Shown piece by piece: positions 1 through 64,000 of a stretch of DNA of 64,000 nucleotides. The notes beneath the pieces are model-generated. The model searched no databases. It saw only the letters and a list, made by a program, of their open reading frames with translations, and was not told the DNA's origin. The stretch comes from Promethearchaeia archaeon (GTDB lineage: Archaea; Asgardarchaeota; Lokiarchaeia; Sigyniarchaeales; SOKP01), in the NCBI GenBank assembly GCA_046483985.1, contig JAWOCD010000080.1, positions 28,096-92,095 of the forward strand, written 5' to 3'. The first letter of the stretch is position 1. Each line of letters starts with the position of its first letter. The translations under genes and the position numbers were made by a program.

Positions 1-956
1 AATTCTTCGGGATCAATATCTACTTGTATAATTTTTTGATCTTGATTCCAGATAGGCGATTCACCAAAAAGTAAGGTGTAATCCCATTTACATCCGAAGG
101 AAACAACTGTGTCTGCTTGAGATGCAGCAGTTCGAAATGCATTAACCGTTAGGTAAGACCCTAAAAATGTTTCGTGTGAACTATTAATGCTTCCAATTCC
201 GTTAATAGTCGTTCCAGCCGGAATTTTATAGGTGGTTGATAATTTAACAATCTCTTCAGAAGCTTCTGAAGCTTTGGTCCCTCCCCCTGCAATAAGGAGG
301 GGGTTTTCTGCTTCCGCTAATACTTTAACTGCTTCTTCGATTGCCTTCTGATCTCCCATAGGTCTAACTTGGGGGCGATATTTTTCTGGTTCTATAATTT
401 TATCTTCATCTTTTTGAGATGCTTCTCTTACCAGCGCAGTTTCTTTCAATTCCAAAAAAACAGGGCCCTTTCTTCCGGTCATTGCAGCTTTCATACATCT
501 TTGAACTGCTTTAGGAATTTCATACGGTTCTTCCACAGAAACTTGTAACTTTGTAATAGGCTCCATTAAAGCCATTTGATCCAAACCACCTTGTAAAATA
601 CCCGTATCATCAAACATTCTTGCGATTTGTGCACCGATTACCAGAAGCGGGATAGAATCAGCTTCTGCCGCAGCTACTGCGGGAACTAAATGGGTTACAC
701 CGGGTCCTGCCGTACCTAGGCATACTCCGATCTCTCCAGTCCCTCTCGCCCAAGCACTAGCCATATGACCTCCCGCTTGCTCGTGACGGACCATAACCGT
801 TTCAATTCCTGCTTCTTGACCCCAACGTTTCACTGCGTCAAAAATACGCAATAATTCTCCTCCCACAATACCAAACATCTTGGTGATACCTTCATTCTCC
901 AAACATTTTAATAAAAGGTCTCCACCGTCTAGAGGTTTCTTTTTATTTTTAGCCAT
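1..956 (-). CDS. Thiamine-pyrophosphate enzyme, acetolactate synthase large-subunit-like (3' end outside window)
   Basis: Hand translation from ATG at 956: MAKNKKKPLDGGDLLLKCLENEGITKMFGIVGG...VRHEQAGGHMASAWARGTGEIGVCLGTAGPG; RHEQ and TAGPG motifs of the TPP N-terminal domain. Confidence 0.85.
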   Translation of the reverse strand, partial: MAKNKKKPLDGGDLLLKCLENEGITKMFGIVGGELLRIFDAVKRWGQEAGIETVMVRHEQAGGHMASAWARGTGEIGVCLGTAGPGVTHLVPAVAAAEADSIPLLVIGAQIARMFDDTGILQGGLDQMALMEPITKLQVSVEEPYEIPKAVQRCMKAAMTGRKGPVFLELKETALVREASQKDEDKIIEPEKYRPQVRPMGDQKAIEEAVKVLAEAENPLLIAGGGTKASEASEEIVKLSTTYKIPAGTTINGIGSINSSHETFLGSYLTVNAFRTAASQADTVVSFGCKWDYTLLFGESPIWNQDQKIIQVDIDPEE

Positions 957-1025
957 GATAATATTGAATTATGTGTATTAAAAAATAAATCTTTTTAAAA
1001 TAAGATAAAAGAAGATTTAAAAAAA

Positions 1026-1472
1026 TTAGAATTCAATAAGTTCTAAGAAATACCCTAATCTGTCGAGCGTATCCAAATAATAAAACGTTAATTTTCCGAC
1101 TTCCCCAACCTGAATGGGTTTTACGTCAAATTCATTTTCAAAGGTTTGAATTAACTCATCGGCTTTTTTTGTGTAAATTCCCAAATGATGTAAGCCCTCT
1201 CTTCCCTCCTCAAGGAACTCAGTATAAAGATTCGGTCCATCCGCTTCTACGATTTCTACGATTTCCATCTGCTTTTCGCCAAAAAACTCCATTATTTTCT
1301 TCATTTTATAGGTGCCCTTCTCTCCTCGACAGGTTACAGATGCATCTTGCTCCACAATATTAATTTTTCCTCGAAAATCGAATAAAGCTCGATATAATTC
1401 TGCAGACTTTTCAATATCTTTTACAACTATGCCGATTTGGTCAAATTTTTTCAATTTTGGAACCCTTTTCAT
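1026..1472 (-). CDS. VOC/glyoxalase family protein (methylmalonyl-CoA epimerase-like)
   Basis: DQIGIVVKDIEK, GEGLHHLG-like motif (REGLHHLG) and C-terminal LELIE. Confidence 0.8.
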   Translation of the reverse strand: MKRVPKLKKFDQIGIVVKDIEKSAELYRALFDFRGKINIVEQDASVTCRGEKGTYKMKKIMEFFGEKQMEIVEIVEADGPNLYTEFLEEGREGLHHLGIYTKKADELIQTFENEFDVKPIQVGEVGKLTFYYLDTLDRLGYFLELIEF

Positions 1473-1499
1473 TATAATCCTCTATTTAATTTTAATAGT

Positions 1500-2798
1500 T
1501 TAAAATACTTTTGGATAAAATTCTAATTTATCCGTAGGTTTTTTTAATTCAAAAGATCCATTTAAAATTTTTTGTTTCAACTCATCTGCTAATTTTATTG
1601 CGCCATATCTGTCAGATTGCCTTAGGACAACTGGAATCTCCTTTGCCTCTTCCATATTTTTCAGTTTTTTCTGTACGGTCTTTAAGTCTGCCTTAAAGGC
1701 TTTTTTAGGACAGAGCACCGTGCATGTGCCGCAATTAAAACAACGGCTCCTATCTATTCCTGTGTTTAGATTAAAAGCATTTGTGGGACACTTTGCTTCA
1801 GGTGGACAATCATCACAATCAACACACAGTTCGGGATCAAATTCAACCTTAAAATTATTATCCCAGACATCCCCGTATGTAATCTCTCCAACTCTAAAAC
1901 GACCCACAACATTTAGGACAGATAAAGGAACATCATGGTCTGACTTTCTAATACGTTTCCAAATTTGTTTATTTAAAATTGGGATAGGGACAGCGATGGA
2001 GCAAATATTTTCAAGTCCATAAGAGGTTTTAAGAGCTCCCATATATTCCGGTTTCATTCCTTTAAAGTCGGCGATGGTTTGCATATTCGGCTTTTGTCGG
2101 TCATTTCTTGTTCCCGGACCAATAATATAACCCTTTCCCCCATTTACTAAGATTGGTGTTCCTACACCGAATATATCGGCATTTGGATCATTTTGGAAGG
2201 GATTCATAGCTCCACAACCAGAGAAAGTCATCTGGGAATAATTACCTTTCATAGGAAGGACCGAAAAAATTGTTTCAACAGGATTTTCGGTGGGATTGAC
2301 CATAGCGAAATAATTTCTAATAGCCTGCCGAGTACCCATCATTCGTGCAAATTGAAAATCCTCAAGAGTTAATTTTTTTTCGATCGTTTGACCCTTTTCG
2401 CCTTTTGCAACTATGTTTACTTTTTTATTCTCCACTAAATCCCTAAACAACGTTCCTCCCGAATATTCTTCACGAGTTTCACTTCGAGCGGGACCATATA
2501 GAATAAGATCAATAATGCCTAAAAATTCATTTGGACATGGTCCCGGATATCCAGGTATTCCGTTTATACTGACTTCTGTAAATTTTCTGACAGTTTTTGG
2601 TGGGGTGACTCGAAATGAAAAAATCCCAGTAATTCCGCTCATTAGTGCTTTTGTTGCAGTAGTTACCACATCGACATCTTCAAACTCAATAGATTCCCCA
2701 TCCTCTAATTTATCTATTATTTCTTGTACGGAGTAGATGCGGGCAATTCCTTTTTCAATCTTCTTATTAATTTTTTTTAAGGTCCTTTCTTTAGGCAA
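1500..2798 (-). CDS. DUF39/homocysteine-biosynthesis family metalloprotein (methanogenesis marker 16-like) with C-terminal ferredoxin
   Basis: DVDVVTTAT, GPCPNE, FSGCGAMNP, and CxxCxxC...CP plus CxxCxxCxxxCP clusters; start placed at TTG 2798 (LPKERTL...), track gives 2840. Confidence 0.75.
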   Translation of the reverse strand: MPKERTLKKINKKIEKGIARIYSVQEIIDKLEDGESIEFEDVDVVTTATKALMSGITGIFSFRVTPPKTVRKFTEVSINGIPGYPGPCPNEFLGIIDLILYGPARSETREEYSGGTLFRDLVENKKVNIVAKGEKGQTIEKKLTLEDFQFARMMGTRQAIRNYFAMVNPTENPVETIFSVLPMKGNYSQMTFSGCGAMNPFQNDPNADIFGVGTPILVNGGKGYIIGPGTRNDRQKPNMQTIADFKGMKPEYMGALKTSYGLENICSIAVPIPILNKQIWKRIRKSDHDVPLSVLNVVGRFRVGEITYGDVWDNNFKVEFDPELCVDCDDCPPEAKCPTNAFNLNTGIDRSRCFNCGTCTVLCPKKAFKADLKTVQKKLKNMEEAKEIPVVLRQSDRYGAIKLADELKQKILNGSFELKKPTDKLEFYPKVF

Positions 2799-2913
2799 AA
2801 ATATCCACGTATCTTTTAAATGAATAGTTGATTTTATCAATTAACAAAAATTAATAAAATTTTTTTGAAATCAAGATCTTTTTTTACCAAATCATTCGTC
2901 ACTGTGATTATTT

Positions 2914-3633
2914 TTGGCCTATTATGAAACCCGATTAAGAGTTGATCTTCAAAATTCTGAAGAGGTCGCCGAGTATTTAAATACTTGTGAGCAAGTAGGG
3001 ATAACAAATCTTATAATAGAACCTTTAACTTCAGAATTTATGATTACAGATGCCATTAAAAACCAAATCCAAAGCTTGACAAATATTAAGATTTACTTTC
3101 GGATCACTATGAATCCCCGAAATTTAAAAGAGTTCAATAGAAAAATCCAAAAATTTAATAATTTTAAATATCTGCTTGCAGTAGAATCATCAAATAAGAG
3201 GATTCAGTTAAAAGCTTCAAAAGATTCACGCGTAGATATTCTAACTTTCTCGAATATTAGAAAGATAAAGTCAATTTCAAAAGGGGTCTTGTCCCTTCTT
3301 TCTCAGAATAATACCTACTTAGAACTTTCATTGTCTCCCTTGCTTATTAATAATAAATCAGAACAATCCAGAAATTTCAGAATTACATATCGTTTTATGG
3401 AAAGGGTATTAAATTCAAGAGTTAAATATCTTCTTTGCGGAGATGCCCCCTCACGGTTTTGTTTACGAAATCCACGAGCCTTAATTAGTATATGTGTCTC
3501 ATTACTGGACATACCGATTCAAAAAGCAAAAATGGGGTTCGAAAAATATCCTCAAACGTTAGTAAAGGATAAATTTATCAAAAATGATACTCAGAAGTTT
3601 GGGAACGGATTTAAATTAATTGGAGGGGGCTAA
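2914..3633 (+). CDS. rnp3: RNase P protein subunit Rpp30
   Basis: RVDIL, LELSLSPL and LRNPR motifs; adjacent to Pop5. Confidence 0.8.
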   Translation: MAYYETRLRVDLQNSEEVAEYLNTCEQVGITNLIIEPLTSEFMITDAIKNQIQSLTNIKIYFRITMNPRNLKEFNRKIQKFNNFKYLLAVESSNKRIQLKASKDSRVDILTFSNIRKIKSISKGVLSLLSQNNTYLELSLSPLLINNKSEQSRNFRITYRFMERVLNSRVKYLLCGDAPSRFCLRNPRALISICVSLLDIPIQKAKMGFEKYPQTLVKDKFIKNDTQKFGNGFKLIGGG

Positions 3634-3635
3634 AC

Positions 3636-3968
3636 TTGAAAATTAAAGAAAGACAAAGATACATTTTATTCCAGATTATTAAGAAAAAGGAAAATATGAA
3701 AGTTAAAAAATCTATATTTTTAAAAACATTATGGAGTTCAATATGGAGATATTTTGGGTTGAAAGGAGCAAACAAAATGGGATTGTGGCTGGTTGAATTA
3801 AATAATAAAAATAACTATGGAATCCTTAGGGTTTCTCAATATTCTAAAGAGATGGCCATCTCAGCGTTGACTTTAATTAAGAACATTAATGGGATGCCCA
3901 TAATTTTTTCCACTGTAAAAACTTCAGGGACACTAAAATCATTAAAAAAAAACAATCGAATAGAGTAA
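3636..3968 (+). CDS. rnp2: RNase P protein subunit Pop5/Rpp14
   Basis: ERQRYI, GILRV and KTSGTLK motifs. Confidence 0.85.
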   Translation: MKIKERQRYILFQIIKKKENMKVKKSIFLKTLWSSIWRYFGLKGANKMGLWLVELNNKNNYGILRVSQYSKEMAISALTLIKNINGMPIIFSTVKTSGTLKSLKKNNRIE

Positions 3969-4006
3969 GTTTTAAAATTGATAAACTAAGTTGGTAATTA
4001 AGAGAA

Positions 4007-4435
4007 ATGGATCTAAAGAAACTAACCGAGGCACACATTCAAAGAAAAAAAGAACGGTTAAACCTTCAAATTGGTTTCAAGAAATCAATTAAAGAAGCAG
4101 CTCAACCCTATATCTTAATTATTAAATCATACACTAAAAGTTATCTTAAAATTACCATTTATCCCTTGGGAGAAAAAAAGGTTGTTAAAATCTTAATGAT
4201 TTCCGAAGAAAAAGATGAAGAAATACTTTGTAACGCGATAGATATACTCAAAAAGTACGAAATTATTCATACAAGTGGATTAATGATGATTAAAAATCAA
4301 ATATACCATGAATGTTATATAAATATGAATAGGGAAACAAAAAAATATAAAGAACTAATAACATCTCTTAAGCAGATGGAAAAATATTTGGAATTAAGAA
4401 TTGAAGAAATAGAATTAAAAAAGGTAAATGAATGA
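4007..4435 (+). CDS. Hypothetical protein, possible C-terminal ACT-like domain
   Basis: ORF in operon; IIHTSGL...YHECY segment. Confidence 0.5.
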   Translation: MDLKKLTEAHIQRKKERLNLQIGFKKSIKEAAQPYILIIKSYTKSYLKITIYPLGEKKVVKILMISEEKDEEILCNAIDILKKYEIIHTSGLMMIKNQIYHECYINMNRETKKYKELITSLKQMEKYLELRIEEIELKKVNE

Positions 4436-4893
4436 ACATGAAATCTTGGAAAGTTGAACTCAAGTTTGAGAAAAAAAACGAGCAAGTAAAAAGAGAATTA
4501 GAATTATATGATGCAAATCGGTATTTTAACGGCTATCTTAAAATTAAACGAAGCTATTTTAACGAACTGGTAAAAACAATTAAAATGACTAAAAAGTATG
4601 TTGTAGGAAGAGGAATAGAAAAAGTAACAGGACCAGATGATACAGATTGGACTTTCAACCCATGGATATTATTAATTGTGAAGGACAACGAAAGGGAAAA
4701 GCCTTTTTGGTTTTTTCTCAAAAGAGAGAAAGATTTATCCGGATTATTAGTTGCAATTGGTCCAAAATTATATGCAACCTACAATAGATCAAATGCAGAG
4801 GCAAAACGAGAGATTAGAAGACTTATTAATTATATCATTGCCTATCTAAATAAATTCAGCTGTGTTTTAATTCTTCCCAATTATCTATCCTAA
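4432..4893 (+). CDS. Hypothetical protein
   Basis: ATGA overlap with upstream gene; 153-aa globular-looking ORF. Confidence 0.6.
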   Translation: MNMKSWKVELKFEKKNEQVKRELELYDANRYFNGYLKIKRSYFNELVKTIKMTKKYVVGRGIEKVTGPDDTDWTFNPWILLIVKDNEREKPFWFFLKREKDLSGLLVAIGPKLYATYNRSNAEAKREIRRLINYIIAYLNKFSCVLILPNYLS

Positions 4894-4947
4894 GGTTGCA
4901 ATTTTTAAAGAGAAAAAATATTGAATTAGTATGTGGGAAGAATAAAT

Positions 4948-6444
4948 TTATAACCAATCAATTAATTTCTTTCCACAGCGCGGGCATTTTTTTGAGAATG
5001 AAGATACTGGCCATCCACAGTTCGGGCATGTATCGCCCGCCGTTGATTTCTGAAATAATTCTTGTTTCTTCTCCAACTTTTTGCTCATATTATTTTTTAT
5101 TTTCTTAATTCTTTCATCGATTTCATCGCCAGTTAACCAGAGCAGTTCTTTTACAATCTTTTCCGTATCCTCATATTTCAATTGTGGGATTTCTTCCTGT
5201 AATTTGGCTGAAATTAGTTCTTCTTTTTTATCCCTAATCAGTTCTACTAATTTTTCTTCTCGATTTTCCTTGGTTAACTTTACTAAATCAAGCCGATACT
5301 GAGCTTTTTCCCACTCTTCCAACTCTATACCGTCTTTTTCTACTTCCGTAAATTCCTTTTCAATTTCCTTTAACCTTTCTACAACATCTTTCTGTCTTTC
5401 TTCAGATAAGTCTTTAGCCATTTCAAATAAAGTAGATCTATTTGTTCGCGTTAAAAAGTCTAAATTTTTAAGGACCTCCTTTAAATCCCAGCCTTTCAGT
5501 TGAGATTTCTTCTCAATCTCTTTTTTTAATCTATTAATTGTATCCTCTATACGTTTTTTATCTAATGTAATGAGATCTTTTCTGAGTTCGATAATTTTTT
5601 CTTCACTTAAATTAATTTTAATTTCTTGGATATTTTGTTCAATGAATTCTAAATTTTCGATAATATTTCTTTTGTCTTCCATATCGACTTTATCAAGGAG
5701 ATCGAGGTAATAAGAGACTTCCGCCTCATTCAAAAAGTCATATTCTTTAAGCTTGGTTTTGAAAGCTTGTTCCTCCGAGCTTTCGGGCGTTGAATCAGCA
5801 GCCTCATCGGTAAATAGGTCATCAGAAAAATCTTCCGAGAGCTCTTGTTCTTCAATTTCCACTTCGGCCACTTTTTTGGGCTCTGCCTTTTTTTCTTCTG
5901 AAGATGGGGGTTCCACAGGAGTCTGTTCTTCTTCTTTTAGCATTTTTATATATCCAGCTACAATGGAATCTATCTCATCCATTAGGGGGAACCTCTCAAA
6001 TTCTTGTTGAAAATTTTCAACAAAGTCAGTCGCTTCTGCGTATTTTATATTAAATCCCTTCTCTTCGATCTGGTGTATTATAATATCTATAATTTCTTCT
6101 TTTGATCTTTTCTTGGGACGATCTTCTTTGTCCAGTTCTTTCTTTTCCTTACTTTCAAGGCCTTCTTTAAGAAGATCCCAAAACTTTTCAGCTTGTTGTT
6201 TGGGTATATTTCCTTTAACCTGAATGAAGTATTTTCCATCTTCTTCATAAATAGCGATTTTGTTATCTTTCTGAAGGTCTTTATTCTTACCCTCATCAAT
6301 AAATGTAACAATTGTGAGAGTATCATCTATATTCACAGATTTTGTCGTAAAAGGAAAAGATTGTAGTATATTTTCAATTATCAACTCAAATTCTTCTAAT
6401 GTTTTTCCTTCACCATCAAAGGTTAAGGTTTTTTCATAAGCCAT
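4948..6444 (-). CDS. Acidic helical protein with C-terminal double zinc ribbon
   Basis: C-terminal CPNCG...CPRCG; E/K-rich helical repeats and a low-complexity linker. Confidence 0.7.
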   Translation of the reverse strand: MAYEKTLTFDGEGKTLEEFELIIENILQSFPFTTKSVNIDDTLTIVTFIDEGKNKDLQKDNKIAIYEEDGKYFIQVKGNIPKQQAEKFWDLLKEGLESKEKKELDKEDRPKKRSKEEIIDIIIHQIEEKGFNIKYAEATDFVENFQQEFERFPLMDEIDSIVAGYIKMLKEEEQTPVEPPSSEEKKAEPKKVAEVEIEEQELSEDFSDDLFTDEAADSTPESSEEQAFKTKLKEYDFLNEAEVSYYLDLLDKVDMEDKRNIIENLEFIEQNIQEIKINLSEEKIIELRKDLITLDKKRIEDTINRLKKEIEKKSQLKGWDLKEVLKNLDFLTRTNRSTLFEMAKDLSEERQKDVVERLKEIEKEFTEVEKDGIELEEWEKAQYRLDLVKLTKENREEKLVELIRDKKEELISAKLQEEIPQLKYEDTEKIVKELLWLTGDEIDERIKKIKNNMSKKLEKKQELFQKSTAGDTCPNCGWPVSSFSKKCPRCGKKLIDWL

Positions 6445-6591
6445 TTTATTTCCTATTTCTGTGTTTTAAATAAAATTTAGTTTTATATCCTTAAAATAAT
6501 TATTATCAAAAAATTTTTTATTATTGATAATTTTTCAATAACAATTATTTGAAAGAAGATTGAATAATTTGGATTTTAGTGGTTAATAATA

Positions 6592-7431
6592 TTGATGCAA
6601 CGAAAAGCACATCTATTTGTAGTCATTTTTATTATTCATTCCATTATTTTAGTAAATTTAGTTGTCATAAATAATAATAATGTAAATGCTCAATCCGATC
6701 TTGAAGAAATTTCTCCCGAGTTTGGGAATAGCCCCGTTATTGATGGATATATTAATAGAACGGATGAGGAATGGAATAACGCTACAAAAACATCAATGAG
6801 ATTATACACGAATTCGTCTCAAACGGACGATGGTCTTCCAATTGATTTATGGATTCTCCAGAATTCGTCGGATCTTTATATTTGCATTAAATTCGAAGTA
6901 AACGAACATGATCCCGATGAGTATGTGGGATTTATAATTTCAGAGGATGAGACAACGGACAGTGAATCTTTTCGCGATATGAAATTCTTGCAATTTTCAG
7001 ATTTAGGAGGAGAGAACCAAGATCATACATATAATGATTCTTATAAAGAAGATGGGGACTTTGTTAATGACGGAAAAAATGATGGGAATGGGGCAGCACA
7101 ATTGGGTTCGGATGACGAAGAAATAACATATGAATTTTCTATACCGATCAATAACACAGAAGCACAGAATGACGAGGAGGATGTTTTTCTTGATTATGGA
7201 GAATCTTACGCATTCCGAATAATTTTCGGGAATTCGGATTCGAATCCTCCTGATTATTTCAAGAGTAACATTATATCTATGAAAATTGCATATCCAGATC
7301 TTCCGCCTGAACCTTCAATCTGGGAAACGGTTTTATTAGTTTTGACTATTATAATCTTTAGTGCCTTGGGGGCATTATTTGGTTACTACGTATATTTAAT
7401 TTACAAATTAGAAAAACGGATAAAAAGATAG
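6592..7431 (+). CDS. Secreted, C-terminally membrane-anchored protein with CBM9/DOMON-like domain
   Basis: N-terminal signal, PVIDG...EW, DLYICI and TYEFSIP motifs, C-terminal TM plus basic tail. Confidence 0.6.
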   Translation: MMQRKAHLFVVIFIIHSIILVNLVVINNNNVNAQSDLEEISPEFGNSPVIDGYINRTDEEWNNATKTSMRLYTNSSQTDDGLPIDLWILQNSSDLYICIKFEVNEHDPDEYVGFIISEDETTDSESFRDMKFLQFSDLGGENQDHTYNDSYKEDGDFVNDGKNDGNGAAQLGSDDEEITYEFSIPINNTEAQNDEEDVFLDYGESYAFRIIFGNSDSNPPDYFKSNIISMKIAYPDLPPEPSIWETVLLVLTIIIFSALGALFGYYVYLIYKLEKRIKR

Positions 7432-7434
7432 GAT

Positions 7435-7851
7435 GTGTTAACTTTGCCAAAATTCAAAAAAAAAAAAAAGCCAACTAAGAAAAAGAAAAAATATACCAAA
7501 AAAGAACAAGCTTTTAAAAGTGTTAAAATAGCAGCGATTCTGTCTGGAATATGTTTGGTTCTTTCGGTATTATTTAATGCAGAAATTATAACCTTTTTCA
7601 TGAATAAAGGTCTAAAATGGGACATTGTTGATGTGACGATAAAAACTACGAGTATTTTGTTATTTTTTATCTTCACTTTAATTAGTATTGGTAATTTCAA
7701 AGATATTACGGGAAAACCTATAACCTTAAAAGAAATTTCACTACTTTTTGGGCTCTCTTTATTACAAACAATTAATAATTTATGGGTTTTTCTATTCACT
7801 CTTTTAGGCGTTCCATTAATCGTTATATATCTTTATTTTGTGCAAAAATAA
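7435..7851 (+). CDS. Membrane protein with Lys-rich N-terminus
   Basis: About 4 hydrophobic segments. Confidence 0.6.
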   Translation: MLTLPKFKKKKKPTKKKKKYTKKEQAFKSVKIAAILSGICLVLSVLFNAEIITFFMNKGLKWDIVDVTIKTTSILLFFIFTLISIGNFKDITGKPITLKEISLLFGLSLLQTINNLWVFLFTLLGVPLIVIYLYFVQK

Positions 7852-7878
7852 GAAAGATATATATCTCTTTCTTTCTTA

Positions 7879-8649
7879 TTGTTAAAACAGATAATTATGT
7901 CTAGGACCTTTTATTTTGTTGGACACCGAGGAACCCGGGTGGGTTATGACGAAAATACAATGGAAGCCTTTCAGCAGGCAATAAAAAAGGGCGCGAATGT
8001 AATTGAGTTTGACGTAAGAAAAACCAAGGATCAAAAGTTGGTCATCTTTCATGATGCAAGCTTAGAAAGAATCACCACTTGTTCTGGAAAGATTGAACAA
8101 ATAAAGTATAACCAAATAAAAGACTGTAGGACCAAAAAAAGAAACAGAAAAATTCCGTTACTGCGGGATGTGCTCGAAGAATTTTTTCCAAGGGTAAAAT
8201 TAATGATCGAACTTAAAGGAAAGAATGTTAAGAAAAATATCTTCGGCCAAATTAAGAAATATAATAATATCCAAAATTGCATTTTTAGTGGACGTCAATT
8301 AGGCGACCTTATTTCCATTCAACAACGGTTTCCAGAAAGCCAAATTTGCTATAATATTACCAAAGGAAAGGATTTAACCATATCTGAGTTCCTTCAACTT
8401 GGAAATACAAAAGAACTTAAAGAAAAACCGGATATGATAAGTCTAAGATCGTCGTTAGTTACTAAAGATTTCATTCATATATGTCATAAGAATAAGATTA
8501 AAGCATTATCTTGGGACTTCTTCAATTATTCAAGGGAAAAAGCGACAAATAGAATTAAGGATTTGATAAAGATCGGGATAGATGGAATTTTATTTGATGA
8601 TTATAAAAATATTCCCGTAATCAAAGAATGGATCGCTAATCATATTTGA
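7879..8649 (+). CDS. Glycerophosphodiester phosphodiesterase
   Basis: GHRG, ENT, IEFDV, HD, IELK and DGILFD motifs. Confidence 0.9.
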   Translation: MLKQIIMSRTFYFVGHRGTRVGYDENTMEAFQQAIKKGANVIEFDVRKTKDQKLVIFHDASLERITTCSGKIEQIKYNQIKDCRTKKRNRKIPLLRDVLEEFFPRVKLMIELKGKNVKKNIFGQIKKYNNIQNCIFSGRQLGDLISIQQRFPESQICYNITKGKDLTISEFLQLGNTKELKEKPDMISLRSSLVTKDFIHICHKNKIKALSWDFFNYSREKATNRIKDLIKIGIDGILFDDYKNIPVIKEWIANHI

Positions 8650-10675
8650 TTATAGAGTCCCCATTGGGGATCTCCAGGATGATATCATCTAGAGATAAAA
8701 TTTCGACCCATTTTTTCATTTCTTCTTCCGCTTGTTTAAAAAATTGATTTTTTATTTTTTTCGCCAACTTGCCCTTAGACATACCATTGCTTAGAGGTTT
8801 CATAGTTAAAGAAATATCGGATCGTTTTTGTATAGCCGAATCAGGACCGCAAATGACTTTTGGATAGAATACATCCACATCGTCGGTTGGTCGATTTTCA
8901 ATTTTAACAAATTTAAGGCCAATTTCTAGTTCTGTTTTAACATGTCGGATAAACTCTTTTTTACCTGTGATCATAAAGCTTCCTTTCTTGAGATACTCCC
9001 CCGATGGAGGATTTTTTGAAACTTGATCGGGGGTTACATAAAAAACATCTGCATATCCCCAACATTCTTTCCATGCAATAGAATAACTAGCCACGAACTG
9101 GGCTGTTTCTTTAACAGTTTGTTCGGGTATTTTTTGATCTTCTGGATTCTTAACAACTGCTAAAGGGGAACCAGGAAAATCAGTATGGAAAACTAAATCG
9201 TTTTTCTCAATATATTTGCGATATATTGCTTCATTAGATGAGGCATCTCTCCCTCCAACGACCAGAAATCCTTCTGAAGAGAAAAACGAGTGATATTTTT
9301 CAAACCATTTCTTTTCAGGTTTTTTAACCAAGAAATCAACCTCGTCCTTTTCTAATTCTTCTTTCTTCTGTAATTTTCTAATTTTTTGCTCAGTTTTTTT
9401 AATAGCGTTTTTTGTTCCTTCCAATTTTTGTGCAGATTTTTTTCCTCTGGAATAAATCATCGAAGCGTTCTCCCCTATGGATTTATTTAAAGAGAGATAT
9501 ACCTCATCACCGTTAATTTCTATTACCACTTGTTTTTTTGCAGGAATTAATTTTTTAAAATATTGAGCGCCTTCCATATTCTCTTGTTTAGCAAATTCCA
9601 TCTTTCTTTCAATTTCATCCCAATCATACTCTTTTTTCCTTGCCTCTGAAATAACATTTAATAAATTTTGAAGTGAATTGAAATGAGCATAAATAAAATC
9701 TCCATGTTTATAGTAATCTTTTTTATCCTCCTTTAACTCATTTATATATTCGCGTTGATTTTTCAGAATTTTCTTTTGGGTTTGAATTTTCTTTTTTAGT
9801 TTGTTATCAGTTGGTTTCTTTAAGCTTTTTGAGTCTAATTTTGAAAAGAATACATCAACCGCTTCGTTGAATGTGTCAAAATATTCTTTCTGATTCTTTT
9901 TAAATTTTTCTAATTCGAACGGAAGGACAATTTTTGGTTCTCCCTCATCATCAAATACGATATTTGCTTTAATCTTACCAAAGAGAAGTTGATTTCTTAA
10001 ATCTTTCAAACTTTTGTACAAGTTTTTAGTTTGATCTTCTGTGAGATTTTCTGCAAGGGTAATCTTCTTGATCCCAGCTCTAAAACACATTTCCTCGCTA
10101 TAAACACCGGCAATATTTATTCTTCTTGCCATTATTCTTACAATTTCGCCGTCATTCTCTTCAAATAATTCTCTGAATTCTTCTAAATCTAGTTTTAAAA
10201 AATCTTTTCCATAAGATTTTGGAAATTGATATTCCTTATTAGCTAAAATCTCTCTGTTCCGAAATTTTTTATAATTTTTCGCTATTTTTACAATATTTTC
10301 TTCATTTAGCAAGATAAAATTTCCTTTTCCGAACAATTCGATTACAAATTTCCACGGTTCATTCCCATAGTTGGACAATTTTATGACAATGATTCGATCT
10401 AATTTATATTGGGTAATTTCCAGTATTTTTCGATTGTTTATTTTTTTTCTTATAGATTGAACGAATTGACTTGGATAGGACGGAATCGGATATTCATACT
10501 CGGTAATATTGATTCTTGAGTCTTTTTTAACTATTAAATCCTTATTTCCGTTTACAGTATTTATTCGAATAATTAAAATATCTTCTACTTGATAGATATT
10601 ATCAATAATGCCGTTTGCTAAGAACTCATTAAGCTCCTTTGCTAAAGCAAAAACATCGAAGTTAGAAATCTCCAT
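8636..10675 (-). CDS. rqcH: Ribosome quality control factor Rqc2/RqcH (NEMF/NFACT family)
   Basis: DRI, IELFGKGNFIL, WFEKY, GGRDASSNE and GEYLKKGSFMI motifs. Confidence 0.9.
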   Translation of the reverse strand: MEISNFDVFALAKELNEFLANGIIDNIYQVEDILIIRINTVNGNKDLIVKKDSRINITEYEYPIPSYPSQFVQSIRKKINNRKILEITQYKLDRIIVIKLSNYGNEPWKFVIELFGKGNFILLNEENIVKIAKNYKKFRNREILANKEYQFPKSYGKDFLKLDLEEFRELFEENDGEIVRIMARRINIAGVYSEEMCFRAGIKKITLAENLTEDQTKNLYKSLKDLRNQLLFGKIKANIVFDDEGEPKIVLPFELEKFKKNQKEYFDTFNEAVDVFFSKLDSKSLKKPTDNKLKKKIQTQKKILKNQREYINELKEDKKDYYKHGDFIYAHFNSLQNLLNVISEARKKEYDWDEIERKMEFAKQENMEGAQYFKKLIPAKKQVVIEINGDEVYLSLNKSIGENASMIYSRGKKSAQKLEGTKNAIKKTEQKIRKLQKKEELEKDEVDFLVKKPEKKWFEKYHSFFSSEGFLVVGGRDASSNEAIYRKYIEKNDLVFHTDFPGSPLAVVKNPEDQKIPEQTVKETAQFVASYSIAWKECWGYADVFYVTPDQVSKNPPSGEYLKKGSFMITGKKEFIRHVKTELEIGLKFVKIENRPTDDVDVFYPKVICGPDSAIQKRSDISLTMKPLSNGMSKGKLAKKIKNQFFKQAEEEMKKWVEILSLDDIILEIPNGDSIIKYD

Positions 10676-10754
10676 ATTCTCGTTCTTATAAAAAGATGCT
10701 TTAAAAAAAAATTTTTTGAATCATGGAAAATTTTCTAAGTTTAGAGAATAGAAA

Positions 10755-11174
10755 ATGACAAATAAGAAAAAATTAGAAAAACGAGATATTAGAAAAAAGC
10801 GCCAACGTCTATTAAAAAAGCGGAGAAAAAAATATGGGACGAAAGACATTGAGGAAGATGATGAGGTTCCCGATGATAAAATGGAATTAATATTTCAACG
10901 AGAGACAAAGTTATATTGGATCAGGGCCGTGACGGGGGCAGTGAGTGCTCTTGTCGGTAGGTTATTTCTAGGCCTAGTAGGGTGGTGGTTGCTATTATTT
11001 ATGGTGTGTATGTGGTTTGGTTTCCCTTTTCTTGTAAATTTCGTTTTATTAGGATATGGTTATGATAAAGAAGATTGGAACTGGAAAAATATAATAAAGC
11101 CTGGAATTGGTATTTACTTCTTTCTCTTTATGATTGTTGGAGTATTTATCCACACGCTATTACAATTTGTGTAA
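10755..11174 (+). CDS. Three-TM membrane protein, EMC6/Rab5ip-like
   Basis: LYWIRAVTGAVSALVG...GLVG...GIGIYFFLFMIVGVFIHTL resembles the EMC6 three-helix pattern. Confidence 0.55.
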   Translation: MTNKKKLEKRDIRKKRQRLLKKRRKKYGTKDIEEDDEVPDDKMELIFQRETKLYWIRAVTGAVSALVGRLFLGLVGWWLLLFMVCMWFGFPFLVNFVLLGYGYDKEDWNWKNIIKPGIGIYFFLFMIVGVFIHTLLQFV

Positions 11175-11195
11175 GTTCTATTCTCAAACTAAAAT

Positions 11196-11699
11196 TCAAT
11201 AAAAAGTTTGTTTCACTCTTTTTTGTGGTTTTTCTTTTCGTTTAAAAATTATCTCATTTAATCTATACACTCTACCGCAATAGGCACATTGAATTTTCAA
11301 GGGTTTTTTTTCTAACACCTTAAATTCCGTATCGATAGGCTCTTTGGGAGAATTTGTTATACAATTTCTATTGACACAGATAATTAACTTTTTAATTACT
11401 TTGGGGATTTTAACTTGTTTCTTCTCGATAACCTTATAATTATTTATTAGAGAGATTGTAGCATTAGGGGCTAATATGGAGATTTGCTGCATTTGCACCT
11501 CATTTAAAAAAACTCCCTCTATTTTTACAATATCCTTAGTGCCATACTTATTAGAAGAAACATTAACTCCAATGGTCATTAAGTTTTCAGTTTCATCTAA
11601 GCCTGTCAAATTTAAAATTGTTAAGGCGTAACCAGCGTCAATATGGTCTATCACAGTGCCTTTGTAAATTCTGTCAATTCTTAATTTTTTTTCACTCAA
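11196..11699 (-). CDS. pyrI: Aspartate carbamoyltransferase regulatory subunit
   Basis: GTVIDHI, KDIVKIE, CxNxNCIT and CxYC motifs. Confidence 0.95.
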   Translation of the reverse strand: MSEKKLRIDRIYKGTVIDHIDAGYALTILNLTGLDETENLMTIGVNVSSNKYGTKDIVKIEGVFLNEVQMQQISILAPNATISLINNYKVIEKKQVKIPKVIKKLIICVNRNCITNSPKEPIDTEFKVLEKKPLKIQCAYCGRVYRLNEIIFKRKEKPQKRVKQTFY

Positions 11700-11779
11700 T
11701 TTTTAACATCCTTCTCCTTTTTAGAAATATTTATTATTATTATCATAAAAAATTATTCATTAATTAATTAATATCCAAT

Positions 11780-12871
11780 TCAAGCAATGAATATTGCGAT
11801 AAAGAAAAGAACGGTGGTTACTAACACATTATAGCTCAAATTATCATCAATATCCAGATTCAAATAATCCAGAGATCCTATAAGAAGTGAACCAATTAAG
11901 GGGATTAAAAAGAAACCTAAAATGCTAATGATAAAGTAACCCCTCAGAAGAATAAGGATAAGAATGCCCGAAATATATGCAGTAATAATACCAGCAAATA
12001 ATCCCTCATAGGTCTTGCGGGTATCTCTTATATGATGAGCTCCAAAAACCCTCCCAATTAAATTTGACGAGATATCACTTAATATTGCCATAGTCATCGT
12101 GGTGCAGATTACTAATGGCCCAATTGGTTGAAATAAACCAAATAAAATAATTATTGAAAAGCAACCAATTGCCATGGATATCTGAGGACCAAATCGCATA
12201 TGTGATTCCTTTTCCTTCTCTCTTAGAATTCTATTAACGGGTTTAAGAGGATATAATTCAGGCTTTAAAATTCTCACAATATCTGCAGTCATTAAACCGA
12301 TTAATGAAATTCCCACGAGAAAAACAACAAGATATTGGGTAAAAATCATCAATCCTTCCTTTTCCAATTCGAAAATAGGGTTAAGTATTTCTAGTATCCA
12401 AGGATAAGAAGTAGTTAAAATATTCACTAAGAAATTTTTAACTAGAAAACCAAGAGTAAAATAAAATAAAATAATTGTAAGTACAACTAAATGAGCTAAT
12501 TTTCGATAGATATCATATTTAAGTGGTAGTTCATTAGAATCTCCCTTATTCTTATCATTTTTATCATAATTGGTTTTTTTTCTTTTTTCCCTTATCATAA
12601 GTAGATAAAATACTGGAAGAAAAAAGGCAATAAATACTATCATCATTAAATCGAAGGGGAATATAATAAAATTTATCGATGAAATTTTCAACTGATTTAC
12701 AATGATAAAACTGACGGTTATAGCACTCAATAATACTAAGGCATTCGCAAGATTGTTTATAAATGCTCCAGACTCCTTCTTCCTTGCTAAATAAGTTATA
12801 TAGCAGAGAAAAAAACAATAAAGATAAAGAAAACAAACGATAATAAATGATAAAAGCTTCAATATGTCCAA
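11780..12871 (-). CDS. CTP-dependent polyprenol/diacylglycerol kinase family (dolichol/phytol kinase-like)
   Basis: RKLAH, D...LIGRVFG...KTYEG and DDNL motifs; multiple TM segments. Confidence 0.8.
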   Translation of the reverse strand: MDILKLLSFIIVCFLYLYCFFLCYITYLARKKESGAFINNLANALVLLSAITVSFIIVNQLKISSINFIIFPFDLMMIVFIAFFLPVFYLLMIREKRKKTNYDKNDKNKGDSNELPLKYDIYRKLAHLVVLTIILFYFTLGFLVKNFLVNILTTSYPWILEILNPIFELEKEGLMIFTQYLVVFLVGISLIGLMTADIVRILKPELYPLKPVNRILREKEKESHMRFGPQISMAIGCFSIIILFGLFQPIGPLVICTTMTMAILSDISSNLIGRVFGAHHIRDTRKTYEGLFAGIITAYISGILILILLRGYFIISILGFFLIPLIGSLLIGSLDYLNLDIDDNLSYNVLVTTVLFFIAIFIA

Positions 12872-13002
12872 TTAAATTATTTATTTTAGTTGAAAAAGTT
12901 TCTCTTAAATTTTAAGATTTATTCAATAAAAGGAGTCTTAAAAAATAAAGAAAAATAAAGAAAAAATTATGAATTAATCTTTTATATTACCTAAAATCAT
13001 AT

Positions 13003-14406
13003 CTAAAATTGAGACTCATCAATATCCGGCATATCAGCATCGTTTAAAGCTTGCTTGATCGCCTCTTCAGAAAGCTCAAAATCCTCGAGATCTCCAGTCA
13101 TATATTCTTTATACGCTTGTAAATCAAAATGTCCGTGTCCGCTGAAATTAAAGACGATAACCTTTTTTTCATTGTTCTCTTTTGCCTTTTCGGCTTGAAC
13201 CATAGCTTCCTTTATAGCGTGGCAAGTTTCGGGGGCAGGAAGAATACCTTCTGCTCCAGCGAACGTTAATCCTGCTTCAATAATCTCCGTTTGGAAGTGT
13301 GTTGTGGCAGTAATTACATCATTATTATAAAGGTTAGATATAATAGGAGCAATTCCATGATATCTTAATCCTCCTGCATGGATTGGTGTCGGAATAAAAT
13401 TATGCCCTAAGGTATGCATCTTCAAGATTGGAGCTTGTTTTGCAGAGTCCCCATAGTCCCATCTATACTCTCCTTTACAGACACTAGGACATGCTTTAGG
13501 TTCCACACCGATAATTTCCACGTCGGGGAGATCTCCACGAATTTTATCTCTTGCAAAAGGAATCATGAATCCGCTAAAATTTGAACCTCCTCCCATACAC
13601 CCTATTAAGATATCCGGTTTCTCTATACCTGCTTTTTTCAGTTGTTTCTTTGTTTCTTGTCCAATCACTGTTTGATGTAAACAGACAAAATTAATCACGC
13701 TCCCTAAAGAATAACGTGCATTATCGCCCCTCAAACTATGTTCTACTGCTTCAGAGATCGCAATCCCTAAACTTCCCGGGTGATCGGGATCCTTTTCATA
13801 GTAACTCCTTCCAGATTCTGTAAACCGTGAAGGACTTGCATGAACTTCTCCGTTATAGGATCTCATTAAAATTTTTCTACCTGGCTTTTGTAAAAAGCTG
13901 GCTCGGACCATATAAACTGTACATTTAATATTAAATAAATTACAGCCAAATGAAAGAGCCGATCCCCATTGACCTGCACCAGTTTCAGTGACTAACTCGG
14001 TCATACCATCTTTTTTGGCATAATATGCTTGCGCTAAAGCTGTATTCGGTTTATGAGAGCCAGTTGGGGATAACGATTCATTTTTAAAATAAATCTGAAT
14101 ATCATCTCCCACGACATCTAAAACATTCTCTAATGCTAACGCTCGATGTAAGGGTGAAGGACGGTAAGTTCTCGCGTAAATTTCCCTTAGTTTCTTTGGA
14201 ATATCTATAAGCGGCTCTTGAGATACTTCTTGCATTACACAACTCTTTGGGAATATCTGAAAAGCCATTTCAGGTGGTGCAGGTTTCTCATCTTGTGGGT
14301 TAACTAAGGGCGTCATAGGTGTAGGTAAATCTGGTAAAATATTTACCCATTGCTTTGGAACCTCGCTTGGTTCAAGCAAGATTCTTCCATTAAAATTGTC
14401 AACCAT
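13003..14406 (-). CDS. trpB2: Tryptophan synthase beta chain type 2 (TrpB2)
   Basis: TGSHKPN (PLP lysine), TETGAGQWG, GGGSN, IHAGGLRYHG and SGHG motifs. Confidence 0.95.
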   Translation of the reverse strand: MVDNFNGRILLEPSEVPKQWVNILPDLPTPMTPLVNPQDEKPAPPEMAFQIFPKSCVMQEVSQEPLIDIPKKLREIYARTYRPSPLHRALALENVLDVVGDDIQIYFKNESLSPTGSHKPNTALAQAYYAKKDGMTELVTETGAGQWGSALSFGCNLFNIKCTVYMVRASFLQKPGRKILMRSYNGEVHASPSRFTESGRSYYEKDPDHPGSLGIAISEAVEHSLRGDNARYSLGSVINFVCLHQTVIGQETKKQLKKAGIEKPDILIGCMGGGSNFSGFMIPFARDKIRGDLPDVEIIGVEPKACPSVCKGEYRWDYGDSAKQAPILKMHTLGHNFIPTPIHAGGLRYHGIAPIISNLYNNDVITATTHFQTEIIEAGLTFAGAEGILPAPETCHAIKEAMVQAEKAKENNEKKVIVFNFSGHGHFDLQAYKEYMTGDLEDFELSEEAIKQALNDADMPDIDESQF

Positions 14407-14455
14407 TTTTAAGTAACCATTTTTTAAGTTTTGTTAAGTTTTTTAGTACACGATT

Positions 14456-14530
14456 CGTTATATTATTGGAATTCAATAATATTAACGCACATTAAAAACC
14501 ATCTTTTTATCATAGAGATTATAAAAAGAT
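14456..14530. promoter_or_regulatory. Two inverted repeats in the trpB2 leader
   Basis: atctttttat-N10-ataaaaagat (14501-14530, perfect) and cgttatattattg-N5-caataatattaacg (14456-14487, one bulge). Confidence 0.55.
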
Positions 14531-14564
14531 AAAAGAAGTAAATCAATCAGGTTTAGTCCAATGC

Positions 14565-14588
14565 AAAAAGGCGTCTATTACCAACGCC
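14565..14588 (-). terminator. Hairpin plus U-tract overlapping the end of the leader ORF
   Basis: GGCGU(U)-GGUAAUA-(G)ACGCC followed by UUUUU on the minus strand. Confidence 0.5.
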
Positions 14589-14631
14589 AAGGCCACTGCC
14601 AGCGCCAAAAATCTAATTTTACAGGTGCCAT
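14578..14631 (-). CDS. Putative Trp-rich leader peptide of trpB2 (MAPVKLDFWRWQWPWRW)
   Basis: ATG at 14631; 5 TGG among the last 9 sense codons; tandem TAA TAG stops; same strand and about 170 nt upstream of trpB2. Confidence 0.8.
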   Translation of the reverse strand: MAPVKLDFWRWQWPWRW

Positions 14632-14717
14632 ATGCTTTCTAAACCATTATTTAAAATATATATATTATTATTGTCCAAATTATAAAAAGTTAATGGAATA
14701 AAAAATCCGAAGTCTGT

Positions 14718-15125
14718 TCATTCTCTCCCTTCAAAAATTTTTTCAATGCGATTTGCAGCTACCCTTGATACCTTTACAGTTTTCATTAGGGTATCAATTG
14801 TTGTACCCGCACAAACTATAACCAAACGCTGTGCATTTGTGATAACTATATATCCATCTTCCGCGCGCACGATGATTTCAGCCAAATCTTCTTGAAACAA
14901 GGTTTTTATGGTAGATTTCCCACTAAGTACTAAACTAGCTGCTAACCCACAAAATGCATCACTCTCTACATCGTAATTGGGTAATGCACTAAATGCTATT
15001 TGGTACCCTTCAGACGAGACTAAGGCAATTGCTTCAATTTCAGTATTTGAAGTAATAAAGCTAATTTGCGGGCTTATCTTCTCAATATCATCTTCTGTGA
15101 TACCTAAATCGGAACCAAACTCCAT
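14718..15125 (-). CDS. Roadblock/LC7 domain protein
   Basis: IEAIALVSSEG...AASL...EIIVRAEDGYIVI pattern. Confidence 0.85.
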   Translation of the reverse strand: MEFGSDLGITEDDIEKISPQISFITSNTEIEAIALVSSEGYQIAFSALPNYDVESDAFCGLAASLVLSGKSTIKTLFQEDLAEIIVRAEDGYIVITNAQRLVIVCAGTTIDTLMKTVKVSRVAANRIEKIFEGRE

Positions 15126-15295
15126 CGAATCAAACCATAAAAAATATTTTTATTTTGTTTATAAAATCTGTTTATAAAATTAATAGAAAACTTTTATTTA
15201 AAATTTTTACTGAAGTTTAAAATTATAATTACTGCATGACTTATTAAAAAATGAAAAAAGAAAAAAATTATCAATTCTTATACAAGGCAAGGGTT

Positions 15296-15718
15296 TTATT
15301 CCATCTTAGCTAAAATTTTGCCCATTCTGGTCATTATCCCCTGCATTGCCTGAGCCAACCCTTTCATTCCGTTCTCCTGTCTTTGTGCATAATCCCTAAG
15401 AGAATCTAAAATAGGACGTAATTGCATGACATTATTTGACATATTCTGAATGTCATTTTTCATTGTTTCAATATCTGAACCCACCTTTTTTACGACTTCC
15501 AATGAGTTACTTAATTCATTTAAATTCTCAGATAATTTTTCTGAAACATCTGACATCCCCTTGATCGTTTCAACACTATTTGATAATTCTTCTACTTGAG
15601 GACCTAATTCAGGTAAAGATTTCTTTAGTTTTTCCACTGTACTAATCAGATAACGTCGTCCACTCATGACCTCTTGTAGAGATTCTTGTATTTCTTTAAA
15701 AATGCCTTTTTCTCCCAT
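15296..15718 (-). CDS. Coiled-coil protein (GRRY-motif paralog)
   Basis: Continuous heptads; N-terminal EVMSGRRYLI. Confidence 0.7.
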   Translation of the reverse strand: MGEKGIFKEIQESLQEVMSGRRYLISTVEKLKKSLPELGPQVEELSNSVETIKGMSDVSEKLSENLNELSNSLEVVKKVGSDIETMKNDIQNMSNNVMQLRPILDSLRDYAQRQENGMKGLAQAMQGIMTRMGKILAKME

Positions 15719-15732
15719 TTATATTTGCCTCT

Positions 15733-16458
15733 TTATTGATTTTTCCATTTATTGATTTTTGATTTTAAAGTTTCCATATTCTTCTCATTTATCTCAACAT
15801 CGCCCAGTGCCTTTAATCTGCCAGATTCCATACTTAATTCGAATAATTTAGGATCCAACGGATTTTCTTTGGATAATTTTGTTCTCAAATCATCAATCTT
15901 ATTTCCAATTTCCACCGCTGTACTTCCCGCTTCTGCTGCATCCAGTATAGTATCAAATTCGGTCCCCCCGCCAGAGGCGGAGCCCGATGGTGAACTGGAT
16001 GGACTTGGACTTGGCTCTGACGGTGCGGGAGATGGAGCCGATGATTGTGATGTTGATGAACTGGAGGGCGTTGGTTGCGACTTAGTGGAAGATTGTGGTT
16101 GTGGCGTGGGCGCAGTACTGGGTGCCGTAGTGGATTTTGCACTTGTAGAAACACCGCCTTCTTTTAAAGCATTTACTGCGTTTAAAGTTGTATTTGTAGT
16201 GCTATTGAGCGAATTTACGCTGGTACTCAGATTATTAACGCTGTTTTTTAAGTTTTTCATGGAGTTAATTGCCTCTTGCATAAAGGACTTCATTTCATTA
16301 ACTGCCCCAGTAATTTCGCTTAATGAATCGCCAACTGATGTATCTTGTATATCACTTACGGTTTCTTTTAATTTACCGATCTCCGCGATAATATATCTTC
16401 GTCCTAATATTACTTCATCTAATTTCTCCATTAACTGATCAAAAACTGTTTTGGACAT
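15733..16458 (-). CDS. Coiled-coil protein with S/P/T-rich linker and C-terminal helical domain (GRRY-motif paralog)
   Basis: N-terminal EVILGRRYII, heptads and a disordered linker. Confidence 0.7.
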   Translation of the reverse strand: MSKTVFDQLMEKLDEVILGRRYIIAEIGKLKETVSDIQDTSVGDSLSEITGAVNEMKSFMQEAINSMKNLKNSVNNLSTSVNSLNSTTNTTLNAVNALKEGGVSTSAKSTTAPSTAPTPQPQSSTKSQPTPSSSSTSQSSAPSPAPSEPSPSPSSSPSGSASGGGTEFDTILDAAEAGSTAVEIGNKIDDLRTKLSKENPLDPKLFELSMESGRLKALGDVEINEKNMETLKSKINKWKNQ

Positions 16459-16694
16459 ATTTATCTCCTCAATTCTTAATTTATTGAATATATTTTTTGA
16501 GCATTATATTTCTACTTGATCATCCTAAAAAAATGTAAAAAATTCTTTAAATAATTTTAAAGCAAATTAACCAAGTAATTATATTATAATAATATTATTA
16601 TAATTTTAAAATATTTAAAAATTTAAATTGGTCAAATATTATATTGATAAATGTTCATAATTTAATTGAATCATACTAATAGAGAATAGAGAAG

Positions 16695-18995
16695 ATGATA
16701 ACAACTCGCGATTCTATAAACTTCCAATATTCTATAATCTTTGGATATTCTTCTTACAAAGAAGATTTAACCGCGGGCAATATAATTGGTCCCGGTAAAT
16801 TAGCTAGGAAAAAGGTTAAAACGCTTTCTAATGAAGTAATCCAATTTTTAAAAATGTATAATGCTATGCTTCAAGACTTCTCCGGTTCAGAGGTATTTGC
16901 TATTGAATTCTCTTTGTATAATATTTCAGAAAAGGAATCTGAAATTTATCCAAAATCCATGATACTTGTTCCTGGTAAGTATAAGGAATGTGAAAGTTTA
17001 TTACTAGCCTTAAAGCCAGATTTAGGATATTTAAACGTTCATAGATCAAGAAAATCGTTAAATAATATCAGTGAATTATTTTTTGAAATAGAAGAGTTTT
17101 CAGAACATCCAAAGTTGAATAAGAAAAAACAATCCCGATTATTGGATAAGTTTGCTGATAGATTTAGCCAAAAACTTTATGGGAATTTGTTAGAGGATAA
17201 ATGGAACAAAAAAATGATAGGGTTAAATCAAGCTCTACCAACCGACAAAGAATTTTTAAAGAATTATGCTACAATTAAAACAAAATATAATATCCTCTGG
17301 AAAGAACAACCTCACCAATTAGAAATTTTTAACCAAACATTTGAAAAATATAGTCCTCTTTCTGATGAAAAGTTACGGAAAGAACATTTAAAATATATGA
17401 TTTCTGAACCTAGCGCAGAGTTCATCATAAAAAATACTCTGAAATTAGGGTCAAATCTCATGGATTTGGTCAATACAGGCACCCTTGACGAAACCCAAGA
17501 TAATTTAATACGTTTGTTCTTGAATAAAATATACGAGAAAGTGGAACAAGAAAACACCAGAATAAAAGTTCATGATCTTATTTCAAAAATAGAACATATT
17601 TGTAATGAATTAAAAGTAACCACGAATAAATATTTAGAATATCTTAATAAATTTCTCAAATCTGGGAAGCAAGGAACTCTAAATCAAGTTATAACTCAAT
17701 TAGACCAGTTTATTAAAGATCAACAAAAATTTAATAATGAGGATTTTAAAAGGATAAATAAAATCTTTACAGACCTTTGCAAAGTAAACCTATCAAACAA
17801 AGATACATTGAGAGCGATTGATCTAAAATCATCAAATCACTACTTTTCTGAAGCAATTAAAAGTAGTTTTAATATGATTACTGAGCATATTACAAAATTT
17901 TTAACCTTTAGGCATTTTCTTAGCTTAAATGATGTTTTTGAAGAACATCTCAGAAACGTTTTTGAAAAAGAAAAAAAGCCTGCAAAAATGTTGGCAAATA
18001 AAATTATAACCCGGTTTAAAGACAATATCCGAGATGAAATAGAAATTCATCCTCTTTTATCCACAGAAGAGATTCAATATGAGGAAGAGAAAATTAATAA
18101 GGCATTTAGAGAAATATTGCTTCGGAATTTATCGGAAATAACCAATTTTGATTTAAGCATTAAAGATATCGTTTCATTTGCTGAGATTTTAATGGATCAA
18201 GACAAACGAGATATAATTAATGGTGATATCGAAAGATTTAAGAAATTTTCAGATGAAATAATCTACCTTTTAAGCTATATTCTCAGATATAATACAATAA
18301 ACCTATTCATAAAAGATTTGGAAACCAATGAATTTATAGACCCTGTTATGTTCGCCAATAAATTTCATCGATTTTTAGAGAAAAGAATTGGGGGAATAAA
18401 ATTAGAATGGAAAGAATACATTCTCGAGTGGATCAAGGATTATGCTTCAAAATTTATAAAGATGCAAAAAGCACCAAGTTGGAACTTAAAAGAACTTTAT
18501 GATGATTTTGTCCAGTATTTAACGGAAAGGGGTTCAAAAGAACGAAATTCGAAAAATTTTCTCGATTTTCTCGATTACTATATCGGTCAAACTAAAAATG
18601 ACCAGAAAAAGAAAGCGCTTTTAGATTTCCTAAGAAATTACGAATCGTGTCTGGGTATTAAAACGGAATTTCCAAAGTATATTAGAGACCGAATCGAAAA
18701 ACAGTTAGAGGTATTTGAATTTCCATCAAAAAAAGAAAAACCAATTAATTATTTAATAGAAAATGAAGAAGAGAAATTCTATAATTATATCGTCACGAAG
18801 GAACTAAAATATTATTCAAAATTAGTCCCGCGTCCCTATACTTTAATATTGAAACATCAGTTCAATAATGAAGAACGGGAGAACTTTCGGAATGATCTCT
18901 ATCATAATTTTAATTTCAAATTTTTTAAAAATAATATAAAAATTAATATCTCAGATAATTTTAAAGAAGTCTATAAAAAGTGGGCCAAAAAATGA
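16695..18995 (+). CDS. Large hypothetical protein
   Basis: 766-aa ORF, mostly helical. Confidence 0.7.
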   Translation: MITTRDSINFQYSIIFGYSSYKEDLTAGNIIGPGKLARKKVKTLSNEVIQFLKMYNAMLQDFSGSEVFAIEFSLYNISEKESEIYPKSMILVPGKYKECESLLLALKPDLGYLNVHRSRKSLNNISELFFEIEEFSEHPKLNKKKQSRLLDKFADRFSQKLYGNLLEDKWNKKMIGLNQALPTDKEFLKNYATIKTKYNILWKEQPHQLEIFNQTFEKYSPLSDEKLRKEHLKYMISEPSAEFIIKNTLKLGSNLMDLVNTGTLDETQDNLIRLFLNKIYEKVEQENTRIKVHDLISKIEHICNELKVTTNKYLEYLNKFLKSGKQGTLNQVITQLDQFIKDQQKFNNEDFKRINKIFTDLCKVNLSNKDTLRAIDLKSSNHYFSEAIKSSFNMITEHITKFLTFRHFLSLNDVFEEHLRNVFEKEKKPAKMLANKIITRFKDNIRDEIEIHPLLSTEEIQYEEEKINKAFREILLRNLSEITNFDLSIKDIVSFAEILMDQDKRDIINGDIERFKKFSDEIIYLLSYILRYNTINLFIKDLETNEFIDPVMFANKFHRFLEKRIGGIKLEWKEYILEWIKDYASKFIKMQKAPSWNLKELYDDFVQYLTERGSKERNSKNFLDFLDYYIGQTKNDQKKKALLDFLRNYESCLGIKTEFPKYIRDRIEKQLEVFEFPSKKEKPINYLIENEEEKFYNYIVTKELKYYSKLVPRPYTLILKHQFNNEERENFRNDLYHNFNFKFFKNNIKINISDNFKEVYKKWAKK

Positions 18996-21412
18996 TTAAT
19001 GGAATAAGCGGAATCAAAAGAAAGACCACTGCTGCTGAAGGGACAAAAAGGTATTTTCAAACTGTCAATTTAATCATCTCTCATTTCAGAAGAGAAGCTG
19101 ACAAGAAAAAGATTTTTGAACTCCTAGATGAAGGCTCGTTAATTGATCTTTTTTTAACCACGGCTACAATTCATTTATATCATAATTTGGGGATAAGGGT
19201 AGAGGATGCACTGGATGGGGGGACGGTATCAGTAAGTTCAACAAAGAAACTAGAAATGATGGAGAAAAAAAAAATTAAAAAAGAAATTACCCAGTTTTTA
19301 GATGATTCAATACAACTTGAAATAGATATATTTGAAAAGAAGATCGATTTAGAGAACTCTGTATTAGAATTTCTCCAGGATTCTCGAATTAAAAATCTAA
19401 GTGAACTTGAAACTCGGCAAACTTTGACTAATATCGAAAATAAAATTGAAAACCATATTTTAGAGATTGTAAGGGATTACCCCTCTTTTTATTTCTATGA
19501 CTTTATTGGAGATTTGATTGGAATTTCTGAACAAGTTAAATATGATATCTTAGAAAAAAGTTCTGATTTAAAGAATTTATCAGTTGAGATTGAGAAAAGG
19601 TTGAAGATGGAAGAAAAGGAGGATGATTTTATCGAAATATCCTCGCTCAATCACATTATCAAGATTGTAAAGGAAAGATTCGAAATAACTTCTCATAAGG
19701 AATTAGAAACCCAAGCAATGCCTTTAAGAATGATTAAAAAAGCAATTAAAGAAAAAACTTTCAACAAATATCCAATTTCCGTGTTTGGTCTTAGGGCGTA
19801 TCGTAAAGCAAATGAAGTGAAGGAGGGTTTATTACTTAAAATTAAGGAAAAGTTAAATCAGAAATTAAATTACAACGAATTTGAAAATGAGTGCCTTAAG
19901 TACTTAAGAGATGAAATAATCTCTCAGCTACAGACAAATCCAAATGATTTCATATATTTTATGGAAAATTTAAATGAAAGCCAATTCGAAGAAATCATTT
20001 ATTTTCTGAATAAACATGGAATCTACAATGTCATTCAGATGATTGGGATTAACGATGAGAAAATTCAGGCTGTTCGAAAAAATATGATTCGGTACAATAT
20101 TGATAAATACGATATAATGAAATTGGAAGATTATAAAAAAGATCCCCGATACTTGCTTTCACAGTTACTATGCGATATAGATATTGGTGATTTTAGACAT
20201 TTTATTAATGAAGCGGACGTTTCGGACACAGATGAGAAATCTCTGCTTTCTCTATTAATAGAAAGCGGGAAAGAACATGAAGAGATTTGGAGATATATCC
20301 AAGAAAATGGAAATATGAGTCAAGATGAGGTGAAGGATTTCATAAGAAAAAAAAAAGTAATTGATGATATTTTCCTTGAGAAAATTAACCTTAAAAATTA
20401 TTCCCAAATCCTTATCGTCCTTGAATTTGACGAATTATTGGAGAAATTAATCAAAGAGATATTTTATTATATTATCTCAAAAATACTGAGACAATTAAGT
20501 AGAATCATTGAGTTATATCATAAAATATCCAATGAAAAAAACTTATTTTTACTTGCAATCAAGAAGATCAGGGGAACCAAGGAGTCTGAAGAATGGGTAC
20601 GTATAAAACTCGAGGAATTGTTAATTCAACGGTTAGTGAAGAGACAAAAAGAATTACAAGCCCTTTTAAATGTGAAAGAAGAAAGTTATATAATTAATGG
20701 GTTTATCTTAGCGAGATTAAGAGACCATTCCCTCGAAGACGGAGTTATGGAACTCAAAGAGGAGGACAGTCCAATTTATGAAGGTGTTGAATCTTTAGTT
20801 CTAAAAAAGGAGATTCTTTCTCCCGTTTCCTATTGTTTAGCATACGATATTTTGAAAAGATTTGAAAATTACGAAGAGCTTCGAAAATTAAAAGTAAAAC
20901 GTATTCAAGAAGAGGAAAAACAAAAAGAAAAGAAAAAGAAAGAATTAATACGGAAAAAACAAGAGGATAGTACATTTAATTGGATTGAAAGAAGAATTAC
21001 ATCATCATTAATGAGAATTACCAGTCCGGGGATAAATCCCAATCAATTATACTGGAAAGAAAAAGATACCCGGATCGCAGCAGATAACCTTAAGATGCAT
21101 AGTGAATTGGACGGAAATACAATTGACCTATTAACAGAATATTTTAAATTCGCCGTTGAGAAAATTGATGATCTTAAATCTCCAAATATGAAATTGCCAG
21201 GAGAGAAGAAAATTAGACTTTTAGTCAAGAAAATAATAAATAATGTGCTAAAAGAAAGATTGAAGAAGGAAGAACCGAGCATATCAACAATAGAAAACAT
21301 GATTGAGGGAGAGAGAATTAAGATCTCAAAGGAAATCGCTAAAAAGATTGGAAAAATATTAGATAAAAGTCTGTATAAAAAATTTAAGTTCAAAAGAAGA
21401 AATGGAAGATAG
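18980..21412 (+). CDS. Large helical hypothetical protein
   Basis: 810-aa ORF overlapping both neighbours; start may be the ATG a few codons downstream. Confidence 0.7.
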   Translation: MGQKMINGISGIKRKTTAAEGTKRYFQTVNLIISHFRREADKKKIFELLDEGSLIDLFLTTATIHLYHNLGIRVEDALDGGTVSVSSTKKLEMMEKKKIKKEITQFLDDSIQLEIDIFEKKIDLENSVLEFLQDSRIKNLSELETRQTLTNIENKIENHILEIVRDYPSFYFYDFIGDLIGISEQVKYDILEKSSDLKNLSVEIEKRLKMEEKEDDFIEISSLNHIIKIVKERFEITSHKELETQAMPLRMIKKAIKEKTFNKYPISVFGLRAYRKANEVKEGLLLKIKEKLNQKLNYNEFENECLKYLRDEIISQLQTNPNDFIYFMENLNESQFEEIIYFLNKHGIYNVIQMIGINDEKIQAVRKNMIRYNIDKYDIMKLEDYKKDPRYLLSQLLCDIDIGDFRHFINEADVSDTDEKSLLSLLIESGKEHEEIWRYIQENGNMSQDEVKDFIRKKKVIDDIFLEKINLKNYSQILIVLEFDELLEKLIKEIFYYIISKILRQLSRIIELYHKISNEKNLFLLAIKKIRGTKESEEWVRIKLEELLIQRLVKRQKELQALLNVKEESYIINGFILARLRDHSLEDGVMELKEEDSPIYEGVESLVLKKEILSPVSYCLAYDILKRFENYEELRKLKVKRIQEEEKQKEKKKKELIRKKQEDSTFNWIERRITSSLMRITSPGINPNQLYWKEKDTRIAADNLKMHSELDGNTIDLLTEYFKFAVEKIDDLKSPNMKLPGEKKIRLLVKKIINNVLKERLKKEEPSISTIENMIEGERIKISKEIAKKIGKILDKSLYKKFKFKRRNGR

Positions 21413-22610
21413 GAAATTAAAATTTAGAAACTTTTATTCCAAAACACTCATTTTTTTTAAAAATTTAAATCATTTCCCACAAAATGAGACTCAGATTCTA
21501 AAATACATTAGAACATTAAATAATAATTTAATTAAGATTTTATCGAGTATTAAGGAAGAAATTCTTCGAAAAAACATTAATCTTGACTTTAAGGAAGAAT
21601 TTAAGGAAAATAAAAGAAAAAGAGAACTCTTTTTCCGAATAAAAACATACAAAAAACTTCAAGAAAATCTCCCTCTATTCGCACAATTATTAAAACACGA
21701 ATCTGTCAAAAATGAAGTTCTTAAAATTTTAACATCCTTTCTACAAAATTTCGAATTTAAAATCAGGAAACTTTTTTCAATATTTTATCGCCATTATAAA
21801 AAAGAGTTTTTATCTCTTGACCAAACAATTAGACTTATGAACATTTTGTTCGATAGGGCACCAGATATAACTCTGAACCTTTGTATAGAATCAATAAAGA
21901 AAGAAAAAGGAGTAAAGAATAAGGGAAAAATCATAACGAGACCTCTTTACCAAGTTTTAGTAGATAATGTGGATATCTATCCCGAACTTTATCGCCGAAA
22001 GTTGAACTTCTTTACTCGGGATTTAAAACGTAATATGATTAATAAAGGTTTTAACTGGAAAAATGACGAGCGAATTATCCATTTAATTGCTAAAAATTTA
22101 CCTCAAACTTTCAAATCAGCATTTTTTAAGATTCTAAATTTATACCAGCAAAAAATAATAAAAAAGTTGGAATCGAAAAATAAATACCTCGAACTCGCAA
22201 TAGAGCATATTTATTCAAATAATGCCTTTAGCATCTTTGGTTATTTTCAAGAGCGTATAGATATAGGTATAAAATATATATTCGGACTTATAAAAATCAG
22301 AGATAATTTCCTTACTGAATTCCTTTTAAGATTTCTTGTGGATCTCATCCATCATATCCGGATTTTTCTCAATGATGGTAGTTACAACAAAAATTTATAC
22401 TTAATTAGTCTAAAAATATTAAAATTTCTGAATAAGGAGAAAATTTATGACGAATATTTTCTTATTGCTATTCAATCTGAATTGAAAATTCATAGTTCTC
22501 GATTTATTGATAATCTAACTTCTAAAAAGGATTTCAAACATAGAGATTTAGCAAGTTCTTACGATACTTTAATTAAAATCCTCGAAGATTATTTGGACAC
22601 CATTTTTTAA
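21402..22610 (+). CDS. Helical hypothetical protein
   Basis: 402-aa ORF overlapping the upstream gene. Confidence 0.6.
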   Translation: MEDRKLKFRNFYSKTLIFFKNLNHFPQNETQILKYIRTLNNNLIKILSSIKEEILRKNINLDFKEEFKENKRKRELFFRIKTYKKLQENLPLFAQLLKHESVKNEVLKILTSFLQNFEFKIRKLFSIFYRHYKKEFLSLDQTIRLMNILFDRAPDITLNLCIESIKKEKGVKNKGKIITRPLYQVLVDNVDIYPELYRRKLNFFTRDLKRNMINKGFNWKNDERIIHLIAKNLPQTFKSAFFKILNLYQQKIIKKLESKNKYLELAIEHIYSNNAFSIFGYFQERIDIGIKYIFGLIKIRDNFLTEFLLRFLVDLIHHIRIFLNDGSYNKNLYLISLKILKFLNKEKIYDEYFLIAIQSELKIHSSRFIDNLTSKKDFKHRDLASSYDTLIKILEDYLDTIF

Positions 22611-22671
22611 TCATAAAAAATAATATAGATTAAATACTTCGATTAATAATAAGAAACAAATTTTTCATAAG

Positions 22672-22947
22672 ATGACGTCTATACTTACTTGGTTTAAGAA
22701 AGAAGTAGTTTTTTTAAAAGATTCAATTCCATTAATATTAAAAGCATGTGTTTTATTTTTACTCATTTTCTCAGGGTTAGGAATATCTATTTTCTTAAGA
22801 GTGTCTGGTTTCAACGGAGTAATAATCTCCTTGGGGGGTATCGTCGTTGAGGCCCTTGGTATAATCGTGCTTTATTTTTTCTTGAATGGATATTTTCAGC
22901 AAGTAGAAAAGGAAAAAAGGAAAAAAGTGAAAGGTAAAAAAAAATAA
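22672..22947 (+). CDS. Small two-TM protein with basic C-terminal tail
   Basis: Two hydrophobic helices; ends KKVKGKKK. Confidence 0.6.
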   Translation: MTSILTWFKKEVVFLKDSIPLILKACVLFLLIFSGLGISIFLRVSGFNGVIISLGGIVVEALGIIVLYFFLNGYFQQVEKEKRKKVKGKKK

Positions 22948-22951
22948 TACC

Positions 22952-23674
22952 TTAAGGGACATATTGTTGCCATGCTTGGGCTATCCCTTGATTCTTTAAA
23001 AAATTTCTAATATCTGTAAGGAGAATATTTGGATCATACTCCCATGCTTTATCTTTATTAAAGGAAATACACTTTAAGTTATCGACTTTAAAAACTGATT
23101 GAAAAAGTATCCCATACATTGAAACTTGTGGTAAAGATTTAAGAAAATGGCCTTCAGGTTTATAATCCACAATCTTAAAGGCGGCTTGCTCGATTTGGAC
23201 TAAATCGATATGACCAGTGAGAAATTCATTATTAAATTTCTTCCAAATAGGGACTTCAATCGCAATAGCACATTTATCTTTGATTAAGATGTGCTTTAAG
23301 ACAGGATCATGGCCGGGTTTTTTATTGATTTTATTCTTTTTATAGATTTGATAGACATTAGCGGCATATTTTGATAGTTTATGATCAGATCCAAATTTTT
23401 TTACTTTTCCAGAATTTATCAATTCTCTACTAAAACTTGGCAGAAACCCTCTTTTTAGCCCTTTAATTCGAAATTGAGAAATTCGGGGCATGTTTCTCGC
23501 ATTGAAAATTTGGTTTGGAATTGCACCCTTATGGACCTTTTTAAAGTACATTTCAAGTTTCTTGAATTGTTTACGGTTGTTTTGATATTCACTATAGGTT
23601 CTCTGGTGATTCTGAAAATTCCAATTAAAGCTATATTTTATTTTTCTATGGAAGAAATCTTTTCGTTTTATCAT
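22952..23674 (-). CDS. PD-(D/E)XK nuclease family protein (RecB-like nuclease fold)
   Basis: E-VPI...GHIDL...IVDYK...QVSMY motifs. Confidence 0.8.
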   Translation of the reverse strand: MIKRKDFFHRKIKYSFNWNFQNHQRTYSEYQNNRKQFKKLEMYFKKVHKGAIPNQIFNARNMPRISQFRIKGLKRGFLPSFSRELINSGKVKKFGSDHKLSKYAANVYQIYKKNKINKKPGHDPVLKHILIKDKCAIAIEVPIWKKFNNEFLTGHIDLVQIEQAAFKIVDYKPEGHFLKSLPQVSMYGILFQSVFKVDNLKCISFNKDKAWEYDPNILLTDIRNFLKNQGIAQAWQQYVP

Positions 23675-23895
23675 CTAATCTTTTAAGTCCCATACAGTTT
23701 CTTTTTATTTAGACTATACATACTTATAGAGTTTTTAGATTAATTAATCCTACATATTAACGATTTATTAAAACAAATGGAATTGCTACTTAAGGACTAA
23801 AAAATTAAACTTTTTATTTAATAAGAGCAAAATTTAATATTATATATTAAATAGGAAAAAAAGAGTAAAAATTATTATTTAGTATTGACCTGAAA

Positions 23896-24585
23896 ATGAA
23901 GAAAAAAAAGGAAAAAGCAAAAAAAAGCAAGAAGAAAAAGAAGGAAAAGCCAAAGAAAAAACCAAAAAGTATGAAAAGGCTCATGAGCATTCCTGAGCCC
24001 CGGGAACAAGCCCTTAGAGCTGCGGGGGGTGGTCTTGCAGGTGTACTCAGTGTTGTTGCTCTTACATATATTCTTTGGGGAATAATGGAAGATGAAAGTA
24101 TTTTATATGCGGGTTTTATGCTTGATACCCTTTCAATGGGTAACGGTTTTAATGCCTTCCTTGGAATGTGGGCTTTATCCTTTACACCATTCACCTCTAT
24201 TGGGGCTATTCTCGTTAATTGGCAAGATAACTTGCTTTATGTTATGATCCCTATACTTTTTTCTGGATGTGTAATTGGAATTACCACTAAAAGACTAACT
24301 ACTGCGATATTGGGTGGAATCTTTTTTATTTTCTGGGGATTCGTCTTGCCCATTTTGTTTGTATATCTATTTTCTATTTTCGGGGTTTTTGATCCCGTCA
24401 TAGTTAATGCAACCTTAGCGGGGATCCTTGAAAATCCGTTAAATAGTTGGAATTACGATTGGTTACTAGGTATTTTTAATAATCTTTATATCACATGGAG
24501 TGCCGCTGGAGCCTTAGAACTCGGAGTTTTAGCTACCGTTATTGCACTCCCATTTGCCGGAATTTTACAATTAATAAAAAGATAA
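23896..24585 (+). CDS. Multi-pass membrane protein with Lys-rich N-terminus
   Basis: Several TM segments. Confidence 0.65.
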   Translation: MKKKKEKAKKSKKKKKEKPKKKPKSMKRLMSIPEPREQALRAAGGGLAGVLSVVALTYILWGIMEDESILYAGFMLDTLSMGNGFNAFLGMWALSFTPFTSIGAILVNWQDNLLYVMIPILFSGCVIGITTKRLTTAILGGIFFIFWGFVLPILFVYLFSIFGVFDPVIVNATLAGILENPLNSWNYDWLLGIFNNLYITWSAAGALELGVLATVIALPFAGILQLIKR

Positions 24586-24700
24586 TTTTTTTTCAAATTT
24601 TAAATTTCTTATTTTCTACTTAGATTTCTCTTATTTCAATAAAATTTAAACATTTTATTTCCTTAATAAATAGTAAGATTTAATTCTGATTTAGCAAATT

Positions 24701-24795
24701 GGACTTGTAGCCTAGCACGGTTATTTTAAAAATAGTGTAAATAGGGCGTCGGACTTCTAATCCGAATGTCGCAGGTTCAAATCCTGCCAAGTCCG
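24701..24795 (+). tRNA. tRNA-Arg(TCT) with 20-nt D-loop intron (24721-24740)
   Basis: Acceptor GGACTTG/CAAGTCC, anticodon arm TCGGA-CTTCTAA-TCCGA, T-arm GCAGG-TTCAAAT-CCTGC; BHB with gcac/gtgt helix and ggt and aaa bulges. Confidence 0.9.
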
Positions 24796-24988
24796 CTAAT
24801 AATTTTTATGATTAAGACATATTGTATTTTTTAATATCTTTTTAATTGTCGCGATTTCAAATTAGCGTTTAAAAATTCTAATGTGAGGAGAAGAATAAAT
24901 TTTTAATAACCGAGAAAATTAATTAATTAGTGTTTGGTAAAAATTAATATAAAACTGAGGAATTATAAATAGGGAGTCTTAAAGGATA

Positions 24989-26134
24989 ATGAGTCTTGAA
25001 GATGAATTAAAATTACAAAAAGCTAATGAAAGGATTTCAGAATTAATGTCTGAGTTAAATAAAGCAAAAGAAAAAATCTCGGAATTAATGACAGAATTAA
25101 ATGAAGCAAAAAATAAAGAAATTAGATTAAATGGAGAAGTCCATAACCTAGAAGCAGAAATTAAATATATGAAAGCTCAGAGTAAGAACGTTGATTTATT
25201 AAATGATAGAATAGAATTTTTGGAGGAAAATAGGGATAAATTAAATTCTCAAATAGAAAATCTGGAAGAAAAAATCGAAGAGAAGGAAAATAGAATTGAT
25301 AATCTTTCAGAAGATAAAGAACAGTTGTTGAATGAAAAATCAGATATTTTAGAGGAAAAGAACGAGAGCCTTCAGAAAATAACGGATAAGGAGCTAGAGA
25401 TACAAGAAAAAGATCAAAAGCTGGCGGATTTAAACGCAAAATTGAAGGAAGTAAACAGTGATTTACTGACCAAAACAATGGAGATTGATAAAATCGTAAA
25501 AGAATCGAAAAAAGAAAAGAAGAAAGTTGAAGAGTTACAAGAAAAAGTAACCAATCTTCAAGAAGAAAACAAAAAATTAAAAGAACAAGTGGAGAAAGCC
25601 AAAGATTCAGAAAATCAACAAGTTAAAAATTTAAAAGAGAAAGTCACACAACTAAAGAAACAAGTGAGATCAAAAACAGATGAGATCACACAACTAAAGA
25701 ATCAAACGAGATCACAAACAGATGAAGTCATTGGGACTTATTCTCAAATGGAAGAAATCTCCCAATATATTAAAGATACTTTAGCTAAAGGTAAAAACAC
25801 AATTCGACTCATAATACCTGACATTAATGATATAAAAACGTACGGTCTTATAGATGGTTTGAAACAGACTGGTAAGAATGTGGTGGTTAATATTGCAACA
25901 AAAATTGAGGATCCTTATACCGATCCATTTGTTAAAGAATTAAAAAACCATTGTCAATTAACTAAATATTCTGAAAATGATATTATTGGATTAAATGTCG
26001 ACTCAGAGCATATGCTTATTAGTAGAGGGAAGGGAGAATCCGTTTCTGCTGTATATACCGCACATCCTGAATTTATAGAGGTCTTTAAGCAAATAATTAT
26101 GGAACCCTTTATCAATGGAAAAAGGATTTATTAA
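24989..26134 (+). CDS. Long coiled-coil protein with C-terminal TrmB-effector/PLD-like domain
   Basis: About 250 aa of heptads, then an alpha/beta domain (IRLIIP, VNIAT, IIGLNVDSEHMLI). Confidence 0.6.
   Translation: MSLEDELKLQKANERISELMSELNKAKEKISELMTELNEAKNKEIRLNGEVHNLEAEIKYMKAQSKNVDLLNDRIEFLEENRDKLNSQIENLEEKIEEKENRIDNLSEDKEQLLNEKSDILEEKNESLQKITDKELEIQEKDQKLADLNAKLKEVNSDLLTKTMEIDKIVKESKKEKKKVEELQEKVTNLQEENKKLKEQVEKAKDSENQQVKNLKEKVTQLKKQVRSKTDEITQLKNQTRSQTDEVIGTYSQMEEISQYIKDTLAKGKNTIRLIIPDINDIKTYGLIDGLKQTGKNVVVNIATKIEDPYTDPFVKELKNHCQLTKYSENDIIGLNVDSEHMLISRGKGESVSAVYTAHPEFIEVFKQIIMEPFINGKRIY
25644..25727 (+). repeat. Two copies of a 42-bp in-frame tandem repeat
   Basis: tcacacaactaaagaa... 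recurs at offset 42 (TQLKKQVRSKTDEI / TQLKNQTRSQTDEV). Confidence 0.8.
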
Positions 26135-26161
26135 TCTATTTTTGATATAAGAAGCCTTAGA

Positions 26162-27298
26162 TTATCTTTCAGTTATATAAGCATCGATCACAACTAAATC
26201 CCTCTTAGGAGAGTAGGGTTTAACAACCTTTTTGGAGAGTATTTTATTTAGGTCCCAGTCCAGATTTTTAAGGGAAGATTTTAATCTCTTTAATGCAATT
26301 TCTAAGGGAGCAGCATTTTCAGCAAATTGATAGTTATGGATTATTCCACCGCTCGGTTTTAACAAGTAGCACGCAATGTTAATAAATTCTAAGGATCTCT
26401 CAGGTAGATTCATGAGAACTCTATCAATTTTGCTGGATAACTTCCGACCAATCTCATTGTCGGGATTAGAAAGATCTCTCACATTGAGATTATATGCTTT
26501 AACTGTTCCTCGTAGTGGGTTTAAGGCTATGTTCTTTTTTAAATAACTGACCGCTTCTGGATTTTTGTCAAATGCATAAATATTTACCTTATGCTTTTTA
26601 GCAATTTGAATGGAAAAAGGGCCTACTCCAGCAAATAAATCTCCTATAATTTCTCCCGTCTTATAATCAAAATTAGAGATTCTGTTTCGCTCATATACTA
26701 AACGAGGTGTAAAAAAAGTATGCTGTATATCTAATTTAAAAACACAGCTATTCTCCTTATATACGGTTTCAGTATTATCATCCCCGTACAAATGCTCTAA
26801 TTCTCTTAATCGGTAATCCCCTTTTATTTTAGTTTTCTTTTCATAAACTCCATTAACATTTTTATTCACTTGAGTTATTGCTTTAGAAATTGCTTTCTTT
26901 ATAGCGAATGGTATCTCTGAGTATTCCTCGTGAGATTTAAACTCAACAACGGCAATAGAACCAATTATATCATATGATTGGGGAATATATTGGAATGCTG
27001 CTTCAGGAATCTTGTTTTCCAAAGCTTCTTCCAAAGTTTTATATTTATAATCTTCATTTTTTATGCCTCTTCGACGAATTTTTTTAAATTCTATGCCACT
27101 CTTCTCCAATTTACGAGATATCTCAGTTAATTGGGAAGGATTTTCAATTAACGGAAAAAGAATAAAATCATCTTTATGTTCCACTTTATACCTATGATTA
27201 ATTATCGGCTTTTTGTTATTGTTATTCTTAAGAATTTTAATGAATTGATTTCCATCTTTTTTCCTAACTTTTAAGAATGGAATATTATTTTCCTTCAT
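26162..27298 (-). CDS. trm5: tRNA (guanine37-N1)-methyltransferase Trm5/Met-10+ family
   Basis: SYDIIGSIA, FTPRL, DLFAGVGPF and MNLP motifs. Confidence 0.85.
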   Translation of the reverse strand: MKENNIPFLKVRKKDGNQFIKILKNNNNKKPIINHRYKVEHKDDFILFPLIENPSQLTEISRKLEKSGIEFKKIRRRGIKNEDYKYKTLEEALENKIPEAAFQYIPQSYDIIGSIAVVEFKSHEEYSEIPFAIKKAISKAITQVNKNVNGVYEKKTKIKGDYRLRELEHLYGDDNTETVYKENSCVFKLDIQHTFFTPRLVYERNRISNFDYKTGEIIGDLFAGVGPFSIQIAKKHKVNIYAFDKNPEAVSYLKKNIALNPLRGTVKAYNLNVRDLSNPDNEIGRKLSSKIDRVLMNLPERSLEFINIACYLLKPSGGIIHNYQFAENAAPLEIALKRLKSSLKNLDWDLNKILSKKVVKPYSPKRDLVVIDAYITER

Positions 27299-27737
27299 AA
27301 TTTTTAAATCTTTTTATTATTAATTGAAGCCTATTATGTCTATTTCTAAGGGCCCTTACCAATTTACGATCTATATCAGCAGCGGACTTAGAACATCTGA
27401 TCAAAAGAGTTCGATTACATATAAAATCGCTGGTTCTAAATACGATATCATGTTGATGAGATAGAGTAAGATCTTCATGACCATAACCGTAAAATGAATC
27501 AATTAGATTTCCACATTTAACTTGAACGAGTAATTTTTTTCCATTATGGATACACTCAATTAATTTTTCATTTAAATCAGCACATGCTTTAGTGGCATTA
27601 ACGCCTAGTATACAATCCCCATTTAGAGTAAGATCCTTCTCTTTGGTTAGTTCAATTGTGGAAGGATGAGTACAAAGAATATTTTTATGACCTATGGCTT
27701 CAATAGTATCTAATACTTTCAAAGTATCATCCTCCAT
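27285..27737 (-). CDS. DUF371 family protein
   Basis: GHxNI...HxSTIE...GDCILGV...KSAADIDR pattern. Confidence 0.85.
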   Translation of the reverse strand: MEDDTLKVLDTIEAIGHKNILCTHPSTIELTKEKDLTLNGDCILGVNATKACADLNEKLIECIHNGKKLLVQVKCGNLIDSFYGYGHEDLTLSHQHDIVFRTSDFICNRTLLIRCSKSAADIDRKLVRALRNRHNRLQLIIKRFKNYEGK

Positions 27738-29367
27738 TATTAAAGAAATTTAGAATCTCTTCCAGGTTATTCGATGTAAATAGATCATTTTCAAAAAATT
27801 TATTAAAGGTTTCCTTGGTGGCACCAATTAAATGCTTATCGAAAGTAACGACTTCGTCATATTCGTTGATATATGTTTTTGGTAAGAACAGTCCGCATTT
27901 TTGATAATTGTTAGAATGGGTATTGAGAAATTTTTTGATTTTTTCTCGCGTATTGAAGATATGATAATCATTCTTTATAATATGTTTAACAGATTCATAT
28001 TGACCCATAGGAAATGTTTGCGCCAATTCTAATGGAATAAGCCCAAAAACATTAGAAAGAAAGGATACATGGATTAAAGGCCTCGGACAAATCTGATTAT
28101 GATCAAGTTGTTTTAGCCATCTTTTAATTGAGAGCGAATTTCCCGCTTTTAAATCTAATTCTGGAATTATTAAAAGAAAACGCGCTCTATTGGGAGCCCG
28201 ATACATATCTTTTAATCTTTGTGAATAGCGATAATTTAAAGGCCTGGAAAGGCTTTCAAATGTGGTATAAAATCGACCGTGATTCTTATATATAGGTTCA
28301 TGTTTTTCGAATAAGGGTAAATATTCTTTTACAATTCTAAAAGCGTTTACTAATTCCGGATGATTTCTAATCCTTTGTTCCACTAACTCCCATAAATTAC
28401 CTTCTCTAATTGCTTGGCGTACTTTTCTAAGCTCCGAAAAGGAAACATAAAGGTTGTGTTTTGCCAATAATTTCGTCTTTATATCTTCGGGCATTTTTTT
28501 TAGTTGCTTAGGAGTATATTCGCAGCAAATGGGACAACTACATGGGAACTCTTTTAAATTATCCAATTTTTTAGTCCCAGTTGATATTGTAAAATACCGA
28601 TCTTCTTTGGCGAACAAAATATATGCTGCAGAATCCATCAAGTCACAACCACATGCAACGGCAAGGGAAAAAAATTGTGGTAACCCTAACCCGAACATAT
28701 GTAGAGGTTTATTTGAGGGGATATATTGTTTCACTGTAAGTAGCATTTCTAAAATAGCGTTAAATCTGTATTTGAGAAAGGATTTTACGAGGCCGCCCAA
28801 TGCCCAAATATCAAATTGTAATTCTCCCATTTTCTCTGCGCTTAGCCTTAATAAGTCTTTATGTATTCCCCCATGAATGGGTCCAAACCAGTGACATTTT
28901 TGGTTTCTTCTGCGCTTAATATTGTCTTTTGCTCGTTTAATTGTGGTAAGCACTTTACTTTTTGCTTTTTCATAGTCATCTTCAATTTGTACGGGAAGAT
29001 CAAGAATAACTGGCATATCAGAACCTATATCTTCTTGAAAAGCTTCAATTTTTTTAGGATCAATAGGAATTGAATTATCATACATATATTGTTGGAAAGC
29101 GCCACTATCAGTGGCAATTAATCCATCGTACTCCAAAAATCGGTGGATATTCTGACTTATAATTTTATCTCGAAATTTTTGATTTTGGTACATAATAAAA
29201 GAATTTGTAAATATAGCATTAGCTCCAAATTCTTTTAACTCTGGTGGCTGGATAATTTGATCGAAAGGATGAACAACAGGTATTAAATTTGGAGTTATTA
29301 ATTTCTTTCCGTTAATTTCCAATTGACCAATCCGGGATAAAGCATCAACTTCCTCAATTTCATACAT
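27727..29367 (-). CDS. tgtA: Archaeosine tRNA-guanine(15) transglycosylase
   Basis: TDSGAFQ, PLHMFG, DSAAY, CSCPIC and HNL motifs. Confidence 0.9.
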   Translation of the reverse strand: MYEIEEVDALSRIGQLEINGKKLITPNLIPVVHPFDQIIQPPELKEFGANAIFTNSFIMYQNQKFRDKIISQNIHRFLEYDGLIATDSGAFQQYMYDNSIPIDPKKIEAFQEDIGSDMPVILDLPVQIEDDYEKAKSKVLTTIKRAKDNIKRRRNQKCHWFGPIHGGIHKDLLRLSAEKMGELQFDIWALGGLVKSFLKYRFNAILEMLLTVKQYIPSNKPLHMFGLGLPQFFSLAVACGCDLMDSAAYILFAKEDRYFTISTGTKKLDNLKEFPCSCPICCEYTPKQLKKMPEDIKTKLLAKHNLYVSFSELRKVRQAIREGNLWELVEQRIRNHPELVNAFRIVKEYLPLFEKHEPIYKNHGRFYTTFESLSRPLNYRYSQRLKDMYRAPNRARFLLIIPELDLKAGNSLSIKRWLKQLDHNQICPRPLIHVSFLSNVFGLIPLELAQTFPMGQYESVKHIIKNDYHIFNTREKIKKFLNTHSNNYQKCGLFLPKTYINEYDEVVTFDKHLIGATKETFNKFFENDLFTSNNLEEILNFFNNGG

Positions 29368-29389
29368 TAGGTTTCAATTCTTCTGTCAT

Positions 29390-29989
29390 TTAATATTCGA
29401 AAAATTCAATTAAACGGTTTTCTTTAGATAAATCTTCCATCCAATTTATTTTTCCTACTTTATATTTTTTAGTATCTATCTGATTTTTAATAATTCTAAT
29501 AATTATTTTCGCTGAATCTTTTGGAGATTTTGTAGTGGTATCTAATTCATAAATAGGTTTATTCAATTCTTTTTCAAGAAGAAAATTGGTACAATTCCCT
29601 AATATTTCTGCTTGAAGGTTTTCATAAATCTTTTTTTCTGAATACTCTCTTTCATTTAACCTTTCCTTTAGTATATCTGGATGACATCTAAGAATGAAAA
29701 TATAATCAATAAACTTACTGGGGATAATGTCTGCAAAATGGCCTTCAATTATTAAATATTTGAAACTTCGTTTTTCCAGATTTTTAATTTTTTTATTAAC
29801 ATAAGGAAGGAGTTTTTCAAAATCGGCAACATGAGTATCACGATCTTTATCGTAGCTGAGTGTAAATTTTTTTTTTATAACAATGTCATTTAAGGATAAT
29901 AGGTGAGTATTTTTCAAAATATCAGAAATATATTTAGATATAGTAGTTTTACCTGTTCCTGGAGAACCTGATATGATTAATTTTTTCAT
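29390..29989 (-). CDS. Adenylate kinase AK6/Fap7 family
   Basis: GSPGTGKT, IIEGH, LRCHP and ENLQAEI motifs. Confidence 0.85.
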   Translation of the reverse strand: MKKLIISGSPGTGKTTISKYISDILKNTHLLSLNDIVIKKKFTLSYDKDRDTHVADFEKLLPYVNKKIKNLEKRSFKYLIIEGHFADIIPSKFIDYIFILRCHPDILKERLNEREYSEKKIYENLQAEILGNCTNFLLEKELNKPIYELDTTTKSPKDSAKIIIRIIKNQIDTKKYKVGKINWMEDLSKENRLIEFFEY

Positions 29990-30065
29990 TGATAATAAGC
30001 ATGATTAAGGTTTTAATAGTATAAAGTTATGAAAGTCTTTAAAATTATTAGTTAATCTTTAGAAA

Positions 30066-30172
30066 TGGTGCGAAAGGGGGGCTTCGATCCCCCGGCCTCA
30101 CGGTTATCAGCCGTGCGCTCTTGGTAAATTTAGGTTATACCCCAATTTTATACCAAGCTAAGCCACTCTCGC
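30066..30172 (-). tRNA. tRNA-Ile(GAT), CCA encoded, with a 30-nt intron at the D-loop/D-stem junction (about 30120-30149)
   Basis: Acceptor GCGAGAG/CTTTCGC-ACCA, anticodon arm CACGG-CTGATAA-CCGTG, T-arm GGGGG-ATCGAAG-CCCCC; relaxed BHB on tggt/acca; boundary uncertain by 1 nt. Confidence 0.85.
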
Positions 30173-30328
30173 TTATTTTCTTGCTAGATTATTAAAAGTT
30201 TGGGAAAATAAAAGTTGATGCTTTTATTTCCCTAATATAGATTCTTTAAAAAATTTTTTCTTCTTTCTTTAAATCGGCTATATTGTAAAGAAAAATATTT
30301 AAATTAAGTTATAACAATAAGAATTGTA

Positions 30329-30760
30329 ATGCCGAAGATTTTAAATTATTCAATTGTCGGATTAGAAGATTATAATATCAGTTTTGAACAGTATTGTTCG
30401 GTATGTGAAATTCAAAGGCATTGTACTTGGGGAAAAGATAAGCCTTTTTCCGTGAGAATAAAATGCAGCGATTTAAATAACGCAAAGGAGAAAATAAAAT
30501 ATAAGCAACTAAAAAAATTACAAAAAACAGAGAGCTTGGATACTTCATATGATGATTTGATGGCAAAAGTCAGTATAAATCTGCAAGGAATTTTCTCAGA
30601 GATTTGGAAAGAAAAAATAAAATCAAAAAAGGAAGAGATTAGATGCTTAGATTCCCGTAAGACAGATCCATTATTGGTTTCCCAACAAGGACAAGATTGG
30701 TGGCGAGATTTTAATGCGACAATGAAAGAGATTAATAAAGAATGTGAAAAAATTAGATAA
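30329..30760 (+). CDS. Hypothetical Cys-containing protein
   Basis: CxxC-x4-C motif near N-terminus. Confidence 0.6.
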   Translation: MPKILNYSIVGLEDYNISFEQYCSVCEIQRHCTWGKDKPFSVRIKCSDLNNAKEKIKYKQLKKLQKTESLDTSYDDLMAKVSINLQGIFSEIWKEKIKSKKEEIRCLDSRKTDPLLVSQQGQDWWRDFNATMKEINKECEKIR

Positions 30761-30780
30761 AATCTCTGATTTTCTAATAA

Positions 30781-31416
30781 TCAAAGGAATAATTTTAGAT
30801 ATGTTGTGAAGCCAAATAAAAGTGCTTGAATAAGAGATTCTACTAAAATTAAAGCTGCTTTATTTGGGACAACTATTTTTCGTTTCCTGCTTAAGAGAAA
30901 ATAAGATAAGGTAAATAGTCTTAAATTTGCTTCAAAAGAGCCAAGGGCAAAACAATAATATAAACATTTATTAAAGACATCATTATCATGAGGTATTTCG
31001 CTAAAATAGTTAAGAAATTCATCTTGACCCGTCAGTAAATTTAATAGATTAAAAATATATTGATCAGATATTGGCTCTAGCAAGAAAATTAAAAGATACA
31101 AGAAATAATTAAACAAGATTCCAATTCCAGCAAATAAAGAAAAAAATCCAAAAAATACTCTTAATTTATTGAAAAAACGGTCTTTTTCGTCAAAATCTCT
31201 ATGTGGATTTTTGCTATCTTCCTTAAAAAATTTATAATTTAAAAGCGTTGATATACCAATAAAAATCAAGATTGTAACAAATATATATTTTAAATAAAAA
31301 AATAAAATGTCAAAGAATTCGACAAATGCATGAGCTATACCGGTAAATTGCTTTGTAACTTCAATGGGCTTTAAATCACCACTCCAGCTTCGTTCAGTTT
31401 TTAGCATAAATATCAA
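30781..31416 (-). CDS. Membrane protein
   Basis: Hydrophobic segments. Confidence 0.5.
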   Translation of the reverse strand: MIFMLKTERSWSGDLKPIEVTKQFTGIAHAFVEFFDILFFYLKYIFVTILIFIGISTLLNYKFFKEDSKNPHRDFDEKDRFFNKLRVFFGFFSLFAGIGILFNYFLYLLIFLLEPISDQYIFNLLNLLTGQDEFLNYFSEIPHDNDVFNKCLYYCFALGSFEANLRLFTLSYFLLSRKRKIVVPNKAALILVESLIQALLFGFTTYLKLFL

Positions 31417-31430
31417 TAAGTTGAAAGTAA

Positions 31431-32966
31431 TTAGGTTTCATTTAATTCAATTTTATATTTATTTAAGAATTTCGTGAGATTTTCCTCCATTCTTTTTAAC
31501 TTTTGAATTTCAGTTTTGACTATAATAGACCTTACAAAAAAATCGTCAGAGTTAGGAGATATCTTTTTAGATTCTCGCTCTTTAAACTTTTCAAATTCTC
31601 TAAAAAATGCCGTTAAACTTGCTCTTAAGGATAAGCTTTTTGTAGGTCTAATAGAGAAAGAACCAAATTCTAAAAATTCTCTGGTCTTCCACCATTGGGG
31701 GATATAATTTATTGTTCCTAATTTATTTCTTAGTTTATTTATGTGATTGTAATTAAAAGTACCTGGGAAATGGGAATATAATTTAATGTTGTAATTAATA
31801 ACATCTTTCGTATCTTGGGATTTCAATTGATTTATTTTTTCAAAAGTATGACGGATCGAATTTAGTGACTCCCCCGGATGATTAAATAAAATATTTAAAA
31901 TATATGGATATTCGAGTTCTTGATTTGTTTTAAATATCTTCTTAAATTTACTTAAATATCGCTTCGGGTTACTTGTTTTATTCATAATATAAAGTAAATG
32001 ATGAGAAAAAGTTTCTAAACCATACATCAGATAAAATTTCTTCTGTTGTAGTCGTTTTAATAAGTCATAATTAAGGATATCGAGCCTTGTTTCTAACCAG
32101 ATTGATTTATGTTCTTCAAAGTGGAAAAGGTCTAATAATTTATTCACCCATTTCTTTTGTAAGCCGAAAATGGGATCATAGAAACCAAATTCGGTTATAC
32201 CGTTATTATATCCGTATTCTATCATCACCTTTATTTCTTTAATTGCCCTTTTTGGGGAATATGATCTCCATCTCCTTAAATGTTTAGAATTTTCCGAGAT
32301 GGTTTTCTCCATACAGAATCTACAGTTAAAAGGGCATCCACGAGATAATGAAATACTTATATGATTAAAGTTTTTAATATATTTATCAAAAAGTGTAAAA
32401 TCAAGTGGAGGTAATGTATCTAAATTCTCTAAAGGGTCTCCCAAAATCCGTTTCGGCTGATCTTGTTTCTTCGTATTATTGTCAATAAGTTTATAGAGTG
32501 CAATTTCCCCTTCTCCGGTTATAATATAATCCATAGGAGACCCTTTATATTTGAAATCGTTCGGACAAGCGGATGCATGAGCTCCCCCAAATACCAGAAT
32601 TGCAGGATTATAGTTTTTTTGAAAAAATCCCCCTAAAATCTTTGAAGATATAAATTGATTGGACGTTGTACCCGAAATACAAATTAAACATTCCTCATCC
32701 AGTTGAAATTCGAGTTGTTCTATAAGTTTATTCATCTCATTAGGAAAATTGTTATTATTTGATCCAATATCTTGTATATTCAGATTTCCTTTCTTTTGCT
32801 CAACAGGTAGATATAAAATGTCGAAATTCAGAGCAGAATTTTTCGACTTCAAGAAGTTTTCCAGATAAATTGGCCAGATTAAAATTTCATATGATAATTG
32901 TTTTTTAAAAAATTCAAAAGGTTGAATAAATAGGACATTTTTAATCATATTATTCGATCTACACAT
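31431..32966 (-). CDS. B12-binding-domain radical SAM protein
   Basis: GGAHAS, GEGE, SRGCPFNCRFC and GLET motifs. Confidence 0.85.
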   Translation of the reverse strand: MCRSNNMIKNVLFIQPFEFFKKQLSYEILIWPIYLENFLKSKNSALNFDILYLPVEQKKGNLNIQDIGSNNNNFPNEMNKLIEQLEFQLDEECLICISGTTSNQFISSKILGGFFQKNYNPAILVFGGAHASACPNDFKYKGSPMDYIITGEGEIALYKLIDNNTKKQDQPKRILGDPLENLDTLPPLDFTLFDKYIKNFNHISISLSRGCPFNCRFCMEKTISENSKHLRRWRSYSPKRAIKEIKVMIEYGYNNGITEFGFYDPIFGLQKKWVNKLLDLFHFEEHKSIWLETRLDILNYDLLKRLQQKKFYLMYGLETFSHHLLYIMNKTSNPKRYLSKFKKIFKTNQELEYPYILNILFNHPGESLNSIRHTFEKINQLKSQDTKDVINYNIKLYSHFPGTFNYNHINKLRNKLGTINYIPQWWKTREFLEFGSFSIRPTKSLSLRASLTAFFREFEKFKERESKKISPNSDDFFVRSIIVKTEIQKLKRMEENLTKFLNKYKIELNET

Positions 32967-32996
32967 ATCTTTAAAAACACCCCTTTTGATTTTTTC

Positions 32997-34463
32997 TTGT
33001 ACTTTTTAAAGAATCAAGAGTATCTAATTGTGATTTTAATGTCGAATGAGTATGCTTTCCTAATAAAAGAGCGTGAAAAAGAATTAACTGATTTTCTGAG
33101 ATCAAAAGGAAAAATAAAAGCGGCACTCCTTTATAAAATTGAAAAGAAAATCAGTATAATAAAAAACGATAGTAAAAGTCTCATAAAATTTATTTTTACT
33201 TTATTGAAAGAGGACAAAATCGACATCATAATTCCAAAGTTACTAAAAAGGACGTATGAAAAAAAAAGAATTAATTTTTCAAAGTATTTAATTGACGGAA
33301 CCTATATAATTAGTAACTACCAGCCAATCGACTTAAGAGAAAATACAAATCTTCCAGATGAGCCACAAAATACCTTTTTTCTTGACTCAAGAAATATGGA
33401 TAGAGACTCATTTAAAACCCAGAATTTTTGCAATTTTCTTATTGAATTAATCAAAAATCATCCCTTAATTAAAAGGCGAATTATCATACTTTTGCGAACA
33501 ATTAATTCGTCTAAAAAATACAAGAGTTTAGGACTATCGAACAAATTAAATAATTCTATTCATGGTTTAAAATCCAGAGAGGAAAATATACGGAAAATAA
33601 AACTCTCATTAGCAAAGCAAAAAGAAATTATCGAAAATATTAAAAGATATCGAAATAAAAATATGTGTTTTTATATTCCATTAATAGAGGCTTTACATAA
33701 AAGAATTATAGAAATTAAACAAAAATATTATCTGAAATCCGAAGAAAATAGACAAAAACTAAAAAAGTTAACCGAACTATTTGCGTATTATTGTCTAAAA
33801 TTTGTATTTTCTGAGTGGGTTGAAATCCAAAAACCTAATCCCTACAAATGGGAAACCTTTTTCAAAAAATTTGATTTGCCTATTAAAATTATAAAATTGG
33901 ATTTCAAATCTCTTAAATTCTCAGGAAAAACATTCGAATCCGAAGTATTAATTACATTTTTGGTATATATTAATTCTGAAAAAACTAATTTAATCCAAGT
34001 ACTGAAGAACTATGGATATAAAATCTTCAATAATTTCACTGGTAGTACCAAAACTGCAATTGGAGCAGAACTCAGTATTTATATGCCTTGTCCTTCAATT
34101 GAATATTTTTTTTTCATATTTAAATATATTTGCTATTATAATCTATTTCTCCTATATCATCATTGCTTTCCATATTTTAACAAGCTAAATAGAGAAATAA
34201 GAACCAATAAAAAAGAAAAAAACTTTTATAAATTATTTTTTCCAGTTTTGCAACCTTTATTTAATTTAAAGAAGCAAGAAATGAATAAAAATCTAAACTT
34301 TAAGTTTAATACATTAAATCCAGATGTTTTAGAAGTAATATTTAATAAATATTTAATCTCCCAAATTAAAAATATCGAGTTACCTCTTTTTAGATATTTT
34401 TTAATGAGATTTCAAGAAATTTCTAAGAATGATTCCCATAATCTTCCCACAGAATCCGAGTAA
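32997..34463 (+). CDS. Hypothetical protein
   Basis: 488-aa AT-rich ORF; true start may be the downstream ATG. Confidence 0.5.
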   Translation: MYFLKNQEYLIVILMSNEYAFLIKEREKELTDFLRSKGKIKAALLYKIEKKISIIKNDSKSLIKFIFTLLKEDKIDIIIPKLLKRTYEKKRINFSKYLIDGTYIISNYQPIDLRENTNLPDEPQNTFFLDSRNMDRDSFKTQNFCNFLIELIKNHPLIKRRIIILLRTINSSKKYKSLGLSNKLNNSIHGLKSREENIRKIKLSLAKQKEIIENIKRYRNKNMCFYIPLIEALHKRIIEIKQKYYLKSEENRQKLKKLTELFAYYCLKFVFSEWVEIQKPNPYKWETFFKKFDLPIKIIKLDFKSLKFSGKTFESEVLITFLVYINSEKTNLIQVLKNYGYKIFNNFTGSTKTAIGAELSIYMPCPSIEYFFFIFKYICYYNLFLLYHHCFPYFNKLNREIRTNKKEKNFYKLFFPVLQPLFNLKKQEMNKNLNFKFNTLNPDVLEVIFNKYLISQIKNIELPLFRYFLMRFQEISKNDSHNLPTESE

Positions 34464-34644
34464 GACCGAAAGATTTATATATTTGATTGGAATATAAAAT
34501 AGTAGATATAAAGTAATTTTTGATACATTTCATTTCATATCTTTAATTAAACGGGGTTCCAATTTTTTCGTATTTGTATTATTGGTTATTGGATATAAAT
34601 CAATATTTTGTTCTATTTAAATATACTAAAAAGGGGTAAATTTT

Positions 34645-35532
34645 ATGGATATAAGTACTAGAGTAAAAAAGGATTTAAATTCATGTCCAGAATGTGGGGG
34701 AAAAGTTCTTTCAGTTAAAGAAAAGGGGGAGGTCGTATGTGGACAGTGCGGTCTAGTTATTAAGGAAAAAGTTTTAGATACTGCCCATAGTGGGAAAAGA
34801 GCCTTTACAAAACAAGAAAAACAAAAAAGGGAAAGAACAGGTGCTCCCATCTCTGTTTTGCTTCCAGACTTGGGTTTAAGTACAGTAATTGATAAATCAA
34901 GTATTAAAAACCCTGATTTAAAGAGGGCAGCACAATGGAATTCGAGAATGTCATGGGATAAAAGGAATATGTTGATTGCAACAACCGAATTGAAGAGAAT
35001 AGCCAGTAACTTAAATCTTCCCAAACATATCAAAAAGACTGCTATAATCCTTTACAAGAAGGCATTCAAGAAAAAATTATTGAGAGGGAGATCAATTAAT
35101 GGGATGGTTGCGGCTTGTCTTTATTTTGCTTGCAGAAAGAAACGTTTACCTCGGACCTTACAAGAGATTTTGGACGAAACTTCAGTTGAAGCTAAAAATA
35201 TAAGAAGATGTTATAAAACATTAATAAGGGAATTTAAATTGAAAGTGCCTATCATAGATCCTATTTCGCTTATTCCTCGATATATTGCTACACTAAATTT
35301 GAATTCGGAAATTGAGAATAAAACAATTAAGCTTCTCAGAGTATTTTTGTCCAAGTATACAATTAGTGGTAAGGATCCTAAGGGATTATGTGCCGGTGGA
35401 TTATATTTAATTTGTAAACTTTCCAACAAAAAAATAAGCCAAAAAGATATTGCTAATTTGATTGGGGTAACAGAAGTCACCTTGAGATCCAGATATAAAG
35501 AACTTGTGAGAGTTTTCAATATCTCAATCTAA
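34645..35532 (+). CDS. tfb: Transcription initiation factor IIB
   Basis: CPECG...CGQCG zinc ribbon, RGRS, GKDPKG and GVTEVTLRSRY motifs. Confidence 0.95.
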   Translation: MDISTRVKKDLNSCPECGGKVLSVKEKGEVVCGQCGLVIKEKVLDTAHSGKRAFTKQEKQKRERTGAPISVLLPDLGLSTVIDKSSIKNPDLKRAAQWNSRMSWDKRNMLIATTELKRIASNLNLPKHIKKTAIILYKKAFKKKLLRGRSINGMVAACLYFACRKKRLPRTLQEILDETSVEAKNIRRCYKTLIREFKLKVPIIDPISLIPRYIATLNLNSEIENKTIKLLRVFLSKYTISGKDPKGLCAGGLYLICKLSNKKISQKDIANLIGVTEVTLRSRYKELVRVFNISI

Positions 35533-35552
35533 TTTTTCTCCCAAAAAATTTT

Positions 35553-36146
35553 TCATTCTTTTTCTTTTTCCAATAATAATTTTATAAAATCGGGTAAAGT
35601 CAGTAAATAACTTTGAGCATTAGGTAATTGATTTTTTATCTTTATGAATAATTGAGAATAATGATGGGCCTTTTCCTTTTGTTCTAAAACATCATTTCTT
35701 TTTTGTTCCCTAATTCTTTCAACGGGAATTCCCTTCATTACGGCTCTTGTGGGTATAACTAATCCAGGAGGGACTTGGCTTTTCTCAAGAATAACAACCC
35801 CTTCACCTATTGAAGTTTCCTCAAAGATCAAAGATCCTTCTAATATTTGCACATAGTCTTCTAAAAATGAACCCAAGATTGTAACTCCTGTTTCAATAAT
35901 GCAATATCTTCCAATGTTTATTGGACTCTTTTTTGATTTAGTAAATAAAATTACTCCATTAAAAATTGTTGAATATTCTCCAATATTTATAGTTGAATTT
36001 TCTGCTCTTAAAATTGAACCCGGCCATACTATTGCGTTATCATTCACTGTAACATCTCCAATTAATGTTGCCATTGGACTAACATATGCATTTTCGCTGA
36101 TTTTTGGTTCTTTTCCATTATATTCTAATAATACCATTTTTATCAA
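35553..36146 (-). CDS. Gamma-carbonic-anhydrase-like left-handed beta-helix protein lacking Zn-binding His residues
   Basis: Hexapeptide repeats, IGDV, LRAE, GIP; no His at the metal-ligand positions. Confidence 0.8.
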   Translation of the reverse strand: MIKMVLLEYNGKEPKISENAYVSPMATLIGDVTVNDNAIVWPGSILRAENSTINIGEYSTIFNGVILFTKSKKSPINIGRYCIIETGVTILGSFLEDYVQILEGSLIFEETSIGEGVVILEKSQVPPGLVIPTRAVMKGIPVERIREQKRNDVLEQKEKAHHYSQLFIKIKNQLPNAQSYLLTLPDFIKLLLEKEKE

Positions 36147-36261
36147 TTGTTATTTTGTTCTTTAATTAAAGATTAAATTAAATAATATTTAAAAAAATTT
36201 ATTACCATATGGTAATTTGAATTTTGATAAATAAAAAATTTTTTTATACAAATGTTTAGAT

Positions 36262-37077
36262 TTAATAACTTTCCATAGGATATTTTAACTCAAAAAAAAA
36301 GACTTTCTTCTTGGGGAATTCTAAACTGAGAACTTTATGAAACTTTTTCAAGGTTAAATACAGTATTTTAAAAAAGGGGATATCAATAATGCAAAGATTT
36401 ATTTCTTTAGCAAAAAGGAGTTGTTTAGTACGAATATTACAAGAGATTAAGCAATCACATCTAGAATCAAAAACCTTCTTAATAATTCTAATATTTGTAA
36501 TTTTCGCGGCTATAATACAAATTCTTTCTATATTTTGATTGAGATCACCAGAATAACGAATATTGTTCAATTCAAATATATTTTTAACCCTCTTTATTAA
36601 ATTTTCAAATAAAAATGATTTATTGGAAATTGGATACTTCTTAGGTATACAGATTCTTCCAATTGGAATATTATCCTTGTCCTGATGAATTTTAAAGAGA
36701 TTCTCAATTTTTAGATATAAAATATCTCCAAGGGTAGCCGATGTTCCATACTCTGAACATATAATTGAAGAATTTAAAGTATATATTAATGGAGATAATT
36801 TGGATAATAGATTTAATTTTTTAATTAATAAATCATCGAAGCGGGATATAGGTTTTTCCAGAAGGCCAAAATAAGTAATAATCAAATTTATTTTATTTTT
36901 AATTGCAAAAATCAACGATTTATATGATAGAGTAAGAGTAACCAGAATTTTATGAACCAGATAATCATCAATAGAATTTTTGGGCTGATATTCTAATCCA
37001 AAAAACTTTTTATTAAGATTATAATACTCTGAAGCGAAATTGTGCTCAATAAAGGAGATAATATTTAATGCGGACAT
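36262..37077 (-). CDS. Degenerate Nif3/YbgI-like protein
   Basis: GL, ILVTLTL, NLIITY and IGRI skeleton retained; HH and other metal ligands absent. Confidence 0.65.
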   Translation of the reverse strand: MSALNIISFIEHNFASEYYNLNKKFFGLEYQPKNSIDDYLVHKILVTLTLSYKSLIFAIKNKINLIITYFGLLEKPISRFDDLLIKKLNLLSKLSPLIYTLNSSIICSEYGTSATLGDILYLKIENLFKIHQDKDNIPIGRICIPKKYPISNKSFLFENLIKRVKNIFELNNIRYSGDLNQNIERICIIAAKITNIRIIKKVFDSRCDCLISCNIRTKQLLFAKEINLCIIDIPFFKILYLTLKKFHKVLSLEFPKKKVFFFELKYPMESY

Positions 37078-37188
37078 AATTATATTACCAAATTTCTTAA
37101 AACAATAAATTTAGTTATGTATGAAAAAAATAAATAAGGAGACTATAAATTTAGTTATTATATTAAAAATTTTAATTTGTGATATGAA

Positions 37189-37602
37189 ATGAATGAAGAA
37201 GAGTGTATCTTTTGTAAAATAGCGAAAAATCAGATTCCATCCAAAAAAATATACGAAGATGAGAAGGTAATTGGATTCCTTGATATTTTTCCCGTTTCAA
37301 AAGGTCATACTGTTATTATTCCTAAAGAGCATTTTGAGGCTATTGATACTATTGATACCGAACCTTTAATCCATGTTATGAAAGCGGTAAAAAAGCTATC
37401 TTCCCTTATTTTAAACAAACTTCATCCTGATGGTTTAAATATTGTTCAGAATAATTATCAAGCTGCAGGACAAGTTGTAAAGCATTTTCATATTCATATA
37501 ATACCGAGAACCAAAAATGATAAAAAAATTCAAGTATTTACACCTGAAAACCGGGCAACTGACGAGGAACTTGATGAAATCCTAGACATTTTAAAACAAT
37601 AA
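37189..37602 (+). CDS. HIT family nucleotide hydrolase
   Basis: CIFCKI, GHTVIIPK and AGQVVKHFHIHIIPR motifs. Confidence 0.95.
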   Translation: MNEEECIFCKIAKNQIPSKKIYEDEKVIGFLDIFPVSKGHTVIIPKEHFEAIDTIDTEPLIHVMKAVKKLSSLILNKLHPDGLNIVQNNYQAAGQVVKHFHIHIIPRTKNDKKIQVFTPENRATDEELDEILDILKQ

Positions 37603-37664
37603 TTTTTTAAATTTTTTTTTAAGAAAGTGTATTTTAAATATCTATAATTGGATTACTTATTATT

Positions 37665-37886
37665 ATGGTTAAGAGAACCAGATTGGAGAAAATTAAAGAT
37701 CTTTTGAAAGAAAAGTTAAAACAATTCTTGAAAGATGAATATGGTGGAACTTTAGTTGAATATGCATTAATTGTTGGATTTGCTATATTTATGTTCCTCA
37801 TAATAATAGGAACAATTTATTCTCATATTGATTGGACATTAAACCAATCAGATAATTTCTTTGATCTAATTAAGGGGCTTAGATAA
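37665..37886 (+). CDS. Flp-type (type IVb/c) pilin-like protein
   Basis: FLKDEYG/GTLVEYAL: Gly at -1, Glu+5 and Tyr+6, hydrophobic helix, 73 aa. Confidence 0.75.
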   Translation: MVKRTRLEKIKDLLKEKLKQFLKDEYGGTLVEYALIVGFAIFMFLIIIGTIYSHIDWTLNQSDNFFDLIKGLR

Positions 37887-37934
37887 AGAGAATTTAAAGC
37901 AATTTTTTAATTCTGAGCAGAATTAATCAAATTA

Positions 37935-38327
37935 TTATTTTCTTTTTTTAATTTTATCATTTTCATAAAAAATGTGGAATTTTTCTTGCCAATCAGGCAA
38001 TTTATCGAAGAAATAATCAATATCAATTTTTAGATATTTTAAAAAGTGAGATATGGGGATTCTATCAGCTGCTTTAAGAATATTATCAATTTTTTCTTCA
38101 ATAACCTCTGAATGTTTATATTTTTTCTTCCTTTTCTGTTCTAATAATTTCTGTTTTTCTTCTCTTAACTTCTCTAAAAGAGTAAGATTATCCGGATCAT
38201 CAAAGAAATTTTCCACTATTTTGCTTATTACCTGTGCTTTAGTGGGAGCATATACATCTATAAGCTCTTCAACTTTTTTCATATAATTGGTGGTCAAGGT
38301 CACCGTTGTTCTTTTTGTGTCAGTCAT
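37935..38327 (-). CDS. Ribbon-helix-helix DNA-binding protein
   Basis: N-terminal KRTTVTL strand followed by ...TKAQVISKIVE helix. Confidence 0.65.
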   Translation of the reverse strand: MTDTKRTTVTLTTNYMKKVEELIDVYAPTKAQVISKIVENFFDDPDNLTLLEKLREEKQKLLEQKRKKKYKHSEVIEEKIDNILKAADRIPISHFLKYLKIDIDYFFDKLPDWQEKFHIFYENDKIKKRK

Positions 38328-38386
38328 CGATCAATTCACATTTTTTATGTTATAAATAGTAAAATCGACATATAAATCTTATGTTA

Positions 38387-38409
38387 ATTTATGTTATTAT
38401 AACATAAAT
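38387..38409. promoter_or_regulatory. Perfect 11-bp palindrome, candidate operator
   Basis: atttatgttat-t-ataacataaat; ttatgtta also at 38345 and 38379. Confidence 0.55.
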
Positions 38410-38514
38410 AAGCATACTTATATATCTTTTCTTTCTATATATTATTAAAAATAACTCGATGATTTTAATTCTAAAATCTGTCGAATAATTGTCGAAAAAA
38501 GGAGGAAGATATTT

Positions 38515-38769
38515 ATGGCCAATGAAATTTTTAAGAAACTTAATCAATCAAATAACTTTTTTACTCCACTTCAGTCAAACCTACTAAAAGTTCTAAAAAA
38601 TTCAGGACCAGCAACAAGAAAAGCACTTGTAAAAAAACTACAAACTCCTCGAACAACAATTTACGATAATTTGGTAAAACTACAAAAACAAAAATTAGTT
38701 GAAAAATTCTCCAGAAATAATGGAAAACGAGGAAGACCAAAAGTTTTTTGGAAATTAAAAAACAAATAA
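38515..38769 (+). CDS. Small winged-HTH regulator (TrmB-like)
   Basis: GPATRKALVKKLQTPRTTIYDNLVKL...GRPKVFW. Confidence 0.85.
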   Translation: MANEIFKKLNQSNNFFTPLQSNLLKVLKNSGPATRKALVKKLQTPRTTIYDNLVKLQKQKLVEKFSRNNGKRGRPKVFWKLKNK

Positions 38770-38890
38770 AAGAAAAGAATTTAGATATTTTTTTAATTTT
38801 TAATTTTTTTCTTTATTTTTATAGTCCTTGAAACTTTATAATGTCAATTTTATGTTTTATTAAATTGTTAAATAATAAATTTTGATAAAG

Positions 38891-39073
38891 ACTCCTTTAT
38901 TTCCACTGGAGAAAAATATATTAAAAATAATTTTATTAAACATATTCATATATATTATTAAAAATATACCCCAGCTAGACTATTAGCTAAAATATATAAA
39001 ATATATTATTAAACAAAAAACAAAATAATACTTCAATTGATTATATTTTAATCTCCAATAGAAATAAAGGGGA
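38891..39073. other. oriC: Candidate replication origin: inverted ORB pair flanking an AT-rich DUE
   Basis: CTCCAGTGGAAATAAAGGAGT (minus strand, 38891-38911) and CTCCAATAGAAATAAAGGGGA (plus strand, 39053-39073) in a 348-bp gene-free gap. Confidence 0.7.
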
Positions 39074-39117
39074 TCCTCACAAGAGTTAAGAAAAAAAAAT
39101 TAGGTAAATTATAAAAA

Positions 39118-40926
39118 CTATTTAGGAATATAGTAGTATTCATTAATTTGTTTTTGATAACTATCTTTATTACTTCCTAATTTGTTTACTCTTGGTCTTT
39201 TGGTAGTCGGATCTCTGCGAAACGTGATTCCCATCATCTTTAAAAATAAATTAAATCCATCTCTTAAATCCAAAGGAGCTAATGCTTTCCCTTTTACACC
39301 TGGAGTCCCTTTAAAAACTTGAATAGAATCTGCAACAAAATCCACAGTAACAATATCATGTTCAACAACAAACGCCGCTTTTTTTAATTCTTCTATTGAT
39401 TTTCTAATTAATTGAGCAACTTTTAGTCTCATTTCTACATCCAAAAAAGCTGAAGGTTCATCTAACAGATATAAATCTGCATCATTAGATAAGCACATTG
39501 CAATTGCCGACCTCTGTAATTCTCCTCCGCTTAATTCGGAAACTTTTCTATCTTTTATTATATCTAAATCTAAATTTTCAATTATTCTTCTCTTATATGA
39601 TTGTGTCAAATGATTAGATATCTTTATTTTCCGGATTAATTTAGAAATTAATAAATCCTCATCTAAATCTATATACTGGGGCTTAATTGATACACTTAAA
39701 TCTTTTTCCCTTTCTACTACATTTTCTTGTTGATTTCTTATTTCTTCTGCAAGTGTATTAATGAAAGTTGACTTTCCAATACCATTTGGTCCTAATATTC
39801 CAATAATTTCTCCTTTATGTATTTCACTTGCATTTATTTTTAATTTAAAATTTCCAAGTTGTTTTTCCATATTATCGTAAGTAAATAACACATTAGAAGT
39901 TTGAAAGATGGATTCTTGAGGAGGCCTTTCGTGAAAAACAATAGGTTCCTCTCTGATTCTTAGATTTTCATCTTTGATATATCCATTTAAATATATATTA
40001 ATTCCTACTCGGACCCCTTGAGGATGAGATAAAATACCATAAACCCCTGGTTTTCCATAAAATAAAGTTATATAGTCACTTAGATAATCTAAAATAGCTA
40101 AATCATGCTCAACAACAATAACAGTTTTATTCATCTCCGTTAATGAACGAATTAATTTGGCCATATTGATTCGTTCGCTAACATCTAAATAAGAACTAGG
40201 TTCATCAATTAAATAAACGTCTCCATCTTTTAAATAGGCTGCAGCTATTGCCACTCTTTGTAATTCACCTCCAGATAATACCGATACCTTTCGGTCTAAG
40301 ATCTCAGTTAAATTTAGTCTCTCTGCAATAGAATTTAATTGGTCTTTCTCGTCATTTTCACCTAATAATTCGGAAACTTTTCCCGATATAATTTTTGGGA
40401 TATAGGTAATATTTTGAGGCTTATGAATTATTTTTAATTTTTCTTCCTTTAATTGTGTAAAGTATTGTTGTAACTCTGAACCTTTAAAATGGTTAATTAT
40501 ATCCTCCCAGTTTGGTTCATTTTCGTCAAATTTTCCAAAATTAATCATTAATTCTCCTGAGAGTATTTTCAGCATGGTACTCTTTCCAATCCCATTTCTT
40601 CCAATTAAACCGAGGACTTTACCTTTTTTAGGAATTGCCATGCGAAATAGTGAGAATTGATCTGGACCATAACGATAAGTAATTTCTTTTTCTAAAGGAT
40701 CTGGTAAATTTATTATGTGTATTGCATTAAAGGGACACTTTTTTACACATATTCCACACCCAGAACAGAGATTTTCCCTAATTTCTGCTTTATTTGTTTC
40801 TTCATTAAGTATTATTGTTTTATCACCCGTTCGAACCCTAGGGCAATATTTTATACAGGGTTTTTCTCCAAAAGGGCTACATTTGTCTGGTTTACACAGT
40901 TCCTTGTCTAAAACAGCAATTCTCAT
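39118..40926 (-). CDS. rli: Ribosome recycling ATPase ABCE1/RLI
   Basis: MRIAVLD, two Fe-S motifs, two ABC domains (LSGGELQR) and FRRD...RPRVNK; start moved to ATG 40926. Confidence 0.95.
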   Translation of the reverse strand: MRIAVLDKELCKPDKCSPFGEKPCIKYCPRVRTGDKTIILNEETNKAEIRENLCSGCGICVKKCPFNAIHIINLPDPLEKEITYRYGPDQFSLFRMAIPKKGKVLGLIGRNGIGKSTMLKILSGELMINFGKFDENEPNWEDIINHFKGSELQQYFTQLKEEKLKIIHKPQNITYIPKIISGKVSELLGENDEKDQLNSIAERLNLTEILDRKVSVLSGGELQRVAIAAAYLKDGDVYLIDEPSSYLDVSERINMAKLIRSLTEMNKTVIVVEHDLAILDYLSDYITLFYGKPGVYGILSHPQGVRVGINIYLNGYIKDENLRIREEPIVFHERPPQESIFQTSNVLFTYDNMEKQLGNFKLKINASEIHKGEIIGILGPNGIGKSTFINTLAEEIRNQQENVVEREKDLSVSIKPQYIDLDEDLLISKLIRKIKISNHLTQSYKRRIIENLDLDIIKDRKVSELSGGELQRSAIAMCLSNDADLYLLDEPSAFLDVEMRLKVAQLIRKSIEELKKAAFVVEHDIVTVDFVADSIQVFKGTPGVKGKALAPLDLRDGFNLFLKMMGITFRRDPTTKRPRVNKLGSNKDSYQKQINEYYYIPK

Positions 40927-41013
40927 CAATCTTTCACTAATATTTAAAATCAAAAATGATAAAAAAATATAATCATTTAATTTAATCAAAGTATGAATGA
41001 GAAGTGAAAAAAA

Positions 41014-42726
41014 TTGACTAATAGTTATCCGGTTCATTTTTTACAAGAAATTGCGAATAAAATTGCCAAAAGAAATGTATCAAATATTACCTTGGCTACG
41101 GGAAAAACTCCATCTGGACATATACATGTGGGAATATTAAGGGAAATTATAATCTGTGATGCTTTAAGAAGAGTTTTCGAATCCAGAGACAAAAATGTAA
41201 AATCTATTTTATTTCTCGATAGTTTTGATGCAGCAAAGCGGTTTCCTGATTATATCGATGAAGACTTTCAGAAAAAACATAGAGGAAAACCATTTGCCCT
41301 AATTCCTTGTCCTTTTAATGATTGTAAATGTAAAAGTTATGCTAAACATTTTGGAAATGAACTCATTTCCACATTTGATGATTTTGGAATAGAAACAGAC
41401 ATAATTTGGACCCATGGGTTATATCAGGAAAAAAGAATGCAGAAAAAAATAAAAATTGCCCTTCAAAATACGGAAATTATAAAAAAAATTCTTCGAAAAT
41501 ACATCTTGCCCACGTTAGAGGAAAAAAGGAAAGAAGAGTTCTTAAGAATGCAAAAAGATTGGATGCCCGCAATGGTTGTCTGTGAAAAATGTAATAAAAT
41601 ACAAACACGTCTTGAAGACGGATCGATTAGTCCAAATAGGGTAAAAAAATTCAACAAGGAGAAGGAAACAGTAAATTATACGTGTCCTGCATGCGGACAT
41701 GAAGGGGAAATTTCTATTTTTAGTGGGAATATAAAGTTAAATTGGAGAATAGATTGGCCAGCGAAATGGGCTCTTTTTAAAACTACATGTGAACCAGCGG
41801 GTAAGGATCATTGTGTAAAGGGGGGAGCTTATGATAGTGGACTTGAATTATGTAAGCAACTATACAATTACGAGGGTCCGATCAAAGTTCCTTATGAATG
41901 GGTAAGACTAGGAGAAAGAGATATGAAAACTTCAAAGGGGATTACTTTTACTCCTCAAAATTATTTAGAATTAGCAGATCCTGAATTATTCAGGATGCTT
42001 ATTCTTCGGACGAATCCTATGAAACATATATCCTTTAGAATTGAGGAGATACCTCAATATTATGATTCTTTAGAAAAGATGGAGGATATTTATTATGATC
42101 TTCAAGAAGATAAGGATAAGGGAGAAAAGGAATTAATAGAATTTTTATATCCCAAGATAAAAATTGGAAACGTACCCGAAGATAAGCCAGAGAGATTATC
42201 CATAAAATTATTAGTCTTTTTTGCCCAGATTCAAAATATTTTAAGTTTTGAGAAAATATATTCTAAAGCCAAGGAAATAATGGAAAAAAAGGATTTTAAA
42301 ACCATAATATCTAAGGAAGACCTTAAATCAATTCTTGAAAGATCTGAAAATTGGGTAAATTATATAAAAAAAATGATAGCTCAAGAAGAAGATCCACATT
42401 TTAAAAGGAAAATTACTAAAAAAATTCCACTTTTTGAGATCCCCAAAAAGATAGATCAAAAAATCGTTCAACAACTCAGTGAACACCAGAAAAGAGGAAT
42501 AAATATGTTAAGAGAATTTTTAAGCGATAATGAAGAATTAGACAAGGAGAAGATTCAAAATAAAATTTTTACGATTGCCAAGGAAGATTTAAAAATAAAA
42601 CCAGGTAAAATGTTTCAGGCAATATATAAAATGATACTGGGGAAAAAATATGGTCCTCGATTGGGTCCCTTTTTAGAACAATTAGATAAAGAATGGGTTA
42701 TTAAAAGACTTAGTTTTGATGAATGA
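41014..42726 (+). CDS. lysS: Lysyl-tRNA synthetase class I
   Basis: PSGHIHVG, WRIDWPAKW, GKDH, MKTSKG and GPRLG motifs. Confidence 0.95.
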   Translation: MTNSYPVHFLQEIANKIAKRNVSNITLATGKTPSGHIHVGILREIIICDALRRVFESRDKNVKSILFLDSFDAAKRFPDYIDEDFQKKHRGKPFALIPCPFNDCKCKSYAKHFGNELISTFDDFGIETDIIWTHGLYQEKRMQKKIKIALQNTEIIKKILRKYILPTLEEKRKEEFLRMQKDWMPAMVVCEKCNKIQTRLEDGSISPNRVKKFNKEKETVNYTCPACGHEGEISIFSGNIKLNWRIDWPAKWALFKTTCEPAGKDHCVKGGAYDSGLELCKQLYNYEGPIKVPYEWVRLGERDMKTSKGITFTPQNYLELADPELFRMLILRTNPMKHISFRIEEIPQYYDSLEKMEDIYYDLQEDKDKGEKELIEFLYPKIKIGNVPEDKPERLSIKLLVFFAQIQNILSFEKIYSKAKEIMEKKDFKTIISKEDLKSILERSENWVNYIKKMIAQEEDPHFKRKITKKIPLFEIPKKIDQKIVQQLSEHQKRGINMLREFLSDNEELDKEKIQNKIFTIAKEDLKIKPGKMFQAIYKMILGKKYGPRLGPFLEQLDKEWVIKRLSFDE

Positions 42727-42742
42727 AATAGAAAATTAAGTT

Positions 42743-42934
42743 TTATTTTTTCCAAAATTTCAGTTTTTGAAAGAAACTTTTTTCTTCCTTTTCCTTTTTT
42801 TTAATCTTTTCATAACATTCTTTACACCATTTTCCCTGGGTTTCGTCCATCATTTTTCCACACTTCGCACAATGTTTATGAGGATAAATATATGGTTCTT
42901 CTTTCTTTTTTCTATATTTTCCATAATTTCTCAT
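42743..42934 (-). CDS. Small zinc-ribbon protein (DUF2116-like)
   Basis: PHKHCAKCG...CKEC. Confidence 0.65.
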   Translation of the reverse strand: MRNYGKYRKKKEEPYIYPHKHCAKCGKMMDETQGKWCKECYEKIKKKEKEEKSFFQKLKFWKK

Positions 42935-42949
42935 TTAACTCACCCGATG

Positions 42950-44224
42950 CTAATTGGTTTTTAAATCTTTCACGCCTTTCTTATCTATTTTTATTCCGAA
43001 AAATTTGGCATTATTTAGTTTTTCCATAATATCAATAGGATATTTTGGAAATTTTGACTTGAATAAATTTTCATTGCTAATTATTTTTTGCAATCGATTT
43101 TTCCAATATTCTTTAACTTCATTTACTGATGAGGGTTCCGTCAATGCAAAAACACTCCCACCGCCCCCAGCCCCCGTCAATTTTGCCGCGTATACTTTCG
43201 GATGCTCTTCAATTATTTTGATTAAAATATTATTCGCAAGACCTATTCCAAATTTAAATCCAACATGATCCATTACATTATTCATAATTCTTGTATTATC
43301 TCTGAAGAAGGTTCCTAAGGTTTTCCAATCCTTTTGCATTAATACGAATCTCGATTTCCAAGATAATTCCGCTAATTTCTTGTAATTTTCTTTTAAAACG
43401 CTATCTCCGCTTAAATAAACGCTTCTCAATTTTTTATGAACCCCTCCACTTTCATGAATAACTCCAGAATAGCATATCACAATTGGAAGTTTTTCAATAT
43501 TATATAAATCATCAATTTTATCATAAACTGCTAGAGGTTCTTTGCCAATATTTTTATGGTGGAGTTTTCCATAATATGAACAAAAACTTAATCCTCCACG
43601 GCAAATAACATATCTATCTCCATATCCAGCAGTTATACCAAGATCTTGATCCTCAACTTTTGTGGCTAGTTCTGCTAAAATATCTCTATTTAAGGGGTAT
43701 TCTCCCTCTTTAATTGAAGATAAATTATTCAGTATATCGAAGTATTTACATAATCCGAACATCAAAGCGATAATAATGGATGCACTTCCCCCTAATCCAC
43801 TTTGACGAGGGATTGTGGTTATAACTCCAATCTCTAGGTTGGTATTTTTAAATCTTTCCCAAAATAAGGAATTGGTCTTAGCTAACCGGTATATACTTGC
43901 AAATACTAATTTAAATTCACTTGAAAACTTATCCTTAAAATCTGATAACTTCTTTAAAGGTATTTTCTTCTCATTTTTGAGTGTGATCTTTTCCTCATTA
44001 ATACCTTTAAGATCATATATCTTAATTTTACTTACTTCATCAATTTTTTTAAGGTAAACAAAAACCGACAACGGGTTATTCATACCATTTATTGCGACAG
44101 AGGGCATCCAATAATCTCCTTCCACAGCATCTAAAGGGTTTATTAAGTTTATTCGAGAAGGAGATTGAACAATAACATCGGGATTTTTTGACTTGATAAA
44201 TCTTAATATGGTGGATTTAATCAA
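42950..44224 (-). CDS. GHMP-family (sugar) kinase
   Basis: PSRI, PRQSGLGGSAS and KLTGAGGGG motifs. Confidence 0.85.
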   Translation of the reverse strand: MIKSTILRFIKSKNPDVIVQSPSRINLINPLDAVEGDYWMPSVAINGMNNPLSVFVYLKKIDEVSKIKIYDLKGINEEKITLKNEKKIPLKKLSDFKDKFSSEFKLVFASIYRLAKTNSLFWERFKNTNLEIGVITTIPRQSGLGGSASIIIALMFGLCKYFDILNNLSSIKEGEYPLNRDILAELATKVEDQDLGITAGYGDRYVICRGGLSFCSYYGKLHHKNIGKEPLAVYDKIDDLYNIEKLPIVICYSGVIHESGGVHKKLRSVYLSGDSVLKENYKKLAELSWKSRFVLMQKDWKTLGTFFRDNTRIMNNVMDHVGFKFGIGLANNILIKIIEEHPKVYAAKLTGAGGGGSVFALTEPSSVNEVKEYWKNRLQKIISNENLFKSKFPKYPIDIMEKLNNAKFFGIKIDKKGVKDLKTN

Positions 44225-44284
44225 AATTAATAATGACCTTCATAATAATGTGTATTTTAAAAATGTATATCGATAAAATTTTCT

Positions 44285-44893
44285 ATGATAAATCAATTTA
44301 ATAATAAAAATGATAAAAAATTTTACATCATTCTTCTTTTCATAATAATTATTATCTTGCCTCCTTTTTTTTTCTTTAAAGATTCATTATTTGTAATTAC
44401 TTCTCCTTCTATGGCACCTACATTAAATGTTGGAGATTTAGTCTTTAAGGGACAAATATCCCCGGAAAAAATCCAGGTAGGAGAAAAGAATGGAGACATT
44501 TTAATTTTAAGAGGTCCAGAATATTTTTATCAGAAAGGATTTGATCCGATTTTTTGGAATAATTTAACGGAAACCTCGATCATCCACAGAGCTATAGAGA
44601 AGGAAAAGATTAATAATACCTGGTATTTTATAACTAAAGGAGATAATAATCTTATTCCTGATGGGGCTTATAAATTTCTTAATAAATCAGCCAATTACAT
44701 GTTAATTGAATATAATAGATCAAACATAATTAAAGTTCCAGCCTCAGAAGTTTTGGGTAAAGTCCTTTTTACTGTGCCTCTGATTGGTTATTTAAATATA
44801 TTTTTCCCAGTTATTTCAGTCTTTATTCTCCTAGTTTTATTCTTTATTCTACTGCTAAAAAAATTTGGATATAAACTTGAAAAAATAAGTTAG
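44285..44893 (+). CDS. Signal peptidase I (Sec11-type)
   Basis: SPSMAPTLNVGD, IIHR and TKGDNN motifs. Confidence 0.9.
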   Translation: MINQFNNKNDKKFYIILLFIIIIILPPFFFFKDSLFVITSPSMAPTLNVGDLVFKGQISPEKIQVGEKNGDILILRGPEYFYQKGFDPIFWNNLTETSIIHRAIEKEKINNTWYFITKGDNNLIPDGAYKFLNKSANYMLIEYNRSNIIKVPASEVLGKVLFTVPLIGYLNIFFPVISVFILLVLFFILLLKKFGYKLEKIS

Positions 44894-44914
44894 AAAAGGG
44901 AGGGATAAAGAAAT

Positions 44915-46036
44915 TTGGAAAAAGGAAAGTTTAGATTGTTCTCTTATATTCTTGAAGATAATTTAATCTTTTACAGGAGTAGCAATAGATCCGCAAAAAT
45001 TGTCGCATTTTCCGTAGTTAAAATAAATGATAGAAAAATTCCAATTAAAACGCTAAATAAGTTTTTAAAAAAGTCACTCATTAGCTATTATTCTATTCAA
45101 ATAAGTATATTACCAGAAGGTTACTCTTGGTATATTATAATTAATTTTGAAGATAAAAAGAAAGAAAATATCTTGAAATTCTTTAGCATCGTGGTTCATG
45201 GTTTAAAAAATTTGAAAATTAATATCACATTTCTAAAAAGTGAAAAACTTGAATCTATTTTTTTATTAAATGAATTTAAAGAGATCGAAATTAAAAAAAC
45301 TACAATTAAACAAACTAACTCCTTAGTTGTAAAAAGTAGACAAAAACGTTTAATTTATGATTTTTATGAAATAGACTTAAATAAAATAAACACAGATATT
45401 AACTTAACCTCAACTTTGAGAATTTTGCTTAAGGATCTAAATTTTTTTGGCTTTTTAATCTTTAATTTTCAATTAGATACAGAAAGTGAAGTGATATTTA
45501 ATTCCTACTTTATTAATTATAATAAACAAGGCCCAAACCAAGTAGATTTATGTAAAAATGTGAATTCATTTTATAGGACACCACTAATTCGAAAGAAAAT
45601 ACTGAAATTAAATAACCTTTTTATCTTTATTTGGAGACTACCTATATCAGATTTAAGATTCAATTATAAAATGAGAATCTCTCTTTTTAAAGGGAGTATT
45701 ACTGATAATTCTAATAAAGATATATCCTTTTATATAACCCAATTAAAAAATCAATTAAAACATAAAACAATAAAATTTAAACAACTAAAAACTAATTTCT
45801 TATTAATTAATGAAAATATCTTATTTGTTCTTTTTAAGTCCGTTGATTATAACTCAGTATTAGAGATATTTAAAAAATATTATTGCTCAGACTACTATAT
45901 AATTCTTGTCATAATTAATAAAAAGGATTACAAGAAAATGATATCCATAGATATATTTAATCTTCTCAGAAATCTACAGATATTAAAAGTCGATGATTTA
46001 TTTAAAGAAGGATTAAAAAATATAAATATTAATTAG
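44915..46036 (+). CDS. Hypothetical protein (very AT-rich)
   Basis: 373-aa ORF with AG-rich upstream sequence. Confidence 0.5.
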
Positions 46037-46296
46037 AAAATGCCTAAGTCAATTGCTATCTCTGCCGCAGAGTAATCGGGATGTAGCTTTATATATGCTT
46101 TTTTCTCTCCTTTAGGAGTTATTAATGTGTTTACCTTAATTACTTTTACATCATGAATATTCTCAACAGCTTTCTTTATTTGACTCTTATTAGAATCAAT
46201 ATCAACTAAAAAGACTAATTTATTCTCAAATTCGATTAAATCAAAGGTTTTTTCGGTAATTAAAGGTTCTTTGATAATCTTATAATAATTTTCCAT
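46033..46296 (-). CDS. rpl23: 50S ribosomal protein uL23
   Basis: PLITEK, IKKAVE, VNTL and KKAYIKL motifs. Confidence 0.95.
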
Positions 46297-46297
46297 T

Positions 46298-47101
46298 TTA
46301 AATCAACTCTTTATCATATTTTTCTAATTCTTTAAATGCAGAGGAGCTCCATACAATAAGGCGTCCTGGTTTTCCACCTGGAGCCAACATTCCAATAGAA
46401 ATGTTTTTTAACTTTATTATGTCCACACCGGGGATATTTCGAGCTGCTCTTACTATTCCAAAATTCTCTTTTATAACAATCAATATACTTTTTTTTCTTT
46501 TATATTTACGTCCTCTTCTTTTTCCCTTCCCAGCTCTAATTTTCTTTTTTGCCCTTTCTAGGTCTCTTTTTAATCCAAGGTCTATAAGTACAGAATATAA
46601 TTTATTCGTCTTTTTAATAGTTTGTATTTTATCGTCTACTACTAAGGGAATTTCTGGCACATTTTCAATTATATGTCCTCTTTCTTTAATCCAATATTCC
46701 TTTCCAGATGCTGATATAGCGGAAAGGATTGATATGTTTTTTGTTTTTTTATTGATTTTTTTTTCTATTTTTTCATTATTTTTAACGGGATGTGCCCTAC
46801 GACCGCCTACAGCAAATGGAACAGTTCCAACATTTCTAGCGGTAGGAAAACCTGAACCCTTTATTCGAGGGGCTCTTGACATGCCATGCCCAGTTCCCCA
46901 ACCCTCAGCAGTATTCCTTAAGCCAGCTCTTTTATCTCTTCCTTGATTCTGTTTTTTCTTTGATTGTTCTACCTCAAATGACTTTAAAACGATATCTTTT
47001 CTTGGTTTATGAGAGAAAACTCTTGGTACCGTTATTGTTTCTTTTATTTTACCTCCAACGAGACCATACACATTAATGACTTTTTCCATTTTAATTAACA
47101 C
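46298..47101 (-). CDS. rpl4: 50S ribosomal protein uL4
   Basis: [22 protein letters not shown] and [10 protein letters not shown] motifs. Confidence 0.95.
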
Positions 47102-47107
47102 ACTCTA

Positions 47108-48124
47108 TTATTTTCTCTGTTGACTCTCTCGATTTATATAAGTTATTTCTGGTTTATTTAATTCAAATGACTTATTCGGCCTTATAGTTTTTCTTAATCT
47201 AATCAACCTTTTTTTAGGACCAGGCACTGACCCTAAAATAAGAATATAATTACCTCGGATTTTACCATAATTAAGAAACCCTCCTTTTGGGTTTATTTCT
47301 TCGACATTTTCGCCTATTTTCATAATCCTTTTATGTAATTCTGTTCTCTGATGGAATCCTAATTGTCCGGGTCTGGGAACTGTAGATCTAACTCTAGCTG
47401 GATGCCATGGACCTATACAAGCAACTGCACGCCTTATCTTATTGTTCTTTCTAGTTAATATTTTTATTCCAAATCTTTTAACTGGTCCTTGAAAGCCTTT
47501 TCCCTTTGTAACTCCAATCACATCTATTAATTCCCCTTCTCTAAATATTTCCCTGATATTAATTTCCTTTCCCAAATTCTCAAAAGCAGAATTAAAATTT
47601 TCTAAGGGATCTTTTGTGCTATTTAGTTTTATTTCAATTATATCTGGTTTTTTTCTGGATAAATTCGTATTGTAAGGTTGAGTTTGAAATATCCCATAGA
47701 TCTCAGAGGTATCTTCGATTGATTTTTCTAATTCTTCTTTCTTTTTGCTAAGATTGACCTCTTTTTTTGGAAGACAAATTTTTCTGGATAAATTATCATT
47801 AAGTTTATCATTCAATAATTCTCCGGCTACGAATTTACCGTATTCGTCAGTATTATATATTCTTACTCCAATTGACAAAAGAGGGGGTACCTCTAATACC
47901 GTCACTGGTTTCATCAATTCTTTTCCAAAATAGGGGCTGTTTTTCTGATCCTCAATATAAGTAATATGGGTCATTCCAACCTTAAAACCAGCAAATCCTA
48001 AATATGTTGCATCGTAGGGGTCGCTTAACCAATTTCTTACTTTCCCCTTTATTTGCTTGGCTCTCTTCCTCGGTAAATAAGCTAGTGAACCGTGTCTCGG
48101 CGCGTGCTTTTTTCTATGTGCCAT
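47108..48124 (-). CDS. rpl3: 50S ribosomal protein uL3
   Basis: PRHGSL, GFKVGMTH, TKGKGFQG and GPWHP motifs. Confidence 0.97.
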   Translation of the reverse strand: MAHRKKHAPRHGSLAYLPRKRAKQIKGKVRNWLSDPYDATYLGFAGFKVGMTHITYIEDQKNSPYFGKELMKPVTVLEVPPLLSIGVRIYNTDEYGKFVAGELLNDKLNDNLSRKICLPKKEVNLSKKKEELEKSIEDTSEIYGIFQTQPYNTNLSRKKPDIIEIKLNSTKDPLENFNSAFENLGKEINIREIFREGELIDVIGVTKGKGFQGPVKRFGIKILTRKNNKIRRAVACIGPWHPARVRSTVPRPGQLGFHQRTELHKRIMKIGENVEEINPKGGFLNYGKIRGNYILILGSVPGPKKRLIRLRKTIRPNKSFELNKPEITYINRESQQRK

Positions 48125-48228
48125 AAAAAATCACTTTTTTAAAGAATAAAATTTTCCAAAACTATTAAATTTTATCTATAGAAAGAAAAATGAGGAATTT
48201 AAATGTTTTTTGTTTGAATAAACATTAG

Positions 48229-50424
48229 ATGTATCAATTTAATTACCATATGGGAAGAGTGGAAAAGAGAGAAAGAATTGACGGAGAAATCGAAAATATT
48301 TTAATTATTCCATGTTCAACTTGTAAGGAGAGAAAATTTACTTTCTTTCAAAATGATCAATGTTTACAATGTTTTTTTAAAATTACAGAAGAGAATAGAA
48401 AAAGAGACATTGATTTTATAAAAATTGAAAATTCTCAAATAAGGATTCCTCAACAAAAGATAAAAATTATTTTAAATTTTTTCAAATTTCATGGAAGTAT
48501 AAAAAAATCTCTTGACTATATTTACCATAAGGTTCATGATAAATGTTTTTATCGAAATTTTAAGTGTCAATATTTATGGAACTTTAAAATCAAAATAAAT
48601 AGAGTTTGCAGAGACGAAATTTTTATCCCAACGGATCTTTTTATATTTTTATCAAAGAAACTGGCGGAAATTAAGTCGGAATCGGTATTAGATCACACTT
48701 GTGAAAGATGCCTTTCTGAAATTGCAAATTCAATTCAAGAAATAATAGAAGTTATGGAAAAAACAGATTTAATTAAAGAATTTATCGATTTTAGAAATAG
48801 TCGCAAAGATCTTAAAAATTGGAAAGAAATTAATTTCTATCAATATCTTTTTAAAAAGTATATTAGTTTATCGACTTCCAAAGAGATAACCCGAAAAGAG
48901 ATTTGTTTAAAAGAAAATAAAATTGTTAACTCATATAAAATTGGTCAGTTCGATCTCTTTAATGTTTTTATTTATAACAAACAAGAAGAGAGAGAATATT
49001 TATATGAATCAAAGCTTAATACTGGTTCTCATTCAAAAACAAATTACTTTTTAGAAATTACGGAAAGAATTATCGAAAAAATTGAAATTGAGAACTATTT
49101 TGAGATAATTCCTATTGAACAATTAATCAATCAATATAAAGAAGTGGCTTTTCAAGAAATAACAGATCAATATCATAATATTGCTAATGAATTTAAAGAA
49201 AGGCTCTCTCTCTTCATAGCAATTAAAAAATTAAAATTAACTAAGATTTTCCCCTTACTAATCGATGATTTTATTGAAGAGATATTTTTAGATGCTGAAG
49301 ACCAGGATATATATCTAAATCATCAATCTTATGGTAGATGCAAAACAAAAAAAAAATTAAAGAGGACAGAATTTGAAAGAATAAAAACCCTATTAAGACT
49401 TTATAGTGGAAGAAGAATTGATTATAACAATCCATCTATAAAACATGTCATAAAAAATAGATTTTTCTTTACAAGATTTGCAATTGATATAATTCCCGTT
49501 CATTCGTTGAATTATTCCATGGATATAAGAAAGTTAGATAAAAATATATTAACTATACAAGATTTAATTCAAAACCATACTCTCAATTCTAGAATTTCTG
49601 CTTTTTTATACTATTGTATTTTAAAAAAAAAGAATATATTAGTAACTGGCGAAACTGATACTGGTAAGACGACCTTAATAAATACCTTAGATCTTTTAGC
49701 TCCTAAACATTTCAGAAAGATATATATAGAAAATATCCCAGAATCTTTAGATCAAATGAAATTTGGAAAACATCAATTAAAATATAGAGTTAATTCATTA
49801 GACGAGGAGAATGATAATAAAATCTCTAAAAAAAAATTAATTAAAACGCTACTGCATCGCAGTCCAGATATTATATACTTAGGTGAAATACTAACAAAAG
49901 AAGAAGCAGAAGCGATGTTTCACTGCTTTGCATCTGGGCTAAGGGGTTTTCAAACGATTCATGCAAGGAGTATAGAATCTTTAATTAATAGATTTTTGTT
50001 TCATTTCGGTATTGATAAATTTTGTTTAGAGGATTTAGATCTAATTATTCTGATGAAGAATAAAAATAACAAACGCTTCATCACTGAGATTGCAGAGATT
50101 GAAGATATAGAGTTGAATGATAAAATTAGAATTCGAAAAATATTTCAGTATAATCCCGCCTCTAATGGTTGGATTATTAGTGATCTTTATAATTCAAAAA
50201 TAATACAATCTATTAGAAAATATGAAAACCTTCCAACTTATCTTTTTAAGAAATATATATCTCTTTTTTGTGAAATATTTTCTTTTTTGAAAAAAAAGGA
50301 GAGATTAACAAATTCAACTTTAGTGGATCTTTTTCACAAACTCTCCTTTCATTCTGCTAATGGCGCTGGACACCGATTAAATAAATTACAAGATTTTTGG
50401 CATCAGTGGAAAAAAACCTATTAG
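48229..50424 (+). CDS. Type IV pilus/secretion ATPase (TadA/CpaF/VirB11 family) with Cys-rich N-terminus
   Basis: Walker A GETDTGKTT, LHRSPDIIYLGE and TIHA motifs. Confidence 0.85.
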   Translation: MYQFNYHMGRVEKRERIDGEIENILIIPCSTCKERKFTFFQNDQCLQCFFKITEENRKRDIDFIKIENSQIRIPQQKIKIILNFFKFHGSIKKSLDYIYHKVHDKCFYRNFKCQYLWNFKIKINRVCRDEIFIPTDLFIFLSKKLAEIKSESVLDHTCERCLSEIANSIQEIIEVMEKTDLIKEFIDFRNSRKDLKNWKEINFYQYLFKKYISLSTSKEITRKEICLKENKIVNSYKIGQFDLFNVFIYNKQEEREYLYESKLNTGSHSKTNYFLEITERIIEKIEIENYFEIIPIEQLINQYKEVAFQEITDQYHNIANEFKERLSLFIAIKKLKLTKIFPLLIDDFIEEIFLDAEDQDIYLNHQSYGRCKTKKKLKRTEFERIKTLLRLYSGRRIDYNNPSIKHVIKNRFFFTRFAIDIIPVHSLNYSMDIRKLDKNILTIQDLIQNHTLNSRISAFLYYCILKKKNILVTGETDTGKTTLINTLDLLAPKHFRKIYIENIPESLDQMKFGKHQLKYRVNSLDEENDNKISKKKLIKTLLHRSPDIIYLGEILTKEEAEAMFHCFASGLRGFQTIHARSIESLINRFLFHFGIDKFCLEDLDLIILMKNKNNKRFITEIAEIEDIELNDKIRIRKIFQYNPASNGWIISDLYNSKIIQSIRKYENLPTYLFKKYISLFCEIFSFLKKKERLTNSTLVDLFHKLSFHSANGAGHRLNKLQDFWHQWKKTY

Positions 50425-50444
50425 TTTTTATTAAAAGATAAAAA

Positions 50445-50879
50445 ATGATATTCGTGACTAGCTTATTAGAAAAAACATTAATTGTTGGTTTTGGAACTCT
50501 TATTTTAATTATGATCTTTCCAACAATTAATCAATATGTAAACAATATATATCGATATGATGAAGAACGAACCGATATTGATAAATTTATTAATTTAGTG
50601 GAAATAATAGATGACGGTATAAATCAGATTGAAGAAAAAAATATTAATGTTTTCAATTCATCTATTGAAATCCCTGAAAATTTAAAAATCATAATAAAAC
50701 GAAATCAGATTGTTTATTCCTTGTTGATTAATAATGATTTATGTGAAAGAAAAAAGATTTATAACTCTACTCTTGCTGAGAAGGAATTTTTTTTTGATTT
50801 TTCATTTAAAGGAACTTTAAAGATTAAACTCAAAGAATCAATCATCCAAATTAATATCTCTTCTATTAAATCAACATGA
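50445..50879 (+). CDS. Pilin-like/accessory membrane-anchored protein
   Basis: N-terminal TSLLEKTLIVGF resembles the pilin's TLVEYALIVGF; sits between the ATPase and TadC-like genes. Confidence 0.5.
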   Translation: MIFVTSLLEKTLIVGFGTLILIMIFPTINQYVNNIYRYDEERTDIDKFINLVEIIDDGINQIEEKNINVFNSSIEIPENLKIIIKRNQIVYSLLINNDLCERKKIYNSTLAEKEFFFDFSFKGTLKIKLKESIIQINISSIKST

Positions 50880-52393
50880 ATAGTAAAATTCGCTTGTATA
50901 TTAGATTTTGTAAAAAATTCGATAAAAATATTATTCCTGCTCTTAAACTAACTAAAGTTAAAGAGAGATATAGAACACTCTTTCAAAAATATTATGATAT
51001 TAAGATTAGTACAATTAATAGGGCTAGTTTTGTTCTATTTAGTATTTTTTATATAAGTATTTTGATTTTAGGGATAACTTTAAAAGTTGATATAATTCTT
51101 ATGCTTTTATTCTCTTTTTTTATCTCACTTTTAATAACCTCGAGATTTACTCTAATTTTAATTAAAAATTTACAAAAGAAAGAATCTTTCTTAAATGCTT
51201 TGTGCTATTTAATAAAAATAGACTATTCCTTGCTTCAGAAAGTTTATATTAATAGAGAAGATAAATGTTTAAAGTTCATTGAAATGTTAATGAATTATAA
51301 TAATCATACTATTCAAGCATTTAATCAGATCATAAAAGAGATTCATGAAGGGGACTCTCCAGAGACCGCATTAAGAAACGTTAAAACTCCTTCCCCAGAT
51401 TTCAATAAATTTTTACAAAACATACTATTAAACAATTTTAATTTTCTTCTAAAAAGGTCTTCTGAAGGTGAATCCGAACGACATTTCAAGGTTTTTCTTA
51501 ATGAAATTGACTCTAAGTTAAGCATAATTTTTTTTATTGGTCTTTTTTACCCAATTGGGCTTAGTTTTCTAATTGTTTTAAAAATTATTAATTATATACT
51601 CTTGATCATTGCCGTCCCTCTTTTTTATACTATTTTATATATAGCAAATAAAAAATTTCTAAGTTCTAATGTTATATTATTTGGATTATTTTTTCACAAT
51701 CAAAAAGAAAGAACTCAATTTAATGAATTAATTCTACTTCTCAAATCTTTTGCAATATATCTGAGGCAAGGTATTTCACTGGAATGTGCTTTTCTAAAAG
51801 CATACAATAAAAATAAGAAAAAATTGCTTTTATTACATCCCTTGATTCAAAGCCACATAAGAGAACTGATTTCTCTTTCTTATAGCTTCTCTGAAATGAC
51901 GAATTCTTTAAAAAATAAATTAAGTTCCAATAGATTTAGATTGATATTGGAATTAATCTTGAGAATGCTTCAATCAAATTCTTTTGAAACTTCTAAAAAG
52001 ATACACGATTTGATAAATTGGTTAGATATACATAAAGAATATGAAAAAGATCTAAATGAAAAATTACGGAGTGAAAAATTTAAAGTTTTTATTTTTTTAA
52101 TTTTATTAGGTTTTTTCACAGGAGCTATTGCAGGATTAATTCCTCATTTTTCTCAAATCTTAATCATAGATAGACAAGCAATAGATTTAACATACGGAGA
52201 TATAGAGTTTTTTTGGAATTCAAAAATTATCAAACTCCTTATTCTTTTCCTCTCCTTGTTATGTATTAATTCGATATCTTGTTTTTATTTTTTAAAAACA
52301 ATTAGATTTGAGAATAATTTCCTAATTTTGATTTTGAATCTTTTTTACAGTTTAATCTTTATGTTAGTCTTTTTCTCTCCGATATATTTTTAG
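50876..52393 (+). CDS. TadB/TadC (GspF-like) pilus platform membrane protein
   Basis: Duplicated GxSPExAL / GISLExAF modules plus TM segments; operon with ATPase. Confidence 0.7.
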   Translation: MNSKIRLYIRFCKKFDKNIIPALKLTKVKERYRTLFQKYYDIKISTINRASFVLFSIFYISILILGITLKVDIILMLLFSFFISLLITSRFTLILIKNLQKKESFLNALCYLIKIDYSLLQKVYINREDKCLKFIEMLMNYNNHTIQAFNQIIKEIHEGDSPETALRNVKTPSPDFNKFLQNILLNNFNFLLKRSSEGESERHFKVFLNEIDSKLSIIFFIGLFYPIGLSFLIVLKIINYILLIIAVPLFYTILYIANKKFLSSNVILFGLFFHNQKERTQFNELILLLKSFAIYLRQGISLECAFLKAYNKNKKKLLLLHPLIQSHIRELISLSYSFSEMTNSLKNKLSSNRFRLILELILRMLQSNSFETSKKIHDLINWLDIHKEYEKDLNEKLRSEKFKVFIFLILLGFFTGAIAGLIPHFSQILIIDRQAIDLTYGDIEFFWNSKIIKLLILFLSLLCINSISCFYFLKTIRFENNFLILILNLFYSLIFMLVFFSPIYF

Positions 52394-52409
52394 CGGATAT
52401 TTAAATCTC

Positions 52410-52706
52410 CTAAGAAAATGATAAATATATAATTTGGATAAATAAAAAGACTCCAATTATAAGATTTAGGAGGTTGGAAAAAAATATTATAAAATTATAA
52501 ATAAAGTAATTATCTAGACCAAGGACAAAGGTTAATGTTTTTAATTTTGTTATAAGTCTATATAAAGGGACAAGGAATAAAAGAAAAATTAAAAATGAAA
52601 CAATTGCCATAAGATCATCAGAATTAAAAATATTAATGATAAAAATAAAAAGATTCAAATTAATAATTAATAGAATTTCAATAAGGATAAAATGCATTTC
52701 ATTCAT
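52410..52706 (-). CDS. Small hydrophobic membrane protein
   Basis: Three TM-like segments; very AT-rich. Confidence 0.4.
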   Translation of the reverse strand: MNEMHFILIEILLIINLNLFIFIINIFNSDDLMAIVSFLIFLLFLVPLYRLITKLKTLTFVLGLDNYFIYNFIIFFSNLLNLIIGVFLFIQIIYLSFS

Positions 52707-52791
52707 TGGGCATCTTAATTTAATAGAAATTTAAGTTTATAATTTCGTAATTTTTTCTCCAATGTAGGAAAAAATTAAATATAAAAAAAAG

Positions 52792-53295
52792 ATGAATATA
52801 ATTATGAAAAATTTGAAATTAAAAGGTTTAAAATATGAGAACGGTAAATTCGAGTTATATAATGATCGATTTGTTTTTTTTCCCCCTCAGATAATTAATA
52901 TTTTATCTGAAATTTATGGTGAAGGAGTTAAATCCCTTTTAGTTTGGTTAGGTAAAAAGGCAGGATGGAATCTAATACAAAAATGGGAGGAGAATCTCCA
53001 ACCAAAAACACTTGAGGATTTAGTAAACATATTTTGTGAAATAATGAATAATCAAGGGTGGGGAAAATTTGTTCCGGAGGAGATAAATAAGGACAATATT
53101 ATTATTAACCATACACATAATATTTCTCATCAGCTAAAAACCAATAAAAAATACATCTGTTATTATATAACGGGTTTATTAACTGGATTTGGGGAATTTG
53201 CTCTTTATCGTGTTAAAATAAAGGAAAAAAGTTGTTGCGTTGATAATCCTGAGTTAGAAACATGTACTTATGAAATTTTAAAAGTAAAAGAATAA
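52792..53295 (+). CDS. V4R (4-vinyl reductase) domain protein
   Basis: LGKKAG, GWG, CYYITGLLTG and E.SC...C.Y motifs. Confidence 0.85.
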   Translation: MNIIMKNLKLKGLKYENGKFELYNDRFVFFPPQIINILSEIYGEGVKSLLVWLGKKAGWNLIQKWEENLQPKTLEDLVNIFCEIMNNQGWGKFVPEEINKDNIIINHTHNISHQLKTNKKYICYYITGLLTGFGEFALYRVKIKEKSCCVDNPELETCTYEILKVKE

Positions 53296-53305
53296 GGGAT
53301 TTGGA

Positions 53306-53692
53306 TCACCAGAGGTCCCATTTTGTATCGTCAGATGATTTCTCTTCGTCCATTACATTCTTTTCGTTCTCTTTTATTTTTTCCTCATTTTGATTTAGAT
53401 CCTCAGAAATTGAAAAATTATCCGAATTCTCATTTACTCCATCCATAATACCAAAATTTGTATCTTCATAATTACCAATAACCACATCCTTGAATGCTGA
53501 TATAAGGGATAAAAAGTTGAAAAATTTATCTTTATCCATTTCTACTTCCATGGTATTATTCTTATTATTTTTTAAGCTCAAGCGAATTTTTCTTACTTCC
53601 CCTCCCACTTCAATTGATGAGAGTTCAATGAAATTATTTTTATTTCCAAGATGTATTTTCCAAGAAGTTTCTCGTGTTTTTTCAATTTCCAT
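53306..53692 (-). CDS. Hypothetical protein with acidic C-terminal tail
   Basis: 128-aa ORF ending DDTKWDLW. Confidence 0.55.
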   Translation of the reverse strand: MEIEKTRETSWKIHLGNKNNFIELSSIEVGGEVRKIRLSLKNNKNNTMEVEMDKDKFFNFLSLISAFKDVVIGNYEDTNFGIMDGVNENSDNFSISEDLNQNEEKIKENEKNVMDEEKSSDDTKWDLW

Positions 53693-53798
53693 TTTTTTAA
53701 ATCCTCTAATTAATATTATCGAGATTCAAAATACAATTATTCTTTGTAAATTTTTCACTACTATATAAAATAAAAAAAAGATATTCTTATAAAAATAT

Positions 53799-54101
53799 TC
53801 AAATTAATTTATCTAAAAAAAGATCTTGAATAAAATTAACCAAATTCTCATTATCTATAATTAGTTTTTTTAATCTCTCCAACTCTTCTATGTCCATATT
53901 CTTTTCTAAATATTTAAGAATTTCTGACAAACTACTTGAATTAAATGATGGATCTAATTCGATTTGCTCAAATATCTCCTTGATTTGATTTTCTCCTAAA
54001 AGATCTTCAAACTTTTTGTAGAGATTTTCGAACTCGTAGTCATCAAAGTCAATATCTGACATTAGATTAATCGATTTTTTCAAATTTTCTTTATTTATCA
54101 T
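53799..54101 (-). CDS. Hypothetical acidic protein
   Basis: 100-aa ORF. Confidence 0.5.
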   Translation of the reverse strand: MINKENLKKSINLMSDIDFDDYEFENLYKKFEDLLGENQIKEIFEQIELDPSFNSSSLSEILKYLEKNMDIEELERLKKLIIDNENLVNFIQDLFLDKLI

Positions 54102-54154
54102 GGTTGTAATTACTTCGTTTATTTTTTATTAAAACAAAAATATTTAAACTTCTA

Positions 54155-54835
54155 TTAAAAAAATCTTAAAAAAAAAAGATTAAGGAAATAGCTCAAACCA
54201 ATAAGTCCAATTAATTGAATTCTTGATTTCACAACAACGTAAAAATTAAAATTATTTTTAATATTAAATAAGGAATAAGAGACCAATACATATTTATCTT
54301 GACTCAAACATTTTAAATCTGCTAAGGTTTCCAACCTAATATAGAGCTTAATATCACTTTTATGTCTGACTTTATTTGATAAACTAGGTTTAATTAATTT
54401 TATAGATTCAGAATCTTGAGTAAATAAATGAAATATATAACGAATTAAAAAGAAGATAAGAATAAAGAAACTTAATGTTATAAAGTAAGACAATATAAAT
54501 TCTATTTTAGAGTAACAGAAGGGAGCCATAATAAATAAGAAAATTATCAATTTTCCATCGGCTCCTCCAATAAATTTGATACAATAAAAGATCAGAACAG
54601 TAAGTATAGCTAAGAATAAGCAAAAGAGATAATAAATCATATTGTCAAGCTTAATATGTTTTATACTGGTTTCAATAAATTTAAAAAATAAACCTAAACT
54701 ATAGATATGTTTAAAATGCTTGTTTGAAATCCTTCTCCTTCTTAAATCTAAATAAAAAAGATAAAAGAAAACAATAAGGATGAAGATATCTTTTGAAACT
54801 AAGAAAATAATATTTAAGTGATTTGTCTGGGTCAT
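54155..54835 (-). CDS. A24 prepilin peptidase
   Basis: YLDLRRRRISN and IGGADGK catalytic aspartate motifs. Confidence 0.85.
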   Translation of the reverse strand: MTQTNHLNIIFLVSKDIFILIVFFYLFYLDLRRRRISNKHFKHIYSLGLFFKFIETSIKHIKLDNMIYYLFCLFLAILTVLIFYCIKFIGGADGKLIIFLFIMAPFCYSKIEFILSYFITLSFFILIFFLIRYIFHLFTQDSESIKLIKPSLSNKVRHKSDIKLYIRLETLADLKCLSQDKYVLVSYSLFNIKNNFNFYVVVKSRIQLIGLIGLSYFLNLFFLRFF

Positions 54836-54848
54836 AGCTCTAATTTAT

Positions 54849-55148
54849 TTAATATCTATTCTCCCAAATTTCTATAAATTTTTTCAAACTCCTAGCTTTA
54901 AGATTTTCTAATTTGTAACGATATATCCGGATTCTTCCAAATCTTTTTTCTTGAATTAAACCAATTTTCTTCAGCACTTTAATATGGTTATCCACGATTT
55001 TATGATTAAGATTTGTTTTATCAACTATTGCAGAAATATTCAACTCAATATCAGTTGCTAAAGTTTTTAAGATTTTTAGACGCCCTTTTGATCCTAAGAT
55101 CTCCTCAATCGGATAATTTTTAGCAGGATCTATCTGCTCTTTGATCAT
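54849..55148 (-). CDS. Winged-HTH protein coupled to cdc6
   Basis: LGSKGRLKIL, LNIS and EKRFGRIRIY; ATGA overlap with cdc6. Confidence 0.85.
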   Translation of the reverse strand: MIKEQIDPAKNYPIEEILGSKGRLKILKTLATDIELNISAIVDKTNLNHKIVDNHIKVLKKIGLIQEKRFGRIRIYRYKLENLKARSLKKFIEIWENRY

Positions 55149-56350
55149 ATATCAAGCTCTCCATTCTCTAAATATTTTTTTAATAATCTTTGGAGTCGTT
55201 CTAATGGAATATCAGGAATTCCAATTAAGGATCTTCTTCCTCTTATATTTCTACTTTTAACTCTTGCTGTTATTATCCCAGAGGTTTTTAGTTCTTGTAG
55301 ATAATTCCATAATTGAGATCGTGATTTTATTGTTAAATTTAGGTTTTCGCATCTTAAAACATATTCTTGAACTATTTCATTGATTGAGACCTCATTTAAT
55401 TCCTTTCTTTGCAAGATTGAAGAAACGGATAAAAGTAGTACTAATTTCTGTTTTTTCATGCCCCTTAATATATCCTTTGTCGCAAAAGGCATTAAATCTT
55501 GATTAGCTAATCTAATGCATTCAATTTTAATCTCCTTAATCTCTTTTGCTTCGGCGATTTTTGCTGCTCTCCAAATAAGATTAAGCGCATATCGTATATC
55601 TCCCTTCTTGGAGCTCATTTCAGCAATAACCCTTAATATTTCTTCACTAATTATGTTCTCTTTGAGACTTAAGTCAGTTCGATATTTTAAGATATCAAAA
55701 ATTTGTGATTTGGAATAAAGATCAAATTTAATAATATTTCTTTGTAATGTGCTCATCGTGCTTTTATCTATTTCGGCTAAGACAGAGAGGTCTCTTACTA
55801 TCCCTATAATTGAGATAAATTGTTTTTTAGAATTCGCGTCTTCCATAAATCTTGTGAGGGAATAAAGGATATCCTCATCGGCCCGAATCAAATAATTTAA
55901 CTCGTCCAAGATTATAATTAAATGTAAATCCTTTTTGATTAAATATTCTTGAATAATATCTAGTATATCTTGGGATGAATACCCTCTTTTTGGAAATGAT
56001 TTATCTAATTTTCTTATAAGCTTAATAAGTAATTTATACGATGTTTTTTCTTTTCTACAGTTTATATGGACATAATCGATTTCAACCTCCCTTTTACTTG
56101 CAGCATCTTTTATTATATCTCCAAATAACTTTAAAGTTGCTGTTTTTCCAATCCCTGTTTTTCCAGTAACTAAAACTTTTCTTGAGACCTTATTTGGATT
56201 CTTTAATAGATTCAAAAAAAGTTGTGATAATAAAGATAACTCTTTTTCTCGATGGGGTAATTTATCAGGAACAAAATTTATGTCGAGTTTGCTTTCATCT
56301 TTAAATATGGATTCTTTTTCCAATAACCTGTCAAAGTAATCTGCTTTCAT
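55145..56350 (-). CDS. cdc6: Orc1/Cdc6 replication initiator
   Basis: LPHRE, GKTGIGKT, ILDE, GDIRYAL and C-terminal wHTH with RGR. Confidence 0.95.
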   Translation of the reverse strand: MKADYFDRLLEKESIFKDESKLDINFVPDKLPHREKELSLLSQLFLNLLKNPNKVSRKVLVTGKTGIGKTATLKLFGDIIKDAASKREVEIDYVHINCRKEKTSYKLLIKLIRKLDKSFPKRGYSSQDILDIIQEYLIKKDLHLIIILDELNYLIRADEDILYSLTRFMEDANSKKQFISIIGIVRDLSVLAEIDKSTMSTLQRNIIKFDLYSKSQIFDILKYRTDLSLKENIISEEILRVIAEMSSKKGDIRYALNLIWRAAKIAEAKEIKEIKIECIRLANQDLMPFATKDILRGMKKQKLVLLLSVSSILQRKELNEVSINEIVQEYVLRCENLNLTIKSRSQLWNYLQELKTSGIITARVKSRNIRGRRSLIGIPDIPLERLQRLLKKYLENGELDI

Positions 56351-56499
56351 TCCTAAAGATCCAGAAGATTTTTTTAACTCTGATTATGATTCAAAACTTA
56401 TAAAAAAATATGGACTAATAATTTAATGAATACTTAGAATTTTGTCGGTGAATGGCAGAATTAAATGAAATCAATGAACTTTTTTTTAACTTTAGCGAA

Positions 56500-56535
56500 A
56501 GAAGTCCCCTCCTCTAGGTCGGGATGATGTTAGTA
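56500..56535 (+). mobile_element. Possible IS200/IS605-family right-end hairpin remnant
   Basis: AGAAGTCCCCTCCTCTAGGTCGGGATGATGTTA, a GC-rich imperfect hairpin in AT-rich DNA. Confidence 0.35.
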
Positions 56536-56556
56536 ACCAGGAGAATAATATGGATC

Positions 56557-57471
56557 TCAATATCTGAAAGTAATATTTAATAAATCTTCTTCGTTTGGAT
56601 TTTTTCTATTTTTAAAAATTAAATAGATAAATAAGCTAAAGATAAGGATTAATATTGAAAAGAAGGAAAGAGAGTTGAATTTTCTTATCTCTGTAGGTGT
56701 CTTTTGTATTGGGACATTCTTCTTTCGTAATTGAATTGATTGACTTTTAAATAGAGTTGTAATGTGGTTAGCTTCTATCCATTCGTGAAGTATAAGATTT
56801 ACAGAAATATTGTCTGTATTAACAAATTCAGTATAGTTCAAACCCGAAACTTTTACTTTGCATTCCTTTTGGATGAACCCTTCCTCATAGTATCTTATTG
56901 ATCTCCATAATATATCATCTTGAGAATTATTGATCTCTATTTGAAAATAACAATCCTCATTTTCCTCTGCTCTTAAATTCCATGAAGCGTTAATCTTCAT
57001 TGTTTCATTTAAATAATACCTATTCTTGTCTGTTGTTAATAAAGAAATATTCTTTAATAATTGAATTGGTTTAGTTTCAACAAGTATAGAAGAAAATGGA
57101 CCGCCTCCTTTCGATTCGTAACAAATAAGATTTATAGAGACATGGTCTGTATTAACAAATTCAGTATAGTTTAAATCCGAAACTTTTACTTCGCATTTCT
57201 TTTGGATGAACCCTTCCTCATAGTATCTTGTTGATCTCCATAATATATCATCTTGAGAATTATTGATCTCTATTTGAAAATAACAATCCTCATTTTCCTC
57301 TGCTCTTAAATTCCATGAAGCGTTAATCTTCATTGTTTCATCTAAATAATACATATCTCTGTCAGTTGTTAATGAAGAATCTATTAAGAGTAGTCCATTT
57401 ACATTAGAGTTAAATTTTAAAAAAATAACTAAAAATACAAAACATAAAGCGATATATTCTTTTTTCCTCAT
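56557..57471 (-). CDS. Surface protein (signal peptide plus C-terminal TM) with two near-identical Ig-like modules
   Basis: TTD...YYLxETMKINASWNLRAEENEDCYFQIEINNSQDDILWRS present twice. Confidence 0.8.
   Translation of the reverse strand: MRKKEYIALCFVFLVIFLKFNSNVNGLLLIDSSLTTDRDMYYLDETMKINASWNLRAEENEDCYFQIEINNSQDDILWRSTRYYEEGFIQKKCEVKVSDLNYTEFVNTDHVSINLICYESKGGGPFSSILVETKPIQLLKNISLLTTDKNRYYLNETMKINASWNLRAEENEDCYFQIEINNSQDDILWRSIRYYEEGFIQKECKVKVSGLNYTEFVNTDNISVNLILHEWIEANHITTLFKSQSIQLRKKNVPIQKTPTEIRKFNSLSFFSILILIFSLFIYLIFKNRKNPNEEDLLNITFRY
56792..57379. repeat. Intragenic direct repeat of about 255 bp at offset 333
   Basis: 56792-57046 vs 57125-57379 share long identical runs. Confidence 0.9.
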
Positions 57472-57619
57472 TATTTTTTATTTAAAATTTGGATATATAA
57501 AGTAAGACAAAAATTCGTAAAAAATCATAAATTTTCATTTATATTTAGAAAAAAATATAATTTAGGAAAAATTATACAAAATGATTAATTTTAAGAGAAA
57601 AAAATAAAACTGAAGAATT

Positions 57620-57832
57620 ATGGGAAAAGTAAGAACATTACAAATAAAAAATATTTCAAAAGAACTGGTATCTAAATATCCAGATGTTTTTACCACGGAC
57701 TTTGAAAAAAATAAACGCTTATTGGATAAATATTTAGAATTTAATTCTAAACATTTAAGAAACAGGATTTCGGGTTACATTGTAAATTTAATGAAAATGG
57801 AGAAAAAAGATAAAAATAAAGTTTTTCAATAG
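57620..57832 (+). CDS. rps17e: 30S ribosomal protein eS17
   Basis: MGKVRT, DFEKNK and SKHLRNRISGY motifs. Confidence 0.95.
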   Translation: MGKVRTLQIKNISKELVSKYPDVFTTDFEKNKRLLDKYLEFNSKHLRNRISGYIVNLMKMEKKDKNKVFQ

Positions 57833-57856
57833 ATTTTAGAAATTTTTACCTAACAA

Positions 57857-58306
57857 GTGGTTATAATTCAAGATAATTCAGAGAAAATGGCCAACCTTTT
57901 AAGGTCTGGTTACAAAATGCTTAATATAGCATGTCCCATTTGTAATAGTCCAATTTTTAAAAATAAGGAAGGAAAAAAATTTTGTCCTGTATGCGAGAGG
58001 GAGGTCATCTTAAAAGATAAAGGTAATGAAGAATTCGTAAATCAAAAATCATCGGTTAGTGACCAAAACCAAATAAAAGCAAAAGACAAAAAAAGGGAAG
58101 AGACCACTAGGAGTAATTTAAAACCAGAAAAAAAGCTTGATAATGGAGAAGATCTAAAACCTGTTTTAGATATCCTTCTTAACAAAATTAATTGGATTGG
58201 GAAAAAAATTGAAAATGAATCCCAAATGGATTCCATTAGAAGTTATAGTAAAACAATATCTAAATTGTTTAACCTTTACTTGGAGCTTAAAAAAGGAACA
58301 GATTAG
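57857..58306 (+). CDS. UPF0148 / Sjogren autoantigen p27-like zinc-ribbon protein
   Basis: MANLLRSGYKML...CPICNSPIF...FCPVC. Confidence 0.85.
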   Translation: MVIIQDNSEKMANLLRSGYKMLNIACPICNSPIFKNKEGKKFCPVCEREVILKDKGNEEFVNQKSSVSDQNQIKAKDKKREETTRSNLKPEKKLDNGEDLKPVLDILLNKINWIGKKIENESQMDSIRSYSKTISKLFNLYLELKKGTD

Positions 58307-58316
58307 TTTAATTTTA

Positions 58317-58414
58317 TGCTTCTGCCGGGATTTGAACCCGGGTCGTGAGGGTGAGAGCCTCAAATGCGTAGCCTTTATCTAAAAATAAATTTAGCCGAAC
58401 TACACTACAGAAGC
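58317..58414 (-). tRNA. tRNA-Glu(CTC) with 23-nt intron at about position 21/22 (58368-58390)
   Basis: Acceptor GCTTCTG/CAGAAGC, anticodon arm TGAGG-CTCTCAC-CCTCA, T-arm CCGGG-TTCAAAT-CCCGG; ggct/ggct wobble helix with aaa and acg bulges. Confidence 0.88.
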
Positions 58415-58519
58415 TTACTTATTTTTTAAAAATTTTTAATTTACTTAAGCTTTATCTTTTTATATATGCGAATATAAAAAAAAAAAAAGGAATTAATTTT
58501 AGATTAAAGAATAGGTCCT

Positions 58520-59512
58520 TTATTTTATATTTATAAAAAGGGGTTTTAGTAAATTTACATAATGATCTCTTATTGAATATTCTGCAATACCCGTTGTTAG
58601 AGATACTATTTTTTGAGTTAAAACAGATCTGTGGGATAATTCTTTAGCAACTAATCTATCTGCTAAATAGATTACTGCTCCTGTTAAGATAAAAGGATTC
58701 CTTCCTCCTCGCTGCCATTTATTGAGATTTTTAAGGATTAATTGGCACTTTATTCTCAAATGATTTAAATATTCAACCTTCTTTCCTTTAAAACCCTTCT
58801 TTTTAAGTCTCTTTTCTAAATGCTCATAATTCTTAACCCCATTCAATAGCCGAGTTAAATAATCTTCACTAGTATGATGTTTTAAATTTTTTTTTAGGTG
58901 TTTTTTATATCTAATTGCGTCTCTTAAAATAAGTCTAGCATTTACTCTATGTCCGTAATTATTGAAAGTCTCTGAAATTTCTTTGATTGTAATCGGTGCA
59001 TTATGATTCTCTTTTCGGGCAGCAAAAAAGATACAGAAAGCAATAAGTGAAATATTATTTATTACCTTTTTTTCATTCTTTTTAATTTTTCGATAAAAAT
59101 ATGCGGCGTCTTTTTGAATTGCCTTATTTAGATTCAAATATCTTGAGACTTTGGTTAATATTTTGAATATTCGATATTCTGTTTCATTATTTTTTATTCT
59201 AATAAATTTAGAGTAATTACTCTTAAGTCTCCTATATAACTTTTGCTCTTTTGGTTTTAGAATTCTTCCCTGATTGTCTCTTAAATAATTTGATTTCTCG
59301 TAATCTATAAATGAGCCTAGAGCTCCCACAAAATCAGCTCGCTTCCCTAAAGCAACATATTGTTTACTTGTGTTTCCATTTATGTTTCTTTCACTAAAAA
59401 CATATGAGGCTTTGCTAGCAAAATCACTCAAAACTAATCCGCATTCCTTACATGTTTTTTCAAAACCAGTATCAATTATTTCTCCATCACATTCTGGACA
59501 TTTATTGTTCAA
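58520..59512 (-). CDS. Divergent TFIIB-family paralog
   Basis: CPEC...CKECG zinc ribbon and two cyclin repeats (GRNP, TQK, AEYSIRD). Confidence 0.8.
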   Translation of the reverse strand: MNNKCPECDGEIIDTGFEKTCKECGLVLSDFASKASYVFSERNINGNTSKQYVALGKRADFVGALGSFIDYEKSNYLRDNQGRILKPKEQKLYRRLKSNYSKFIRIKNNETEYRIFKILTKVSRYLNLNKAIQKDAAYFYRKIKKNEKKVINNISLIAFCIFFAARKENHNAPITIKEISETFNNYGHRVNARLILRDAIRYKKHLKKNLKHHTSEDYLTRLLNGVKNYEHLEKRLKKKGFKGKKVEYLNHLRIKCQLILKNLNKWQRGGRNPFILTGAVIYLADRLVAKELSHRSVLTQKIVSLTTGIAEYSIRDHYVNLLKPLFINIK

Positions 59513-59709
59513 TTATAACTCCTCATAATTTGAATAACTTTATTTAATTGAATCTCTGCTTATGTTTTTAAGATTTTCAGAAATATTCTTATCATTAATA
59601 GTATAGACTTTATTATCAAAAGCAAGAATCTTACTTAGAGAAGGAGAGAGGGGTTATTAAAAATAAAAAGCTTAATCTAATAACTTGAAGAAAACCATCA
59701 GTTTAAAAC

Positions 59710-59847
59710 AAAGTAAGCTAATAAATATTGCTTTGCTATATTGGAGCAATAAGAACTCACAGGCTTTCCTGGAGTATGAGTTTTTTGGTATATTAAATAT
59801 CCACATTTAAATTTTCAATGGGATTAAAAATATTGCAAATTTACTTT
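59710..59847. ncRNA. Candidate multi-stem structured RNA
   Basis: Closing stem aaagtaag/tttacttt with internal hairpins tattgct/agcaata and aagaactca-cagg/cctg-tgagttttt. Confidence 0.3.
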
Positions 59848-60041
59848 TAAATGGAAAGCATTTACAATTACAAATTAATTTTAATAATAATAATTTATAA
59901 AGAAATAAATATTACAAATTTAATTATAATAATAATTTATAATAATATAACGTGGATTTATTTCTCAGAATCAACAGAATTGCGAGAAAAATTACATCAA
60001 TAGAAACTTACAAAAATTAAACCGCATGGGTAGAATTTTTA

Positions 60042-60725
60042 ATGGTTCGATTTACATCCGATCATAAAGTATACATAAAAATACTATATTGGGGAATGGG
60101 AGGATCTGGAAAAACCACTATAGTTGATACGCTTTATCGATTAACAAAAGAAGATGAAAAAGATATTGAACCAACTGGAAATTTAACTAAGATTTCAATG
60201 GCGAGTGGTTCAACACTTTATTTCGATAGAGGAATTTTCCAATCGACAAAGCAACGAAAGGTTTTTTATCACGTTTATACCGTTGCAGGACAAAGCCGAT
60301 TTTCCCCCCTTCGAAAAAAGATATTTAAAGGAACAGATGGAGTTATATTTGTTGTAGATTCACAGACACATTTTCTTGAAGATAATATTGAATCCCTTAA
60401 GGAGTTAAAAAATGTTGTCAGAGGTAGATTAATTACAGAGATTCCCTTGATTGTTATGCTCAATAAACAAGATTTAAAAGATGTGATTAGAAAAAACGAA
60501 TTTAAGCAGATTTTAAAGGACGAAAAATTATGGTATCCCCAAAAAGATGAACTTTCTCTGTGGAATCCCATAATTTATGAAACTTGTGCGTTATATAATA
60601 AACATAAAGATATATACCGAAGTTTTTCTGAATGTGCAAGGAGAACTGGACTATATCAAATTTATGGGAACGGAAAGGCCCCAATTGGAGATAATTTTCT
60701 CAAAGTAGCTGAAGAAAAAGAGTAG
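60042..60725 (+). CDS. MglA/Arf-like small GTPase
   Basis: GMGGSGKT, TLYFD, VAGQ and NKQD motifs. Confidence 0.9.
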   Translation: MVRFTSDHKVYIKILYWGMGGSGKTTIVDTLYRLTKEDEKDIEPTGNLTKISMASGSTLYFDRGIFQSTKQRKVFYHVYTVAGQSRFSPLRKKIFKGTDGVIFVVDSQTHFLEDNIESLKELKNVVRGRLITEIPLIVMLNKQDLKDVIRKNEFKQILKDEKLWYPQKDELSLWNPIIYETCALYNKHKDIYRSFSECARRTGLYQIYGNGKAPIGDNFLKVAEEKE

Positions 60726-61000
60726 TAAAAAATCTATTTTTGATTAAAAATGTGGAAAAAATCCAATAAAAGAAAGCTTAAAGAAAAGGAGTTCATATTA
60801 GCGTCATTTTAATTGAAAGATCTATTTAATTAAATGGATTTCCCAGATTTATAAAAATCCGATGATAAAATACTAGACAAGAATGACCTACAATTCAGTA
60901 GGAATGAAATTTTATAGTTAAATTGAGGATTATAGAAAATTTTTTTAAATTTCCAATATTATCTCCTTTATAAAAATTGCAACGAGAAAATTGAATTAAA

Positions 61001-61180
61001 ATGGGTATATATAATAAAATTAAAGAACATTTGCCAAATCAATTCTCTATTTATCAATTAATGGATATATTAGATGTTGGAAAATCGGAAATAAGAAAAG
61101 TCCGGAACCTCTTAAAACAATTTTACTTGAGAGGTTATATTAAAAGGGTTTCAGACAATATGTACGAAAAAAAAGAATAA
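61001..61180 (+). CDS. Unlisted 59-aa winged-helix-like protein
   Basis: MGIYNKIKEHLPNQFSIYQLMDILDVGKSEIRKVRNLLKQFYLRGYIKRVSDNMYEKKE; just below the 60-aa minimum seen in the ORF track. Confidence 0.6.
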   Translation: MGIYNKIKEHLPNQFSIYQLMDILDVGKSEIRKVRNLLKQFYLRGYIKRVSDNMYEKKE

Positions 61181-61208
61181 AACTTTCTTTAATTCTCTTA
61201 TTTTCAAC

Positions 61209-61793
61209 CTATTTTGCAATAATATTTTGTTTTGGAAAAATTAAATTTATTAACATTTTAAAGGCTTCTAATACGCCTTTACCAGTTGCCGCTACTGTTT
61301 TATTGATGAAAATCTTTTCAAATTTCTCATGCTCTACGATTTCTTTTACATCATCATTTGCTAATTTTTTAATATTTTCCAGATCATATTTATTCAAAGA
61401 AAAGACAAGAGGGATATTGTATATTTCCTCTCCGAATAAATTCAGCAATTCTTTCCAAGAAAATATATTATTCTCTAAACAGATCCTTTGGGAGTCTATT
61501 ATAAAAATTATCCCATCGACACCTCGTAAAGTTGCAGGTCTTGTACTTGCATAAAAATCTTGACCCGTTGCAGAATAAACTAAAAATTTCAAATTCCAAT
61601 TAGTTCCTTTGAACTTTAAAATTCCAAAATCAAAAAATAATGTTCTCCCCACGGTATTTTCAATGGATTTTAATTTGTTTACTTCTCCAAAATATTTAAA
61701 TAATTGTTTAATTGAAGTAGTTTTTCCAGACATTGCAGGACCATAATAGACAATTTTAACTTGTATTTCTCCCTTCTCATGATCAACTATCAT
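61209..61793 (-). CDS. MglA-like small GTPase
   Basis: KIVYYGPAMSGKTT, GRTLFFDF, TGQDFY and NKYD motifs. Confidence 0.9.
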   Translation of the reverse strand: MIVDHEKGEIQVKIVYYGPAMSGKTTSIKQLFKYFGEVNKLKSIENTVGRTLFFDFGILKFKGTNWNLKFLVYSATGQDFYASTRPATLRGVDGIIFIIDSQRICLENNIFSWKELLNLFGEEIYNIPLVFSLNKYDLENIKKLANDDVKEIVEHEKFEKIFINKTVAATGKGVLEAFKMLINLIFPKQNIIAK

Positions 61794-61899
61794 TTTTGTT
61801 TAAACCTCCGAGATCCCGAAAATTAACTTTTTATTATATTTCTCTTTATCTCTTGGGCATCTTCTTATTTTTTTATTATTATTTGTCATTTATTCACGC

Positions 61900-62907
61900 C
61901 TATTTTATAATTAATTCTCCTAATTGTCTTTTCAAATTAAAAGTACTTTCATCTGTTGTATTAGAAGCCTTGAGTAATAAGTGGTTTATTTTCTGAGAAA
62001 TTTTAGCTAAAAATAACCTAACTAATCCAAGTCTCTGTTTATTTTTGTAGATTTCAGTGCAGAAAATCGACTTATTTAGTCCCAAAATAAATTGAAATGA
62101 GTCTTTACATTCCAGCATTATTTTATTAGCATGCATTTTTTTTAAAATCCATGAACATCGATCCGCGGTTTTAAATAATGAATAACTCATAGCAGAAATC
62201 TGATCAAAATTACCCCGATTAATGTTTCTGTTTTTTAAGACTTTTGAAACGATAAATCCCCCCTCAACAGATATGAATGCATATTTAGAATGTGGAAATA
62301 TTTTAGAAAAACTATCAAGCTCGGCTTTCAGTTTATTAGAAATAGCAGTTGATAAATTGATTGAAAAAGGATTTAATTTTAGATTTTCTTTACTCCCTTT
62401 TTTAATATGGAATCCATCCATAATATTTTGAATCTTATTATTTTCAAACTTAATTAATGGGGGTTTAAATTCTTCACCTGAAGTAATTAAACTTATTTTT
62501 ATTTTTCTTAAGCATTCATTAGTTTGTAAGAAAATACCTCCTAAATTGACGTCGGGTTGAGCAGTAATTACAATAAAATATTCATGATTTTGGTCAATAA
62601 CATTCTGACGGTTAATTATTTTATTAAGAGATTTATGTAAAGCACTTAATAATGGTGCAATTAGAATTTTTGCTTGTTTTCCTTCAATTAAAATGTATCT
62701 TAAATCATTAGGATGAAGATGTATCCCTACGTTATAAATTGCACTAGCAGCAGAGCATATATTAAACATTTCTTCTTTAGATATCCAAATTCCAGTCGAG
62801 TGAATCGGATTTCCATCTCTTTGAGTCAAAACTGCATTTTCTACTCCTTTTAATTGTTTTATTTGATCTAAATGTATTCCGATTCTTTCTTTTAGATTAA
62901 GACTCAT
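61900..62907 (-). CDS. Tandem roadblock/LC7 (MglB-like) protein
   Basis: Two roadblock repeats (AVLTQRDGNPI and AFISVEGGFI); upstream of the GTPase. Confidence 0.8.
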   Translation of the reverse strand: MSLNLKERIGIHLDQIKQLKGVENAVLTQRDGNPIHSTGIWISKEEMFNICSAASAIYNVGIHLHPNDLRYILIEGKQAKILIAPLLSALHKSLNKIINRQNVIDQNHEYFIVITAQPDVNLGGIFLQTNECLRKIKISLITSGEEFKPPLIKFENNKIQNIMDGFHIKKGSKENLKLNPFSINLSTAISNKLKAELDSFSKIFPHSKYAFISVEGGFIVSKVLKNRNINRGNFDQISAMSYSLFKTADRCSWILKKMHANKIMLECKDSFQFILGLNKSIFCTEIYKNKQRLGLVRLFLAKISQKINHLLLKASNTTDESTFNLKRQLGELIIK

Positions 62908-63247
62908 AGAACCTTCACAATTGTTTTTTTAGATTAAGTATTATAATTTTTAAATTAAACTTTTTAAACAACTCATTTTTAAGAAATTTATTCTCCTCTA
63001 TAAATAGAAAATTTTTAATATAATCGTGTTTTATAGATACTTAGTTGGTAAGTTTTTCGCATCTTTTAACCGGCGTAAAACTCTGATTTCGGAAATGATC
63101 CGAAATATGAGGAGTTCTTTTCATTGATGCGATAAAAAAAATGTGGTTATAATCAACTGATTATAACTGAAAAAAGAATATTCTCTTCAAAAGATATTTT
63201 TAACAAATTATCTTGCGATCTTTTAACTTCAAGATTTATATTATATT

Positions 63248-63443
<196 letters not shown>

Positions 63444-63792
63444 AAAGAGAATAAGAATAATCAACGCAATTGAATGTGTCCTCATCATACTTAATCTTTT
63501 CAGTTTTATCATTATCAAGAACTTTTTTCATTTGCGAAAAAGTAGGAGAATAATGTATCCCCTCCCTTAAACTTTCTTCTTCAACCCTAAACAAAGCATC
63601 ATCTAATTTCAAGGATGTTTTTTCAAAATCTTGCTTTAACATTTGATACTCCACAGATAAGATAAGATTTTCAGTTTTAAGTGTATCAAATTCACTCATA
63701 AGTGATTTATAATTATATATATAATAGAATAGTGCTAAATTAATCACAATAATCCATGCAATCATTATGGTTTTTTTTCTATCCCTCTTCAT
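63444..63792 (-). pseudogene. Truncated membrane-anchored protein (TM, coiled coil, start of a transglutaminase/cysteine-protease-like domain)
   Basis: PTF...DKT...Y...FNCVDYS motif, after which the frame runs into antisense 16S sequence. Confidence 0.5.
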
Positions 63793-64000
63793 ATTTTCCT
63801 CCCAACTGAATAAGTCTTTTCAATCAATCTTCCCTTCCCCTTTATGAATGGTGGAACAAAGATTCTTTTCTTATGGATATATCTATCTGCAACCAAATCC
63901 CTAAAATGTCCTCTGACCCAGAAACTATGAGAATAATGAAAAGTATTGCTATGAATAATCTCATCAAGATACACCTTTAATTTGCCTGTAACTTTAACCC
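63789..64000 (-). CDS. C-terminus of a phage-like hypothetical protein
   Basis: VRGHFR...RIFVPPFIKG motif; may begin beyond the window. Confidence 0.45.
   Translation of the reverse strand, partial: VKVTGKLKVYLDEIIHSNTFHYSHSFWVRGHFRDLVADRYIHKKRIFVPPFIKGKGRLIEKTYSVGRKI

Follow-up and report, generated by a model that had tools for sequence, protein, structure and literature searches.

A candidate ribosome-sensed tryptophan attenuator upstream of trpB2 in Asgard archaea

Background

Leader-peptide attenuation is the textbook form of regulation that depends on translation closely trailing transcription, and to our knowledge it has so far been established only in bacteria. In the trp leader of Escherichia coli and Salmonella (trpL, RF00513), a short ORF directly before the trp genes, and on their strand, carries two tandem Trp codons towards its end, these codons and the stop codon fall within an RNA hairpin of the 1:2, 2:3 and 3:4 set of pairings, a U-rich tract follows downstream, and the speed of the ribosome reports on charged tRNA-Trp. 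Attenuation by TRAP in Bacillus subtilis likewise uses a trp leader RNA, here with 9–11 (G/U)AG trinucleotides placed 2–3 nt apart, and needs mtrB. Control of trp genes in an archaeon is exemplified by TrpY of Methanothermobacter, a DNA-binding repressor which acts at the TRP boxes of promoters and involves no translated leader. The mycobacterial poly-Cys attenuators, or 'Cys ribulon' (bioRxiv 10.1101/834739), consist of unannotated cognate-codon ORFs before several loci of one pathway, with a shared ribosome-borne response in which the stalled ribosome blocks RNA structure; these ORFs are leaderless and free a downstream ribosome-binding site. A 2025 review found evidence for archaeal transcription-translation coupling to be scarce, and a full-text literature search, covering searchable texts, returned no report of a leader-peptide attenuator or Trp leader peptide in archaea.

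Here we describe the region upstream of trpB2 in a 64,000-nt stretch of DNA from an Asgard archaeon (the window). As in trpL, a trp gene is preceded on its own strand by a short ORF with Trp codons in its last part, these codons and the stop codon are predicted to lie within an RNA hairpin with a U-rich tract downstream, and the speed of the ribosome would report on charged tRNA-Trp. Unlike trpL, the Asgard leader is archaeal, has no RF00513 match, and contains three to six Trp codons which alternate with other codons. In place of the trpL set of pairings it has a predicted long-range helix around the whole ORF, with no separate antiterminator identified, while its U-tract lies 30–50 nt after the stop codon, where it would serve an archaeal RNA polymerase with aCPSF1/FttA (for which a hairpin is generally unneeded), and about 100 nt of further conserved elements follow before the gene. 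The arrangement of unannotated cognate-codon ORFs before more than one locus of a pathway, with a common ribosome-borne response and a stalled ribosome that would block RNA structure, is shared with the mycobacterial poly-Cys ORFs, whereas the predicted 5' UTR of approximately 20–28 nt and a U-tract that points to termination set the Asgard leaders apart from them. Regular trinucleotide repeats in a trp leader RNA also recall TRAP, but the Asgard repeats are three to six UGG triplets with an exact 6-nt period inside an ORF. The likeness to TrpY is that of trp control in an archaeon, and a conserved palindrome downstream of the leader (Box2, see below) might be an operator of a broadly similar type. 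On these comparisons the putative Asgard element is one of bacterial trpL logic with a different architecture, consisting of alternating Trp codons, an ORF-enclosing helix and a distal U-tract.

Results

A Trp-rich leader ORF upstream of trpB2

The trpB2 gene (13003..14406, minus strand) encodes a TrpB-like PLP enzyme of 467 aa, which was identified by matches to NCBIfam NF009057 (643 bits, cut-off 366), TIGR01415 (597 bits, cut-off 519) and Pfam PALP, and is the presumed controlled gene. The closest TrpB2 loci in public genomes were from Promethearchaeota archaeon entries, which upholds the Asgard assignment. A GGTAA Shine-Dalgarno sequence precedes trpB2, and a gene for a roadblock/LC7 protein lies upstream of the leader on the same strand. 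A few metatranscriptome contigs of 150 nt mapped to the coding part of trpB2 and the 34 nt upstream of it (to 14440), short of the leader.

An earlier note, based on the sequence alone, had described a Trp-rich leader peptide with five alternating Trp codons on the trpB2 strand, ending about 170 nt before trpB2 in a GC-rich island of an AT-rich spacer. The minus-strand reading from 14631 to 14575 matches this exactly: ATG GCA CCT GTA AAA TTA GAT TTT TGG CGC TGG CAG TGG CCT TGG CGT TGG TAA TAG. The leader ORF MAPVKLDFWRWQWPWRW (14578..14631, minus strand) has 17 codons from the ATG at 14631-14629 to the TAA at 14580-78, with a second stop codon, TAG, at 14577-75. Its five Trp codons, the proposed sensor (codons 9, 11, 13, 15 and 17; 14581..14607, minus strand), are at 14607-05, 14601-599, 14595-93, 14589-87 and 14583-81. 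The distance between the leader stop codon and the trpB2 ATG was measured as 171 nt, and the G+C content of the island is 42-45%, compared with 15-25% in its surroundings.

Both strands of the genome (4.06 Mb, 35% G+C, 97%-complete) were scanned for alternating in-frame TGG runs, which gave one five-fold run, the leader at trpB2, and three four-fold runs. Base composition predicts only approximately 0.001 five-fold runs, whereas one such run was seen, and one of the four-fold runs precedes the trp operon; chance is thereby excluded as the origin of the W run. The latter four-fold run belongs to a 23-codon ORF (MNGKGKYTRFLPITWFWAWRWRA) upstream of a complete trpDCFBAEG operon on another contig; it is located 427 nt from trpD and has no U5 tract within 50 nt. 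These two, before trpB2 and before trpDCFBAEG, are the only strongly W-rich short intergenic ORFs in the genome. A weak W-containing ORF on contig C74 was dismissed as a leader, as it resembles the end of the upstream gene. By the criteria used, the same scan of short intergenic ORFs in this genome detected no comparable leader rich in the codons of a different amino acid (His, Cys, Met and others).

Conservation of the leader and evidence of translation

Two sets of genomes were searched for comparable leaders. In the first, for which 700 nt of sequence before trpB2 were taken from each of 30 related genomes (24 of the same family), an ORF of the form M-x(6-9)-WxWxW(xW)-stop was present in 17/24 same-family genomes, ending 136-183 nt upstream of trpB2, and in the second, drawn from public genomes, a W-leader was found at 41/51 further Promethearchaeota (Loki-type Asgard MAG) trpB2 loci, although these counts overstate independence because the compared genomes are related. 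The leaders of the second set end 133-175 nt before trpB2, all but two of them at 146-175 nt. Examples from relatives are MATVKNNFWCWQWPWRWQ, MSTLLINSWRWQWQWR and MKLLILNGWHWHWRC, and weaker forms (WAW) occur in other families of the order. A W-leader is missing at trpB2 in two genera, and four of their five genomes have one before trpD. The WxWxW-stop leader was absent from all 28 non-Asgard trpB2 loci examined. As a separate observation, a bacterial-style WWW leader was seen at one non-Asgard trpB2 locus, that of a Caldithrix.

Two alignments, one of 19 and one of 48 leaders, show invariant TGG codons, whereas the intervening residues vary (R, Q, P, A, H, C and others) and the N-terminal part of the peptide is variable as well. 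W-rich upstream ORFs with varying non-Trp residues, which the earlier note had proposed to look for at trpB2 orthologs, are thus found before both trpB2 and trpD across Promethearchaeota.

An open in-frame ATG lies at most 54 nt upstream of the W run in 56/59 distinct leaders, compared with 2/118 for the other two frames, and the resulting peptide is 15–18 aa long in 53/59. Exceptions at the start codon are a GTG in leader L004 and probably a TTG in L021/L022. Among the synonymous and conservative codon changes are CCT/CCG/CCA/CCC for Pro and, where Lys or Arg is encoded, AAA/AGA/AGG/CGA. Little synonymous change is seen in the codons that separate the TGGs (CAG, CCT, CGT), which is explained by nucleotide-level constraint imposed by the predicted helices H1 and P2. 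A programmed frameshift at hungry UGG codons was considered and rejected, as reading on from the W run in the +1 or −1 frame leads to ends at varying positions, with no long frame conserved. Taken together, the conserved start codon, frame and length lead us to conclude that the leader frame is likely to be read by the ribosome.

The constraint on the codons between the TGGs, and the presence of regularly spaced trinucleotide repeats in a structured leader before trp genes, would also be expected if the UGG repeats were a platform for a TRAP-like protein or, as in a T-box, for tRNA-Trp, with the reading frame being incidental. Such a platform would, however, leave the conserved in-frame ATG, the stop codon right after the run and the exact 6-nt in-frame period without explanation. 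In addition, the TRAP gene (PF02081) was not found in the 97%-complete genome in a search which detected the Bacillus control, and an Rfam cmscan of 14300-14760 with E-values up to 10 gave only chance-level matches to unrelated families, with no RF00513, T-box or other pertinent match. We therefore consider a binding platform very improbable, and a Trp-codon sensor that acts in cis likely from the same comparisons.

Predicted RNA fold of the leader

When 23 leaders were folded one by one, a common layout recurred, in which a hairpin over the last codons and the stop codon (H1) is followed by a conserved motif (J) and the 3' strand of a long-range helix (P1). H1 (14570..14588, minus strand) has at least four pairs across the stop codon in 56/59 leaders, and occurs in two registers, GGCGTTG/TAACGCC (type A) and GTTGGC/GCCAAC (type B). 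Its pairing is conserved with compensatory changes: the H1 cells are paired in 95–96% of cases, versus 14–59% when the partner is slid, and changes on both sides convert GGCGTT/AACGCC to GGTCTT/AAGACC and also to GGTGTT/AACACT. For type A, none of 500 shuffles matched either the observed cells or the covariation score.

In the window, H1 includes GGCGT (14588-84) and ACGCC (14574-70) followed by T5 (14569-65), which was flagged by a terminator-like scan; the sigma-70 promoter part of that scan is inapplicable to an archaeon, and only the terminator-like match was used. The hairpin and U5 at the stop codon which the earlier note had reported are present, but this is not a conserved terminator, since relatives carry only U2–4 at this place.

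Motif J (TTGCATTGGA; 14557..14566, minus strand) lies between H1 and the 3' strand of P1, and is nearly invariant in two leader alignments (A1 and A2). In the second register of H1 it reads TGCAATGGA, with a bulged base that varies. J is able to pair with the W run, at CAGTG or CCTTG, thereby lengthening H1, and a compensatory case is L087, where the W run has CCC and J has CAGTGG. The CAT of J can also pair with the start codon, and L004 combines its GTG start codon with CAC in J. For the start region ATGGCAACTG, the possible partners are CAGTGGCC of the W run and J. Folding predicts only moderate pairing of the start codon (mean probability 0.55), and suggests a tendency for this codon to be sequestered in the completed leader.

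P1 consists of a 5' strand GGTTTAG (14639..14645, minus strand) in the predicted 5' UTR and a complementary 3' strand CTAAACC directly after J (14550..14556, minus strand), and thus joins the 5' UTR, or codons 4–7 in some lineages, to the stretch immediately following J. As the helix strands are out of register across lineages, duplex tests of cognate versus non-cognate partners and anchored sub-alignments were used. Cognate partners gave −12.96 kcal/mol versus −9.34 kcal/mol for non-cognate partners, and none of 20000 permutations reached the cognate value. The lineage variants GATTTAG/CTAAATC, ATATGATTT/AAATCATAT, TTAAGGAA/TTCCTTAA and CGACCGAAT/ATTCGGTCG are all complementary. RNAalifold on a plain MAFFT alignment returned only four pairs.

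The pairings predicted to compete with one another are those of the start region with the W run, the W run with J, and J with the start codon. Among the leaders compared, no dedicated antiterminator helix with covariation was found. An antiterminator of the 2:3 type, with the 3' arm of H1 pairing with the 5' flank of Box2, suited some sequences by eye and was rejected as it fails in type B. The complementarity between J and the Box2 loop (ATTGGA/TCCAAT) involves two conserved sequences, shows no covariation, and J is kept where Box2 is absent.

Mutually exclusive pairings around J could also relay a signal to a different output of the same sensor, whereby a stalled ribosome remodels the leader and alters trpB2 translation initiation or mRNA stability, with no premature termination. 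This has a precedent in the uncovering of a hidden downstream ribosome-binding site by a ribosome stalled in a cognate-codon short ORF (bioRxiv 10.1101/834739), and the spacer at trpB2 contains additional conserved hairpin-like elements (H2, Box2 and H3) next to the Shine-Dalgarno sequence. When the pairing was assessed, however, leader segments paired with their own trpB2 ribosome-binding site no better than with the sites of other genomes, and a small complementarity signal for the whole leader disappeared once its parts were tested separately. The leader is also approximately 170 nt away from the start codon, and the start region of the ORF is predicted to be paired in the completed leader in about half of the leaders, which is more in line with one decision made during transcription than with continuous sensing by a mature mRNA. 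We consider such a translational or stability output unlikely, and return to it with the U-tracts below.

Promoter-like box, U-tracts and downstream elements

A BRE/TATA-like box, ttaACTTTTTATAAT (14679..14693, minus strand), is a candidate promoter of the leader. It belongs to a recurring motif, ttaACTTTTTAWA / atagATTTTTATTTA, located approximately 47–62 nt before the leader ATG in 58 leaders. With the usual archaeal spacing between TATA box and start, transcription would begin about 20–28 nt before the ATG, which predicts a leader 5' UTR of this length that holds the 5' strand of P1.

On the other side of the fold are U-tracts (14523..14534, minus strand), consisting of T4 at 14531-14534 and T5 at 14523-14527, with the extra T5 at 14565-14569 right after H1. 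In 50 trpB2 leaders there were 46 runs of at least five T starting 30–49 nt after the stop codon and a single A run of that length, the 30–39 nt bin after the stop codon is 61% T, and the longest T run is at least five in 47/52 leaders, so that the tract is strand-specific and has the form U5–8. U-tracts of 4–7 nt are an archaeal terminator signal which is bound by aCPSF1, including the Lokiarchaeal orthologue, and for archaeal terminators a hairpin is generally reported to be unnecessary (PMC8716108). The T4 and T5 tracts here both fall within this range of 4–7 U on the transcript strand. A positioned and strand-specific U-tract would be without a role if the stalled ribosome acted on trpB2 translation or mRNA stability, whereas termination at the U-tract is a plausible, though tentative, output of the attenuator.

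The U-tract is also able to pair with a downstream A-tract in hairpin H2 (ATCTTTTTAT ... ATAAAAAGAT; 14501..14530, minus strand), and relatives have, by eye, an inverted repeat of other sequence at this place (TTTTAATATTTT / AAAATATTAAAA). A small hairpin, CACAT..ATGTG, is found between leader and trpB2 in relatives. Further downstream is Box2, a conserved imperfect palindrome (GTGCGTTAAT..TTGAATTCCAA..TAACGAATCGTG; 14449..14490, minus strand) which is located 48–76 nt (mostly 57–70 nt) before the trpB2 ATG, and in four genomes is also found before trpD or before a small ORF preceding trpD. The sense and antisense strands of Box2 fold equally well, and it may thus act as a hairpin in the RNA or as an operator in the DNA. 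No further copies were found in this genome, where Box2 is single-copy. A TATA-like sequence, CTCTTTTTAAATG, often precedes Box2. As TATA-like sequences and Box2 are situated between the leader and trpB2, the gene may have its own promoter or operator, which Box2 might mark.

This arrangement bears on whether the leader and trpB2 are part of one transcript. The leader could be a separate small transcription unit for a W-rich peptide or small RNA, with trpB2 transcribed from its own promoter under a DNA-binding factor at Box2, and the link between the two being indirect, via promoter interference or a trans-acting RNA or peptide. The leader does have a TATA-like box and a terminator-like U-tract of its own, Box2 is at a fixed distance from the trpB2 start without strand bias and is retained in some genomes which have no leader, and action in trans is reported for RNAs and peptides of bacterial trp attenuators (PMC7298713, PMC7968998). 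A product acting in trans would, however, need neither a copy at each trp locus nor the same strand and the tight spacing of approximately 146–175 nt, and several trpD leaders lack Box2. Moreover, at the relic loci L006/L093 the ORF has been deleted, but directly before trpB2 the leader TATA box is still present together with the 3' half of the fold, which fits a leader promoter serving trpB2. A separate transcription unit is therefore quite improbable in our view, and a cis-acting, ribosome-sensed tryptophan attenuator before trpB2 is, on the comparisons made here, reasonably probable.

Discussion

The earlier note had interpreted the element as a ribosome-sensed Trp attenuator, of which the sensing via Trp codons is well supported by sequence comparison, with a conserved ORF, fold, U-tract and link to trp genes. 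In the mechanism that we propose, transcription would start from the promoter approximately 50 nt upstream, and the first frame to be transcribed would be the 17-codon leader with its five alternating Trp codons. The second half of this frame, including the stop codon, would form the 5' side of a GC-rich hairpin made up of H1 and an outer stem with J, with P1 closing the fold. On the 3' side, the stop codon and the U-tract would be connected without interruption by the 3' arm of H1, followed by J and then by the 3' strand of P1.

With abundant charged tRNA-Trp, the first ribosome would complete the leader and depart, allowing the fold to form, and transcription would then end at the U-tract or U-tracts, intrinsically or with the help of aCPSF1/FttA. 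Under Trp shortage, a ribosome stalled on a UGG codon would occupy the 5' arm, the fold would not form, and the polymerase would continue into trpB2; the stalled ribosome may also keep the termination factor away. An alternative with the same logic, and equally open, is that a retained ribosome keeps FttA from Spt5, and that release at the stop codon lets FttA act. With a second copy of the device before trpDCFBAEG, both tryptophan routes would be under a single signal. We infer that leader and trpB2 are co-transcribed, that the response has this direction, and that termination is the regulated step.

Ribosome masks were applied in equilibrium folding: masks on the late W codons abolished H1 and left P1 in place, and a mask at the stop codon also blocked H1. 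As P1 would outlast a ribosome stalled on the W run, and H1 would also be blocked by one at the stop codon, the switch would depend on kinetics and timing. A purely structural switch is weakened by these results, as it is by the general dispensability of hairpins for archaeal terminators, and the trpD leader of this genome, with its lack of a nearby U5 tract and its distance from trpD, counts against the attenuator reading.

Conclusions

More tentatively still than for termination as such, the comparisons suggest that Promethearchaeota may have an attenuator of their own design, possibly independent of the bacterial attenuators, in which a pioneer ribosome translating a WxWxW mini-gene controls whether the polymerase stops at a U-tract, either by blocking a terminator-assisting fold or by keeping aCPSF1/FttA off Spt5. 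If true, it would be the first archaeal case of regulation through coupled transcription and translation, and in the lineage closest to eukaryotes. It would offer a natural and genetically simple read-out of coupling, present before both Asgard tryptophan loci, and would reveal an interplay of the ribosome with the eukaryote-like archaeal termination machinery (U-tract, aCPSF1/FttA and Spt4/5). The leaders also flag a class of unannotated mini-genes that is missed by gene callers, and may provide a portable Trp-responsive switch for archaeal genetics. For the largely uncultured Asgard organisms themselves, they indicate how the supply of tryptophan and indole may be sensed.

Leader ORFs and associated elements upstream of trpD and trpB2

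The genome carrying the trpB2 leader contains a second W-rich leader ORF, MNGKGKYTRFLPITWFWAWRWRA, located on the plus strand of contig C69 (about 35913-35984; L031:2414-2485), 427 nt upstream of trpD in an operon with the gene order trpD-C-F-B-A-E-G. This ORF is followed by GCATCGG, which resembles J (the conserved motif between the stop-codon hairpin H1 and the 3' strand of the long-range helix P1), while no U5 tract is found within 50 nt after it. In several genomes, a small plus-strand ORF of 62-80 aa (L031:2715-2903; L039:2049-2291) separates trpD from the leader or from Box2, and the trp operon may begin with this ORF; it matched no Pfam family, and similarity among its copies is limited to a short I(F/Y)xQxMxLxN stretch.

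Box2 itself is a conserved imperfect palindrome (GTGCRTTAAT..TTGAWTTCCAA..ATTAAYGAnACAC; window 14449-14490, minus strand), which in most Promethearchaeota lies 48-76 nt, mostly 57-70 nt, upstream of the trpB2 start. It is present once in the genome studied here and also occurs upstream of trpD in four genomes, and may either form a hairpin in the RNA or serve as the operator for a Trp-responsive factor.

In L006 and L093, which belong to one lineage, the leader ORF is deleted, with the TATA box, the H1 3' arm, the CATTGG motif and the P1 3' strand kept about 190-130 nt before trpB2, and in the L035 trpD leader, MIRKNLIVPSSTWFCICCWHA, three TGG codons have become TGT; all three leaders are decayed. 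In a variant form found about 230-150 nt before trpB2 in L018, L066, L077, L083 and L084 (e.g. MFAKINLLKCWRGLWRFKTLFQW), the stop codon following the W run is lost, and the frame runs through the hairpin as far as the conserved CAATGG motif, where TGG-TAA closes it.

Bacteria too have Trp leaders before trpB2, as a Caldithrix MAG (L115) contains the classical-looking leader ORF MATFTHKTFSWWWCLRWRWVNNAFQ 87 nt before its trpB2, although it differs in form from the Promethearchaeota leader.

Genomic context of trpB2

Upstream of trpB2 lies a roadblock/LC7-domain gene (window 14718-15125), a neighbour conserved in many relatives, which is preceded by two genes encoding coiled-coil proteins (15296-15718 and 15733-16458), all on the minus strand. 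Searches with TrpB2 as query did not find a TrpB1-type copy in many genomes of the same family (G001, G002, G006, G007, G012-G014, G018-G021 and G024), and thus trpB2 may be their sole tryptophan-synthesis gene.
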